From: Sphagnum compactum
Taxonomy: Eukaryota
Length of the DNA: 64,000 nucleotides
Direction of reading: 5' to 3'
Assembly (NCBI GenBank): GCA_965153455.1
Contig: OZ234493.1
Coordinates: forward strand, 15,366,213 to 15,430,212
Position 1 is the stretch's first letter. Each line of letters begins with the position of its first letter. The position numbers and the translations under genes are program-made. Of this stretch, positions 1-64,000 are shown one piece after another. A model generated the notes under the pieces. The model was not told the origin of the DNA and searched no databases. It was given only the letters and a program-made list of their open reading frames with translations.

Positions 1-89
1 CTCCTCTTCCTAGTTAGCAACAAACTTTTTCTTAATTGCCTCTTTGTCCTTAAACACATGTTTTTCAATAACCTTGCTCCTGGTGATGG
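1..89 (-). mobile_element. Retroelement gag-pol remnant, downstream part (interrupted by the organellar insert)
   Basis: Minus strand reads ITRSKVIEKHVFKDKEAIKKKFVAN*EEE, a plausible direct continuation of ...VHMVDVNMAI that ends at 2206. Confidence 0.7.
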
Positions 90-109
90 TATAACCTTTA
101 ACGGCGAGG

Positions 110-254
110 TTCAAACGAGGAAGGGCTTATGGTGGATACCTAGGCACCCAGAGACAAGGAAGGGCGTAGCAAGCGACGAAATGCTTCGGGGAGCTGAAAA
201 TAAACATAGATCCGGAGATTCCCGAATGGGTTAACCTTTTGAACTGTTGCCGAA
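110..254 (+). pseudogene. rrn23: Plastid 23S rRNA 5' fragment (NUPT)
   Basis: ttcaaacgagg...ggtggatacctaggcacccagagac...gatccggagattcccgaat matches the 5' end of plastid 23S rRNA; truncated. Confidence 0.92.
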
Positions 255-503
255 AGACTCATTTGTTGCAAATTAGTTTCAAGTTTTCCATTCTTCGATC
301 CTTGAATAAGCAAAACTAAAATACGACGAGCGTCTTTACTTAGGGGTTCCCACGGTGGGGGTAAATTTTTACGTCCAAATTCTCGCCATTGATCGGAAAT
401 CCAAAATTTGAGTTTATTATCTCCCTTCGATAAATGTAATAATTTCCTATTCTTTTTCAGTTCATAAATCTCCTCCGTCAAAAGCCAAGGTGATTTCGAC
501 TCT
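255..503 (-). pseudogene. Probable plastid ycf1 internal fragment (NUPT)
   Basis: AT-rich open frame [18 protein letters not shown]...WISDQWREFGRKNLPPPWEPLSKDARRILVLL among plastid fragments; ycf1 identity is from recall and tentative. Confidence 0.5.
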
Positions 504-587
504 GACTACGAGAAAACCACCGATCCACATGTGATGTGTAAATAGAGAGAGTTGGGTACCATAATCAGTAGCTAGATATGGATAAGG
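504..587 (-). pseudogene. psaA: Plastid psaA fragment (NUPT)
   Basis: Minus-strand translation [28 protein letters not shown] is a diagnostic PsaA segment; not in the ORF track. Confidence 0.93.
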
Positions 588-797
588 CAACAATGTGGTT
601 AGAGCTCGGGAACATAAAAAAATCAGCTTGCATAGTCCTTTATGGCTTCAATGGGGAACAAATTTGCGAGTAACTACTTCGAGAAATCGTGAAAAGCCCA
701 TTGAGGTTCAATACGACCCTTTAGGCACTTCTTCTCAAATTTATGAACATTATCAACTTGGAAGAAATAAAGAAGAATTTTTTTTTGGTATTTATGT
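588..797 (+). pseudogene. rpoC1: Plastid rpoC1 3' fragment (NUPT)
   Basis: [13 protein letters not shown]...REKPIEVQYDPLGTSSQIYEHY matches the RpoC1 C-terminal region. Confidence 0.88.
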
Positions 798-856
798 TTG
801 AACCCGCAACTTCCGTCTTGACAGGGCAGTACTCTAACCGATTGAACTACAATCCC
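796..856 (-). pseudogene. trnD: Plastid trnD-GUC, 3'-truncated (NUPT)
   Basis: Reverse complement gggattgtagttcaatcggttagagtactgccctGTCaagacggaagttgcgggttcaaac; 3' acceptor strand is missing. Confidence 0.9.
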
Positions 857-1053
857 ATTAAATATGAATTTATTATGTCAATCCATAAGCCTTTGTGTCA
901 AATGAATTCTGGAATGTAGAATAAAAAATAATAAATATTTTTTATTTTTTGCGGGATTTCCCATACCTCCCCCAGGAAGGTCGAGAAATACCAATAATAT
1001 TAAGAAAAAATAAAATAAAATTTAACCAATTTTTAGTTTGGTAAAACCGAAAT

Positions 1054-1131
1054 TGGGTTGAGCTGGATTTGAACCAGCGTAGGCATTACCAGCGGATTTA
1101 CAGTCCGTCCCCATTAACCACTCGAGCATCG
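1054..1131 (-). pseudogene. trnY: Plastid trnY-GUA, 5' end clipped (NUPT); contiguous with trnD via the native spacer
   Basis: Reverse complement cgatgctcgagtggttaatggggacggactGTAaatccgctgg...ggttcaaatccagctcaaccca; order matches the plastid trnE-trnY-trnD cluster. Confidence 0.9.
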
Positions 1132-1481
1132 CCTAATAAGTAAGCCCCACAACCTAAAGCAGCAAAAAAAATAAAAATTTGCTACAAAATCCGGCTAACG
1201 GGGGTATTCCTGCATATGAAAACATAGTAATAGACAAGGTAATAGCTAAAATAGGATTGGTTTTGGCTAAAGCACCTAAATCTGCTATATATTTGAAACG
1301 GTTTTGACGTAATGCTAAAACTATGGCAAATACATTGATGGTCATTAATACATAAATAAAGACACCAATTAATAACGATTGAATTCCTTCTATGGTTCCA
1401 CATGAAAAACCGATAAAAAGATAACCTACATGTCCAATAGAACTATAAGCTAAAAGTCTCTTGACTTTGTTTTGGGCCATG
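1132..1481 (-). pseudogene. nad2: Mitochondrial nad2 internal fragment (NUMT)
   Basis: [20 protein letters not shown]...GIPPLAGFCSKF, then a frameshift in an A/T run before AALGCGAYLL. Confidence 0.93.
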
Positions 1482-1482
1482 C

Positions 1483-1683
1483 CTGGAGCTCTTTTTCTAT
1501 TGTTTCTCTCCGCCATTTTTCTAATCGCGGGTTGGTTACATCTACAACCTAAATGGAAACCAAGTATTTCATGGTTCAAAAATGCTGAATCTCGTCTCAA
1601 TCATCATTTGTTAGGACTTTTTGGAGTTAGTTCCCTAGCTTGGACGGGACATTTAGTCCATGTGGCTATCCCCGAATCAAGAG
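1483..1683 (+). pseudogene. psaB: Plastid psaB fragment (NUPT)
   Basis: [65 protein letters not shown]. Confidence 0.95.
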
Positions 1684-1684
1684 A

Positions 1685-2106
1685 ATGACTGACACAAGAT
1701 TCGACTTGTAAAATATTATGGAGGTCTAGTCAGCACCATGCCAATGTTCTCTACTATTTTCTTATTTTTTACTTTAGCCAATATGAGTTTACCTGGTACT
1801 AGCAGCTTTATTGGGGAATTTCTTATTTTAGTAGGAGCTCTCCAAAGAAATAGCTTAGTGGCCACATTAGCAGCACTTGGGATGATTTTAGGTGCAGCTT
1901 ATTCTCTTTGGCTATATAATCGTGTGATTTTTGGGAATTTCAAACATAAATTCCTCCAAAAATTTTCCGATTTAAATAGAAGAGAAGTTCTAATATTTTT
2001 ACCTTTTGTTGTCGGAATTATTTGGATGGGTGTTTACCTTGAAGTGTTCCTAGAGTGTATGCATACTTCCATAGGTAACTTAGTGCAACATGGAAAATTT
2101 GATTAA
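1685..2106 (+). pseudogene. nad4: Mitochondrial nad4 3' fragment with stop codon (NUMT)
   Basis: RLVKYYGGLVSTMPMFSTIFLFFTLANMSLPGTSSFIGEFL...GNLVQHGKFD*; premature TGA where CGA is expected near the start. Confidence 0.95.
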
Positions 2107-2132
2107 AAAACATAGAAAAGAGGTTCGAAGAA

Positions 2133-2209
2133 ATGTTTGAACATGATTTTTTAGCGCCTTTCCCAAAGATCTTTCTTATTAATGCAACCATCATTTTGCT
2201 TATCTATGG
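2133..2209 (+). pseudogene. nad2: Mitochondrial nad2 5' fragment following the 26-nt nad4-nad2 spacer (NUMT)
   Basis: ATG at 2133 reads MFEHDFLAPFPKIFLINATIILLIYG; spacer 2107-2132 is 26 nt. Confidence 0.88.
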
Positions 2210-4070
2210 CCATATTCACATCCACCATATGGACCAAAGGATTTGAAACCTTGGGTTCTACCACAACTTGTTTTTTTTTTGGCTTCACTCCTTTGTTCTT
2301 AAACATATTTTGCATATCATTATAGTTAGGACAATCTATGATCTTATGTCCAGTGTCACCACAAATATGAAAAGAATACCTCACAGGCCTCTGTACTTTA
2401 ATCTATTAAGTAGTAACCTCAAAGATTACAAGAATAAGTCCTCCTTTCTTTTGACTCTACATGTTTCAACATTATGATTTTTCCTATGACAATTTGTACA
2501 ATACATTCTTGTTTTCTCTGAGACTGTTTAAAGTTTTAAAGCTAATATTGTTTTACTACTCTATGGTACTCACAGATTGCTTATGGCCTCTATTTCAGAA
2601 ATTCCTTCTTCACAAACCAAAGCTGCTTCCTTATGTTACTATAGAGTTTTTCTCTTCATACTTGTTGTTGCTACACACAGATATGGTTGTAATCCAAATC
2701 TAAAAATAATAATTAAAAAACTATCTACTGTTTTATGTTGAAGATTATTAGCCAATTTCAATAATCTTTCATAATGGACTTTCATTCTTTCATTTTTCTC
2801 TCGTTTCATGTTTTTCAACTATAAGTAAATTTATTCATCATTTTGAACTTTTCTGTGCTTTTTACAAAATGCCAGTTACAATTCTGCAAAAGTTTAATAT
2901 GGGTAATTTCCCATATAATTGTTACACAGTTAGACACAATGTCTCTGAAGGTAAAATTGAATGGATTAATAATTTCTACATCATCTATTTCACTATTTGT
3001 TCTAATGGTAGCTTTAAATACTCAAACGTGAACATTTGGGTCAGAATCCTTGACATATTCAAAATAGTTAAATGGCTGACGATAAGGTCTGTCTGGTGGT
3101 AATGGTGGCCTGCTTTGATTCACCATTGGCAATCCAAAATATCTTGGAGGTCCTGATGGTCTTGGTGGATCTGAACCACTTCCTCCTAAATTTGATGGCT
3201 GACTAGCAAAAACTTTGTTCACCTTTCTGGGTATATCTTCATGCAACTCACAAATTCTATTCCCTTTGGAGTTTGTGGTATGGATTTGACACCATCAATA
3301 ATATGTATTGGTGTTGATACAAGTGGAGCTTCCATAACTATAATCATAGACTAAGACATTGCCACAAAACATAATGGCATAAATCTTACTGGTTCTATTC
3401 TAAAATTTGAAGTTCTTGCATAGGAGCTACATAAATAGGTATTACATTTGCCACAGTCTAAGCTTTCGTTTCCATTTTGTTTTCTCTCCAAATTTGTTTT
3501 TTGAATCTATTTGGAATTTTAACCTTCTCATGGTACAGATCCTCTGGCTCAATACTTCCATAATTCCCTACTCTTGCAGGTTCTAAATTCAGATTTTAGA
3601 AATGCTTAGCAAATCCTTGCTTCACATTATCTTCAATAAATGGACATTCATTGATCTCATGTCCAATTTGATGGCAATATGTGCAATGTGGAGAATTTGC
3701 TCTTGGAACTTTATTCACATTGTGAATCCTTTTACTCCAATCCTTTGGAACTCCTCTAACTATGCTTCCATTTTGTTGATTAAATTTGGGTTCACTGTAC
3801 TTCACTTTTATAGCCACATGAACACCTTCTTCTACTATTGGTTCTGCTTTCGGTAAGACTACAGTTTCTTGTCTAATTACAAGGACCGACTCAACTACTT
3901 TGGACATTCTGATACCCTGAGTTACGACTTTTTGCTCAATGACACAATGAATCGAACGTTCAAAATTCTGAGCTATTTGTTAAAACTCTTCATTCTCCTA
4001 ACCATCTCAATTATAAGGAGGTGAAGCAGATTTGTACGTTGGTACTACTTCCTCCCTGAAAGTTTTGGTT
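2206..4070 (-). mobile_element. Degenerate LTR-retrotransposon gag region
   Basis: Broken frames with zinc knuckles (CTYCHQIGHEINECP; HICGDTGHKIIDCP) and a gag-like YVKDSDPNVHV segment; many stops and frameshifts. Right boundary approximate. Confidence 0.72.
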
Positions 4071-7000
4071 CACAAACTAAGAAATAATAGCAATTTTTTT
4101 GGGTTTGGGTGAACAAGCACCATTGCAAGAATTGTGAAAACATATTTTGTGATCGGTGCACATGTGTAAGAATTGCATTGACAGCTGAAGAGGATGATGC
4201 TCAGGTTGTCTGGGTGTGTGTGATCACTACTTGGTAAGTCAAGCTTTGTGCCTCTACCGTCAGTGTTTGGTGGTCTCTTGTACTATTGGCTGTTCCATCA
4301 TGTTATGATCTGAAGCATTGTCATGAAACAAGTTTAGATGTAGCGTCCAACTTTCCTTTGGGCCAAGTGAGTTCCCAACTCAGATCAACCCTCTGCAACT
4401 AGAAGTTTTAAGCCCATTTCCCTGCTGGATTCCCTGACCACTGGTTTGGGCATGATTTTCTACTCCAAACATGGACAAGATGTTATAAGCAGTCACTCCA
4501 TAGACACCTGCATACATGAAGACAAACTAGTTGAAACTGGCATTTTTTCATGGTTTACACCTTGCATTGTATGGTTTGACAGAAAACACAGCACCAAAAC
4601 TGAGTAGAGGCATTCCACTTGATTTTTTGTTGCACCTAGTTGGCACAGCAGGAATTCTTGAATCTTTGTGCATTTGTGTTGCAGCTATGCATCAATCATT
4701 CCAGGATTCCAGGACTCTCCTAATGCTCAGCAATATGTCATTTCATACAGATGCTGTTTGGAGCCCAAGTGTCTCTGCTGTTTTCGCAATTTGGGAATTG
4801 CAAATCAAGCTGTCTTGAATTGTATCAGAAGCTTTGTTCTACTTGCAATGCAAATTGGTTTTCCAGGAGTAATTGCCTCTTGACAGCTTTGATTTTGAAT
4901 ATGGCCTTTAGTCCTTGTCCAGAACCCAAGGAGAGGTCTTAGGAAGCCATCAAGCTCTTTGTCTTCTTTATATTCCAGGGTTAATGGTCCTTCACAGAGC
5001 ACCTGATGCAGTGTGCAGTGGAGTAGGTCTGTGCAGGCATGTGCATTGTGGTATATACAATGGCCCTGCTCCTCTCCTTGACACTTTGGCTCCAGGGTTT
5101 GTGTGGTCGCCCACATTTGCTAATGATCATTTGCTCGAAGTGTGATGAAAGTTAAACTGTAGTCTAGGTCATTCTGCATTTTTGGCTCCCCTATCTAATT
5201 TACACACAAATCCTCCATGATTCTTCAACCTTTTTGTTCCAGGCCAGGCTCTTAGTTTGGGATGCGGCTGATGGAGTTCTCATGAGACAAATTGCCATCC
5301 TGCAGGTGAATTTTTCTTGCAAAGTGTCTCTAGTTTTACTGTGTGTGCATAAATCTATGCACCTCCGGAGGTCAAACACTTTCTGCCTACAAGTACCTTG
5401 CAAAAAAAAACCAGCTCTTGTAGAAAGCATTTGAGACTGTCTTCATGCACAACTGTACAGTCTTATGAAGGTTGCTTATTCTTAGAAGCCAGTGTGGTTT
5501 CTGACATATAATATCATAACAACAAGTGATATTTAGATTAAATTGAAGCCTCAGAAATAATGCCATGGCCGATGCGCCACTATCCATGTGATCTGCTCAG
5601 CACACACAACAGCCCTAGTCATTCAAACCCCTGCCTGGTCACCACCCTCTACAAAATGAGAAACGTGACAAAAAAGAGAAAGTAGACAGTCCCGTGATGG
5701 TGCATGCCTCCTCACCAGAACTAGAACAGATCCATGATTGATAGATTGTTGAGCAAACTAACTACACAAATCCAAACTAGCAACTATTTCCAATATGATC
5801 CCAAACAAAAGGTCTTAACAAAAAAGGACCAGCTGAAGGAGCCAACAAGCTTTCCATTATGTTGCTTTTCACAAGCTCCAAATACTACATAGTTCATGTT
5901 CCTTCAGGACTCCAACTCGGTAGAGAACAGACTTCTAGACTGCTATGATGAAGCAGTGGAAAGGATGTCGAGAGACACCAGATTGAAAAGGGTACTCTTG
6001 ACATGTTCAGGTAGCGGCTTGTTGAACTTCATTCCTGAAAATTAGAGCTCCACATGGTCAACAGACCTCAATGGCATTGACATGAAATGCAGGATTTTCC
6101 TTGAAAAACAACCATGCACTGCCAGCCAGCTGCAGGCAGACTGTAACACAAAGATTGCAACTGCTTGTCTGAACACATATGTGGTCCTCCTGTAACATAG
6201 TAGCCAACCCATCCACAACAGCCTCACAGAACAAAGCTACACCACTCTCTGACCCAAGCAAGCCAACATAAGGTCTGATGTGCCTGGTGTCTTGGAACTT
6301 GCTCACAACTGGAGACTGATACAACTGTTCTATAGAGCATTTCCACATTTTTGGCTGGTCCAACATCCCCTCTCACTCCACAAAAGTCTCATAGGAATAC
6401 TATAACAAGATTATAGAAATCTGGTCAGTTTCTTCATATTAGGACCAGCTTCAATTTATATACCAAGGCTCCATCAATAAATGCACCCAACATGAGTTCA
6501 AACCAGTCTTGGGATGGTATCAAATTTTGAACATTCCAGCTTCCTCTTGGTACCAGATTTTTCCTTTTCCATACAAAAGGCTGGTACTGATATTGGGGAC
6601 TTTTTTGAACTTTCATACCAGTCTGGTCCTGGGTATTGGATCCAAGACTGATTTTTGGTTGGGCATGAAGCAAGTATATACTTAGTATTGAGATTGGTAT
6701 AAAACTGGTACTAGGCTGGTATTACCTCAAGTCCCTAGCAAGCTGGTATAACCTATGAGGCTGATATTGCCTCAGCTCCTGAGAGACTGGTAGGGTCCTA
6801 GCTCCGGTGTGTTGATACCAGGCACATGCCTATATGCCACACCCAACATTGGTTCAAACCAACAATAGACAAAATAAGAAATGTTCCATGAGGTTACCAC
6901 AGGAATGAACTCATAGTTCACAGTAACAATGGGTCAACATTCCACAAATGTGAGAACAAATGAAAACTTCATCTTCATTGTTTTGTAGTGCCTGCCTTAC

Positions 7001-7886
7001 AAGTAGATTCAATAAAGTCTGACAAGGTTTACATCTGATCTGTTTTCGGAAAGCAAAATTTTTTGCCATAGTGGGAGTTTTTTGGGGATACATTTAATTT
7101 ACTATATCCTTTGAAACCATTTCAGTAGTCATTCAAAACCATTTAAAATAAAAGCAAGAACGGTGAGAATTCAGCCACTAATGAATTTGCAAAAATTGTG
7201 AATACATGCATTAAATGAATAAATATGAGTAATTATCATTATATATCTACTCAACAACAAAACAGTTTAGGAAAATACATGGGGTTTTACAAAGATACCT
7301 TCTGCTTTGAAGATATACCTCCATGTGTTCCCCACTTTGTACTCCCAAATGGGTGTCAATGGTGACCTCCTTATTAGCCAAGGTGGGACTTGAGGTTCCA
7401 TGAGAGCGCAACAATGACACCAACTTTTTAAAAGAACAAATAAATATAGTACATCAAGTAATAAGTATGGCACACAAAACTGATTCTGTTTACAGTGTGA
7501 AGATTTTGGTGAGATTGCAGCATGACACACTAGGTTGTGATTCTTGTGCACTCTCCCACTTCTTGCATATTTTTCTCCACCACATGCATGTGGTTTCTCG
7601 CTATCTTTTGGTCCATGGTCTCACACACTATTAAACTTGGAATTCTAAGCTCAATATACACACCAGTTAAGACATTAAAGAGCTCCTACACATCTGAAAG
7701 GGAAATTTCAATCTCTAAACCAACATGAGATATTATACCTGGTTTACTAATGCCTACCTCCTCTTTTGTGTATATACCACCACATAATTTTTGTAGCAGC
7801 TAATTTCCAATGCTGCAGAGTTGTTAAGCTGCTGCTGAGCGTGGGATGCTGAGAGAGGTGAACTCTCAAAACATTATGTGCGTGAT

Positions 7887-10800
7887 CTACGGGTCAAGCC
7901 TCTCAAGCTTGACAGGCGGTTCCAGTAGCTCTGACAGATCTCCTGAAGAGCTGTGATGCATGAGAAATTCATCATCCTCTCCCATGACAATATCGACCTG
8001 CACCTATTTGATGTAAATGCATATCTATTACTCATCTATTAAAACCTTCATATGGCACAAAGAGAAGACAATGACTAAGGAGACCATAAAACTTTCTTAT
8101 GCCACAAAGAGAAAGCAGTGACCAAGGAAACTACACAGAAGGAACTAAATTCACTAAGCAAAAGAGACCAAATGAGGAAATATGAGGAGAGAAAAGAGAA
8201 ATGGAGAGTTTTGACTTCATGCTAAGATCTGAGATTCAATCTGCTGCTTTTGACACCTCCCTTGTTATGGCCCTCCTAGAAGTAGTAAAACAGTAATTGT
8301 ACTGCTACAACAGCAACTGGTGGCATGCAAAGCCTCTCCGATGCTGGTAAAATAGTGTATTGTACAGGAGTCCACTCACCCATTTCTCAGCAAAATGAAG
8401 ACACAGAGGAACCTGGATAGAGATTGTTCTGCTTACCTCATCATCATCTTCGAGCTTATGACCATTGCTGTGGGAAGGATGTTCTGTGGATTCATCATTT
8501 CTTGCAAAGCGACCTCGAACTCGTGGACGCTTATCTGCTAGTGATTTGCGACATGCATACTGCACAGGCCATATGTATTTCAAAACAGAAATCTGCAAAC
8601 TTCCAAGTTTCTAAACAGCAAAATCTAACCTTGAGGCCTCAAGATGGAACAATGTTCTATACACAGGATGAAAAACACAAATCTCAAGTGAGGAAAGGCC
8701 TTATCGACTCTCTGCACTGTGGTTTTTCATCAATGTCAAGTGAGGGAAGGGATTATCAAGTCTCTGCACTGTGGTCTTCACTGAAAGTATAATGGTGTAC
8801 CCCAAAACCAGTGGGATCTCACTGCAAGATGCACTGTCAATAACAGACACATTTTTTTGCAACAAGACAAGAGCCACTTGTCCAGTCTCCTACCTAAGCA
8901 AAACTTTTCTTCCCAACACACACCAAATATATTGATGAGATTGCAGAGAAGACTCCACAAAAACACTTTCAAGGAAATTCTGTGCCAGTTCCAGCCAAAT
9001 AAAAACAAACACAACAAGAATGACTGCTCTCATACTTGCAAATGTCACTCAAAAAGTAACAGACCATCGCCTTCATCATCAATGGCAGTGACTACTTGCC
9101 ATTACTCCCCACTGACTTCAACAACTCACAGCACTGGGTGCAGATTAGTATATAATAATCTGCTCAAACTCTGGGCAAAAAATTATATCGAAATCTATAT
9201 CCTGAGTTTCTGCCACATTTCTGGAAGCAACAGGAAAACTCAGTTTTGATGATGGCTAGCATTCAAGAAGCTGTTGCTAAGAAAAAGGTCAATAGTATCC
9301 TCATTCAGTTCGCAAGCTTGTGAGAGTTAGCTCCATTTCATTTCAGCCTTCCCATAAACAAGCGAGCATCTAAGCCCGAGGCACAGAGAGTCCTACAGAG
9401 AAGGCTTGGGGCACAACACTGGTGACCACTTGGATGCAATCCATCTCTTCATGTACTGTAAAAGTTTCCAGTAAGATTGTACAGAAAAATTACACCAAAA
9501 CACCTTGAAGTACAGGTGTTGTGTCAGTTTTGAGCAGTCCAAAACAAACACAACAAGAAGAGCATGGCCATACTCTTGCAAGTGTTACTTCCAAAGTGTC
9601 AGATCAAGTCACACACTGAAGCTTAACATTACATGAGTATAGATGTAAAAGATCTACCTTGATCTTCTTATTGAAGTTCCGCTGTGCTCGCTTTTGCTGA
9701 AATCTTTGCAGCAGCTGTCTGCGCTCCTCCAGTGTAAACCTGCCAACTCTCTTGGTGTCAATTCCATACACGGGGGACAAATTCCCCCCTCCAACCTGCA
9801 TTGCTGTTGACCTCTGTACACAATCTCGCAACCAAATGACCATGAAAATTAGTAAGGACTCACCTTTCCTTTTCTTCAAAAGGGATTTCTGAATAAATTT
9901 AGTCTCTCTTGGTTCCATACGTCTTTCAAGCGAACCTGATAACTTACGTGCTGTTCATCCAAAAACTACAACCATTGCAAAGAGAGAAAGGATTTCACCT
10001 GAAGGTCTCCTGTACTTTGAGCACGGCGCATAGATGGTGCTGCCATGAGAGCTGCCCTAGCCATGTCTTGCAAATCTGACTGCTGACATTGCAATTCAGA
10101 CACTGGACTTGTGAGCTGCCCAGTAAATTCAGGGTGTGTTAAGCTCCCTGGGCTGAATGAAGATTCACTCTGTGGTGAGAGTGGGTGCATTGGAGGTCGA
10201 TCCTGCCCCAAAGTGTGGCTACTTTGGCTTCGCAACAGTGATGATCGACTGTTGGATCCAGGTTCCAGCTGCAAATTCAACCCATATCCATCTGCCTATC
10301 AGTCCGGAATGAAGGGAAAAAGAAGACCTGATGCATGTCAAAGGCCTCATAACATCCTGGTGCTGCATGCACAAATCTTACACAAATTCTGTGATTGTAT
10401 ACATTCACAGATTCCAAGATCACAGCAAAACTATGAGGGCAACATGAGGAATGACACCCAAAATCATGATGTCTATGGAAGACCAAGAAACAAACTTACC
10501 CCAAAGTGATAATCAACAATATCTAACTCTTCTGTTTGAAGCAAATTGTCCAGTTGCTGTTGAATGGGGACAATGACATTCTGCTCTCCCAAATGCATCA
10601 CATCCCCAGAATCTTTGTAATCTACACTCAATGCAGAAGATGATGTGTCAATTTGCAAATGTGCCCATGGCATCCCATCAATCCCTCCAATGGGTGCGCT
10701 TGGCATATCTTGACATGATGAAGAATAATACTGGGACAATTCTTCATTCCCATTTGGTTGTGGTTGTGCTGGGGGTGGCACCATAGGGGAGGAGGGGAGA

Positions 10801-11291
10801 GAAGGTAGAGAAGACGAAGGGAAACATGACTCAATTCTAGGACTGACAGGAATCACTCCTGCTGCAGATGTGGACTGACCACCTTGTTGGAAATATCCAC
10901 TGGCATCAAACACTTCAGGTCTATAGAATGATTGTGGACCAAAACATGGTGTTGAACTCTGTGTGTGCTCAAGGAAAAGGGCATTCATATTCTCAGATGC
11001 CCCATTTGTTGGGGAATCTGAGCTATTCATGCTCACAGAAGAACCAGAAGGAGAGGTTAGGCCTGCCACAACTCCATTGAGCTCCATGTACAACTGAGAG
11101 TCACCATTTGCATATGGGGTCCCAGGGATGGTAATTTCAACTTGTTGAGGGAGATATAGCATTTCTTCTGCTCTGAATCCATTCCTATGCATTGAATCCT
11201 CATTTGTTTTCATCCCAACACCCTCCTCCTTGCCCATGTTTAAGAATGTGGAAAATGCGCCTTGGAACAGTTCCTGGTTGCCATGATCCAT
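7887..11291 (-). CDS. CCT-motif family protein. Coding exons 11291(or 11237)-10500, 10295-9999, 9813-9658, 8559-8437, 7997-7887; about 474-492 aa
   Basis: All four introns are GT-AG and phase 0, and the internal exons are multiples of 3. Spliced product contains MRRAQSTGDLQ and VGRFTLEERRQLLQRFQQKRAQRNFNKKIK|YACRKSLADKRPRVRGRFARN (CCT). Start codon uncertain; further 5' coding exons cannot be excluded. Confidence 0.9.
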
Positions 11292-11368
11292 ACCACACAC
11301 AAACGTGAGAACACAAAGGCCATGCAGACCAGTGTCATTTCCATGTGAAGATCCAACTGCTGGACCAT
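11240..11368 (-). other. Candidate uORF (42 aa) ending 2 nt before an in-frame main-ORF ATG
   Basis: ATG 11368 to TAA 11240 (MVQQLDLHMEMTLVCMAFVFSRLCVVWIMATRNCSKAHFPHS), followed by ACATGG; lies just inside a splice acceptor at 11385. Confidence 0.4.
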
Positions 11369-12308
11369 GCCGTGGAGTCCCAAGCTGAAGAACACAAGAT
11401 ACAAGATGTTACCAAGGGGGATGGTTCTGACCTCATCTCTCTAACTAACCTTCTTCAAGACAGTACTATGGCATGTTTGCAGACCAGAAACCTGCCACTC
11501 TGGAACCTCACAATTTCCAATTCTGAATCTGACATGCAAACTCCTTGGCTGCCTAAGTCTCCTGTTCATCTTTCTCATCTGCAGTACTTGTTGCCCAGAA
11601 GATTCAAAGGGACAATATGACAGTGACCCTTGAAAATGCTAACCAGATAGATATATCATATCCCATGATGCCCATCATGCAGCAAGAGAGTCAATTCATG
11701 TAGTCACAGAATTATACCTGGACAGGCTTAAATAAGAAACCAAAAACAACAAGAGATCTATGATGGAAACCATCAATCAAAGGACGGTGTCCTAGCTTGT
11801 ACCATATGATTGTCTATGTACCATCAGAGATTCAGTTCTCTTTGAAGGACAGAAAACAAGATTAAACCTGGTGCAGGTTGTGTCATGAGCAAGCTAACTT
11901 GGGTCATGAAATAACTTGATCCATACATTGTCCTCCACATGTCAAGTACTCATTCCATCCATCAAGAAAAACTCTTCTAGCTCAGAAATGGAGCACAATG
12001 TCTCTATGTACATTGAGCTCCAGATGCAGAAAAAACCCTAGAGCATTATTACCTTCTGCCCATATTACCTTGCAAAATACTTCCGAGCAGCTTACACTTC
12101 AAGGGTTTGGTTTAAACTGAGACCAACAGAAAGATGTAGCTCCTCTAAATAGTGTTCTTGTGTTAGCCACAAGAACAAGCACCGTCACCCATTGACAATA
12201 CCTCATGATCCCTACTGTGGGTGGGACGTAGTTGCTCTGGTCATGCACTGGAGGCAAATTCTCAAAACATTCACATACGACATTCTTATTTAAGCTTTGC
12301 AATGCAAT

Positions 12309-12515
12309 CTAGTTGTGATTGCAAAGGGTGTGAACGTCCCCTGTACTCATGAGGGAGCTTGAGGTACATAAGGGGGAGAAGAAGGAAACCTCTAGATCAT
12401 CGTCTTCAGCGTATGGATCCATTACAGAACTATATTGCTCATAGTTAAGGCATGCTTCCGCCAGGCACTCCGCGGTCACCTCGTACCGAAACAGAAGCTC
12501 GCTCACCCCTGACAT
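12309..12515 (-). other. Candidate peptide-coding uORF or upstream coding exon of the CCT gene (68 aa)
   Basis: MSGVSELLFRYEVTAECLAEACLNYEQYSSVMDPYAEDDDLEVSFFSPL...; CpG retained; possible donor GAG|GTTTCC at 12390/12389. Confidence 0.45.
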
Positions 12516-14099
12516 CGAGAAGAAGCAGAAAAAGAGAAGTCTCGTGAGGAGCACGCGCTGCTAATTTCTTCTGTGGATATATATATATCGCTGCTCAGAC
12601 TCTACTACCGCGTACTTTCTCAGACATAAAATGCACTCTCCTCCTTGAAGCTGCACCTTGGAGGATCTTGCTTCAGAATGGCGGCCATTCCCAGCAGCAG
12701 CAGCTTGTCACCAACACAATTGAGTCTAAACCTGGCAAAGAATCCCAAGAGCCCTTTTAGCAAAGCTCTTGAACTACTTGAAGAAGAACATCACAACGTC
12801 GTCCCCAGGCAACCATGACTATGGAACCGCTGCAAGAGAAGGACCGAAACGCAGCGTGTCCCAGACCTTCCAAGAACCATTCAACAAGAAGGAAATCATA
12901 CAAGACACACGGACTTCGACAAACGACTTGCATGCAGCGGCAAGAAAACAGAGCACGACGCAATAGCTAGCAGCAGCTTCTGAAGGAGGTTTTGCTCTGG
13001 AACAAATCAAGAAAGAAAGAAAGAGCATGCGCTCAGATGCTCAAGCCGGCCAGTTAGAGAGCTATCTCCTATACAACAACAGTTCAACGAAATCGCGGAA
13101 ACTAGACAACAACAAATGTCCAAGGACTGAAGACAATTGTTCAGACGACGACGCCTGATCGACTCTCTTCTCCTGCGATGACCCGATGATCACACTTAAA
13201 CTGTGGCCTGACGGACGGATTATGAACATTCGAAGAGACGTCTCCAGGAAGAACTACGAAATCACGAATCTGCTGCAGGCGGAAGTGCAGAGGAGTCTAC
13301 AACACATGCACGTCTCTCACTGCCTGAAGAAATCGAGAACGATCGATCTTCGACAAGTCAGGCAGGCACACTTTCGCTTGGATCTCCCTGCGTCTCCTCA
13401 TTCTAGATACACTACTACTAAACCTTTTTCCGAGTCGTGCTCTAGTCCTCGTTCTTCTTTTTCTTCTTCTTCTTCTCTCTCTTCATCTTCCTCTTTTCTC
13501 TTCCGAGCTTTCCAACTTTTGTTTCGACAACAAATCAATAAGACCAAACGCTAGTGAAAAGCAACCTTGCAGACAGACTGTTGGAAACATTTTTCTACAG
13601 ATCGGAAGTAGGAAATGCTCCCTCCTCTTATCTCCTCTTGAGGCTACTAGAGAAACAAAGCTGCCCTGTAATACTGCCGAGATTTCAGCAAGTCACAGAT
13701 CAATTCTGCACACCATGCTACGCAACAAGAATGCGAACAGAAGAATTTACAACTACCGAAGCTCTAAACAAAAACCTCGTACATTCTTCGATTCTCCAGC
13801 TCCTTGCAACGCACCTACCTAGACGTCTGGGCTCATCCTCCGCACTGGACTGCTCCTAGTTTCAGATCACAGTCAGTCAGCACCAGCCAGCCAGGCACAC
13901 TACACCACAAGAGAAGCCGCAGCAGCTCGCAGTACGGGGACATAGAATCCGAGCAATTCCACAGACCAGAAACAAAACCAGAAGGAACCGTGATGGCAAC
14001 CAAAACTCATTTCCATCTTCCTCAAGAAGAAACCTTCCAAAAAAAACCAACCACTGACTCCCTCAAGAAAACCAAGGAAATGCACACGAGAGATATCAG

Positions 14100-14480
14100 C
14101 TCTCTGCAGTGACGCAATATATGAATTCCGGGGGCGCGTCTTATTATAGTCTCTCCCCGGAACAGTACCATGAAAAAGCCTTATAAAAACAACAAATCGA
14201 GCGAAATAAAAAAGTGAAATTCACCTCACGAAGCTCAGAAACCAAACCCGGCACAGAATGGAGGCAAATCGGGCAGCAAAACACTGAAAAAATCAGTCGA
14301 TCGAGAGCGAAATGAGCGCAAAGCTCCGCATCACACTCGCTCGCTCGCGCGCTCTCTTCCCTCTTTCTCTCTCTCTCTCTCGCTACGGCGCTGCTTCCTT
14401 TCTTCCTGGCTTCTGCAGTGAACCGGGTCACCCGGGAAATACCCGGGTTCACGACCATGTAGCCAGCCACCTTTTTGTTA
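14100..14480 (-). promoter_or_regulatory. Probable promoter of the CCT gene
   Basis: CpG-rich tract with a TATA-like ctataataa on the minus strand near 14141-14149, a (CT)n tract at about 14365-14381 and an imperfect palindrome at 14418-14451. Confidence 0.5.
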
Positions 14481-16158
14481 CCGTCTTTACTTTTTCTTCA
14501 TTTTAGCCTACACTGAAATTTTAACTTTTTACAACGCTACACATAAAAGAAAACTTTTTCTTAACCCACACGCGCACTCCGTTTTTTATTTGTATTTGTG
14601 TGTGTGTGCAAGGTTTCGCCAAAATGCGAAAACATTAAAATAAAAAAGGAATAATATGTCAAAATATTCCCATTTGTTTTTTTGTAAAACTCGCCATACT
14701 TGCACACATTGTTTTTATTCATTCATTCATTCATTCGTTATTTATTTATTATTATTTCTTTTGGAGAACAAATGGGAGAAATGCAGAGCAGAAAGAAACC
14801 CATTGGTTTAACTTTGTTTTTAAACCACCCAACCGGCACTTTTTCTTTCTGTACAAATTTTGTTTGTTTTTAAGCATGATGTATTGGATTAACTTTTTTA
14901 CCCCTGCCATCTTTGACTATTATTATTGATGGAGCACAACACTGTGCCATGCAAATGGGCCAATTGGGTGATATTTGAGAAAAAGGCCAAAAGGCCAAAA
15001 GGTTTAAAAAGAGCAGCAGTTATACTTACTTGTCAGGTGCCACTCCCCACTCCCCCATGCATCAGAGCTGACCCAGCTTTAACTATAGTATATATCTCCT
15101 ATACGTCAAAGTGGGTGCCACAGTTAAAAAAACTCAACAAGTTACCTCAATGATAAAAAGTGGTTAGGTTAGGTAGGTAGGTACCACCCAGAGTTTGTTT
15201 CTCTTTGGGATTTAAAAAAAATAAATAAATTTCACAACTTCGTTTCTTTTACCTATGTCTACTTCTTTAGGTCATCAAAGGTGTATATATATTTGTTTTG
15301 GTGGTCTAGGCTTTGAAGATTGATTATGACCGTTGGATTTGTAAATTTCATTCAACACAAATTGAATCCAAAGCTCTTCAGTTTGTTTGTTGGCTCTTCT
15401 GCCCTTTACCTTAAGTGTAGAGAGAGAGACATTGGGCTGCGCACCCAAAAAAAGGCCAAAGTTCCGTGTCCCTACAGTCTAGGGTCATGTGGAGTCCCAC
15501 CACTATTGCAATATTAACTGAAAGATCTACTTGGGCTGTTGCTACTCACAATGTGTTTCCAATTCAGTTTGTTGAACATTTATCATCCTTATGGATGTCA
15601 TTTAAAGTGTAGCCATTATATGACAAGTTGCTTGTTGTTGTTACTATTATTATTAAGTATTTTCTGTTAAAGATTTTGGATTAAAAATCCAAATGATTTG
15701 GATCAATTTGGTACTCTCACATGTCACGTATTTTTAAATGTTTTGGGTTGCATCATTCCCCAATGTGCTAATCAATAGAAGAACTGAACACAAAACATGA
15801 AGGACAACTTAGAATACTAAAAAAACTAGGCAAAAAGGGAAACAGTTGGGGGCATGTGCTTGAGAGTGTAAGCAACAACCCACCCAAGATATTCTTAATA
15901 CGTTATGCAAATGATGAGCAACCAAGTCTTCTTTATTCTTTGGAAAAAAATAAAAATAAATCATAAGAGAAGTGAAAGTAACTCAACTATATTACAAGTA
16001 CCGAAATCTATGGGAGTCCCTAATTTGATTTTCTAATAATCAATTACCACTTTCCAAAATAAGCTACTCAATGTTCCTTTTACTAGAAAATATTTGTTGA
16101 TTTGGGTCAAATGGGTTGTCACCTAGGGGCTCCAATCCCCATGTTCATTTCACTATTA

Positions 16159-16615
16159 TTAGTTTGGCCTGTGCCATTGGCCCAAGTGTTACCACATCCT
16201 CAACTGATTTTTTCCTTCCAAAACAACCTGGTTTTTTGGAATTTATTTGAATTTTTTCAGCAGCAGAAATCAGTTAAAAATCAATATCTCCCACATTCTG
16301 AATCCAAATCTTACCAAATAAATTCCATTAAATCCTGCTCATCAAGATCTTTCCAACAACTCCAAAGGCACGTTCCAATTCCTTCAAAATTTTCAGCTAC
16401 AATTTAATTTTATTTTCAATGAAGAAATCATTTAATATTCAAGATCTTTTGCACCACAAGTCCAAACGTCATGGAACCAAACCCATGCACCCCTCCTTGT
16501 CTAGAGCTTTCCAAAGACACCAAGAACAAACATGATTTGAAGCATCCCAGTTCAGTGGATCTCATAACTACAATACAAAACAAAACAAAACAAACTACCT
16601 TGCTTCATAGATAGA
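16159..16615 (-). mobile_element. Short non-autonomous Helitron-like element
   Basis: Minus strand begins A|TCTATCTATG and ends ggccaatggcacaggcc-aaa-CTAA|T: TC...CTRR termini, AT target, subterminal imperfect hairpin, no TSD. Confidence 0.55.
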
Positions 16616-18599
16616 TGTCAACTATGGGTGAATAAATTTTTAACTTGACATTTTTCACAAAAAGATTTGTTGGATGAAATGGCCAACTAAACAAGCATAT
16701 TCTTTGAAAGATAAGATGGGTTTCATCCATGAAAATAGTGTGCTTTTGCACCCACTTGCTTGCTTCCTACTTCTTTAAGGCTTTAGTTGTTACCTTGGTA
16801 TGCTCCTAATTGTGGGTTAATAGTTAATACTCATGGTGTGGTTGGAAGCTTACTACAATGTTTTGTGTCCATATAATTAATTGCCTTTTTTGTCACCTTA
16901 TCTTGATGACATTATGTGGACAAGGAAACCCATCTGCACTCTAATCAATGGGGAAAGAGTTTGATGTAAAGGGAGGACACTTTATTAGGAGAAAAGCACT
17001 ATTACAAACAAAGGTGTGGAATGGAAAACAAGGGGATTCTTTCATTAGTGTTATGTTATTTTAATTACTAAGTGCCAAAGTTCTAATATCAAGGGGCTCA
17101 GAATAGAGATCATAATTCAACTACCAACAACATCAAGTGAGGAAGTGATACCTCCATTTTGTGTTTTGCAAAAGTTTTTTTTTTTTTTTGTTGTTGTTGT
17201 TGTTGTGATATGATTGAATTAAAAATTGAGTTGTTTTTAAAAAAGAGTTGCTTGGCAAATTGATTTATATAGAGATATAGGGGTGTGGCAGTTGAAGGGA
17301 AGGTTGGAAAGACGGTTGGGAAAAGGAGACGGGTACAATTCACCTGACCAATTTGGCACAACAAAAAAAAAGGAATGCATCTTGGGAGTTTATAGGTTTA
17401 GAGTGGCGGCCATGCAACAATGTGCTCAGCTGACTAAGCAAAGTCACAAAGGATGGGTAGGTGGAAGCGGGTGGAGGCGGACATCCAAATTTTCCTTGTC
17501 AAGTGCTTTGTTTAGGATGGGTGCTCTTTGCTCAAGTGATGTTGCTCTCTCTTACATGCAAGCACAAGACCCATGTGCTAAGTTCCTTCCAAAAAAATTT
17601 ACTCAATGTTTTTGGGCCGTTTGAATTGGTTGTATATTCAATTTGCCCATTTTGAAGAACAAAAATATGTGCAACTTCCATAGAAATATGGGTCTAGTGA
17701 CACCACATTTGTGTCTAGGGGGTTTGAATTATGGTAAGATTTCAAGGGCCCATCGCAAGCAATACATGCCGTGTTGTAGCGGAGATTCTAGGGTTGGTTT
17801 TGATGGAGATATTGGAGAAGAAAAGTATGGTAGTTTGTTTCGTGTTCCAACTTGCAAGTTGGTATTATTACATGGGGCTAAGGGAAGAGCCGCTTTCCAC
17901 GTGCTTCCACTTGTCACCCCCTCAACTAAATGGGACACTTATCCCATAATGGGGTTTTGCCTACACTTACACTTAGTCAAATCTAATCCTATGTACATAT
18001 TTGTATTCCACAAATCCAAACTCCAAACCCCTTTTGTTATAATAATAAACATACTTCAAAGGTTCACACCCATGAATTATAACCCAAATTCCAAATTGTT
18101 GTTCTACAGAAAAATAACTAGGTGCAGGACCCCATTATTCAAGGGTCTTGGAAGTTTGGCAATTAAGCAATACATTTTGTGAAGTAAACTTGCTTAATTA
18201 ATTCACAAATGAGCTTTGTAGTAGGCTGGTAGATGGGCGGGGAAAATATTAAATAGGCAAAAAAAAAAAAAAAAAAAAACCACCATTAGAATACTGCTGC
18301 CACTGCACTGACTCAGCATGTTTTGCCCCCTCACCCCCCACCCCCAACTTTTTCATCCTTTCCCCTTCATGGTCCCAATGGTCTTGTCTTGGTAACCCCC
18401 GCATCATCATGTTATGCCGAATTTGTAACGTGCCATACCATCCTCATCCTCGTGGAAGGCATGTAAACAACCCAAGGATGTTCCTCCCATTGGGGTTTAT
18501 GTTTCCAGCATTTTTGGCGTGTGTTTTGTCATTTTTTATTTTTTTTTGTTGGGGTCTTGTTGCACGTTTGATCCTTTGGGTTTTTTAGTAGAGTTTTAA

Positions 18600-19700
18600 T
18601 GTTGTTGGCAAGTTCAGTGTAATAGTTTTTCTAACTTCAATTGTTGTGGATTTGGTGGGTGCTTTTTTTGGAAACACAAATTTGACATGAAAGTTTTAAT
18701 TTTGTTCGTAAGCTCATTCAAGTCTGGTTATTGTGCAGTTGTTCACTTTGAACTTGGATCGCATCAATAAAAGTGTTTGGGAGAATATGAAGTGCATTGG
18801 GTCTTTGCTAGAACTTGAAGATAATGTTTTTGTCAATGATACGTTCTACACGCCTCCTAGTAATATGTCAAAGGCCATTTCTATAGAAATTGAAAATCAC
18901 ATGAACATCAATTGTGGTAGAAAGCATTCATGTATTATGCTAGATTATCAAGATTATTGATCAAATTTTGTATCTTGGACCTTCTTGGTGTGCTCCATTT
19001 TGATGCACCTTGAAATATGTGGAAAAGTATAAAAAATGATTATCATGCAACAAGATACCTTGCCCTATGCTTTGTTGTCCACACAAGTATTCACATTCAT
19101 GAAAATGTAGCATTAAGGTTTTCCTTGAAATGTTTTTGAGTTTTGTGTTGTATAGGTTAGGCAATCAAACGTTATTTTTTCATGCCAAAATCTTGTTCAA
19201 ATTTATTGCCAATGAATCATTGATCATGTTTGGTAATCATTAAGGTTTGTTTGGATGTAGTTTTACATCATGTGGTTCATATTCAAATATAACCTTTGTT
19301 TTTGTTTTTTGTTGTGGATTCAAATTGATATGTAGCATTTTGGGGCTACATGACACAAAAGTTCATGTAAAGATTTAGATGCGAAGCCACTTTTTAAAGG
19401 TTAATACATTTGAGTATCATGTTGTAACTAGACAACACTTGCATGTATTATAGGCCTCCCTTGGTTGGGCTTTGAAATTATGTTGTTAAATGTTGCACAC
19501 ATGGGTCCCATAATTGTGAACTACATAGTGAAATATGGTTTTGAACTAATTTAAAACTTAGGTTAGATGCGTGCCTTTATAAAATGACCTTGGACAAAAT
19601 GGATTGCGCTCCCACTCCTCTACCTTTCTACAAACAATTCGCAATAATTCACTAAGTGCTTGGAAGAACCTAATGTAATATGACTTGAACTCTCCTATGA
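18600..19700 (+). mobile_element. Highly decayed transposase-like remnant (possibly MULE/SWIM)
   Basis: CpG-depleted, coding-like texture; residual GWAL..LCC..V segment near 19460-19500 resembles a SWIM finger. Boundaries approximate. Confidence 0.25.
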
Positions 19701-22700
19701 CAATATGACATATTATTCGTGTGCAATAAACTTGGTGGTCATTGTTTCAAGCTTGTGCAACAATGTAGATGGTGCTTGAAGCTTGTAGATTGATGGAGAC
19801 TATTACATTGCATTAGGGTTAAGGATCAAAGATGATGGATTTGGTGATTGTCTTGATTGGCACAAATAGGGTTTGAAATCCTTGTAGTTATGTGACCAGC
19901 TCCTGGGATGAAATGACATGCAATGGTCAAAATCTTCAGCTCATGGATGACATGGCATGGCATTGTGCACTATGTGGGATGTCTTTGGTAACATGCTTAC
20001 ATGACAATTATGCGAACCGGAATCACTAAATCAAGTAGGGGTGTGTCTATCAGTATGATATGTAATATTGAACAATTACACATCAATCCTTCTTCACAAA
20101 CTTTTGCATGATTGGGGACTTTATAATGTACCATCCCAGACAAACAAAATCAATACAACCCAAACTTCCAACAATTTCATGAGGGTATATCCATCACCAA
20201 TCCCAAGCCTTCTTCATTGGGCAACAATTTTTTTCAATCAAAAAATCCAAATATATGAACAACAACAAACACCACACCCAGAACAGAACATCAACACTAG
20301 TTTGGAGCTGGTGCAAAGACTTGCTGCTTCATTTTGGGTGCTGATTCCACAAATCTTTGCAGTTAATGTTGTGAGATCACACATCCCAAGGTCAGTTTCA
20401 GTCTAGAGTGCTTCAACAAGCAACAACCAAAATATGATAAACTTTCAAACCCAGAATACTAGGTAAGCAAATTGTAGAATTATTTAATTCTCTCCTTCCA
20501 CACACAAAATTCTTTGATGAAAGAATACTAAAGTAAAATTTCTTTGATTAAAAAATTATTATTATTATTGAGATAAACTTTAGGAAAGATTGAGATTTAA
20601 ATGAGTTACCAAAAGGACATGTGTGAATTCAGATATGAACCTTGAGATGGTACTTGAGAAGATGACAAGGACTGACAAAAACTTGCAATGGGTACTACAC
20701 TCTACAACCCCTCACACAATTTTAGGGCCTGGAATTGTCAGGCACCAGTTTGGACTTTGGACCCATACTCAAAAAAATTTGCATTTGTCAATCAACTTTC
20801 CATTTGTCAACCACCCAATACAACTTGGTAGATACTTTACCATATTATATACAATGTTGTTACAATATAGCCTAGTATAGACAATGTTCTTACAATCTAC
20901 CCCTTCATCCTAGGCCCCTTCATTGGGGAATGACCCCACCTCCCCAAAACCCTAGGGCTTTACCCTACACATAATACAACAATGTCATCATTATTGGATG
21001 ATGGAAACTGGGTGAAAATGTAAACAATTTTTCACTCTTTGAAGGTACAGCACATTTTCATGCAAAATGTGAACAATATTTCTTTGTCGAGGGTACACCA
21101 TTCATTCACTCACAAATAGCAAAGAAACACTCTACAAACGCTTTCAAAGATGGCCCAAGAGCTTCTCATGTAATGGAAATGAAGAGGTGGTGGATGTAAG
21201 TAGCGAAGTCGCACAAGATGGATCCATCAAATTTGAGGTCCAAGGAAACCCAACAATTCACTCAATATAGAGAGGCCAACACGGACTTATACCTTTGGGG
21301 AGGTCGAGATTCAAGTACTTTTTTAGAGTTGATGAAAAGGCCACCATGTACATGACTATAGGTATGGCAAAGAGAAGTACTTTTCTATACTTTATAGAGG
21401 CTAACAAGTACCTTACATTTATGGCGAAGGCAAGTACTTTCCCTTCGTCTAGGGGGAAAGTACTTACCTACCGTATTTGGGTAGAGTTTTAATCATGTAA
21501 TCATATGTCAACCCTAGTTAATGTAAAAGGGGTTTTCCAAGCTTTGTATTGGAATTTTGCAAAGTTTTAATTTTGAAAAGATTCATAAAATTCAACCAAA
21601 TACTTTCCAAAGATAATTTACTTTATTTATTTATTTTGAAGTTTCCACAAAAAATTTGTGGAAGGCATTATTCCAATTTCTCCAAGTCATTAATTTGTGT
21701 GTAAGCACCTTGCACCCATAGCCAACACACTACACAACCTTTATCATTTTTGCATAATACTTGTTACTGTTTTTGGCATGGTAACAAAGAAAATAATAAC
21801 TTCATTTGTCTTTTAAGTTGCCCCAACTCACATTCAAATTCAATTTTTTTTTTGCCTCTTATATTTTTATGTGATAGATTTTCAAGACCCACAATTAGTT
21901 TTTTACAAACATAATTACAATAGTTTTTGTTGCTAATATAGATTGCAAGAGAGAGAAAAATTATGTGTGTGCAGTTTTTTTTTCTTTTTTAACAAGTATG
22001 TGTAGGTCAAAATGTTATTCCAAATGGCTACAACATTATTATCAACATTATTAGTTAAACCAAAAACAAAAAATCTTATATTTTTTGCTAGTGGATTTTC
22101 AAAACCTAAAATTAGGTTTTTAAAAAGAAAATTACAACATTTTTGCTAAAATAAAATTGCAAGAGATAGAGGATAACGTGTTTGTAATTTTTTTAAAAAC
22201 CAAAATTAAAAAATCTCAAAACAAAAAAACTGTACCAACTAAAAAATGAAAAATGTTTAAAACAAAATGAAACGCCAAAAAAGGCTCAGGAAAAGATGCC
22301 CTCCGGGTCCACACCTTAACCCAAACCTCCCTTTTCAATGAAGGAAAAAAGTGCGAGTTAAAAGTCTCTGACCCTGTGCTTCCTCGGGTCACTCACAAAG
22401 GCCCACCATTCATTCAAGTACAGGGATGGAAAATCTTCATTGGAACAATATCCAAAAAAAAAACGGGATGAATATTGAATACCACTTTCATTCACTTTCA
22501 AAAATTGAATTATCCCTTAATTCATTAAAATAATTCCTAAACAGTTATATCTATAATTTTCACCCCATTTGGACTCAGATTTTGGTTTGGTTGCATTTTT
22601 TTAAAGCAGCTTTTTCTTTTTTTTTAAATTTTATTTATTTATTTTATTTAGGTTCTAGGAGCATGTTGCCATTTAATCCTGAATCCCTCACTACTAATTC

Positions 22701-24019
22701 ACAATGCTAGAAAAATTGAAAAAAAAAATGTATTGTTCCAAAAAAATAGTTTCAGTTTGTTTTAGTTTATTGAGAAAAAAACATCGGAATCTTGAAATCC
22801 CGGCACAATATTTTAGGGTGGACCCAATTAATTTAAACCAATTTTTAAAAGAATTTAATGGGTTACAGCGACAAGATACGAATTCTGCAACATATGGCCA
22901 AACATTTGCAACTTTTGATGATTGTGGAGTTGTACTTAAAGCCTGAAAAAAATCTCTTGTTCTTGGCCAAGCTAAGATGAGCAAGTATTGGAGTATGGAA
23001 AGTATACAACCCTAAACCCTAAACCTCAAGGAGTTGATGCTCAGGTTGTACGTCGTATATATGTTGGGACAAATTTTTTTAAAAGAAAGTTTCATATCAT
23101 TTTGAAGGCATGATAAAAAGATGCATTCTCAATTGTATGAAACTTGAAGGGTTTTTTTTTGGGGGGGGGGAAGAGAGGGGAGAAGATTTTTGCCACTTGG
23201 AAACCTTAAAAAATCCAGTACAAAGGAATTTTCTGGAAAAAAAAAATCACCAAAGTTTGCCTAGGTTTAGGGTTTAGGTTTAGGTTCCAGCAAATTCTTT
23301 AACAAATTTGATAAATTTGACAAATTTAATAAAGACAAAATTTGATAAGCAAATTTGATTTAACATCCATATGTATTTTCAAAATTAGGAAAATAAATAC
23401 ATCACAAGGCATTATAAAACTATCAATAAAGTTGACGTATTAGGAGTAAGTGGAATTGAATTATTTATCGACCAATTTTTTAATGAAGTTTTTCCTTCTT
23501 TTTTTGGTTAACTCACAAGTAAAATCTTAATTTTAAAATAATAAAATATGCTCTCATACATATTTTTAAATTATATACAACTATTTCATGGCTCCATCCA
23601 CAAAGATGAATTTTGATCAGAAATTCATTCAATAAATTTCTCGAACTTTAGAAAATAAAAAAATTAGAAGACATCATAAAACTCTCATAAAGCATTACAT
23701 AATTAAGAGTAATTACAATTGAATTATTTATCACCTAATTTCAAAAATACTAATAATATCCCTTCTTTTTGGTGGTAAACTCAAAAGTAAAACCCTAATT
23801 TTTGAATCATAAATATTCTTGTGTATATAATTTCTCTTATACATAATATTTCATAAGTCTGCTCACAAGCTGAAATTTAATTTAAAACCCATCAAAATTA
23901 TTTTCCAAAATTGGAAAAATTAATTAATGAACTGCAAAGAATTATAAAAATATCATAAAATATTAAACTAGAATTAAGTGCTGAACTGCATTAAAATTTT
24001 AAATTGTCAGTTTTTAATA

Positions 24020-24420
24020 GATCTTCACCGTCCGATTAAACAGAAAGGGACAATCTCAGCCGTCCACGTCATGTAGAATCAAAGAGGATTTGGAATCCCG
24101 GGGCTCGGAACGAAACGTCCACGTGCCAAGGGATGCGATTGTCGGAGGTGTGGGCACAAAAATGTTAGCCGTCGATGGGACTCGAGGAGCTGGCGGTACG
24201 TACAAAGATTCCCTAGGGAATCGGTGACACGTACGGCGTGATTCTCCAAAAGGCGACATTGTAGGGTACCTACCGTAGGCTATTGCTACGGAGATTCCGT
24301 ACTTTCTGTATTTCGCCATTATATTTCTGTATTTACGCCCCTAGGATCGCCATTATGTAACGATTCCCAAATCCTATGGTTTTGCCAAACTGCATGTACA
24401 TGCAACGCGCAGGGGCACAG
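24020..24420. promoter_or_regulatory. CpG-rich putative cis-regulatory island
   Basis: GC/CpG-rich block in very AT-rich flanks with CACGT cores, GTAC motifs, seven GATTC/GAATC sites and short palindromes. Confidence 0.45.
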
Positions 24421-25426
24421 GAAAGTTTTTTTTGTTTTTTTCTTGTTTTGGGGGTGTCTTTTGGGCTCTTGTGGTCTTCTTTGGTTTTGTTTCAAGCAAC
24501 TAGGGTTGGTTACTAGGTATGTAGGCATGTAAAAATGTATGTTAAAAAGCAAGTTAAAAATAAAATTTGGTCAATTACTTATGACACTTTTCGTTTATTA
24601 TTTGCTTGAGCAACTGCAAAATGGGGTACCCATAAGAATGGTTTTTATTTTTATTTTTTTTATTTTTGTTTTTTTCCAACCAGAAAGTTGGGGATTTTTT
24701 GGGCATATAAATTTTAGTGTAAATTTGAAATTTTTTCTATTTTTGGGAAACTTTTATCTAATTTCTTTTAATTTCAACCTATCCCATTTAGTTAATCTTC
24801 ACCCAAATGCACTAGATTGTAGTTATTTAGAAATGTTTATTGTATCACATGGATAATCGAATTTTTTCAAAAGAAAAATTATTTTGTCTTATGGATGTAA
24901 TGTTCTCCTTTTGTTATTGTTTTTGGGTCACAAGTGATTCTTTAAAACAAATAATGGAAAAGGAAAAAAGTTCTTAGGTCTTTTCAATGTAGTTAATGGC
25001 ACAAAAGTCTATGAGCCTTTATACATGTAAAGGCATTTTGTGGGCTTCTATTTTGGCCAAAAGATATGGGCATTCTAAGCTCTATGTAAGAAATTATTGA
25101 ATTACGATGAACAAAACTTTTTTAGACTTCCTCTCCATTGTTTTACTAAAGTCGAAAATAAAAAAATCAACATGTTGTGAAAACTCAAATGTTACCCCCA
25201 CACTCTTGGCAAGCCTAAACAAGACCAAAGAATTAAATGTAACATTAGGCTCAACATAATTGCACAACAATACCCAAAAAGAATTTTTTTTTGGAATTTT
25301 TTTGTATAATTCTCAGAACTATGATTAAAGTTTTAACTTGCAACACCATGTTGAAAAGATCTTGTTAAATGCTACCAAATCAATAGTAACAAATAACCAT
25401 TTATAACCGTCTCTAACCCAAGGTAA

Positions 25427-25641
25427 TTGAAAGTGCCCTCAATGCATTGATCAAAATTGAGGGCACTTTCAAGAGGGTGTGGACCCAAAAATTAGGGCTA
25501 GGGAAGGCCTGCTCCGAGGGGCCAGCCCTAATTTTTGGGCCTACACCCTCTTGGCAACCACCCTTGAGGCTACACCCTCTTGGCAACCGCCCTTGAGGCT
25601 ACAACCCTCAAATTAGGGGAGGCCCTTGGGAGGGAGCAGGC
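25427..25641. repeat. Tandem hairpins plus 29-bp direct repeats (foldback structure)
   Basis: 17-bp perfect IR 25427-25443/25456-25472; 29-bp IR 25471-25499/25524-25552 (2 differences); direct repeats 25541-25569 and 25570-25598. Confidence 0.85.
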
Positions 25642-28520
25642 ATTAGGATGTGGAGGAGCATCTAGTTATTCTTTTGGCTTTTTCTTGTTGTTGTTTTGTG
25701 GTAGAAATTAATTGATAATTTCTCAGGATGAACTTTTAAGTCTGTAAGCCCTAAGAGAAGTTTTTACACAGAGAGAAATATGTGTACAACATATGTGCGA
25801 GTGTGTAAAAAAAGCATTACTTCTGCACATTCAACATAATTCCAACACCTTAAAGCATGAGAGTTTGGTGACCTAAAATGAAGTCTCTGTTCTCTACTTT
25901 GAAAAGATCCGGAGTTGATACTTGACACCTGCATTTTCAAGTGTTGCTATTTGGAACAAAAAAAAGGAACAAACTTGTCTAATGGAAGTTGATGGCGAGG
26001 AAGAATCTGATTGGGGGTGCCCATGAAACTACCAAATGGCAACAGTTGTGCCAAGGCCTTAGAATTTTCAGCTAGAAATCAAAGACTCCATGCCAGAATT
26101 CTCGCACATTTATGCTCCCCATATACAGGGGTGGGAGCTCCACAAACGAAGATGGGATGATGGCTAACTGATGGATGGATGAATTTAGGGGTTTCTTTTC
26201 ATGAGAATAGTGGTGTCACCAACTTGGGGATGGTGCATAGGAAATTGAGTTTGGCACCCAAGTTTGCAAGTTTTTGCAATATTATGCCTTTGACGAGGTT
26301 CTGAGGAGGTTCTATGTTCTAGCTAATGAAACTGTTCATGCTTTTTGGGTTCATTGCCTCAAGAAGTTAGGGTTTACAGAATACCTGGTGAGTGAGTCCA
26401 GGAGATTTTTTGAGTCAAGGAGAATAGTCAGTCTAGAATTGTTTTTTTTTAATGAAGTTGAGGTAAATAGTGAGTCTCAAAGAAGATTTTCATTTTTTAA
26501 AGTAGAAGTGAATAGTGAGTCAATTAGGTCTTTTTTGTGCAGGCCTTTTTTAAGCAAGTAATGAATGCAGCCAGAAGTGAGAGACAAAGCAATTGATCCA
26601 AAGCAACACTGTTGTGTGTGACAGTGGAGTTGACTAGTTCCCATTATTTTCTCAATCCTGTAGTCAGTCCCACAGTCTCTGCTAATTATATTGGGTTTTT
26701 GATTTGGTGTCTGTCTTATGCAAAGTGCAAAGTGCACCCATCTCTCTCCTACCCTCTCCCCCTTTAGTACTTCTACTCTGTTTTTCTTTTTTCTTTTCAA
26801 AATCCTGGGATGGGATTTTCCAATAAAATTGAACACACCCAATACAGAAAGAAGTCAGAACACCCATTGGGTTCTCAAAGAGCCAATGTGTCAGGAAAGT
26901 GACATATGTGTATTTCAAAAAACTCAAATGTAATTTCTTCAGTTTTGAAATTGGGCTAGAAATTCAATTTTTTTTTTCCTGAAATTTTCTTATTTCATAA
27001 TAATGTTGGTTTTACATATTGAAATTAAATAATCAAAAATCAGTTATGCAATTTCACCTGTGTCTGTTTTGGAGGTGGAGCTTTTTCAGACAACAATAAA
27101 ATCTTCTGCAGAGTTGGAAATGGGTTTAACTTAGTGTGTTCTTCATCCATATATATACTCTATATATTAGAACAGACTTTTGGCAGTGGTTCCTCTGCAA
27201 GTTTTTGTGACTTTTGTTCATTGTTCTTTGTTAATGAACCAGCAAGGCTGCAAGCTGAATCCTCCTGATCAGTTGCTCATGGTGGTTTGAAGCTGGACAG
27301 AGAAAGAAAGCCTTTGTAAAAAAGTAAAGAATATTTTGCATGATGTGTTTTCCTCACATCTCTCTAAATTTACATGCCAGTTCAGATGCCATAACCATAA
27401 TTAAAGCAGTTTTTTTATAAGCACTAGGTCAACACTCAACACCTATAATTATTTTTTAAAGCTCTGTAAGCTGTGGAAAAGGCAGAGAATCTTACTTTTA
27501 ATGTAGAGACACAGAGACCTTGCAATCAAAACATTATTAGGTCAAGCTTTGTGTGGTTGGTTGTATGCATTAGTAGAGATGTAAGAACCTCAGTGATTTC
27601 ACTATTGTGGTTGAAGGCACCCCTTATTTGATGAAATCTGCAAGTGGGCATTTCCAAAAGCAAAATGCCCACATCTTTAGGAGTTTTGTTTGTCAAAATT
27701 CTAGCATTAGGTTTTCTCACATTTTTACAATGACCTGGAGGTTACCCAGCTGGTACCCATTGGGTATCATGGTAATTTTTTAAAATTAAAAAATCATTTG
27801 ATTTTTACGCTGGGTAGCAAAGAAAGCCCAGCTCAAGGGTGTTACCATACACAAAACCCCTCTTTGGTTTGATGCTTGCATGTTTTCAAGTCAATATAAC
27901 AAACAGCTCAAGACTTTGGGAATTGAAAGCAAAGTTGGATAACATTAAAAACGCAGGTTCATGCCACCAACACTAGAAGCCAGGTCATATGGAATAATGT
28001 ATGTTTTCGATAATCACAATGGTGTTTGAAGTGTCCAAGTGCACACTTCAAAACAGCTGATAGTTTTGTATTGACAAGTTGTGGACCACAAAATGTATGA
28101 AAGACCAAAAGAATCAAAGATACGGTCATTTTGGAACTTTTAAAGCATCCCATGAGTAGTAGTAAAAAGATTTGTACAATATATTTTGAATGAAACACCT
28201 TTAAATAGTTGCCCCGAATATGGGGTGTGGGTGGGAGATGTTCTTCAGGTGGGTTTAGGATATGTTGAAGATAAGCAATGGGGTGTCAAGTGCCAACAGA
28301 TGTTGTGCAACTGGGTGAAAGCAAAACTATATGGAAAGTAAGGCTACTTGCCAAACAAGACAAATATGACTTTGTAAACTTCACTTCCAGGATTTTCCAA
28401 CAAGAAGTATGGAATAATGCTACATGATAATAATAAAAAGGATTTTAACTTGGATTTTAGCCCTGCTTAAATACTACAATGGCCCTAGGGAATTGGTTAG
28501 AACCTGAAGAGGGGGACAAG

Positions 28521-28574
28521 CCCCCTTCCCTCCCCCTCCCTTCCCTTCCCTTCCCTTCCCTTCCCTTCCCTTCC
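28521..28574. repeat. (CCCTT)n microsatellite
   Basis: Run of cccttcccttccctt units, directly visible. Confidence 0.9.
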
Positions 28575-30354
28575 ATCATGCCTGATTTCATTTCCAAAAC
28601 TTATGCACCTCAATTTGGACTGGCTTGTAACCTACCTATTGAAAAGATTCACACCTACTTTGTCACAAAAAGACAAAGAGCTTCTTAAGAAAATTTGCTG
28701 GGCTAGGTTTTTTCATTATCATTCTGTTTGCATCTTCAGAAAAGTCTGGGATGCAGTCTAACACAGCTTTGGGTGCCAAAGATATTCCCCAAGATGGGCC
28801 ATGTGCCGCCCCCCCATATGCACACACACCAACCCTTCCTAGTTCTCCTTTCTAGGTTTACTGTGTGTAGTACTCAGAGTAGGGACTGTGTCCTGGGAAC
28901 AGCTCCCTACAAAACAAACCAAAAGAAGACCCAAAAAGAATTACCCCTTAAGAAGCACAAAGGCCCAGGTGGAAAATATAGCACCTGGAACTTCAGCTCC
29001 TTCTTGCAAGGGCAAAGGGATCTCCATGCAATAAATTGTTAATTGAAAACTAATTCTTGATAATCAAGATCTTCTCATCCTGTGCCTTGTCTACTTATAT
29101 AATATTTTAGGTGTCTGTCTGTCTGGTCGTCGTCGGTCCTCCTTTCCATCCATCTGTCCCGTCGTCCATCCCATCATTCATTCGTCCCTTCATCCATCCA
29201 AGGCAAAGAGGGGGGGGAGGGCGCGGGCCCTTCTTAAATTGCAAAACTCCACTGTTTCAGGGAATTGCCCATTCTGCCCTATTTATAGCGCAATAGGTAT
29301 CCATCCTGTTATGAAGGGGTATCGGCCCATAATAAAAATTTCAGGCAGGCACTGAGGAAGGCTCGGTATGCAATCAGTGCAGCCAATTTTTTCCTTTTTT
29401 GGGTTTTGGGGAGAGGGGGAAAGGGAGAAAATTTTTCTTTTTTCTATTGGGGGTGGGGGTCCCGTCCCATCCATGGAATGAAGGAGACAATCATGTGGCA
29501 ATTTATCTCATAGTAAGGAGGTAGTTGCCAGGAGGGACCGACCCCAGGTCATCCCTAGCAGTGTTGTTTTTTATTTTATTTTTCTAAGATTTTTTGGTTG
29601 TAGCCACAGTAGGGGATCTTCCATAGAAAAATGTGGCAACCTTCCTCAAGAAGATTGTGCCAAAACTGGCTATAAATCCGGATATGAAGTAAACAACTGT
29701 AATCATGCTTCTATATCTTTTACTACACACTCAAAACCAACCAAATATATTTGATAATTTTGTCTTTTTTTGCTCCCCCCCCCCCCACACTCACTTTTGG
29801 GGGACTTCACATTGTCCGAAGGTCACGGGTACCCACTAGTCTCGTATAATAAATTCGTAATGCATTGAATTTGCAAACTTGGAAGCCATGCACTTATCAA
29901 GTATGGCCTTTCTTTAGGGAAGTTTTAAAAGCTGGAGCTGATTCTCAGCATCCCCCTCTTGCATGGTGCTAAATGCACCTTGTAAACTCTTTCAACATGT
30001 ATACTTCACCCCTGTGCATGATCAACCCTAATTTAATACTATTATTGAGCAGGTTGAGATTTAGAAATAACTTTTGAAAATGGGTTTTAGTCTTTAGGGT
30101 CCAGACACCAGAACAGCCTCTTGACTTATGGACGACTCAAAATATTGTTGTCCTGTGATGGGCTTCCTATGCCATGAATCACATCTCAATGTGAGTTTGT
30201 CTCATATGGTGATACTTGTTGGCATTGAGAAAGTGTTTGGAGTTTGGACCAGTGTTGGGTTTTGTCCAGGTTTGGATCCAGGTCCAATTCTAAGAACCAA
30301 AGCTCAATGGGTTTGCACGGGGCAAGACTCGTTGCAAGACCCACTAAAGGTCCC

Positions 30355-30967
30355 TATGTGGCTTGGAATTATGGATTAGGGTTTCATGTGTAAAAAGGGT
30401 CGTGCTTGTTTGCATTTGTGCGCTAGAAATGAACTCTTATTTTGTTGTTTGCTCATCACCGGAGCTTGAGTTGATCTATGCAAGGGATGCTAACAATGGC
30501 ATCAATTAAGCTAGAGCAAAAGTTTTGGGATGTGTTTGGTTTTACTTTGTTGTTTTCTATGTGTGGATGCAAGTGCTTTTGGTGAAGGAGCATTATCTGT
30601 TGCGGAAGGTATAAGTAGTCGAGGTTCACTGATGCTAAGCACTAGATTCTTACACTAGTTTTTCATGATTCTACTTGGAAGATTGTTGTGTGTAGTAATT
30701 AGAGACGTTGTGTGGAAGGGAGGAATGCCCACTGTGTTTGAAATTTGTAGCCTCATAAACCTCCTGAATTGTGATTCCACTACGCAATGAAGTTTATAGA
30801 GGGTTTGTTAGGATAGAGTCAAAATGGCATTTAATCGAAAGGGATGACATGCTATAAGGGATCTAAAGGCTAACTTGGGCATGTTTCAATTTGTCCATGT
30901 TTAGTATATGTGTACAACATGAATGTGGTCAAATACCTAAATTATGGGAGCTCCAAACAAATATTTG
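30355..30967 (+). repeat. 5' LTR (shared portion)
   Basis: Aligns colinearly with 37367-37983 from tatgtggcttggaatt to aaacaaatatttg. Confidence 0.85.
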
Positions 30968-33900
30968 TAGTCTAGGTGTAGATGCTAGGTATTTGGTTAG
31001 TTTGTACCAACTTTTGATTTTGTTTTGTCATCTTTCGTATGGGGCATTGTTGGGTACTAAAAATCATTGATTTTGTTAGGGAATATGTTTATCAGTGAAA
31101 CATGCCAAGAAAAGGTCATGATAGCCAAATGAAAGGGGGTCCGAAGTATTCTGATTTGATTGAATGCCAATTAATTAAGTAATGTAATAATAGTCGATTT
31201 TAGTACATATATAGAATTTAACGGTCTAAATAATGTAAACATGGAAATGATGTGTAGGTTACACATTTCCTACCAACTTTGTGATATTGATTTTGATGGG
31301 CAATGTATGTGTTGCAATAGCCCTTGTTTTTGGTATCAAAGTCGATTTTTCTAAAAGTCTAAAATGGTTTATTAAGGTTGTGGATAATGCTAGGTATTGA
31401 TGGTGTAGGTGAAGAGGCATGCCAATGGCACCACTATGGACCAAGGCAAAAGGGATAAATTGAGAAAAACTCAACATAGAAATGAAATATTGGCCATTAG
31501 GTTCAAATCTAGCTAAGAACAAGAGATGGAACAAGAAGCTAGACCACTGTTGCCCAACATCGGCGCATATATTATTTATCCTTAGTTTTTATCCAATCAG
31601 TTGAATAAATCGAAATATTTGAAAAAATTGAATTAATACCAAGAATAGGATATTTGTGATTACCTGTTGCCGTAGTTTCACCTTCTCACTTAGTAAGGTT
31701 TTTTTTCCTAGGAATAGAAATGTTTTTTGTTGTTGGTGACAAAGTGGTTAGAATTGAACATTCAGGAGTTAAATCGAAGGCTTTAATGTGGAGATTAGGA
31801 AAAAATGTTAATGGATAGTGGTTATTGAATTTTGAACATGAGGAAAAGTTTAAAAATCTAGTATGAATCACATCAATTGTCAACCAAATCGTACACTATG
31901 ATCAATGATGACCCCAACCAAGAATTGGAATTATAATGAAGATGATTATTGTTGGATATCATGATGAATGGCAACAATCAAGCCATCGGGAAGTAGCTTT
32001 GTTTCAAATAACGTCCCTGAACCTTCTTTGTTCAGTTTTGAAATCCCTAATCTTAAGAATGGAAACCCTGTTCACAAATTAGGAGATATTTGGATATTGG
32101 GATTGATAGATACCAAACAACATTATGTTAGGTTGTATATGTTGGGGATGGAATACATGTTTAGGTCAGAAGATAGGTTTATCAGGGTGAACATTCTGGG
32201 ACATTGATTTTGCTATGGGTGTTGACCAAGAAGGAACATCTTTTGATTTGTATATGCAATAGGTTTAAAAGAAATAACAGATCTAGAAGATATTTCATGA
32301 TGACAAGCCCCAAGGTTATGGATGAACTTTTCTAGGGTAAGGAATTCAAAGATAATCATGATTGGGTGGAAAAGTTAGAAATGGCGACAAAGGTAAAAGG
32401 AATTAATGAACAAAAGTTCTTCAAGATTGGTAGACTGAATCTAAGAGGGAAAGCCAAGGAATGGTTCAAAAAAATGGATGGTGCTCCAACAAATTGGGAT
32501 GCTAGGAAAGCTGCCATGCTTTCAAAATATGGAATAGTAGACAAGGAAAACGTCAAGGTCAAACTAGAACTTGAATCAAACAAGAACGAAAACAAAGGGT
32601 TCAAGCTTACCATGATAGGATGGAGAAGCTTTTTACAAGGGATAAATTGGAGGATGCAGAACAGAAAAAAATAAATTCTAAGCTTCATCCTGAAATCAAG
32701 AAATTGTGTGTTATGCGAAATTATGCGAATATGGATGAATTGTTTGGTGCAACTTTAGAAATTGAAAAGGTGTTGATTGAATTGGGAGAAACTTTGTTTG
32801 AATTACTAAAAGACAAACATGAAACAGTTGCAACATTTGATGTTGTTGTTGAGAAACAAGTTAGTGTGTTGAATGAATCACTCATTAATTTCTTCGGACC
32901 AAGAATTACACTAGGTCATGGAATAGGGTGATTTGGAGCCAACACCACTTTAGTATGCCATATATGTAGTTTGGTTGATCATGTGGCTACTATTTGTCCA
33001 AGAATTGGGGACCTAAAACGTAAATGCGGTAAATGTGGTCTTCCACATAGGACGAAGAATTGTGGTTTAAGATGTGGTTCTACAACGGTATGGGCCATAC
33101 AATAGTGTTGGAAGGACACCAAACCAAATTCTGCTGCAAATAATTGCTTAGAGGTACTTGTTAATGATGAAGCAGCTACATTAGAACAGTTGAAAAGTCT
33201 TTGTGGAACAAAACATGATGTTTTCTTTGGCGTCAGGATACCAAGAAGGAAAATGCTGGTATAAATGAAAATGCCAAAGGTGGAAAAAACAAAGGAAATA
33301 ACCATCTAACAATTGGTGCAATGAGGGAAGGATCAACATGATCCAAAATTCTAACCCATTTCATTGAGGGTAAAATTTCATTGTCTTCGATGGAGACAAT
33401 CTTGTCAATTCTTGGAAAATTTGAATATTTAGAAAGTCTAATGAAGCTTGCTCAAAAAAAGAAAGATGATAGTTTGAAAATAACTAATTTGTGAAACCAC
33501 AAAAGATACTAGCAATCTGACGGATTTGTATCAGCAAAAGTCATTGGAACAAAACCCTACACCTTTTGGTAGAAATTAGTAACCATTTGGTTGAAGGATT
33601 GGTTGGCACCAATGCATCCACGTCTATTATGGCAACAAGAGTTGTTCGTGAACTAGGTATAATGCATTTAATCACAAGATCTAAATCATACAAAACAACT
33701 TCCCACTTGGTGATACAAGTGGTTGGGAGGATTAATGAAATTGTCGTGAAGGTTAGAGAGATTCAATGTCTCTTGACCTTCATGATCATAGACACTAACA
33801 ATTATGACCTATTACTTGGATTGGATTTCCTAATTAAAATTGGGGCAATTGGGGATGTGGTAAAGGGAACTATCCAAGTCAGCTAAGGTCCTGGAAACAA

Positions 33901-35501
33901 TATACATGTTTTGACATTAAACATGGTCAATATGTTGTAGGTTGTTAGGACGCAAGCACAACATGATATTGATGCAATGAAGATTCTGGAAAAGGAGTTT
34001 AGCTTGACAACAATCATTAATAGTGTTCAAATATTGGAGGATGATGAAGTTGAAGACCAAAACAATGTGAAGGAGAATCAATATACATCAAAGGATGAAG
34101 AAACCATGTCAGACAATGCACTTCAAGTCCAAAGATCAAGATCATTTGATTCTATGGATTTTAGTGTTGGGGAAAAAATGTAGGATGATGGGATGGACTA
34201 TCTTGTCATGCAAGAAGGCCAGATCAAATGATCAATTTTCTTTTGGAAGAACAAACAGACATCATTTATGGCAAATTATCAAATTATGATGACTTTGAGG
34301 ATTAGATCTGATGTGTTTTAGAGGAGGAAAAAAGAAGGAATAATATTTTCCTTAATAAGCAAGTGAATATATATTCTAGTTAGGCTTAGAAAATCAAGAA
34401 AGAGAAAAGCCAATTACTTTTGCAAGTACCTCTACTAAAAAGGTTGGTAGATGGGAAGAGATCAAGTCAAAAATAAGATTGGATCCAAATTTGGATTAGG
34501 AAAAAGTTGATCAATTATGGCAATTATTGGATCAATTCTAAGATGTTTTTGCCTGACATAAAGGATAATTAGGATGTTGCAGTATTGGTGAATATTCTAT
34601 TGACACATAAGGATTTCCAATATGTCGTTTTATTCCAAGCAAACTCTCCTTTTGGGAAGAATTGGAGGTTAAGCAACAATTAGATGAATTGGTCTCATTA
34701 GGGAAAATGAAACCAAACACATCAAAGTATGCTTATAGAATGACACTTCTGGTTTAAAAATATGGTAGTCGTAAATTATGGAAATTATTCACCTTTGAAC
34801 CAGCAAACTAGAAGAAATGATTTTCCAATGTTTTTAGTTGATGATGTTCCGACAATTAAAGTTAAGGAAATCTCAATGGTTTTTGTGCTTGACTTATAGT
34901 CCTGATTTAGGCAAATAAAAATGTCACTAGAAAATGTCAAAAAAATCACGCTGATCACTACGTTTGGTTTCTTTGATTGGAATGTTATGCCTTTTGGCAT
35001 GAAGAATGCTACTAGTACATTCTAAAGAACTATGACCGAGGTGTTTGGAGAGTATATGGACAAGTTATTGAAAGTTTTTGTGGATGACCTCAATATTCAT
35101 AGCATGACTTGGGAAAATCATTTGCAACATCTCCAATTCGTGATGATGAAATTGAGGGAGGTAAACCTAAAGTTCAATCCTAACAAATGTGAATTTGCTA
35201 AGACAAGTGTTGGGTTTTTAAGTCATGTTGTGAACAGAGAAGGGATGCAATCTTATTAAAGGAAAGTGAAGGCAATAACTAAATATCACTACCCACTTCA
35301 ATTACAAATATTAATGCATTTCATAAGATATTAATGTAATTATGGAAAGGGTTACTATCGTATCAATGTTTCTCTTTTTGAGCTTACAAAGAAGGGTCCA
35401 CTATATTTTTGTGGACACCCCAATGTTAAGAGGCATTTGAAGTACTAAAGAATGTGTTGGTTAAGGCACCTATTTTGGTTCGGCCAAAATTCACTAAAGC
35501 C

Positions 35502-35686
35502 CATAGTTATGACATTCTTGGTGCGAGAATGTTATGGAAGCCCAAAGAAGCAAGAATTTTAAAGAATTTTATAGGTCAACCAGTGTAATTTGGTAAACAT
35601 TCGCGGGTAAAGAATGTTATGACAAGGTGCTAAATGAAGAATTTTAAAGAATTTTAATGTGCAAAATGAAGAATGTCATCACTAGG
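35502..35686 (+). mobile_element. 185-bp MITE, copy 1 (hAT-type 8-bp TSD), inserted in the RT/RNase H region
   Basis: TIRs CATAGTTATGACATTCTT / AAGAATGTCATCACTAGG (16/18); TSD ctaaagcc at 35494-35501 and 35687-35694; removal restores RPKFTKAFILDVDW. Confidence 0.93.
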
Positions 35687-37366
35687 CTAAAGCCTTTATT
35701 CTAGATGTTGATTGGTCCACTAAAGGAGTTGGTGTTATTATGTCACAATGAAAAAGGTGTAATGAAAAAGTGGTGGCATATGCAAGTTATAAAAATTTGT
35801 CACCAATACAAAAGTGCTTTCACCTAATGGAGGGTGAATGTCATGTTTTGATATGGGGCACTATGCATTTTAAACAATATTTACACCACAACCACTTCAC
35901 ACTGAGAACAAATCACAAACCATTGGAGTGGTTTGCCACTATGTCTGATGTGTATGGAAGGTGAAGGAGATGGATCAACATGTTGCAAGATTTTTGTTTC
36001 AAGATTATGCATCATCTAGGTCCAAACATTCAAATGCAGATCCCCTTAACAAAAATCCAATAGGACATGCAAATGAAAATGACGATTTTAGAGGGAGATT
36101 CGAGATTATGACTGGTTACAAAAAGCTCAAAAGGGTGAAAGCATGATCAATAGGGAACAATTTGGACTATCACGCTTGTGATTTTTCTAGATTGCATACA
36201 ACGTAGAATTTAAAGCCATATTCAAAAGTAACATTGTCAATTTTTTAATTATTCATGTTGTTGTAGACTTTAATGGGAATCATCATAAAAATTTTGGACG
36301 AATTCTAAAAAGATTATGGACTCATAATGGACTTTTGAAATGACAACACTACATCTATCACACAGAAAAATAAAAAACATGTCAAAGTAGTATCAAAATA
36401 ATATTTAAATAATAATGCATCATTAAATGAAGAATTTATTAGTGAAGTGCATTGAAAATTTCCTAAGATATATGTTTTTAATTTTTAAATGACATGATTG
36501 TTATAAATTTTCATCCTTAAGAATCCATTTCACATCAAAAAATTTAATATTTACAATTGAATTTTTTGATCAATCACATGTTTAAGGATATTCATAGGTT
36601 GGCTTATTAATATTTATGATTAAAAGCATAAGGGATAATTATATGATTTATGGTTTGATAATCGTTAAAACTATAAAAAAACAAAGCTAGTGTTAAATTA
36701 TGGACTATCAAACACCACTTTTGAGCCACCTAACCATGTTTTCAGCCAAAAAATATAAGACATACGCTTGCTAAAGTAAACAAATGTTAGTTCTAACATA
36801 ACCAAGTTGATGATGTAAAAGAAATGGTATGTTCATGCAAATAGTGTCAATTGGTGAAAAGAATTGGAAGTATCAAATCTGACACATAAAAGTTCAAAAT
36901 CATACCTTTCTTGGACCAATTGTACCCAATGGCTCTAGATACAGCTAGACCTTTACCAAAGACTAACAATGGCAACAAATACATACTTGTGGCCATCAAT
37001 CACTATTCAAAATGGGTTGAAGCAAAAGTTAAAGCTAATCATGGAGCTAAGACCATTAGAAAAGAATTTATGCTTCAAGGAAAGGAAAACAAATGTTTGT
37101 GGGGTTTATTGAAGGTGAAAGCTATGTCAAGATGAAGAAACCTAGAAAGAAGAAATCATTAGTTTCTAGTCGGGAAGGGCCCTTCTTTTTATGAAATATC
37201 TGGATGGGAGGGGTTTTTTTGAACAAGATGGAGGATAGATTTATGTCATCAAAGGAAAGGATGATAGATTTTGGGATAGACCTAGAAGAAATCTCCAGGT
37301 TTATCATGTTACACCATGATAATGGTGACTGAGGGATTCATTCAAAAATGTTTGGGAGTGGTTACA

Positions 37367-37983
37367 TATGTGGCTTGGAATTATGGATTAGGGTTTCCCG
37401 AGTAAAAATGGTCTTAGTTGTCTACATCTGTGCGTTAGAAACAAACCCTTATTTTATCGTATGCTCACCACTAGAACTTGAACTTATCTATGTAAGGGAT
37501 GTTAACAATGGCATTAATTAAGTTAAAACAAAAAATTTGGGATGTGTTTGGTTGTACTTTGTTGTTTCCTATGTATGGATGCAAATGTTTTTGGTGATGG
37601 GGCATTATCTATTGTGGAAGGGATAAGTAACCAAGGTTCACTGATGCTAAGCACCAAATTTTTACATTAGCTTTTCGTGATTCTACTTGGAAAATTGTTG
37701 TGTGTAATAATTAGAGACATTGTGTTGAAGGGAGGAATGCCAATTGTGTTTGAAATTTGTAGCTTCATGAACCTCCTCAATTATGATTCTGTTGCACAAT
37801 GAAGGAAGGGTACAGAGTGTTTTTTAGGATAGAGATATAATGGCATTTAATCAGAAGGGATAATAGGCTTTAGGGGATCTAAAGGTTGACTTGGGCATGT
37901 TTCAATTTGTCCATGTTCAATATATGTGGACAACTGGAATGTGGTCGAATATTTAAATTATGGGAGTTCCAAACAAATATTTG
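37367..37983 (+). repeat. 3' LTR (probably truncated)
   Basis: Diverged direct repeat of 30355-30967; similarity stops abruptly at 37983. Confidence 0.85.
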
Positions 37984-38073
37984 GGGAAAAAGACATATAG
38001 TCCTTTTCTAAAGTAATCATGTTGGTACATTGTATCTCATTTGCACCCTTACTATTTACTTACCTACCCAATT

Positions 38074-38258
38074 CCTAGTGATGACATTCTTCATTTTGCA
38101 CATTAAAATTCTTTAAAATTCTTCATTTAGCACCTTGTCATAACATTCTTTACCCGCGAATGTTTACCAAATTACACTGGTTGACCTATAAAATTCTTTA
38201 AAATTCTTGCTTCTTTGGGCTTCCATAACATTCTCGCACCAAGAATGTCATAACTATG
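38074..38258 (-). mobile_element. 185-bp MITE, copy 2 (inverted)
   Basis: Exact reverse complement of 35502-35686; flanks acccaatt / acctaatt (7/8 TSD). Confidence 0.93.
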
Positions 38259-38801
38259 ACCTAATTCCTAGGTACCTACCTACCTACCTACCTAGAAGAC
38301 ACTTACTTTTTACTAACTACATACCTATGTAATAAATACCTACCTCCCACATAACTACCTACTTACTATGTGCCTCCTACCTACTTATTAAGTACCCACA
38401 TACATACTAGCCACCTAATATTTTATTTATAGGTTATCTAAATAGGTATTTAAAATAAAAAATTATCTAAAGGTTATCTAAATATGTACTTAAATTAAAT
38501 ATTATCTAAATAAGTACCTTGTAAGAACCTATGTTACATAGTAGGTAGGTTATATAATAGATGTACTAGGGAATAGTTGCAACTAAGCTATAATTATGCA
38601 ATTAGGCTATAACTAAAATTGTATCCCATATTGTTTGTCTTCCCTTTCAAGTTTACAAACTATATAAGTAGGTTGGTTTGTTATAATAAACACATTCAAT
38701 TTTTTCAATTGCCAAAGGGAGGAGTTAATCACATAGGCTCCATCCAAAAGGCTAAACTTAAAATAAAATAGGATTTTGTTATAAAAGTTTAAAACCTAGA
38801 C

Positions 38802-38993
38802 CTAAATACTTACATACCTAGGCTAGACCTATGGCTAGGTGGCTTAGGTTTAGCCTAGGTGCCACATGGCCTATAGTAAGTGGCCAAACCCTAAACCAGG
38901 CTAAATACCTTAAGCACCTGGCTAGGCTAGGCCTATGGTTAAGTGGCCTAACCTAGGTGCCATGTGGCCCATTGTAAGTGGTCCAACCCTAAA
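38802..38993. repeat. Diverged tandem duplication of about 92 bp
   Basis: Two units ctaaatac...ctaggctag.cctatgg...cctaggtgcca..tggcc....gtaagtgg...aaccctaaa. Confidence 0.7.
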
Positions 38994-39369
38994 TTAACCT
39001 TAGATGATTATAAAGGAATATTAAGTTGCCATGTGGCGTAATTTTAGGCCACCACATGGCATGATATAATTGCTTTAATTGGATGGTTGAAGAAAAAAGA
39101 AAAGATTTTCTTAGCAAAATATTTCAACAAATCCAAATGATGCCACATGTCGCATTATTAGGCTACCACTTGTGAATAAACAATTGGTGTGCATTGTAAT
39201 TGCACGAACTCATTCCTAGATACATATATAAAATCACCATACTCATATTTCTAATTTGTCGTTTACAACTAATGTTGTTGGTGGCTCGTCGTTTGTTGTT
39301 AAGTTGATTTTTAATCACAAGTGTCGCTTACGACTAAAACCTGGTTGCAAGTGATAGTCGCAAACAATC

Positions 39370-39780
39370 CTTTTTCTACTAATGCAAGTGGATAAACATC
39401 AAGAATACAACACTTGTAGATGAGCACCAAAGACATGATGAGTAGATGAACACCAATAACATGACGAATAGATGAGCAATAGGAACATAACAAGTAATCA
39501 ACAATTAGGAACATGACAAACAAATGAACATTAAAAGCACAATGAACACCAAAAACATGACAAGTAGATGACATTAGGAATGTGATGAATACTAAGAACA
39601 CGACAAATAAACAAACACCAAGAATGTGACCAAAACACTAAGAACACAACGAGCACATGTAGCAACATGATGAGCACCTTGGAGCAACACAATGAGCACC
39701 TATAGCAACATGATGTGCATTGGGAACACAATGAACATTAGCAACAAATAGAACATCAACAAAAAAAATTAGAATGAAAA
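39370..39780. repeat. Degenerate low-complexity satellite (atgaacac/atgagcac units)
   Basis: Recurrent gaacac, gagcac and acatga motifs; the ORFs here are artefacts. Confidence 0.6.
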
Positions 39781-42700
39781 GGTGCACATTTGATAAAGAA
39801 AAAGGGTTTACATGACCCGAAAACATGTTCATAACAATGTTCTAGTTATTTCAAACATGCAAAATGACTATTGAAACTTCATCAACTTGCATCAAAATTT
39901 GAGAGTTGAAACTTTACAACTAATTAAGCTTATTTCAAAAAACAAATTGGCAATACAAACTATTGTTCTCACTTTGTGATTTTTCAAATATACATTTTGG
40001 TACCATTTTTAAAAGGTCCACACACGCCATGACTTTATTTCTTGTGATTACACTTTATTGGAATATGTGAAACAAATTGAAATGAATTTAAAGAGTATAA
40101 AATAATTCAAAAACACTTTTAAACAATGTAACTATTTTTTTCATTATTGAATATTTTTTCAATGACTTGAAACGCTTTGAAATAACAAAATCATGAAAAA
40201 ATATTTATTACACATTTACATGATAATATTTTTAAAAAATTGACATGGAAGATTTTTTTTTGTGGGGAAAATCATGGATTTCCAATCCAAGTTTGTCATG
40301 TCATCCCCATTAGCTAACTAACTATTTTAAGTATTCATTAAAATATGAAGATGTCATTCCTTTCAAATTATGATTATGTTTAATTAATTTTTACACTTTT
40401 GGTGTTTTCATAATTTAATGTTTTGAATTTTTGTTCATTTTTTCACTATTTTATAAGTCACACAATAAGAAGTGAAAATTAAGATGTGATTTAACCAATT
40501 TTATGTGGATATTAAAAAATTCCTAATTATTGGAAGGCTTTCTATTAGATTGTCACAACCAAAGTTTGGGCAAGTCAAGGAAAATAGGTCAAGGCACCCT
40601 TTGATTCAATCACTGGCACATGAATGGGTGAAAGTGGAAAGGAAATGTCGAGGATCACATCTCACATAGTTTGTCAACATCATCACCATCATTATTATTA
40701 GTATCATCATTAACATCAACACGGATGAAGTTCATCCATCGCCATTTCATCCAAAATGTAATTATGAAGGTGTTCAATGAAGTTCCTTGAGATATTTTGA
40801 TATGGAAAGCTTCTTTAATCTAAATCCCTAAACATGTATAAATACATGCAATTCCCTTCATTATCTCATGTATGTTCAAAACCAATCTAAAATATGATTT
40901 TGCACCATAGCCCTATTATTTTCTTTTCATATTCATGTTTTCATATTTTACCATAAAAAAAATTATGTTTGAACCTATCTTCCACACTTCATCTTTTTGT
41001 ATTAATTTTGTGTTTATAAGTTTAAATTAAAAAATTAAACTTGCAATTATCATAATTTGTTTTGGTTTTTATGTTCTTTGGAAATTATTTTGTCTTGGTA
41101 ATTTTCATGACCATGACAAGAAGAAGCCCCATCAATCCCAAATAATTTCCACATTGGGAGTTGGAAATCCCAATGTGTTTTTTAAATCTTTGGATCAAGG
41201 TGGGGGATCAACATTGTCCAAATCCAACCCTCTCTAAATCATTGTAAAGGTCTTGAAGAGTATTACAACAAAAAGAAAATTCATTCCCAAAAAATAAAAT
41301 TGTAGCATTAATTATGGTTTGAAACATGGTAATAGGAACCAACAACAACTTCATGAACTATTGTGACTAGTATTGACAAGATGATACAACATGGGATTGG
41401 TCAAAAAGCCATGAAATAGTGTTGAATAATCGTGTTTAAACAATGTTTTTACATTGTTCCACTATGTTGAAATTAAAAACATTAGTGACAAATCTTTAAA
41501 TGTACTCAAAGGTATTTTATATTAATTAAATTATCTTCAAACTTATCATAATGCTAAATTGATATATTGAAAAGAACATTATACAAATATATACATTTTC
41601 AATATTAACTTAGTTTATGAAACTTGTAAACATATTTTAAAAATGAATGGTTACACCCAAGTTGGCTCCTATTTGTATGTTTGCCCAAGGTTAGGAATTA
41701 AATACATAAGCCATGGTTAGGAATTAAATTTTCAAAGTGATTTTTTCACCACTCAAATAAAAATAGAAAACCTAATCACCTTTTATTGAAGAGCTTGACA
41801 CATTGTTGGAAAATTATATTCAAGGGCTACAAGTTTTTTCTTAAGACCTTTTGATTGAAAAACAAAATGAAAAAATTATGAACCCCCAAAGTTTGAGACT
41901 CATAACTTGGTAACTTCAAACCTTCCACAAATGGTGGTATTGAAAAAAATGACCATTGGGATGTAACCATAATGGGAAGTTGCAAAACATTCTATAAGGA
42001 AGAAGGTGGTGTCTCCTCCCAAGTACAAGTCATGATGAATCTTATGAGTCCCAATTAGCTTTAGGCTTGTTCATGCACCATTTTGGCTCCAAAATGATAA
42101 ATTGGCCTACAATTTGACATATCTACGAGTTTAACTTGAAGAGTTCATCTTAATCGCATCTTGGAGCTCTCACACCTTTTATCTTATTGGGAGTTACAAA
42201 TTAAACATTAGTCACAAGTGAAAGCACAATCAATTACACCACACAAATAGTCTTAAATAATTTGGGAATAGTTAATTCACATGGAAGCATGAAAGTAGTG
42301 TTAAAAACTCCTCCTATATATTATAATGCAAATGCATGCACCATCAATTGACCTCATAAGAATGAAAAACATTGCATCGTAAAACTGTGTAAAAAATATC
42401 TTTGAAAACATTAGGTATAAATGTGTTAAAATATACTTCAAATCCAGAAATAAAATAGAACATTTGTAAATTACAACATTACTACAAAATGTGAGTGCAG
42501 TTCACTAGTCCCCGTTCACTAGAGCATTGAATTCACTGCTTCTTGAACTGGTCCTCGTTCACTATAACCAATGAATTCATTCATCACTCAAAATCCAGTG
42601 AAATCATTTGGTGTATAGGGACACCTTTTGTTGTAGTGCAAGTTTTCACAAAGTTTATGGCATACTTCAAAACTCCATTTAAAAAAATAAAATTGAAGCA

Positions 42701-45700
42701 TTTTTTTAATCTATTTGCACCTACTTTCATTCATAATAACCTCTTTAATTACCAATTAAATATGTTTTATTGAATTTTTTACATATAATCAAGAACCATA
42801 ATAACTCCAATCAACCCAATTGAATTACATGTTTATGATACATTTTGTGATACTTGTACTCCAACCTAAAAAATTACATTGATTAGTATAATTGACTATG
42901 CTTTCACCCCCATTAAATTTGCATTTTATTATGAAACCAAGAATAAAAAAGGTTTTTTGCCATTGATACCATTTGACAAACCTAAAGGTGTGTAATGAAT
43001 AAAAATACATGTAATTGGGTGATCCCAAAATGTAATATAAATTAAAACATTCAAACAATTTTGGTTATGAATTATTGTTTTTTTTTCAATGTCTTGATGG
43101 AGTTAGGGTGGAGAACATCCCTAAGCAAATTTTGACTTAACTAACAACATTATTTTGTGGAATTCTTAAAACTATAGCATGTAGGCATGAATGTGGCAAC
43201 ACCCTACCCTAAAAAATATTTTAAACAATTTTAAATGACTAACCCCCTCTTTTTCCTTTGTAATGGTAGGTTCCTTTTTAGAAAAGTAGAAACCTGACAA
43301 TAACGTGTTAGAAAAAAAACATTGTAATGAACACACCAAGTATGCAAAATCTTGATCACAAGGAAAATGTCATTATATTACTCCAAAATATTTAAACACA
43401 AGGGAACCAATTCAAATTAAGAAGGTGTACAACAAAACAACTTCAAATTTTGAATCAACAACAATGAGCATTGATGCAAGTAGAAGTGGCAACAAAACTC
43501 TATGGTATGATTGATTATTGCCCTCAACCCTTTTTAAATTTAAGAATTAAAATTTATAGCAGATAAAAAGTGCATTTAAATGTGTTCATTTGTGCATATG
43601 TTTGAACAATGTGATTTGGGTTTATGTGGCATTTTAGTTTCAATTGCACATCATTGTCATGGCATAGTAGTTGATTTCATCCATCACTGTTGTGTCTTCA
43701 CCAAAGCGATGGTCTACCAAGTTCAATGTTTCTAATCTATCTCCTCCAAATCATGAGATTGAACAAGATTTATAAGTAATAATGAGCACATGGTATCCAA
43801 AATTGAAGAGCAAAAATATTTCAATGAATTATTTAAGAGTCATGATATTGGCTTCAAGAAATGTTACAAGTTTAACAACAAATGTTTTGTATACAATCTC
43901 ATTTTTGAAGAGTTTAGTCACACATTGCACCATGTTAGTTTTTTTCTAATTTTAATGATGGTGATAAAAAAGACAATTTAACATTGATTGTCCTCAAACC
44001 ATGAGATCTATCATTTGTCATAACACGTCAAAAAACAACAATAAACATTAACTATGAATACTCAATCTACTTGAAACTTTTGATTTCATACAACAAGGCC
44101 AACCATATATGGGTAAAAGCACTCTAGGGGGGTGGACCAAAAAGGACACATGCGGAATAATACATTTTTGCAATGTATTTTGACTATGACCAAAATGTGA
44201 CACCATCTTATAATCATTTTATTCTAAAAGTAATTACATGGGCACTTCTTAAACATCCTAAAATTTAAGGTTTGTGAGAAAAAATATATAAATTCCACAA
44301 AAATCATGTCCAAAAAGATTTCATAAAACTATTCATAAAATTCTTCCATAAAGTCCTTATACTTCCATGTCATCTTGAAAATAGTTTGCCCTTTTACATG
44401 ATTTTATGAACACTCTAGTTTGCAACTACCCATATGGCCCTTGAAGAAACATGTAGAAAGTGAAAACTCATGATTAAATCAAAGATGCAAAATAGATGTG
44501 AACATTATGCTAAAATATCCTTTAGATTGACCGCTTGCAAAGAAGTAATTCAATTTAACATTAGGTGCAAATGTTTTTGAAGTATTTTTTGTTGTGCCTA
44601 ACCCTTTCAAGAAATATTCACCTAAAAATATGAAACAACAATTTTAGATATTATACAACCATGGAAAAACCATTGGAACTATTATCTCGAATGCAATTGT
44701 CTTGAACCTTCTTTATGGAACCTAGTTCTTATTTTTCAAGTTGAACGCAATGGATTTGTTCAAGAATAGTTGGTTTGTCACAACTAATTTTCATAATGTT
44801 TTATGTCAATAAGGGTATCACATTCAATTGTTCATATGTTTTCATCTTGCATGTGAGTACATTTACAATCAAAGCATGACAACATGAACCAAAAACAAGA
44901 TAGGAATAGTAAATCCTATCCTTTTTCATTACCCCATGGTAGCCCATGTAAACACAACTTTTTAGTGAACAATGAAGATGTGTAGTTAATCCTTTGGCCA
45001 ATATGTGCTACAATGGGTGGTTCAAAAATATTTGAAGAGTTTTGACAAGCATAAACCCTTATTATGAAAAAATTTAGGCTCAAAGACTCCATGACATTTC
45101 CAATAAGTACTATTACCTTCTAGGTGCCAAAAGACTATCCAAAACATAGGTAATGATTAATGTTTTGCATGCACATGTGCTTGATTTCCTATCAAAACTT
45201 TGGAACCTAATTTTTTTAATAAAAAATTTATTATAATTTAAACTTTTCAACGTACTAGCATCACTTTTGTGAAAATTAATGTTTTATATTATTTAAATTT
45301 TATGTCATCACATAGAAGGGTGTAAACATAATATTAAGGAGCCATTTTGGACTAAAGAGTAAATCTTTAATGGATCAAATACTTAATCCTTAATGAATAA
45401 ATAAAATTAGCATAATATTTTATAAAATATGTTTAAATTCATGATTTCCAAATCAACTTTAATTTTTTTAAAAATCTTATTACTTAAAAATAGGTTGCAT
45501 TACACATCATGTACATATATACATTAAAACATTCCCACAAAATTATAATTTAAAAGCCCTTTAAACAGTGGAAAACACTAGTTACATTATTTCAATAATG
45601 CATTTAGGTACTCCATATTTATTAAATTCATTTCAATTATTTCCAAATGGTTTTATAGTACATCAACAATATTGTTGGACAAGTTATCCAAAAATTTCAA

Positions 45701-47779
45701 CATCAACTTAAAAAATCATTTAGAGCGATGAAAAATAAATAATGATTACATCAATGTACCAAGGTGGCTCCTTTCCCCTATTTGGACCCATAACATGTAT
45801 GTTTTTATATTTGTGATTAAAATATGAAAAGATTTCAAGAAATATTGTTATTCAAATCAATTTTTTACACCAATCCACATTTGACTAATGTTTTCATAAT
45901 TCACATGTTGGGTATTTTGGTATGTTTCATGAAAGTCAAGTAGTGCAAATATATGTTTGATTGCATTGTGCCTTTGTGCAATAATTTGATTACATTTTGT
46001 TTTGTTCCAATATGTTTTAATTGTGTCTTAGTGCAATATGTTTTTGTGTAGGTATTTTACATTAATACATGTATTGGTGATGGCGTTGTGGTTGTTTTGC
46101 AATTCCTAACATTGTTGCAAGCTTCATCAGCAACCTATTTCAAGCAAATTCCACCCCCTAACACCTTACACACTCTTTTGTTTTTCATTTTTCATTATGA
46201 TTTTGCATAACAATATACATTTATTATTTTGAAAACCACAATGATAGTGGGAAGTGTAATATTCCATTCTGTTATAAACGTTAACTCTTTGTGAGAGAAT
46301 GAATGCAATTGTGTTACAAAGTGCAAAGTGTGCAAATGTGTGTATATATTGCAACTGTGCAAATATGTAAATGTGTGAATATATTTGTAAAATACATTTA
46401 CACTTACTCAATTGATATATATCTTAAACCATATATACATATATACTAGATGTTCACACATTACGGAAGGGCAAGTGCAAAGGGGGTTCTGTTGAGGGCA
46501 TTGGTAACAAAAGCAATAGGCCTAAGTCCTAATCCAACAAGAAATATAACCCCAATGTGACTTGCATTTCCTCAACATGAAAAATTGGCAAATGTTTAAT
46601 CTGCCATGATGGAGGCACCTTACAGGTAAGTAAAGTGTTTCAAAGGGTAGTAATAAAATTATGGTTTGGTATATAAAGTAAGTCCACCACACCCAACATT
46701 GAATGTCAATTGTTTTCTAGCCCCACTCAAATTAAACATGCAAAATTGGACCATAGAAGGTGAGAGATTATTTAAATGCCACCACATGGGCCAATCATTA
46801 TGGCCAACCAATCAAAAGTTGGTAGGCGCAAATTCTATCCAAATTGTTTTCTGCCTACTAACAAAACAATATAATCATACTCTAAGAAAATATTTTAAAA
46901 GTTCACAATTTATGGTTTTATTCATTCTAATTTCTTTGTAAACTATTTTCGCACAATTATTTCATTGCAGTTACTGTTCATTTTTTCCAAAACAATTATT
47001 ATCATCAATAATAAAAATCTATGGTTAGGTCTCACAATTTAGTTAGAAAAGCACAACAACTCATAGTATTCTTATTGTTTTCTCATCAACATCTTATTGC
47101 TTTCTTTACTCATAATAGAATATATCAAACTTCTATAGTATGACATGTAGAAATTCAAAATGGAAAACATGAAAATCTATGGTTTGAAACCCCAAAAAAT
47201 TTGTAAACTACTCACTATCTCTATTTTAATCTCTAGCAACTATCTCAATTTCTATGTGTGTAAAAAAAAATCTCCTTCAAAATTCATCAACTTCTAGAAT
47301 TACTTCCTAGGTTTTTTCTTTCAAAATAATTTGAATCTTCAATTAATGAAATGTTTTCATCCTACCAACTCATTAGCCATCTGCATTTCGCCTTAATCAA
47401 TTTCTACCCTTCTCCTAATTCTATTCTACCTTGTTTAGTCATTGCCATGCACTAGGTAACAGAGGTATTAATCAATTGTATATGGCCTTGTGAGCATCAA
47501 TGTATGCTTTGTAGAAATACAAGTCAAAACCCATTTTTTCATTTCATTTGAAGGCTATAACTTCATCCAAGGTACATTGTACGTGCCATTTTAGTGGTGC
47601 TAGTAGACTTGTTCTAAGGACATCTTTCGTTTAGGCTGTTGGTACGTATCACAACAATTTTCCATTATGTTTTTCCAACTCATCGTGCTCCCAATCAAAT
47701 CATCTGGTACCTCTACGGGTCAAATACGTGAGTCAAGCCATTGACCAAATACAAGAGCTATGAGTCAAACTACGATTCA

Positions 47780-48080
47780 TCGTAAAGTGACGTCTGGTTT
47801 TTCTTTATGAAAACTTCTGTTCCCAGAGTTCCTAACATGATGAACTACATATTTTCCATGCACTTGCACTCTTCAATGGAAAGTGATTGTCCCTACAACA
47901 AGAGACAAAGCTTTGTGTGGGGGAGGGGGAGGGGGGGTGGCTTTCCAATAGGCTGTTGGGTTCACAACACATTAGGCACTATTAAATTTGGCCACTTCAG
48001 AGTGCCAATTAATAGGGCCCGTAGGTCATTGTTTTGATTGGCCGACTATAATGAACGGCCCAGGTGGTGACATCTAAATA
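47780..48080 (+). promoter_or_regulatory. Promoter-like region upstream of the candidate MIRNA
   Basis: CpG retained; TGACGT, three CCAAT/ATTGG boxes, GGGCCC/GGCCCA motifs and ctataat, followed by an (AG)n leader-like tract. Confidence 0.4.
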
Positions 48081-48394
48081 GCCTCTCACTTTATGCTCAA
48101 AGTATTACTAATTGAAAAAGAAAAATCAAGTCAGGCTTTTATGTATGTACGTACTATAGGAATCACACCTTTCTTATAAGAGGTGAGAATAGAAAGCCAA
48201 GGAAAGAGAGAGAGAGAGAGAAAGAGAGAGACATGATAAAAGGATTGATGGATTTTGTTCTCTTAAAAAGTATATCCAATAGAACAGTGTGTAAGTAGTA
48301 CTAATGAAACAACAACACCCAAGTACGGGGGAACCTGAAACTCATTGTGGGATCTATCACACTTTAACTTAGTGTGATAGATAGTATTCGACAT

Positions 48395-48548
48395 GAACAA
48401 GTTGCATAGAGAAGAAGGGCACCACCAACTTTAATACAGACTTTGTAGCCTATCCGAACAACATTCATGTATGTGGAAGAAGTCTAATTAAGTATAGTGC
48501 TTGTACTTTTGATGATTGTGTTCTTCTTCATCTCTGCAAAGGCAGTTA
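48395..48548 (+). ncRNA. Candidate miRNA precursor hairpin
   Basis: TTGCATAGAGAAGAAGGGCAC (48402-48422) pairs with GTGTTCTTCTTCATCTCTGCAA (48518-48539) with one mismatch, one bulge and two G:U pairs. Confidence 0.5.
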
Positions 48549-51500
48549 GTTTTTTGAGCCTCTACGGATGATGATGCTTGGTTGGTTGTTTTGTCAACCT
48601 TGCAGCATGCAAAAGAGAAAAGCGCTTTATATGAAGGAAAAAAATAAATTATTCATGCAGAAAAGCACTAATAAACATTTCACCACATTAACACAATGGG
48701 GCTCAAAGTGGGTTTTTTTCGCTTTTCCGATGATGGGCTTCTTTCATTGGTCATTTACACCAACGAAAGAAGCAATCAAACCTTTGAGCACTCCCAAAAC
48801 AGATACCTCCTATATTGTTTGTTGTACGACTCTCCTTTTGGGCTTAGTTATGTGGGTTCAAGAGGAGAATTTTTTGGGCAAAGGATATGGGATAAAGTGT
48901 GATGCTATTGAGAACACATTGGGAACCTATTGAGAACTTGAGGAACAAACAACGATCATAATTAATAAATCATTAGAAATTTGATGGGACCATGAAGGAA
49001 CCATGATGAGTGATGACACTAGAGAGAGAACTAGGTGCATTCCTTAAACTACTTCTCCCATTTGCTTCAAATTTATGTGAAAGCTTTCAGAAGATTATCT
49101 GAGAGCTATCTCCATTCTCCACCCACATCCCCCCTTTGGGCCTCTACCAATGTTGGGTTGATATTTAAATTTTGGGCAAGGATATTGTTGTGTTTAGATT
49201 CATTATAGAGTATAGTAGCTTAAGGGAATTTGGCCCCCCTAGGTAATAAATAATATTAGGTCTATTTTTATATGACCATTTTTGAAAGATGACATTTTGG
49301 CTTGTGTTGAAACTTGAGATTAGTTACAGAGTTATAATATGTTGAAGGATTTTGGTTTCTATTAGAGAATTTTTGGTAGATTAAATTTTTGCTATGGTGA
49401 AATATTTGATTTTCCATAATTCTTCTTTTGCCTTAAGATACTTTTTTTTAATGTAAATGGCAAGGCCACACAATGTGACACACCCCTTGTTAATAGGGTT
49501 TAGGGTTTAAATGCTGTTATTTTTTCTTTTATTCTATTTCAGTGGGAAAATTGTAATTATATTTTAGAATTTATTCTTTGATTTTTATTTTTTAGAACTG
49601 GGGTTATGAATCTTAAGAGAGACTGCTTGAAGACATAGACTTTGGATAAATCCGGAGAACATGAAATAATAAGTTTTGGGCGATACAAAGTGAGAGACCA
49701 TTTAAAATGCCACACCACATGATCAATTGTTGGGCTCATGAATCAAAAGCAATCATCTTCTTTTAATGGCTTTTTTGTTTGAACAACACTTATATCATCC
49801 ATGTGTTATTTACAAGTTGAAACTCAGTTTCAAACTATGGAAAGGGTGTGTGTATTTCATACAATTTTTAGTGACGAGTAATCCAAACTGGCATATGATG
49901 GATTTTTTGGAATCCTTTGTACGGTTGTCCCATGGACCATTTCAAAAATAATTACCTCATTTTCAAGCTTAATTATGCCATTAGAAGATAAGCTACTTCT
50001 TTGTGAAAGCAATAAAGTTTCAAATGGCAAAAGAAGCATAGGCTGCATGCACTACATGTAACCTAGCTCCACATGTGAAGTCGGGTGCCACTCATGAGCA
50101 ACCAAGCCGGGCATTCCAAAGAAATAAAAATCACTTTGCCCATGCATCCATCCTATTGCGAAGTTTTAGGCCACAAAATTGTAACTCTATTTACAACCGA
50201 TTTTTGGGTCTTGCTAAATGTATTGCTTTGTTGTTCTTCGGACAATGTCAAAGTGGACCCTAACCATCACCAATCAATTAAGCGCACCACTATTTGTTGA
50301 GAGTTTAAGCCCATCTTACTATCGAGTGAGAGCTGAGTTTACTCACCTTAAAAACACCCATGGGACCTCATTCTCTCTATCCCTATGTTGTCCCCTCCTT
50401 GGCTCTTGTGCTCTTATGCACGGTTCCGTAGCTTTGCTGTGTTATTTTCACATGGCATTGGCCTTGGGGGAAGTCACGGGAAGGTCAAGATCTCTTGAGG
50501 GGATCTGGTCAAGATTTTGAAAACCATGTTTCATTACTTAAACATCATATTTTACTCCTTAAAACTTATGACTATGTGTACATGATTTGGTAGTTTTTCA
50601 TCCATTTGATGTCACTTTTTTAATCCATTTCACAAATTCATGTTCAACATTATAATATATTTCACAATTTGGAAGTGGAATACTATATAAAACCCCCCTT
50701 TTATATGTGGGGTAGTTTTTTTAAAGTTTTTTTTTATAGATTTTTTAACTTTTAAGTTTGCAAAAGTGGCAATTTTTTGTTGAAAGAGTCACAATTTACA
50801 ATGAAAAAACCCACGTTGGGGACAAGCAATTTTCATTGCCCATGCCATCCAAGTTAAACCTACCAGCTATTGTCGATGGTTTGTTGAACACATGAATATA
50901 TTCTTTTTTCTTTTTGACATACATTGTGTATGCAACAAAGGCACGAATATATGGGTTTTTGGGACAATGTTGTGGCATATGTTGGCATCTATATCATTGA
51001 CATTATCTATTGTTGCCACCCTAAACCTAGGCGACAATGTATGAAATGTATTATTACCATACAATACATTGTCTACCTATGGCAACATATCTGAAGGTAT
51101 TTAAAATATTGAAATCCTTGCAAAGAAATTAACACTACCTTAACACCCAAAACTGCAATGTAGTTATTCATCATTAATATGGTATGTAATAAGAGTGATG
51201 GAATTTTTTTCTCTATAACATTAATTCGGGTGTTAATAGAACATTTCCTTTGAAATCAGCCCTTCTCGTAAACTAGGATGTGGCAAATCACAATTGGTGG
51301 ACATCCTTCGATGAAATTACAAGTGGGTGCTAAGATCTTCGTGAGAGGAAGAATTTGTGCCTGTCCTTAGAAAATGGAATTGGAGTTGGCTATTGTGCAA
51401 TTGGAAGTGTCTCATGTTCAAGGTGAGGTGATCTAGGGCGTTGTGCTTAAGCATCGAACTTTTTGGAATATGGACATGTAGAATTTTTACCTCCCCTTGA

Positions 51501-54500
51501 TTGCAATGTAGCTTCAAGCTTTAAGCCTTTCCCCTTTTGGTGTGTAGCTTTCTAGGTATGTGTGCAATGTTCATTTCAAACAAATTGCAACTACAACTAA
51601 ACATCATTGGCTTATGCATGACTTGGTAATTTGAACCCCATCAAGGAAGGTCCCAATGCATTATGATGAGTTCCCTTTTAGGTGTAACCCATTTGAGGAG
51701 TAGCCTATAGGGTGTGACGGTGGTGCTAGTAGCAATCCGCAAAATCAAGACACAATTAAGTGATCCATGTGGTTGTCAATTTAAGCAATAAAATGAATCT
51801 TATCTTTGTGTTAGTAAGCAATTATTTCAAAAATATTGTTTCATAGGTTAAATTGTATAGGTCTATAAGTTAAGTTAAATTAACAAAATTTAACGTACCT
51901 TATAGTCCCATACTAGATTACATGACCAATGTTTGAAAATGGGAGCAAAAAATACAAGGAAGAATGTGGCATGCAAGATGCTAAGTTTTAATCATGCAAT
52001 TTTATAATTTACTGAAGAGCAATACTTGAAAAGGGTTGCAATTTAGCCATGGTCGATGGCTTGGATGTGTATCATTAGTAGATTTTTGGTTGGAAGACAA
52101 CATAAGAAAAGCCCCTTGAATGTTGATGGATGACAAAGTATTTAACATAATCCACATTTTATACCCATATGCCAAGCTGTTTATCTATTCCTATTTTACA
52201 TTTTGAATAAATGTAAGCTTTAAAATTGTAAACATTTTTTTTAAAATTTGAAATTTCTTACTTAATAAAGATTGTAACAAGAGGACTAACATATTCACAT
52301 ATTAAGCTAAATATGATTTAGTGTGTTATTTTACACGGATGTCCATGCTTGTAATAACCCACAAACATAACATCAAAAAAAAAGAAAGAACATGTCATTA
52401 GCAATGAAGTTTTTTTAAATGCTAGCACGTGGTGCATCCCAATTCATCCACTAAAGGATGTAAAATGGGTATTAAGAAGGGTTTCATGGGACACTTAATC
52501 CCATTTTTTCCCATGGCCAAGCTTTTAGCACTTAAAAGGTTGTCTTCAAGACTAGAACTTCATTGGGATTTGGGAATTTTGGAACTTTTTAACGACCCTT
52601 GATCATTGTGTAACTTTGAACTGTAGACATTTTCTATTGGTGCACGTACCTCTTTAGCAATATGTGTAATATCTCTTTAGAACAAATATGAACCACAATT
52701 AGGAATTGTGAGTTTATGTGTGACTTTGTGAATGATCTCACGAAAAAGGCTACGCATGCACATGTGATGAATTCACTTTGAAGCCACATGAGGATTATCC
52801 TCTTGCCATGATCCCCCCCAAAAAATAAGAAATAAACTAAATTATGTGGTCGTTGATTTATGGGTGTTATACTCTTTGTGCCAATATGCCTTTATTCCAA
52901 TAGTGAGCTTCATACATTGAACAATTAGACTAGGTCAAATGATCAATATTTGGAAATTGGAACACGCGAATATTAGAGAAAAAGGATTTGTGATGATTTT
53001 GTTGTTTTGTTTCTATGAATGAAAGTTACTTGGAAGCAAAGATTAAACATGGTTCAAATATCAATCCAACAATATTGTAACGGGCGGGAAGAGTTAGTCA
53101 AGGTAGGCACTAGGGTGGTGTGATGCTTAAATACTCACGTTTCAATCTATTGGCACGAGTTTGACTTTGTATTTTATATCATAACTAATGGGAGGATGAA
53201 AATTACCATACATGGTATACCTTGTGATTCTTAATGCATTAGAATATGGGTGGGTTGTGAAAGATTCTATATCAAATTGATGGTGGGTAGTTGTAAGTTA
53301 GGGTGGCTCAAAAGTGACAAGAGTCCCAATCCCAAAACTTTATATTTTAACATTAAAATGGAAAAATAGTTTAAAACCAATGTTGAATGGGCCTTATGTG
53401 ATGATTAATCAATTAATAAAGTCCATAGGAAATGTTATCCATCTAGAGAACTTTTTGACATACATACTAGGGGCAGAAAAATATCAATCCAACAAAAATG
53501 ATCAAGATAGGGACTTTTGAAAATAAGGTCCAAATTTGGTTATTCAAAGGCCATAGTTATTTGTTGGTTAAAATTTTTGTTGTAACATTTTTCAATCCAC
53601 ATTTTTTTCCCATCATGTATCATGTTTTAAGTCCCTATAAAAAATATTGAAATGAAATCATAATAAAACATGCATTTTAATGTTAATGCAAAATTCAAAC
53701 TATTGTCTACATGTCCACTTTAAAAATCCATTATCATACGATTGGTGTATGTTTATTGAATTTCACCCCTTTATAAATATTCTTATTTAAGTTGGAAATC
53801 TTAATACATAAATATTTTTGTCAAATTAATGATTTTACAATGTGTTTGTGACATTTGAATATAATACATTTTGCTGAAAATCTATAAAAATGCAAAAAGT
53901 GATCCACCTTAACTTACAACTATCATGGTAACAAATTAATTATTTGCCCCCAAAAATGCACTAGACCTAACTCAAAGTGGAGAGTTTTTATAGGAATCCA
54001 TTGCAAATCCATAATTTCCATTTTACACTATGTCAAAACATGGTGGATTTTAACATAATAAGTCATTTATAAGTTTGTTGGCATTTATGGATGAATTCAT
54101 GAAGCACTTTAAAGTTTGCCATTAGCTATTGGCACCAATTGGTTTTCAAATAATAATATCATATATGTTGGAATATTGAGGAAAAAAAAACATTGTTTCA
54201 TCATAATTAGTTTAACTTAAAAAATATTTCATTGTGCAATAATATGAAAAACATGTTCCAAAGTTTCAAATATTTTGACAAAGGTGTAAATTAGAGTAAT
54301 TTAACTCCATTTTCATATTTTGTTAGGATTTCATTCTAGAATAATTCTCTTAAACATCCATTAAGGTTTTGTTATGTTGTGCACTATAAGGTACAAGGAT
54401 GTCATAATTATAAGTAAAATATGTTTGGCACTGCTAAAAATGTTGTTTTGAAATTAATAGTATAATAGTTTGATTATTAATATTAAAAAATTGCAAAATT

Positions 54501-57500
54501 TTAAATTTTTTTTCATCATACCCTATTAAACTTTAATACTTTATTCGATATCCTTGACAAGTACTTGACCCTAGACCTTTATTACGATACCAGTTATCCT
54601 ACACAAACTTATCATTATTTGTAATTACATATCTTAGACCATAAACCTTTAACCCTCAAATATTTACACATAAACCCAATTGCATATACATATAAACAAA
54701 GATTAGCCCTTGTGGAACAATGAGGACATGGATACATAATATAATGAATAAAATTATTATTATTACAAACCACAAATAATTAAGGTACAAATCACTTTGT
54801 TACATCAACAAAATATATTACAATTCGAATTAAATGTGATATAATGTAGGTTGTTCTATTAAAGCCTCATGCTATGCATTTCAACTCAAGTCTAATCACT
54901 AATCTCACAACATTCAAGGGCAATAAAAAGAAATGAAATTTAATCTATTTTTTTATTAGAACTTCATGTCATACACATTACATTTTGGATTTGAAAATCT
55001 TGTTAATTATTTTGAAGGTGATTGATTTCTATTATTTAAAAGCTTTTCACAAGTTTTTTTTAATTGGAAAAAAAGATTAGATATTGAAAAATTCACACCT
55101 TTTTTTTTAAAGTTGAAAAAATATTGTTGGATGAAATATGGGAAATAAATTTATAATCTTATTACAAACTAAGTTAATTGTGTTGGGTATGGGATGGAGA
55201 AACAATTTGATAAACATTTTTTATTTATAGGCTTATCATTTTGTGACCTTATATATTTTGAATATTAAGGTTGAAAAGGGGCTTGGAAATTAAATAGTAA
55301 ATATCAATTGCATAAGCCTTAACAAAAAGACCACATGAAGAGGTATCATGTTGCATATATGTAAGTCAATGGGGAAGATGAAATGAACATTGTACTTTGT
55401 AAATAATTCTAAATTGGAAAAATGTTATTGACAGTTTATTGGAATCAAAGATGAATCTACATGTGAATCAATAAGGGCTAATATCCAATGATTATTATTG
55501 ATATTGTCGTGTATGTTTTCATATAAATCAAGGTATGAATGTTGTTGTTGTTACTCTTGTAGACTTTGCACAATGTAGAATCTCTTTGATTTAAACATTA
55601 TTGTAGTACCTTGGCAAATTCAACACAAATTATATAATTTTTAGATATGTTGAAATTTTTCATTTTCATTTGTCTCAAATAATTTTTTTTGAATATTTTG
55701 GAATATTTTATATTCAAAATGGACTCTTCAAAATAATTAATTAATTAACAAACATGTGCTAAAACTACGCATGTATGATAATAACATTGGAATACCACAT
55801 AGATCTAATGTTTATTTTCTATCCATGACCCACCTGAATTTTTGGATTTTATTTCTCACAAATCATAGCTTCAAATTACATTTGAAATTTCCATTGGCAA
55901 ATATTTTCATTTCATATATGTTCGTGATTAGCACTTGTATGGATGCGTAAAGGTTTCATGGTTTTTACTTCTACATATTCCTTTTAGAGTCTTAAATATC
56001 TAAAAAGTCAAGTTGTGTGTTTATGTGTGACATTAAAATGAGTCAAAATAATAACCAAAATGTTCATGAATGATGAGATTATACAAGTTTGGAAACAAAA
56101 TGAGGATGAAAACTTGGAAATTGAATCATTTGTGTAGACCAATATTCAACAACCTTGATAGGTATTTTGTATCAAATAGGTAAAAACATGGTTAAGAGGC
56201 TCACTTTTGACATTTTGAAGACTTCACATCTTCCACTAGTTACAACTTTTACAATTATAATAATTATCAAGCTATAAATTTATAATTATCCCTTATGCTT
56301 TTGATAACAACTATTAGTAGGCCACCTTATATATATACCCTTAGACATGCGATTCATCAAAAAATTCCTATGAATGCTTGAGATTTCTATGTGAATTGTT
56401 TTTAAATGATAAAAAATGATGACAATTGTAACATTTTTAAATTTTAAAATGAGATTTTTTTGTATTGAAATTTTTTTGATGCATGTTTTACTATTAAATT
56501 CCTAATTTGGTCGTGGAATATTTTTTTATTTTGACACTACCATGACATACTTTTTGAATCCACATTTTATTTTATTTTAAAGATGAACATAATTTCATCA
56601 TTTCAAAAGTCCATATGAATCCAGTTTTTTAGAATTCATCCATAATTGTAATATGATTATCATTGAAGTCTATAGCAACATGAATAATTTTAAAATGAAA
56701 TGTTAATGTTCAATACAACTTTATATTTTTAGTTCATCTACAATACAAAAAAATTGCAATTGTGACGATCCAAAATGTTCACTTAACGATGCTTTCATCC
56801 ACATAGTAAGTTTTTTCTACATATTCATTATGAATTGTATGTTTTTATGTTTATTGTAAGGTTTTACAAATAAAACATGATAATTATTTCATAAATAATA
56901 AAATTTGTCATAATAATTTAGGTGCCTAGTCTTTGCTAGTCTATAATCATTGTCATTGCATGTCCAACTAATAATATGCACAAACTTGGATATTGGCTTT
57001 GACAAAGCTTGAAAATAAAATCCCAAAAACATTGTGACCTTCATTCTAAATTTACACAATTTAATGTTTTCCAAATAGCAATGATTATGAAAAACAATGC
57101 ATATTTACTCTAGTTGTGATGTCCATTTTATCGTTGAAGCTTATAATGCATGCTTAGAAAGTGTAATGATTGACATTTGATGTTGCAATATTATCCAATA
57201 GATTCAAAACATTTCAAGGAGCTTGAATGTGTACTCCATCATGGACATAATTGAATGTTAATTATATAAATCAAAGTGCTTCAAAGATTAATGTTGTTTT
57301 AAACTTTTTTTTTTTTCCTAGAACAAAAATTTGTACAAAATTAATTATGAAATTCATGTTATTTTCTTGAAATTTTTGATTATGTTAAAACTAAAAATAA
57401 AATTTTGAATTCTTGTACAATTTGCCATGTGACCAATTCAAAGGAATAGCTTGTTAAATTTGTTTGTATTGTTGAAAATTCAAGCTCAAATAGTTAATTT

Positions 57501-60092
57501 TCTTTGGTTATTATGGTGGAAAACAATTGCAAACTATCTTCTAGGATTATTCCACTCACTTAAATCTTAGTTTAGTTAAGTCTTTTTTAGGTTCTAGTCT
57601 TTTTGGTTAAGTTTCTTATGTAGGAGGTGTCCTTATGTTGTGTGTTTTGATTGTGATATAAGAACCTAAGATAATGTTTTCTATCTTGAGCTTCGTGTGC
57701 ATGAACATCACGTTTGTGTGTGCATGAGCATCATGTTTGTATGTTTGTGGTTTGCAATAAAGTTGCATTTGTTTCCTCACATTTGAAAAGTGCATCAATA
57801 TTGCATCCATGTGTTATGTGTTGAGATTTTGGGATTTTAACATGTGTATAGGTATTTGTGTCCAAACATCAATAATGCACAACTCAATGGGTATGTATAA
57901 AATCTCATAATTTATAAGTGGATTGCCCATTATATTATAGTTCATTACTCCTTTAAGCTCTTGTATCAATGTTATCTTCTATATTACTAACTTTTATTCA
58001 AGCAATGACATTTTTGTTTAAGACCATGGTCAAAGATATATGATTTATGACATGGAATCATGTTGTGTCTTAAGGTATTTGATTAGTCAATGTATGAGGT
58101 ATGGAATTAAATATAAAAGATAATTTAGTGTCTTGAAATTAAATTTAGATAGATTAGATTGTTTAAAGTATTATGATTGGTCAAGGTACTTGTATATTAA
58201 AATAGGTGTTTGTTTGTTTTTTCTTTTGTGACCACACCTTAGTGGGGCCCCTCCTTACACTTTTGATATGGTTGAAAAATCCTCAACAAGATGGTGGTAT
58301 GCAAGGTGATCATTTCACAAATTTTAGAGCAACAAAACAAAATTTATTGAATTTAGAATGAGTTTTTGTCATTAGAAATTAATTAAAACTTATAAGTTTG
58401 ATTTTTCCAACCAATGAATGCATCTTTGTCATATTAGCCCTTTTGTTTTTGCCCTTTCATATCCCAAACCTTAACACCCTTTCACATTACAAACCTTAAC
58501 ATTCAAGGCCAATGACACTTGAAGCCAAAATCCAACCAATGTATGATGCTTCACTATTGCAAGCCATTGGTTGTGACTTGGCACTAATGAGAACCCTTTT
58601 GGCTTACTTGTGATGATGGGTAGTCCTCCCTTTTCCCCATGCACCACCATAGATTGTTCCATCAAATTTTTTGCAACATGGTTTTGCCTATGGACCACAT
58701 TGGCTTGCAATCACTTCAAATCAACAACCCAATCGTAGATTGGGTGTCTCTTTTATTTAAAATAGATTATTTGAGCTTTTTCCTAGTTATCAAGCCGATT
58801 ATCTCAAGCCATTTATTAACAACCTACCAACCAACTAGTTATTTATTTTGTGATAACTGTAGATGGTTTTGAATTTTTAAAATCTAATAACCTACCTAGA
58901 TGACTTAATTATCACCTAAGTAGTTGACCAATCTTTAAACAAAAATACATATTTAAAATAAGGAAATTAATAATATTCCCAATTTCAAACCCTATAATTT
59001 GTGTATAATCATTGGTTTTCAACCAATTATTTGATAACCTACCCTATGCATAACCAATGGTTTATTGCCCATTTTTGATAACCTAGTTAACACCCCCAAA
59101 AAATTTTGATTATTGATATTGATACCTTGTGTGATGCCCCAAAAGACTTCCCAAAAACCTACATGGGGGTTATTATTTAAAGCAATTACCACCCAACACT
59201 AGGTATGGATTTAATGGAGGTGGGCATGAAAGGTCAAAACACAAGTTCCTCAATTAGAGCACCACTTGGCTGCGTTTTGGTGTTATAATGTTTTCTTGGT
59301 TTCTATGATATACCTAGAGCTTTTAAGGTAGACTGATTGCCCACCAAACTCAAGGTTTAAACCAGTGTTGTACGGTTCTTGACTTTAGGGTATAACCTCT
59401 GGTTTTGGTTTTACACCACTATGGAGGGACGATTTTTGGTCCAATTGGGGTATTAGAAAATTTGAAAACCTTGGGTTGGATTAGGTTCTAGTTATTTCAT
59501 CAATCAATAGACTGGTTCCAGTTCTGGTTGGGTTATTAAAAATTGTCAAAAGAATCATTCGGTTAATTATAGGTTCTCAAATATTTGATGGTTCTGGATC
59601 CGATTTTTATTCATTTTAATGTTGATGGTTCCGAATCTGGTTTTTATTCATTTCAATGTTTCTCTTGATTCTCGGTTATGTTTAGGTAGATCAGTTAGTA
59701 ATTAGGTTGGGATAGATTTTGGTTAGTACGGGATTAAAGTCCAACTTGATTCTATTGTCTAGTTGACAGTAAACCAATTTATTTGGCATGGATTCAAGCT
59801 CTCAATGTGAGTTTTTATTGCAAGATTGTGACTGAATGGGTATAGGTAAGTTACACTAAAAAAAACCAATGTTTTAATCAAAGATATCATTCCAATGTAG
59901 TAGCTTACAAACATAACTAGCATCCAAGATGTAATATAATTATCATCAAGAAAGAATTGTTCACCCCATAGCACAATACAAAATGTTGGGGGTCAATTTA
60001 CTAAAGAGTAAGTAAGAACAACCCATGACATACCCCTAACAACCTTTGTGTTTACAAAATAGGACTACTTTTTTTGTAACCAAAAGGTCCAA

Positions 60093-60253
60093 GGTCCAAG
60101 TTTACAATCCTAGAAACCATAAAGCTTGATGGTGGTCGAAGTTTACAATCCTAAAAACCAGCAACTCTAATAGTGGTCCAAGTTTACAATCCTCGAAACC
60201 AACAATTATGACGGTGGTCCAAGTTTACAATCCTAGAAACCAGAAACTTTAAT
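60093..60253. repeat. 41-bp minisatellite, four units
   Basis: Units start at 60093, 60134, 60175 and 60216; core ggtccaagtttacaatcctagaaacca. Confidence 0.92.
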
Positions 60254-60649
60254 CTACAAGGTTTAAAGTCATCCGCATCAAATATGCAATAACTCCTCCT
60301 TCATCACTTATTTTTTCTTGCAGCCTGGAACCCAACCCACAACCCTTTAAAAAAAAATAGTGGGCCATTTGGATTAGACAATCCCTCAATGGTAGAAAAA
60401 ATTATCACACTCCTTATGCTATACATGGCTAGCTTTCCCAAATACCACATAATCCCCAATAACCCCACAAACTTTTATGAAGAATCCTAAAACACCATAG
60501 AAGCTTATTGTCATGCCTTCTCATTTGCCACCATCCCCTTATTAAACCCAAAACTCCAAACCAACAAATCTTAACTAATTTCTAGACTACATTCAGCATT
60601 AATGTTATAACTCTGCATACCTCCACTATCTCATCATTTCTAGATGCCC

Positions 60650-62760
60650 ACCTTAGGTTAATGGACAATGTAATAAAAAAACAGGAAAATGTGAAGACCT
60701 TCCATCCATTAGCCAACAACTTGAAGCTACCACCTCCTCATCATACTTGCAAACAATGAAAAAAAACCTAAAGTCTAACAATGTTATCATCACTTCCAAA
60801 AGCTTAATCTTACCCATATCGTGTTCATTTTCTTCCATCAACATTCCTTCCATTTCCATGAAATCTTCCATGGACATTGTACTTGCTCGAACATCATTTG
60901 GCCAATTTTTATAGATGTTCACAAACATCTCCAGATTTTATATGCCCAATTTGGATCGTCGCATGTTTATGCATATACCAGCAATGCTGAATATCCTTTC
61001 AGCTTCAATTTGTGACCTAACAATCCCTAGAATTTGTCGGGCCACAAAAACAACATAAGAAAATTATGATTCATGAGCTTTCCACCATGCAAGCGGGCTT
61101 TTGCATTCCTCATCATTTACCTTCTTGATTTGTAATGATTCAATTGTTCCTTCACCACTGATAAAACCATTTCATCAATTTCCATTAGGTCATACAATGG
61201 CCTAGCTTTAAAATTGCTCACTTCATAATCAGTCAATGTAGAAACAACAATAATTTCACTTGCAGTAGACGGGTTCAAAAACTTATAAACATGAACCAAT
61301 GAAGGAAATAAAACATACTTGTCATACTCACTGGCAATTAGAGTAGGTTTTTCCTTCCCAACAAACTGTATGACCAACTTTAAGCCTTTGAAACGTGTGT
61401 GTCTAACATCATACTCAACATATTATGAAATTTGCATTCTTGAAAGGATAACAAAAATGAAAGGAAGGGCTGAAGAATAGTTACCACTTGCTTTTGCATA
61501 TGTTGTTGCAAAACTTGAAGTTCTGCATCAAAATCCTGAGTTTCCAAGGAATCAGGTACCAAACATTGTACTCACATATTGATGACTAAAGAAATTACAA
61601 CAACAAACACATTAGATAATAACCAGTAACCTCGGCTTTTGTTAACAACACACTAGTTAACAACACGCCCCAATGTATCAAAAACAATTTGTGTTATAGC
61701 CCAAACCTGAAGGTTCGACACACATCCTTGTAGAGCCATAGATTGTTGTCGTCCATAGCAATTCATGCAATTGTGTTCTTGATTTTTAATGTTTCCTAGA
61801 ATAAAATCACTTTTGAAGCAAATCTCATATTCATTGGAGTTTTTAATTTGTGTGGACATATGCCTGTATCCAAACAAGCTTTCTACCATTCTTGAGGCCC
61901 TTTTCCATTTTTTGGGTCCAAGTGATGGTTTTCTGCAAAATAAATTAACATTCTTTGATGGAGATTGATGTTAGACCAATAGACACTTAGTGTCATCTGT
62001 TGCATACTGGCAGCATTTAAACATTGCATGTCGCAACAACTCCCTATAAATGGTGTTGTCAACCCTAATAGTTGGCAAGAAATAATAGAAGTTAGGGTAG
62101 TGGTCATAGTATTTCGATTATTGCCTTCATCTTTTACATATGCCATGATCTTAACATTCAATCCATATGATGTTAACACTTCATTCACTTGTATGGCCAT
62201 GGCAGCCCTAGAGGTTTTTGCTGTCTCAAACAAGCCAATTGTTACATGACCAAGCTCCCAATTGTGGTTCAAAAAATGAACAATCAAAATAAAAGTGTCC
62301 ACTCCTCCTCTTGACATCCACAAATCAAAACTCACTGTACAAATGTCACAAGCTTCAAGAGCTTCAGAAATGAATTTCTTGTTGGTCTTTTTAGCTAACA
62401 GGTCGCCAATATGTCATTCATTAATTGATGCCTTGATGGAAAAAAAACACGAGGATCATGCTTCAAAATTAACCTTATAAGGAATGGTGCCTCAACAAAA
62501 GACACCAATTCCTAACAATGAACATGACCAAATCCTCTTCAAATTGAATTTGATGGGGATCATTCTTACTATAAGTATTTCCAAAGAAAGATGTAACGCT
62601 GGATGGGGTGGGGCCAGACCTTTTTTTTGTTGATCTTCTATTTCCCAACCCAACAGCCTTCTCCCGTTCAATCCATCAAGTCCAAAATTTTTACTGACTT
62701 GTTTCCAAATGTTTTCGGAGTGCTGAAATTCCGTTGGCAGACTTATAGCTGATGATGCCA
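60650..62760 (-). mobile_element. Decayed hAT-superfamily transposase
   Basis: SFDLWMSRGGVDTFILIVHFLNHNWELGHVTIGLFE and AYVKDEGNN catalytic-region motifs; C-terminal dimerisation-like PLAWWKAHES...VARQILGIV.SQIEAERIFS; many frameshifts and stops. Confidence 0.85.
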
Positions 62761-63169
62761 CCCTTTCTAAATCCTACATGTGCAACAATTCAGGGTAATA
62801 CAAAACACATATCAATTGCTCAAGTTTAGGGCGACTTGAATTTACTTCTAAAAGGGTGACTAAAACATTATTTATTGCATACAAATCCCATGTTGTGGCA
62901 TTACAACTCTTTGGTTTCTAGAAGTTTCTTTGTTTTGCCAATAGTGACCACAATGCTTTATCTATTATAACTAAGGTGGACAAATTTGCATTTGCAGTAA
63001 TATTAAGACTACGAGCATAACCGATAGAAGTTGATGTAGAGGCAAAACCACAAAAATTCGGGTCATTCAGGTCATCTAGGATGCCACCAAACTGTTGCTC
63101 AAGAATAAGGTCAACCAAGGCGTGAATTTGGGGGAGTGTTTCACTATGAAAATCTTCCATTTCCTATAA

Positions 63170-63970
63170 ACATAACGAGGAAACAAAAACCATCAAGAAA
63201 ATGAACAAATAAAGACATGCAAATGAAAACAAAAAATAAACAGAAGCAAAAAAACATATCTAAATGTAGCAACGCACTTGAAGATGGAGATGCACTGCAA
63301 AGTAGAGTGTGAAGCACAAACACCAAAACGAAAAATATTGCAACATAACACTTTGCAAAAAACGAAGCATGAACATGAAAGTGCGATTACTTCAACAAAA
63401 TGAGAAGAACTTCAACAGAGCGAAAAGTGCTTCAACAAAGCGAGAACACTAGAGTGAAAAATACTTCAACAAAACGAAAACACCAAACGAAAAATAGTTC
63501 AATAAAACGAAAACACTAGAACGAAAAGTGTTTCAACAAAACAAAAACACCAAAATGAGAAGTTTCTCAACAAAGCACAAAATGCAAAAAGTAGATTGCA
63601 AAGAACAAAACACTTCAACAAAGCACTTCAACAAAGTGCAAGAAGAATGCAAAAAACAACTGCAAAGCAGCAAAATGCGAAGCAACCTGCAAAACATGAA
63701 CAAAACAATAAACACAAACAACAAAGTGCAAACACAAAAGTACAAACGAGAGAACAAAAATCGCTAAGCACAAATAACATAATCCAAACACAAACCAGAG
63801 AATTCTCACTTGAACGCAATGGAGATGGAGATGAACACCCAAACACAAGCTGAATGTGATGGAAATGAAGACAAGAGCACATTGCAATGGAAACGAATTG
63901 CAAATCAGCACAAACACCAAAGTGTGAAGAAACCTTGATGGAAATAACAACATAAAAAAAACAAAAAAAA
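63170..63970. repeat. A-rich low-complexity repeats (cttcaacaaa / acgaaaa), probably the subterminal region of the hAT element
   Basis: Repeated ttcaacaaa and aacgaaaa motifs immediately 5' of the transposase remnant. Confidence 0.55.
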
Positions 63971-64000
63971 CCCTAAGGCCTTGATTCCTTAACTTGATGA

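Follow-up and report, generated by a model that had tools for sequence, protein, structure and literature searches.

A mosaic of plastid and mitochondrial fragments inside a gag-like repeat of the Sphagnum compactum nuclear genome

Nuclear insertions of plastid and mitochondrial DNA (NUPTs and NUMTs) have been described as following collinear, rearranged or mosaic patterns of organisation (review PMC7037861, citing Leister 2005). The mosaic insertions, or numins, were surveyed in nine angiosperms by Portugez, Martin and Hazkani-Covo (2018, PMC6215612), where they make up 2-10% of organelle insertions, 1,782 in total. In Oryza, most insertions longer than 1 kb are complex, and it is the numins that have the highest fragment numbers; the complex insertions are reported to arise in single mutational events, with microhomology, blunt ends, short fillers and short target duplications at their junctions (PMC12129026).

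The locus described here belongs to a moss. The window, a stretch of 64,000 nucleotides of the Sphagnum compactum assembly GCA_965153455.1 (contig OZ234493.1, positions 15,366,213 to 15,430,212), carries an organelle-derived patch of about 2.1 kb (85/90-2205/2209) made of eight pieces of 83-525 bp each, six of plastid origin (P1 to P5 and P7) and two of mitochondrial origin (P6 and P8), with the two origins alternating from P5 to P8 (Table 1). The pieces, with the order, orientation, origin and right-end alternation proposed in the first-pass annotation, are borne out by profile, BLAST, contig and mitochondrial matches, and the limits proposed there, 90-2209, are correct apart from the 4-5 letters at either end that could belong to repeat or organelle alike. 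The remainder of the window contains nuclear-type ORFs.

Like the angiosperm numins (PMC6215612), the Sphagnum block joins plastid and mitochondrial fragments in mixed orientation, has inner junctions that are blunt or show a few bases of microhomology, and can be read as fragments concatenated prior to, or in the course of, their capture at a double-strand break. The survey covered nine angiosperms and left terminal junctions beyond its analysis, whereas the present host is a moss, and the many intact paralogues of the target repeat make it possible to recover the pre-insertion sequence and the junctions at both termini. The block also resembles the Oryza insertions in being a complex insertion longer than 1 kb with the same types of junction, although those were dated from which accessions carry them (PMC12129026), while the Sphagnum block, with a divergence of about 2%, is older and has a repeat as its target. 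It shows no difference in kind from the mosaic pattern of the review (PMC7037861), which, in the parts cited here, makes no mention of moss, bryophyte, Sphagnum or Physcomitrella. Plastid sequences in mitochondrial genomes (MTPTs) likewise place plastid and mitochondrial DNA side by side, but these sit in the mitogenome at mitochondrial depth, whereas the Sphagnum block is flanked by nuclear repeat and the mitochondrial sequence used for comparison lacks its junctions.

Table 1. Features of the organelle-derived block and its flanks, from left to right in the window. Differences are counted against organelle sequences.
Feature	Position	Strand	Content	Basis of assignment and borders	Differences
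Left flank	1..89	-	downstream part of interrupted gag-like ORF, multi-copy repeat	runs off window start	
P1	85..254	+	plastid rrn23 5' end and short upstream spacer	Rfam; BLAST; contig loose ends before 85 and behind 254	
P2	250..499	-	plastid ycf1 (TIC214), codons 407-489	protein match; loose ends before 250 and behind 499	
P3	505..587	-	plastid psaA, model positions about 363-404 of 752	profiles; loose ends before 505 and behind 587	
P4	590..800	+	plastid rpoC1, codons 580-649 of 685	protein matches; two contig records spanning 590-800	10/211
P5	800..1131	-	plastid trnD (3'-truncated, 800-856), AT-rich spacer, trnY-GUA (1054-1131)	tRNA model; contig record over 800-1131	8/332 and 3 gaps
P6	1133..1481	-	mitochondrial nad2 exon 2, NuoN model positions 291-399	NuoN, E 4.7e-39; L022; two contig records	5/349 and 1 gap
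P7	1483..1683	+	plastid psaB, model positions 136-202 of 734	profile; contig record over 1483-1683	2/201
P8	1685..2209	+	mitochondrial nad4 3' end, 26-nt spacer, nad2 exon 1 start	NuoM, E 3e-44; L022	7/525
Right flank	2206..3294	-	upstream part of same gag-like ORF, frameshifted further upstream	ORFs; paralogues	

Piece borders were set by the loose ends of high-depth organelle contigs and by a mitochondrial metagenome contig (L022), a 20-kb locus of a 141-kb mitochondrial record, so that the mitochondrial comparisons cover these 20 kb. On the plastid side, borders and differences come from contig ends and the listed contig records and may be a letter or two off. Among the records listed, organelle contigs end at each piece border and run on into other sequence.

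The assignments of the individual pieces draw on several kinds of match, and chance matches are excluded by the E-values. P1 is recognized by the Rfam model for 5.8S rRNA (E 1.3e-05), the homologue of the 23S 5' end, and by BLAST matches to features labelled 23S ribosomal RNA (80.2% over query 27-152). P2 matches a Sphagnum TIC214 cluster (E 6.3e-44, 96%), with 80 of 83 residues identical to a Sphagnum protein, and P4 shares 63 and 61 of its 70 residues with two Sphagnum proteins, its match to the RNA polymerase gamma subunit profile being weak (E 0.0081). The two photosystem fragments are told apart by their scores: P3 (PsaA_PsaB, E 1.6e-11) reaches 51.1 bits with the NCBIfam psaA model and 23.5 with psaB, while P7 reaches 123.2 bits with psaB (E 9.6e-36) and 60.2 with psaA. 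In P5, the trnY remnant is matched by the tRNA model at 1054-1133 (30.9 bits) with GUA in the anticodon loop, the first letters of the acceptor stem being replaced by the junction; the truncated trnD match (786-856, 19.2 bits) falls below threshold, and its anticodon, GUC, was read from the sequence. Neither tRNA was called by ARAGORN, which found no tRNA in the window, and the trnY remnant is the only Rfam hit in the whole window at the gathering threshold. The top protein matches of the pieces are Sphagnum organelle proteins, and every coding piece is an internal gene fragment. We found no further organelle fragment by Pfam in the window's 84 ORFs of at least 80 aa, and no second copy of the flanks or pieces when positions 1-3000 were compared with the window by BLAST.

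The mitochondrial pieces could be compared directly with L022; when the whole window was compared by BLAST with L001 and L022, only P6 and P8 matched. P6 is 98.3% identical to L022 12690-12341 (5 mismatches and 1 gap in 350), its one frameshifting indel lying inside an A run. P8 corresponds to L022 9993-10517, with 518 of 525 letters matching, and contains the last 137 codons of nad4 (stop at 2104-2106) and the first 25 codons of nad2 (ATG at 2133); the placement of the nad2 start in P8 follows from L022 10441-10599, which matches NuoN positions 2-46. Both pieces fit the NuoN/NuoM-type models better than those for the plastid and cyanobacterial NAD(P)H-quinone oxidoreductases (120.9 versus 79.9 and 151.6 versus 56.6 bits). 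The two source sites are 1,823 bp apart on L022 and the pieces are in opposite orientation in the block; the chance of the sites lying so close is about 0.04.

Because plastid and mitochondrial pieces adjoin, we considered the possibility, raised in the first-pass annotation, that the plastid pieces had already been fused in the mitogenome and were transferred as part of one mitochondrial fragment. The depth of the trnD-trnY contig in run X5 (207) is near that of mitochondrial contigs (214-215), which speaks for it, but the corresponding contigs in X3 and X9 are at plastid-like depth. L022 departs from the window sequence at both ends of P6 and both ends of P8, so that the search for an existing fusion was negative at these four borders within its 20 kb, and the mitochondrial contigs of the runs leave the window sequence at the same points. 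In addition, P6 and P8 are arranged differently in the block than in L022, and bryophyte mitogenomes have been reported to be without detectable plastid DNA in the part of that report cited here (10.1101/2022.12.23.521604). Taken with these observations, prior fusion in the mitogenome seems extremely improbable.

The locus is nuclear: both flanks lie in one gag-like repeat ORF, and the depth of the flank is far under organelle depth. In run X3, contigs reach a depth of about 2,900-3,000 for P4 and P7, about 1,000 for P6 and P8, and 30.3 for an exact flank contig; run X5 gives the same ranking, with 6.6 for the flank against 210-570 for organelle contigs. The exact contig covers 2677-3000 in both runs, and the depths thus sort into plastid, mitochondrial and nuclear-flank compartments. 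The repeat is multi-copy, with 32 paralogous proteins 67-91% identical to the right flank and 8-30 contigs at each flank position. A search with Pfam at E up to 1 returned only a sub-threshold CCHC zinc knuckle at about 2320-2365 (zf-CCHC, E 0.022, below the Pfam cut-off), and the host element is a putative retrotransposon-like repeat with a gag-like ORF. The pol of such an element would fall left of the window start.

The state of the site before insertion can be read from the related copies. Contigs from all four runs connect position 85 straight to 2206, and six of seven paralogous proteins read ...VDVNMxIT... without interruption at the insertion point, the seventh ending before it. The left-flank ORF (10-126, minus strand) reads ...ITRSKVIEKHVFKDKEAIKKKFVAN, and the paralogous proteins show the same stretch right after ...VDVNMA. 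The two flanks in the window are in the same frame, the target ORF picking up at the next codon after the insert. From these contigs, paralogues and same-frame flanks, we conclude that the insertion is clean, in one copy of the repeat, with no target letters lost.

The measurable pieces are 1.0-4.7% different from the organelle sequences, about 2% overall, and 17 of 24 listed differences are an organelle C or G replaced by T or A in the window. Divergence and bias of this kind indicate old nuclear residents rather than misassembled organelle reads, and the C-to-T and G-to-A excess is accompanied by other signs of decay in a nuclear copy, namely the frameshift in P6, the failure of ARAGORN to call a tRNA and the fragmentary state of the coding pieces. 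These observations bear on whether the block could be an assembly chimera in which organelle reads or unrelated loci were misjoined. In these libraries the depth of organelle DNA exceeds that of nuclear DNA by a factor of 30-100, and none of the listed contigs, which are short and come from four runs, nor any listed read, reaches across a junction or the whole block. However, true organelle reads would be identical to the organelle sequence, while each measurable piece is 1-5% off with a nuclear-type C-to-T bias; a misjoin would not resume the repeat ORF, 2.1 kb further on, at exactly the codon that follows; and pieces of 83-525 bp are far below long-read length. In addition, some contigs at nuclear depth carry the window's variant letters in two separate studies (positions 204 and 1628). 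Of the 19 listed positions at which window and organelle differ, only 8 in X3 and 3 in X5 have contigs with the window's own letter; contigs drop rare variants, and neither absent letters nor gaps in coverage carry weight here. We therefore regard an assembly artefact as very improbable.

Divergence also speaks to the number of events. If separate organelle insertions had accumulated at a fragile site, or if a larger plastid and a larger mitochondrial insert had later been rearranged and trimmed there, the pieces might differ in age, and the first-pass annotation had named strong differences in divergence as a mark of serial insertion. The heterogeneity among P4 to P8 is weak (chi-square, p = 0.026) and is driven by rpoC1 (4.7%); it vanishes (p = 0.28) once an AAAA-to-TTTT cluster at 778-781 is counted as a single event. 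Insertions near earlier ones are known in Oryza, but are rare (10 of 828; PMC12129026), and mosaic insertions were not seen to recur in a comparison of rice (PMC6215612). Such a build-up would moreover need seven events, each hitting the precise end of the piece inserted before it, with 0-5 letters between and no nuclear filler, and it is in our view quite improbable.

The junctions are tight throughout. Five letters (GATGG) fit both the repeat and P1, five (250-254) fit both P1 and P2, and one fits both P4 and P5, while five unassigned letters separate P2 from P3, two separate P3 from P4, and one each is found at P5-P6, P6-P7 and P7-P8. At the right end four letters (ATGG) fit both P8 and the repeat, and these are the same four letters as at the left end. 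All seven inner junctions thus have 0-5 unassigned or 1-5 shared letters, with plastid borders possibly a letter or two off, and no nuclear filler was seen at any of them.

A replication-based origin, by fork stalling and template switching or MMBIR, would have repair synthesis hop between a few organelle templates located in the nucleus. The closeness and opposite orientation of the P6 and P8 sources would suit such a mechanism, as would psaA and psaB sources about 1.5 kb apart if these genes are adjacent, as in plastid operons. Of the nine junctions, four have 1-5 letters in common between the adjoining sequences, and the insert is bounded by ATGG on either side, but the other five have unassigned letters or are blunt, with no microhomology. 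Close sources are also explained if a few multi-kb fragments were shattered and then ligated. In Oryza, 27% of insertions have been ascribed to mechanisms of this type, although by the criteria of that study (PMC12129026) the Sphagnum locus has neither a target duplication longer than 20 bp nor a deletion longer than 10 bp. Template switching is an unlikely source of the block.

The block is best explained as a numin, a nuclear mosaic insertion of organelle DNA captured by end joining in one event at a nuclear break, a reading to which we assign a probability of roughly 0.7. Six plastid and two mitochondrial fragments would have been joined end to end in mixed orientation, before or during capture, by non-homologous or microhomology-assisted end joining, and taken up, in a single round of repair, where a double-strand break had opened the gag-like ORF of the retrotransposon-like repeat. 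The insert would since have decayed as non-functional nuclear DNA, chiefly through C-to-T and G-to-A changes; it presumably has no function of its own and would have inactivated an element that was already selfish. We infer the single event, the end-joining pathway and the cause of the decay spectrum; a single end-joining event is supported by the lack of nuclear DNA between pieces, the tight junctions, the broadly similar divergence and the resumption of the ORF at the next codon. The anatomy of the locus, including its clean target, thus favours the one-event ligation of DNA from both organelles that the first-pass annotation had proposed. Its further suggestion, that so many tiny pieces from both organelles are unusual, is unsupported in view of the 1,782 numins in nine angiosperm genomes (PMC6215612).

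A more specific version of the numin reading is possible, if doubtful. Rather than sampling shredded organelle DNA at random, the eight pieces may represent four source pairs, each from a small neighbourhood; in that case four multi-kb organelle molecules would have been shattered locally, or copied with strand switching, in one repair event. The measured part of this is the 1.8 kb between the nad pieces. The psaA and psaB sources would be about 1.5 kb apart, taking the genes to be adjacent as in plastid operons, and going by gene order rpoC1 with trnD-trnY, and rrn23 with ycf1, would be about 10 kb apart; on such maps, the members of each pair would be mutually inverted. If true, the block would record, at base resolution, a signature of template switching or of a chromothripsis-like process, together with the pre-insertion site and the junctions at both termini, which the angiosperm numin survey did not cover.

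No relevant report of Sphagnum NUPTs was found in the open-access literature, and this may be the first description of a numin from a bryophyte, none having been found in open-access text. It opens no new question, as mechanism, class and frequency have already been published. What it offers is a pair of outer junctions that can be read with unusual clarity, with no target loss and ATGG at each end, and it can be used as a worked example; should some peat-moss species carry it and others not, it could serve as a rare genomic marker. With this block, the mosaic transfer of organelle DNA to the nucleus known from flowering plants is documented in a moss.

The block at about 85-2209 is in our judgement a genuine nuclear mosaic insertion (probability about 0.93): a real, old, single-locus numin, that is, a nuclear mosaic insertion of mitochondrial and plastid DNA, inside a decayed repeat. 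Each of the eight pieces proposed in the first-pass annotation, with its order and orientation, was recovered from organelle contigs, a mitochondrial metagenome contig (L022) and matches to protein and RNA models. Piece borders were placed from two sources, the high-depth organelle contigs of four runs with their loose ends, and L022, a 20-kb locus within a 141-kb mitochondrial record. Words of window 1-3000 are present in 19 of the 24 public runs listed, with a share of 0.44-0.56 in seven runs of one organism and 0.33-0.37 in the runs of related organisms and three "moss metagenome" runs. Sphagnum proteins are the best matches of the organelle pieces (ycf1/TIC214, 96%; rpoC1, 87-90%). Together these matches and shares point to a peat moss, or something very closely related, as the source of the window.

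Pieces of the block, left to right, with differences from the organelle contigs of one organism's runs or from L022, and the junction of each piece with the next
Piece	Position	Strand	Content	Basis	Differences/length; gaps	Letters fitting both sides; unassigned
P1	85-254	+	plastid 23S rRNA 5' end	Rfam 5.8S model (homologue of that end); BLAST to features annotated 23S ribosomal RNA		5 (250-254); 0
P2	250-499	-	ycf1 residues 407-489	80/83 identical		0; 5 (500-504)
P3	505-587	-	psaA	model match		0; 2 (588-589)
P4	590-800	+	rpoC1 residues 580-649	protein comparison	10/211; 0	1 (800); 0
P5	800-1131	-	3'-truncated trnD, spacer, trnY-GUA		8/332; 3	0; 1
P6	1133-1481	-	nad2 exon 2	model match and L022	5-6/349; 1	0; 1
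P7	1483-1683	+	psaB	model match	2/201; 0	0; 1
P8	1685-2209	+	nad4 3' end, 26-nt spacer, nad2 first 25 codons	models and L022	7/525; 0	

P6 and P8 are mitochondrial and do not derive from the plastid ndh genes, since they score far better with NuoN/NuoM-type models than with NAD(P)H-quinone oxidoreductase models and their contigs have about one third of the depth of those for P4 and P7. Neither tRNA in P5 was called by ARAGORN. In one public run (X5), the trnD-trnY contig over 800-1131 has a depth of 207, near that of the mitochondrial contigs (214-215) and below that of the rpoC1 contig (568), possibly through library bias against the very AT-rich spacer; contigs over the same interval in runs X3 and X9 have plastid-like depth.

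Other organelle-derived sequences turned up beside these pieces. Contigs about 10% diverged from P8, at low depth (6-42) in three runs, resemble separate copies of the nad4-nad2 region that entered the nucleus earlier, and some of them extend collinearly with mitochondrial sequence past the borders of P8 in the window. Five "hypothetical proteins" of 163-297 aa in JGI, NCBI or ENA records (P0002, P0003, P0005, P0006 and P0064) are decayed collinear copies of the ycf1 region, 79-94% identical, and probably represent further, simple insertions of plastid DNA that were given gene annotations in related genomes; the block's junction is absent from all five. Two very small records listed among the plasmids of an E. 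coli assembly, NZ_AP027616.1 (2.9 kb) and NZ_AP027617.1 (1.9 kb), are made up of 23S rRNA that matches the plastid-type 5' end at 72-80%, and may be rRNA fragments of another organism.

The sequences on either side of the block are parts of a single minus-strand gag-like ORF, and the flank is a repeat, as 8-30 contigs cover each of its positions. Contigs in all four runs (summed depth 21-143) join 85 directly to 2206, and the letters ATGG fit on both sides of this join. Searching proteins with the right flank gave 32 relatives that are 67-91% identical; in six of the seven fetched, the stretch VDVNMxIT runs uninterrupted across the insertion point, and the seventh stops short of that point. 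Because contigs and relatives are uninterrupted and the two ORF halves share one frame in the window, the block must have entered one copy of the repeat precisely at a codon boundary, and no target letters were lost. At the left end the plastid match of P1 starts at 85 and the repeat match runs to 89, while at the right end the mitochondrial match of P8 runs to 2209 and the repeat match starts at 2206; from these overlaps, the insert is bounded by ATGG on the left and on the right, but the paralogues have it once. The doubling may come from a staggered break that duplicated 4 letters of the target, from microhomology at one end or at each, or from the two combined. That the repeat is an LTR-retrotransposon gag is no more than suggested, as its zinc knuckle has an E of 0.022, below the cut-off. 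Upstream of the interrupted ORF, a minus-strand ORF of 127 aa (3599-3979) contains another motif of CCHC type, for which Pfam gives nothing significant.

Genuine organelle reads are expected to be identical to the organelle genome. Thus a misassembly is strongly argued against, as the pieces have diverged from the organelle and the sequence returns cleanly to the repeat ORF. Direct read support for the block is weak: an exact right-flank contig (2677-3000) occurs in two studies at depths of 30.3 and 6.6, of the 19 variant positions listed, only 8 in X3 and 3 in X5 have contigs with the window's own letter, and none of the contigs listed spans a junction. The window is plant nuclear DNA, and the rest of it holds nuclear-type ORFs, with pieces of a CCT motif between 8.3 and 9.95 kb and, at 33.5 kb, a domain of aspartyl-protease type. 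The CCT-motif halves, in minus-strand ORFs at 8308-8610 (E 2.2e-10) and 9607-9954 (E 2.1e-4), probably represent exons from a nuclear gene with a CCT domain, of CONSTANS-like or pseudo-response-regulator type. The plus-strand ORF at 33521-33883 (Asp_protease, E 1.4e-11; gag-asp_proteas, E 4.9e-09) is a DDI1-like gene or else belongs to a further retroelement; GC skew is strongly positive over 30-38 kb around it.

The block probably arose in a single end-joining event. Comparison with the organelle contigs and L022 revealed no nuclear sequence between pieces at any inner junction. At 500-504, by our own reading of the loose-end consensus, three of five letters agree with the continuing psaA sequence, and at 588-589 one of two agrees with the rpoC1 sequence preceding 590, so that the P2/P3 and P3/P4 junctions may originally have been blunt and since been obscured by substitutions. 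Among the differences listed, P1, P2 and P3 have at least 3, 2 and 0, and 17 of 24 are organelle C/G to window T/A. Strong differences in divergence between pieces would have meant serial insertion in the first-pass annotation; across P4-P8 heterogeneity is weak (p = 0.026), and it vanishes (p = 0.28) once an AAAA-to-TTTT cluster in P4 is counted as one event. That cluster, at 778-781 within an A/T run, where plastid contigs and Sphagnum rpoC1 proteins imply AAAA, looks like a single clustered event rather than four substitutions; the rpoC1 part in P4 is also variable among Sphagnum proteins.

It is unlikely that the plastid pieces had already been fused in the mitogenome, an alternative named in the first-pass annotation. 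Both L022 (20 kb of the 141-kb record) and the mitochondrial contigs of the runs diverge from the window at each of the four ends of P6 and P8, and plastid contigs run on into other sequence at every border of a plastid piece. Plastid DNA is undetectable in bryophyte mitogenomes, according to a preprint (10.1101/2022.12.23.521604). P8 maps to L022 9993-10517 and P6 to 12341-12690. The two source sites share a mitochondrial strand and are separated by 1,823 bp, yet the pieces are mutually inverted in the window; by computation, two randomly drawn pieces would come from sites so near each other with a probability of about 0.04. In plastid operons psaA and psaB are adjacent, and if so here, model positions would place the sources of P3 and P7 about 1.5 kb apart. 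Such close source sites fit the over-representation of same-organelle neighbours in complex insertions that a numin survey reported (PMC6215612), and they may reflect template switching or a few longer molecules that were shattered.

Insertions that combine plastid and mitochondrial DNA in a mosaic are a well-recognised class (review PMC7037861). The survey that named numins reports 1,782 of them from the genomes of nine angiosperms, where they account for 2-10% of the organelle insertions. Signatures of blunt joining or of microhomology marked 35% of the dual-origin junctions, and the authors argue that fragments are concatenated either before a break captures them or in the course of capture (PMC6215612). 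Most Oryza insertions longer than 1 kb are complex, numins exceed the other types in fragment number, and single events give rise to complex insertions (PMC12129026). The end-joining proposed in the first-pass annotation is thus the textbook mechanism, and it is supported here; the claim of rarity made there is not supported. Counts of nuclear plastid and mitochondrial insertions have been published for Physcomitrella, and we found no mosaic insertion described in a moss in the open-access literature. The block adds another case to the already known class of numins.
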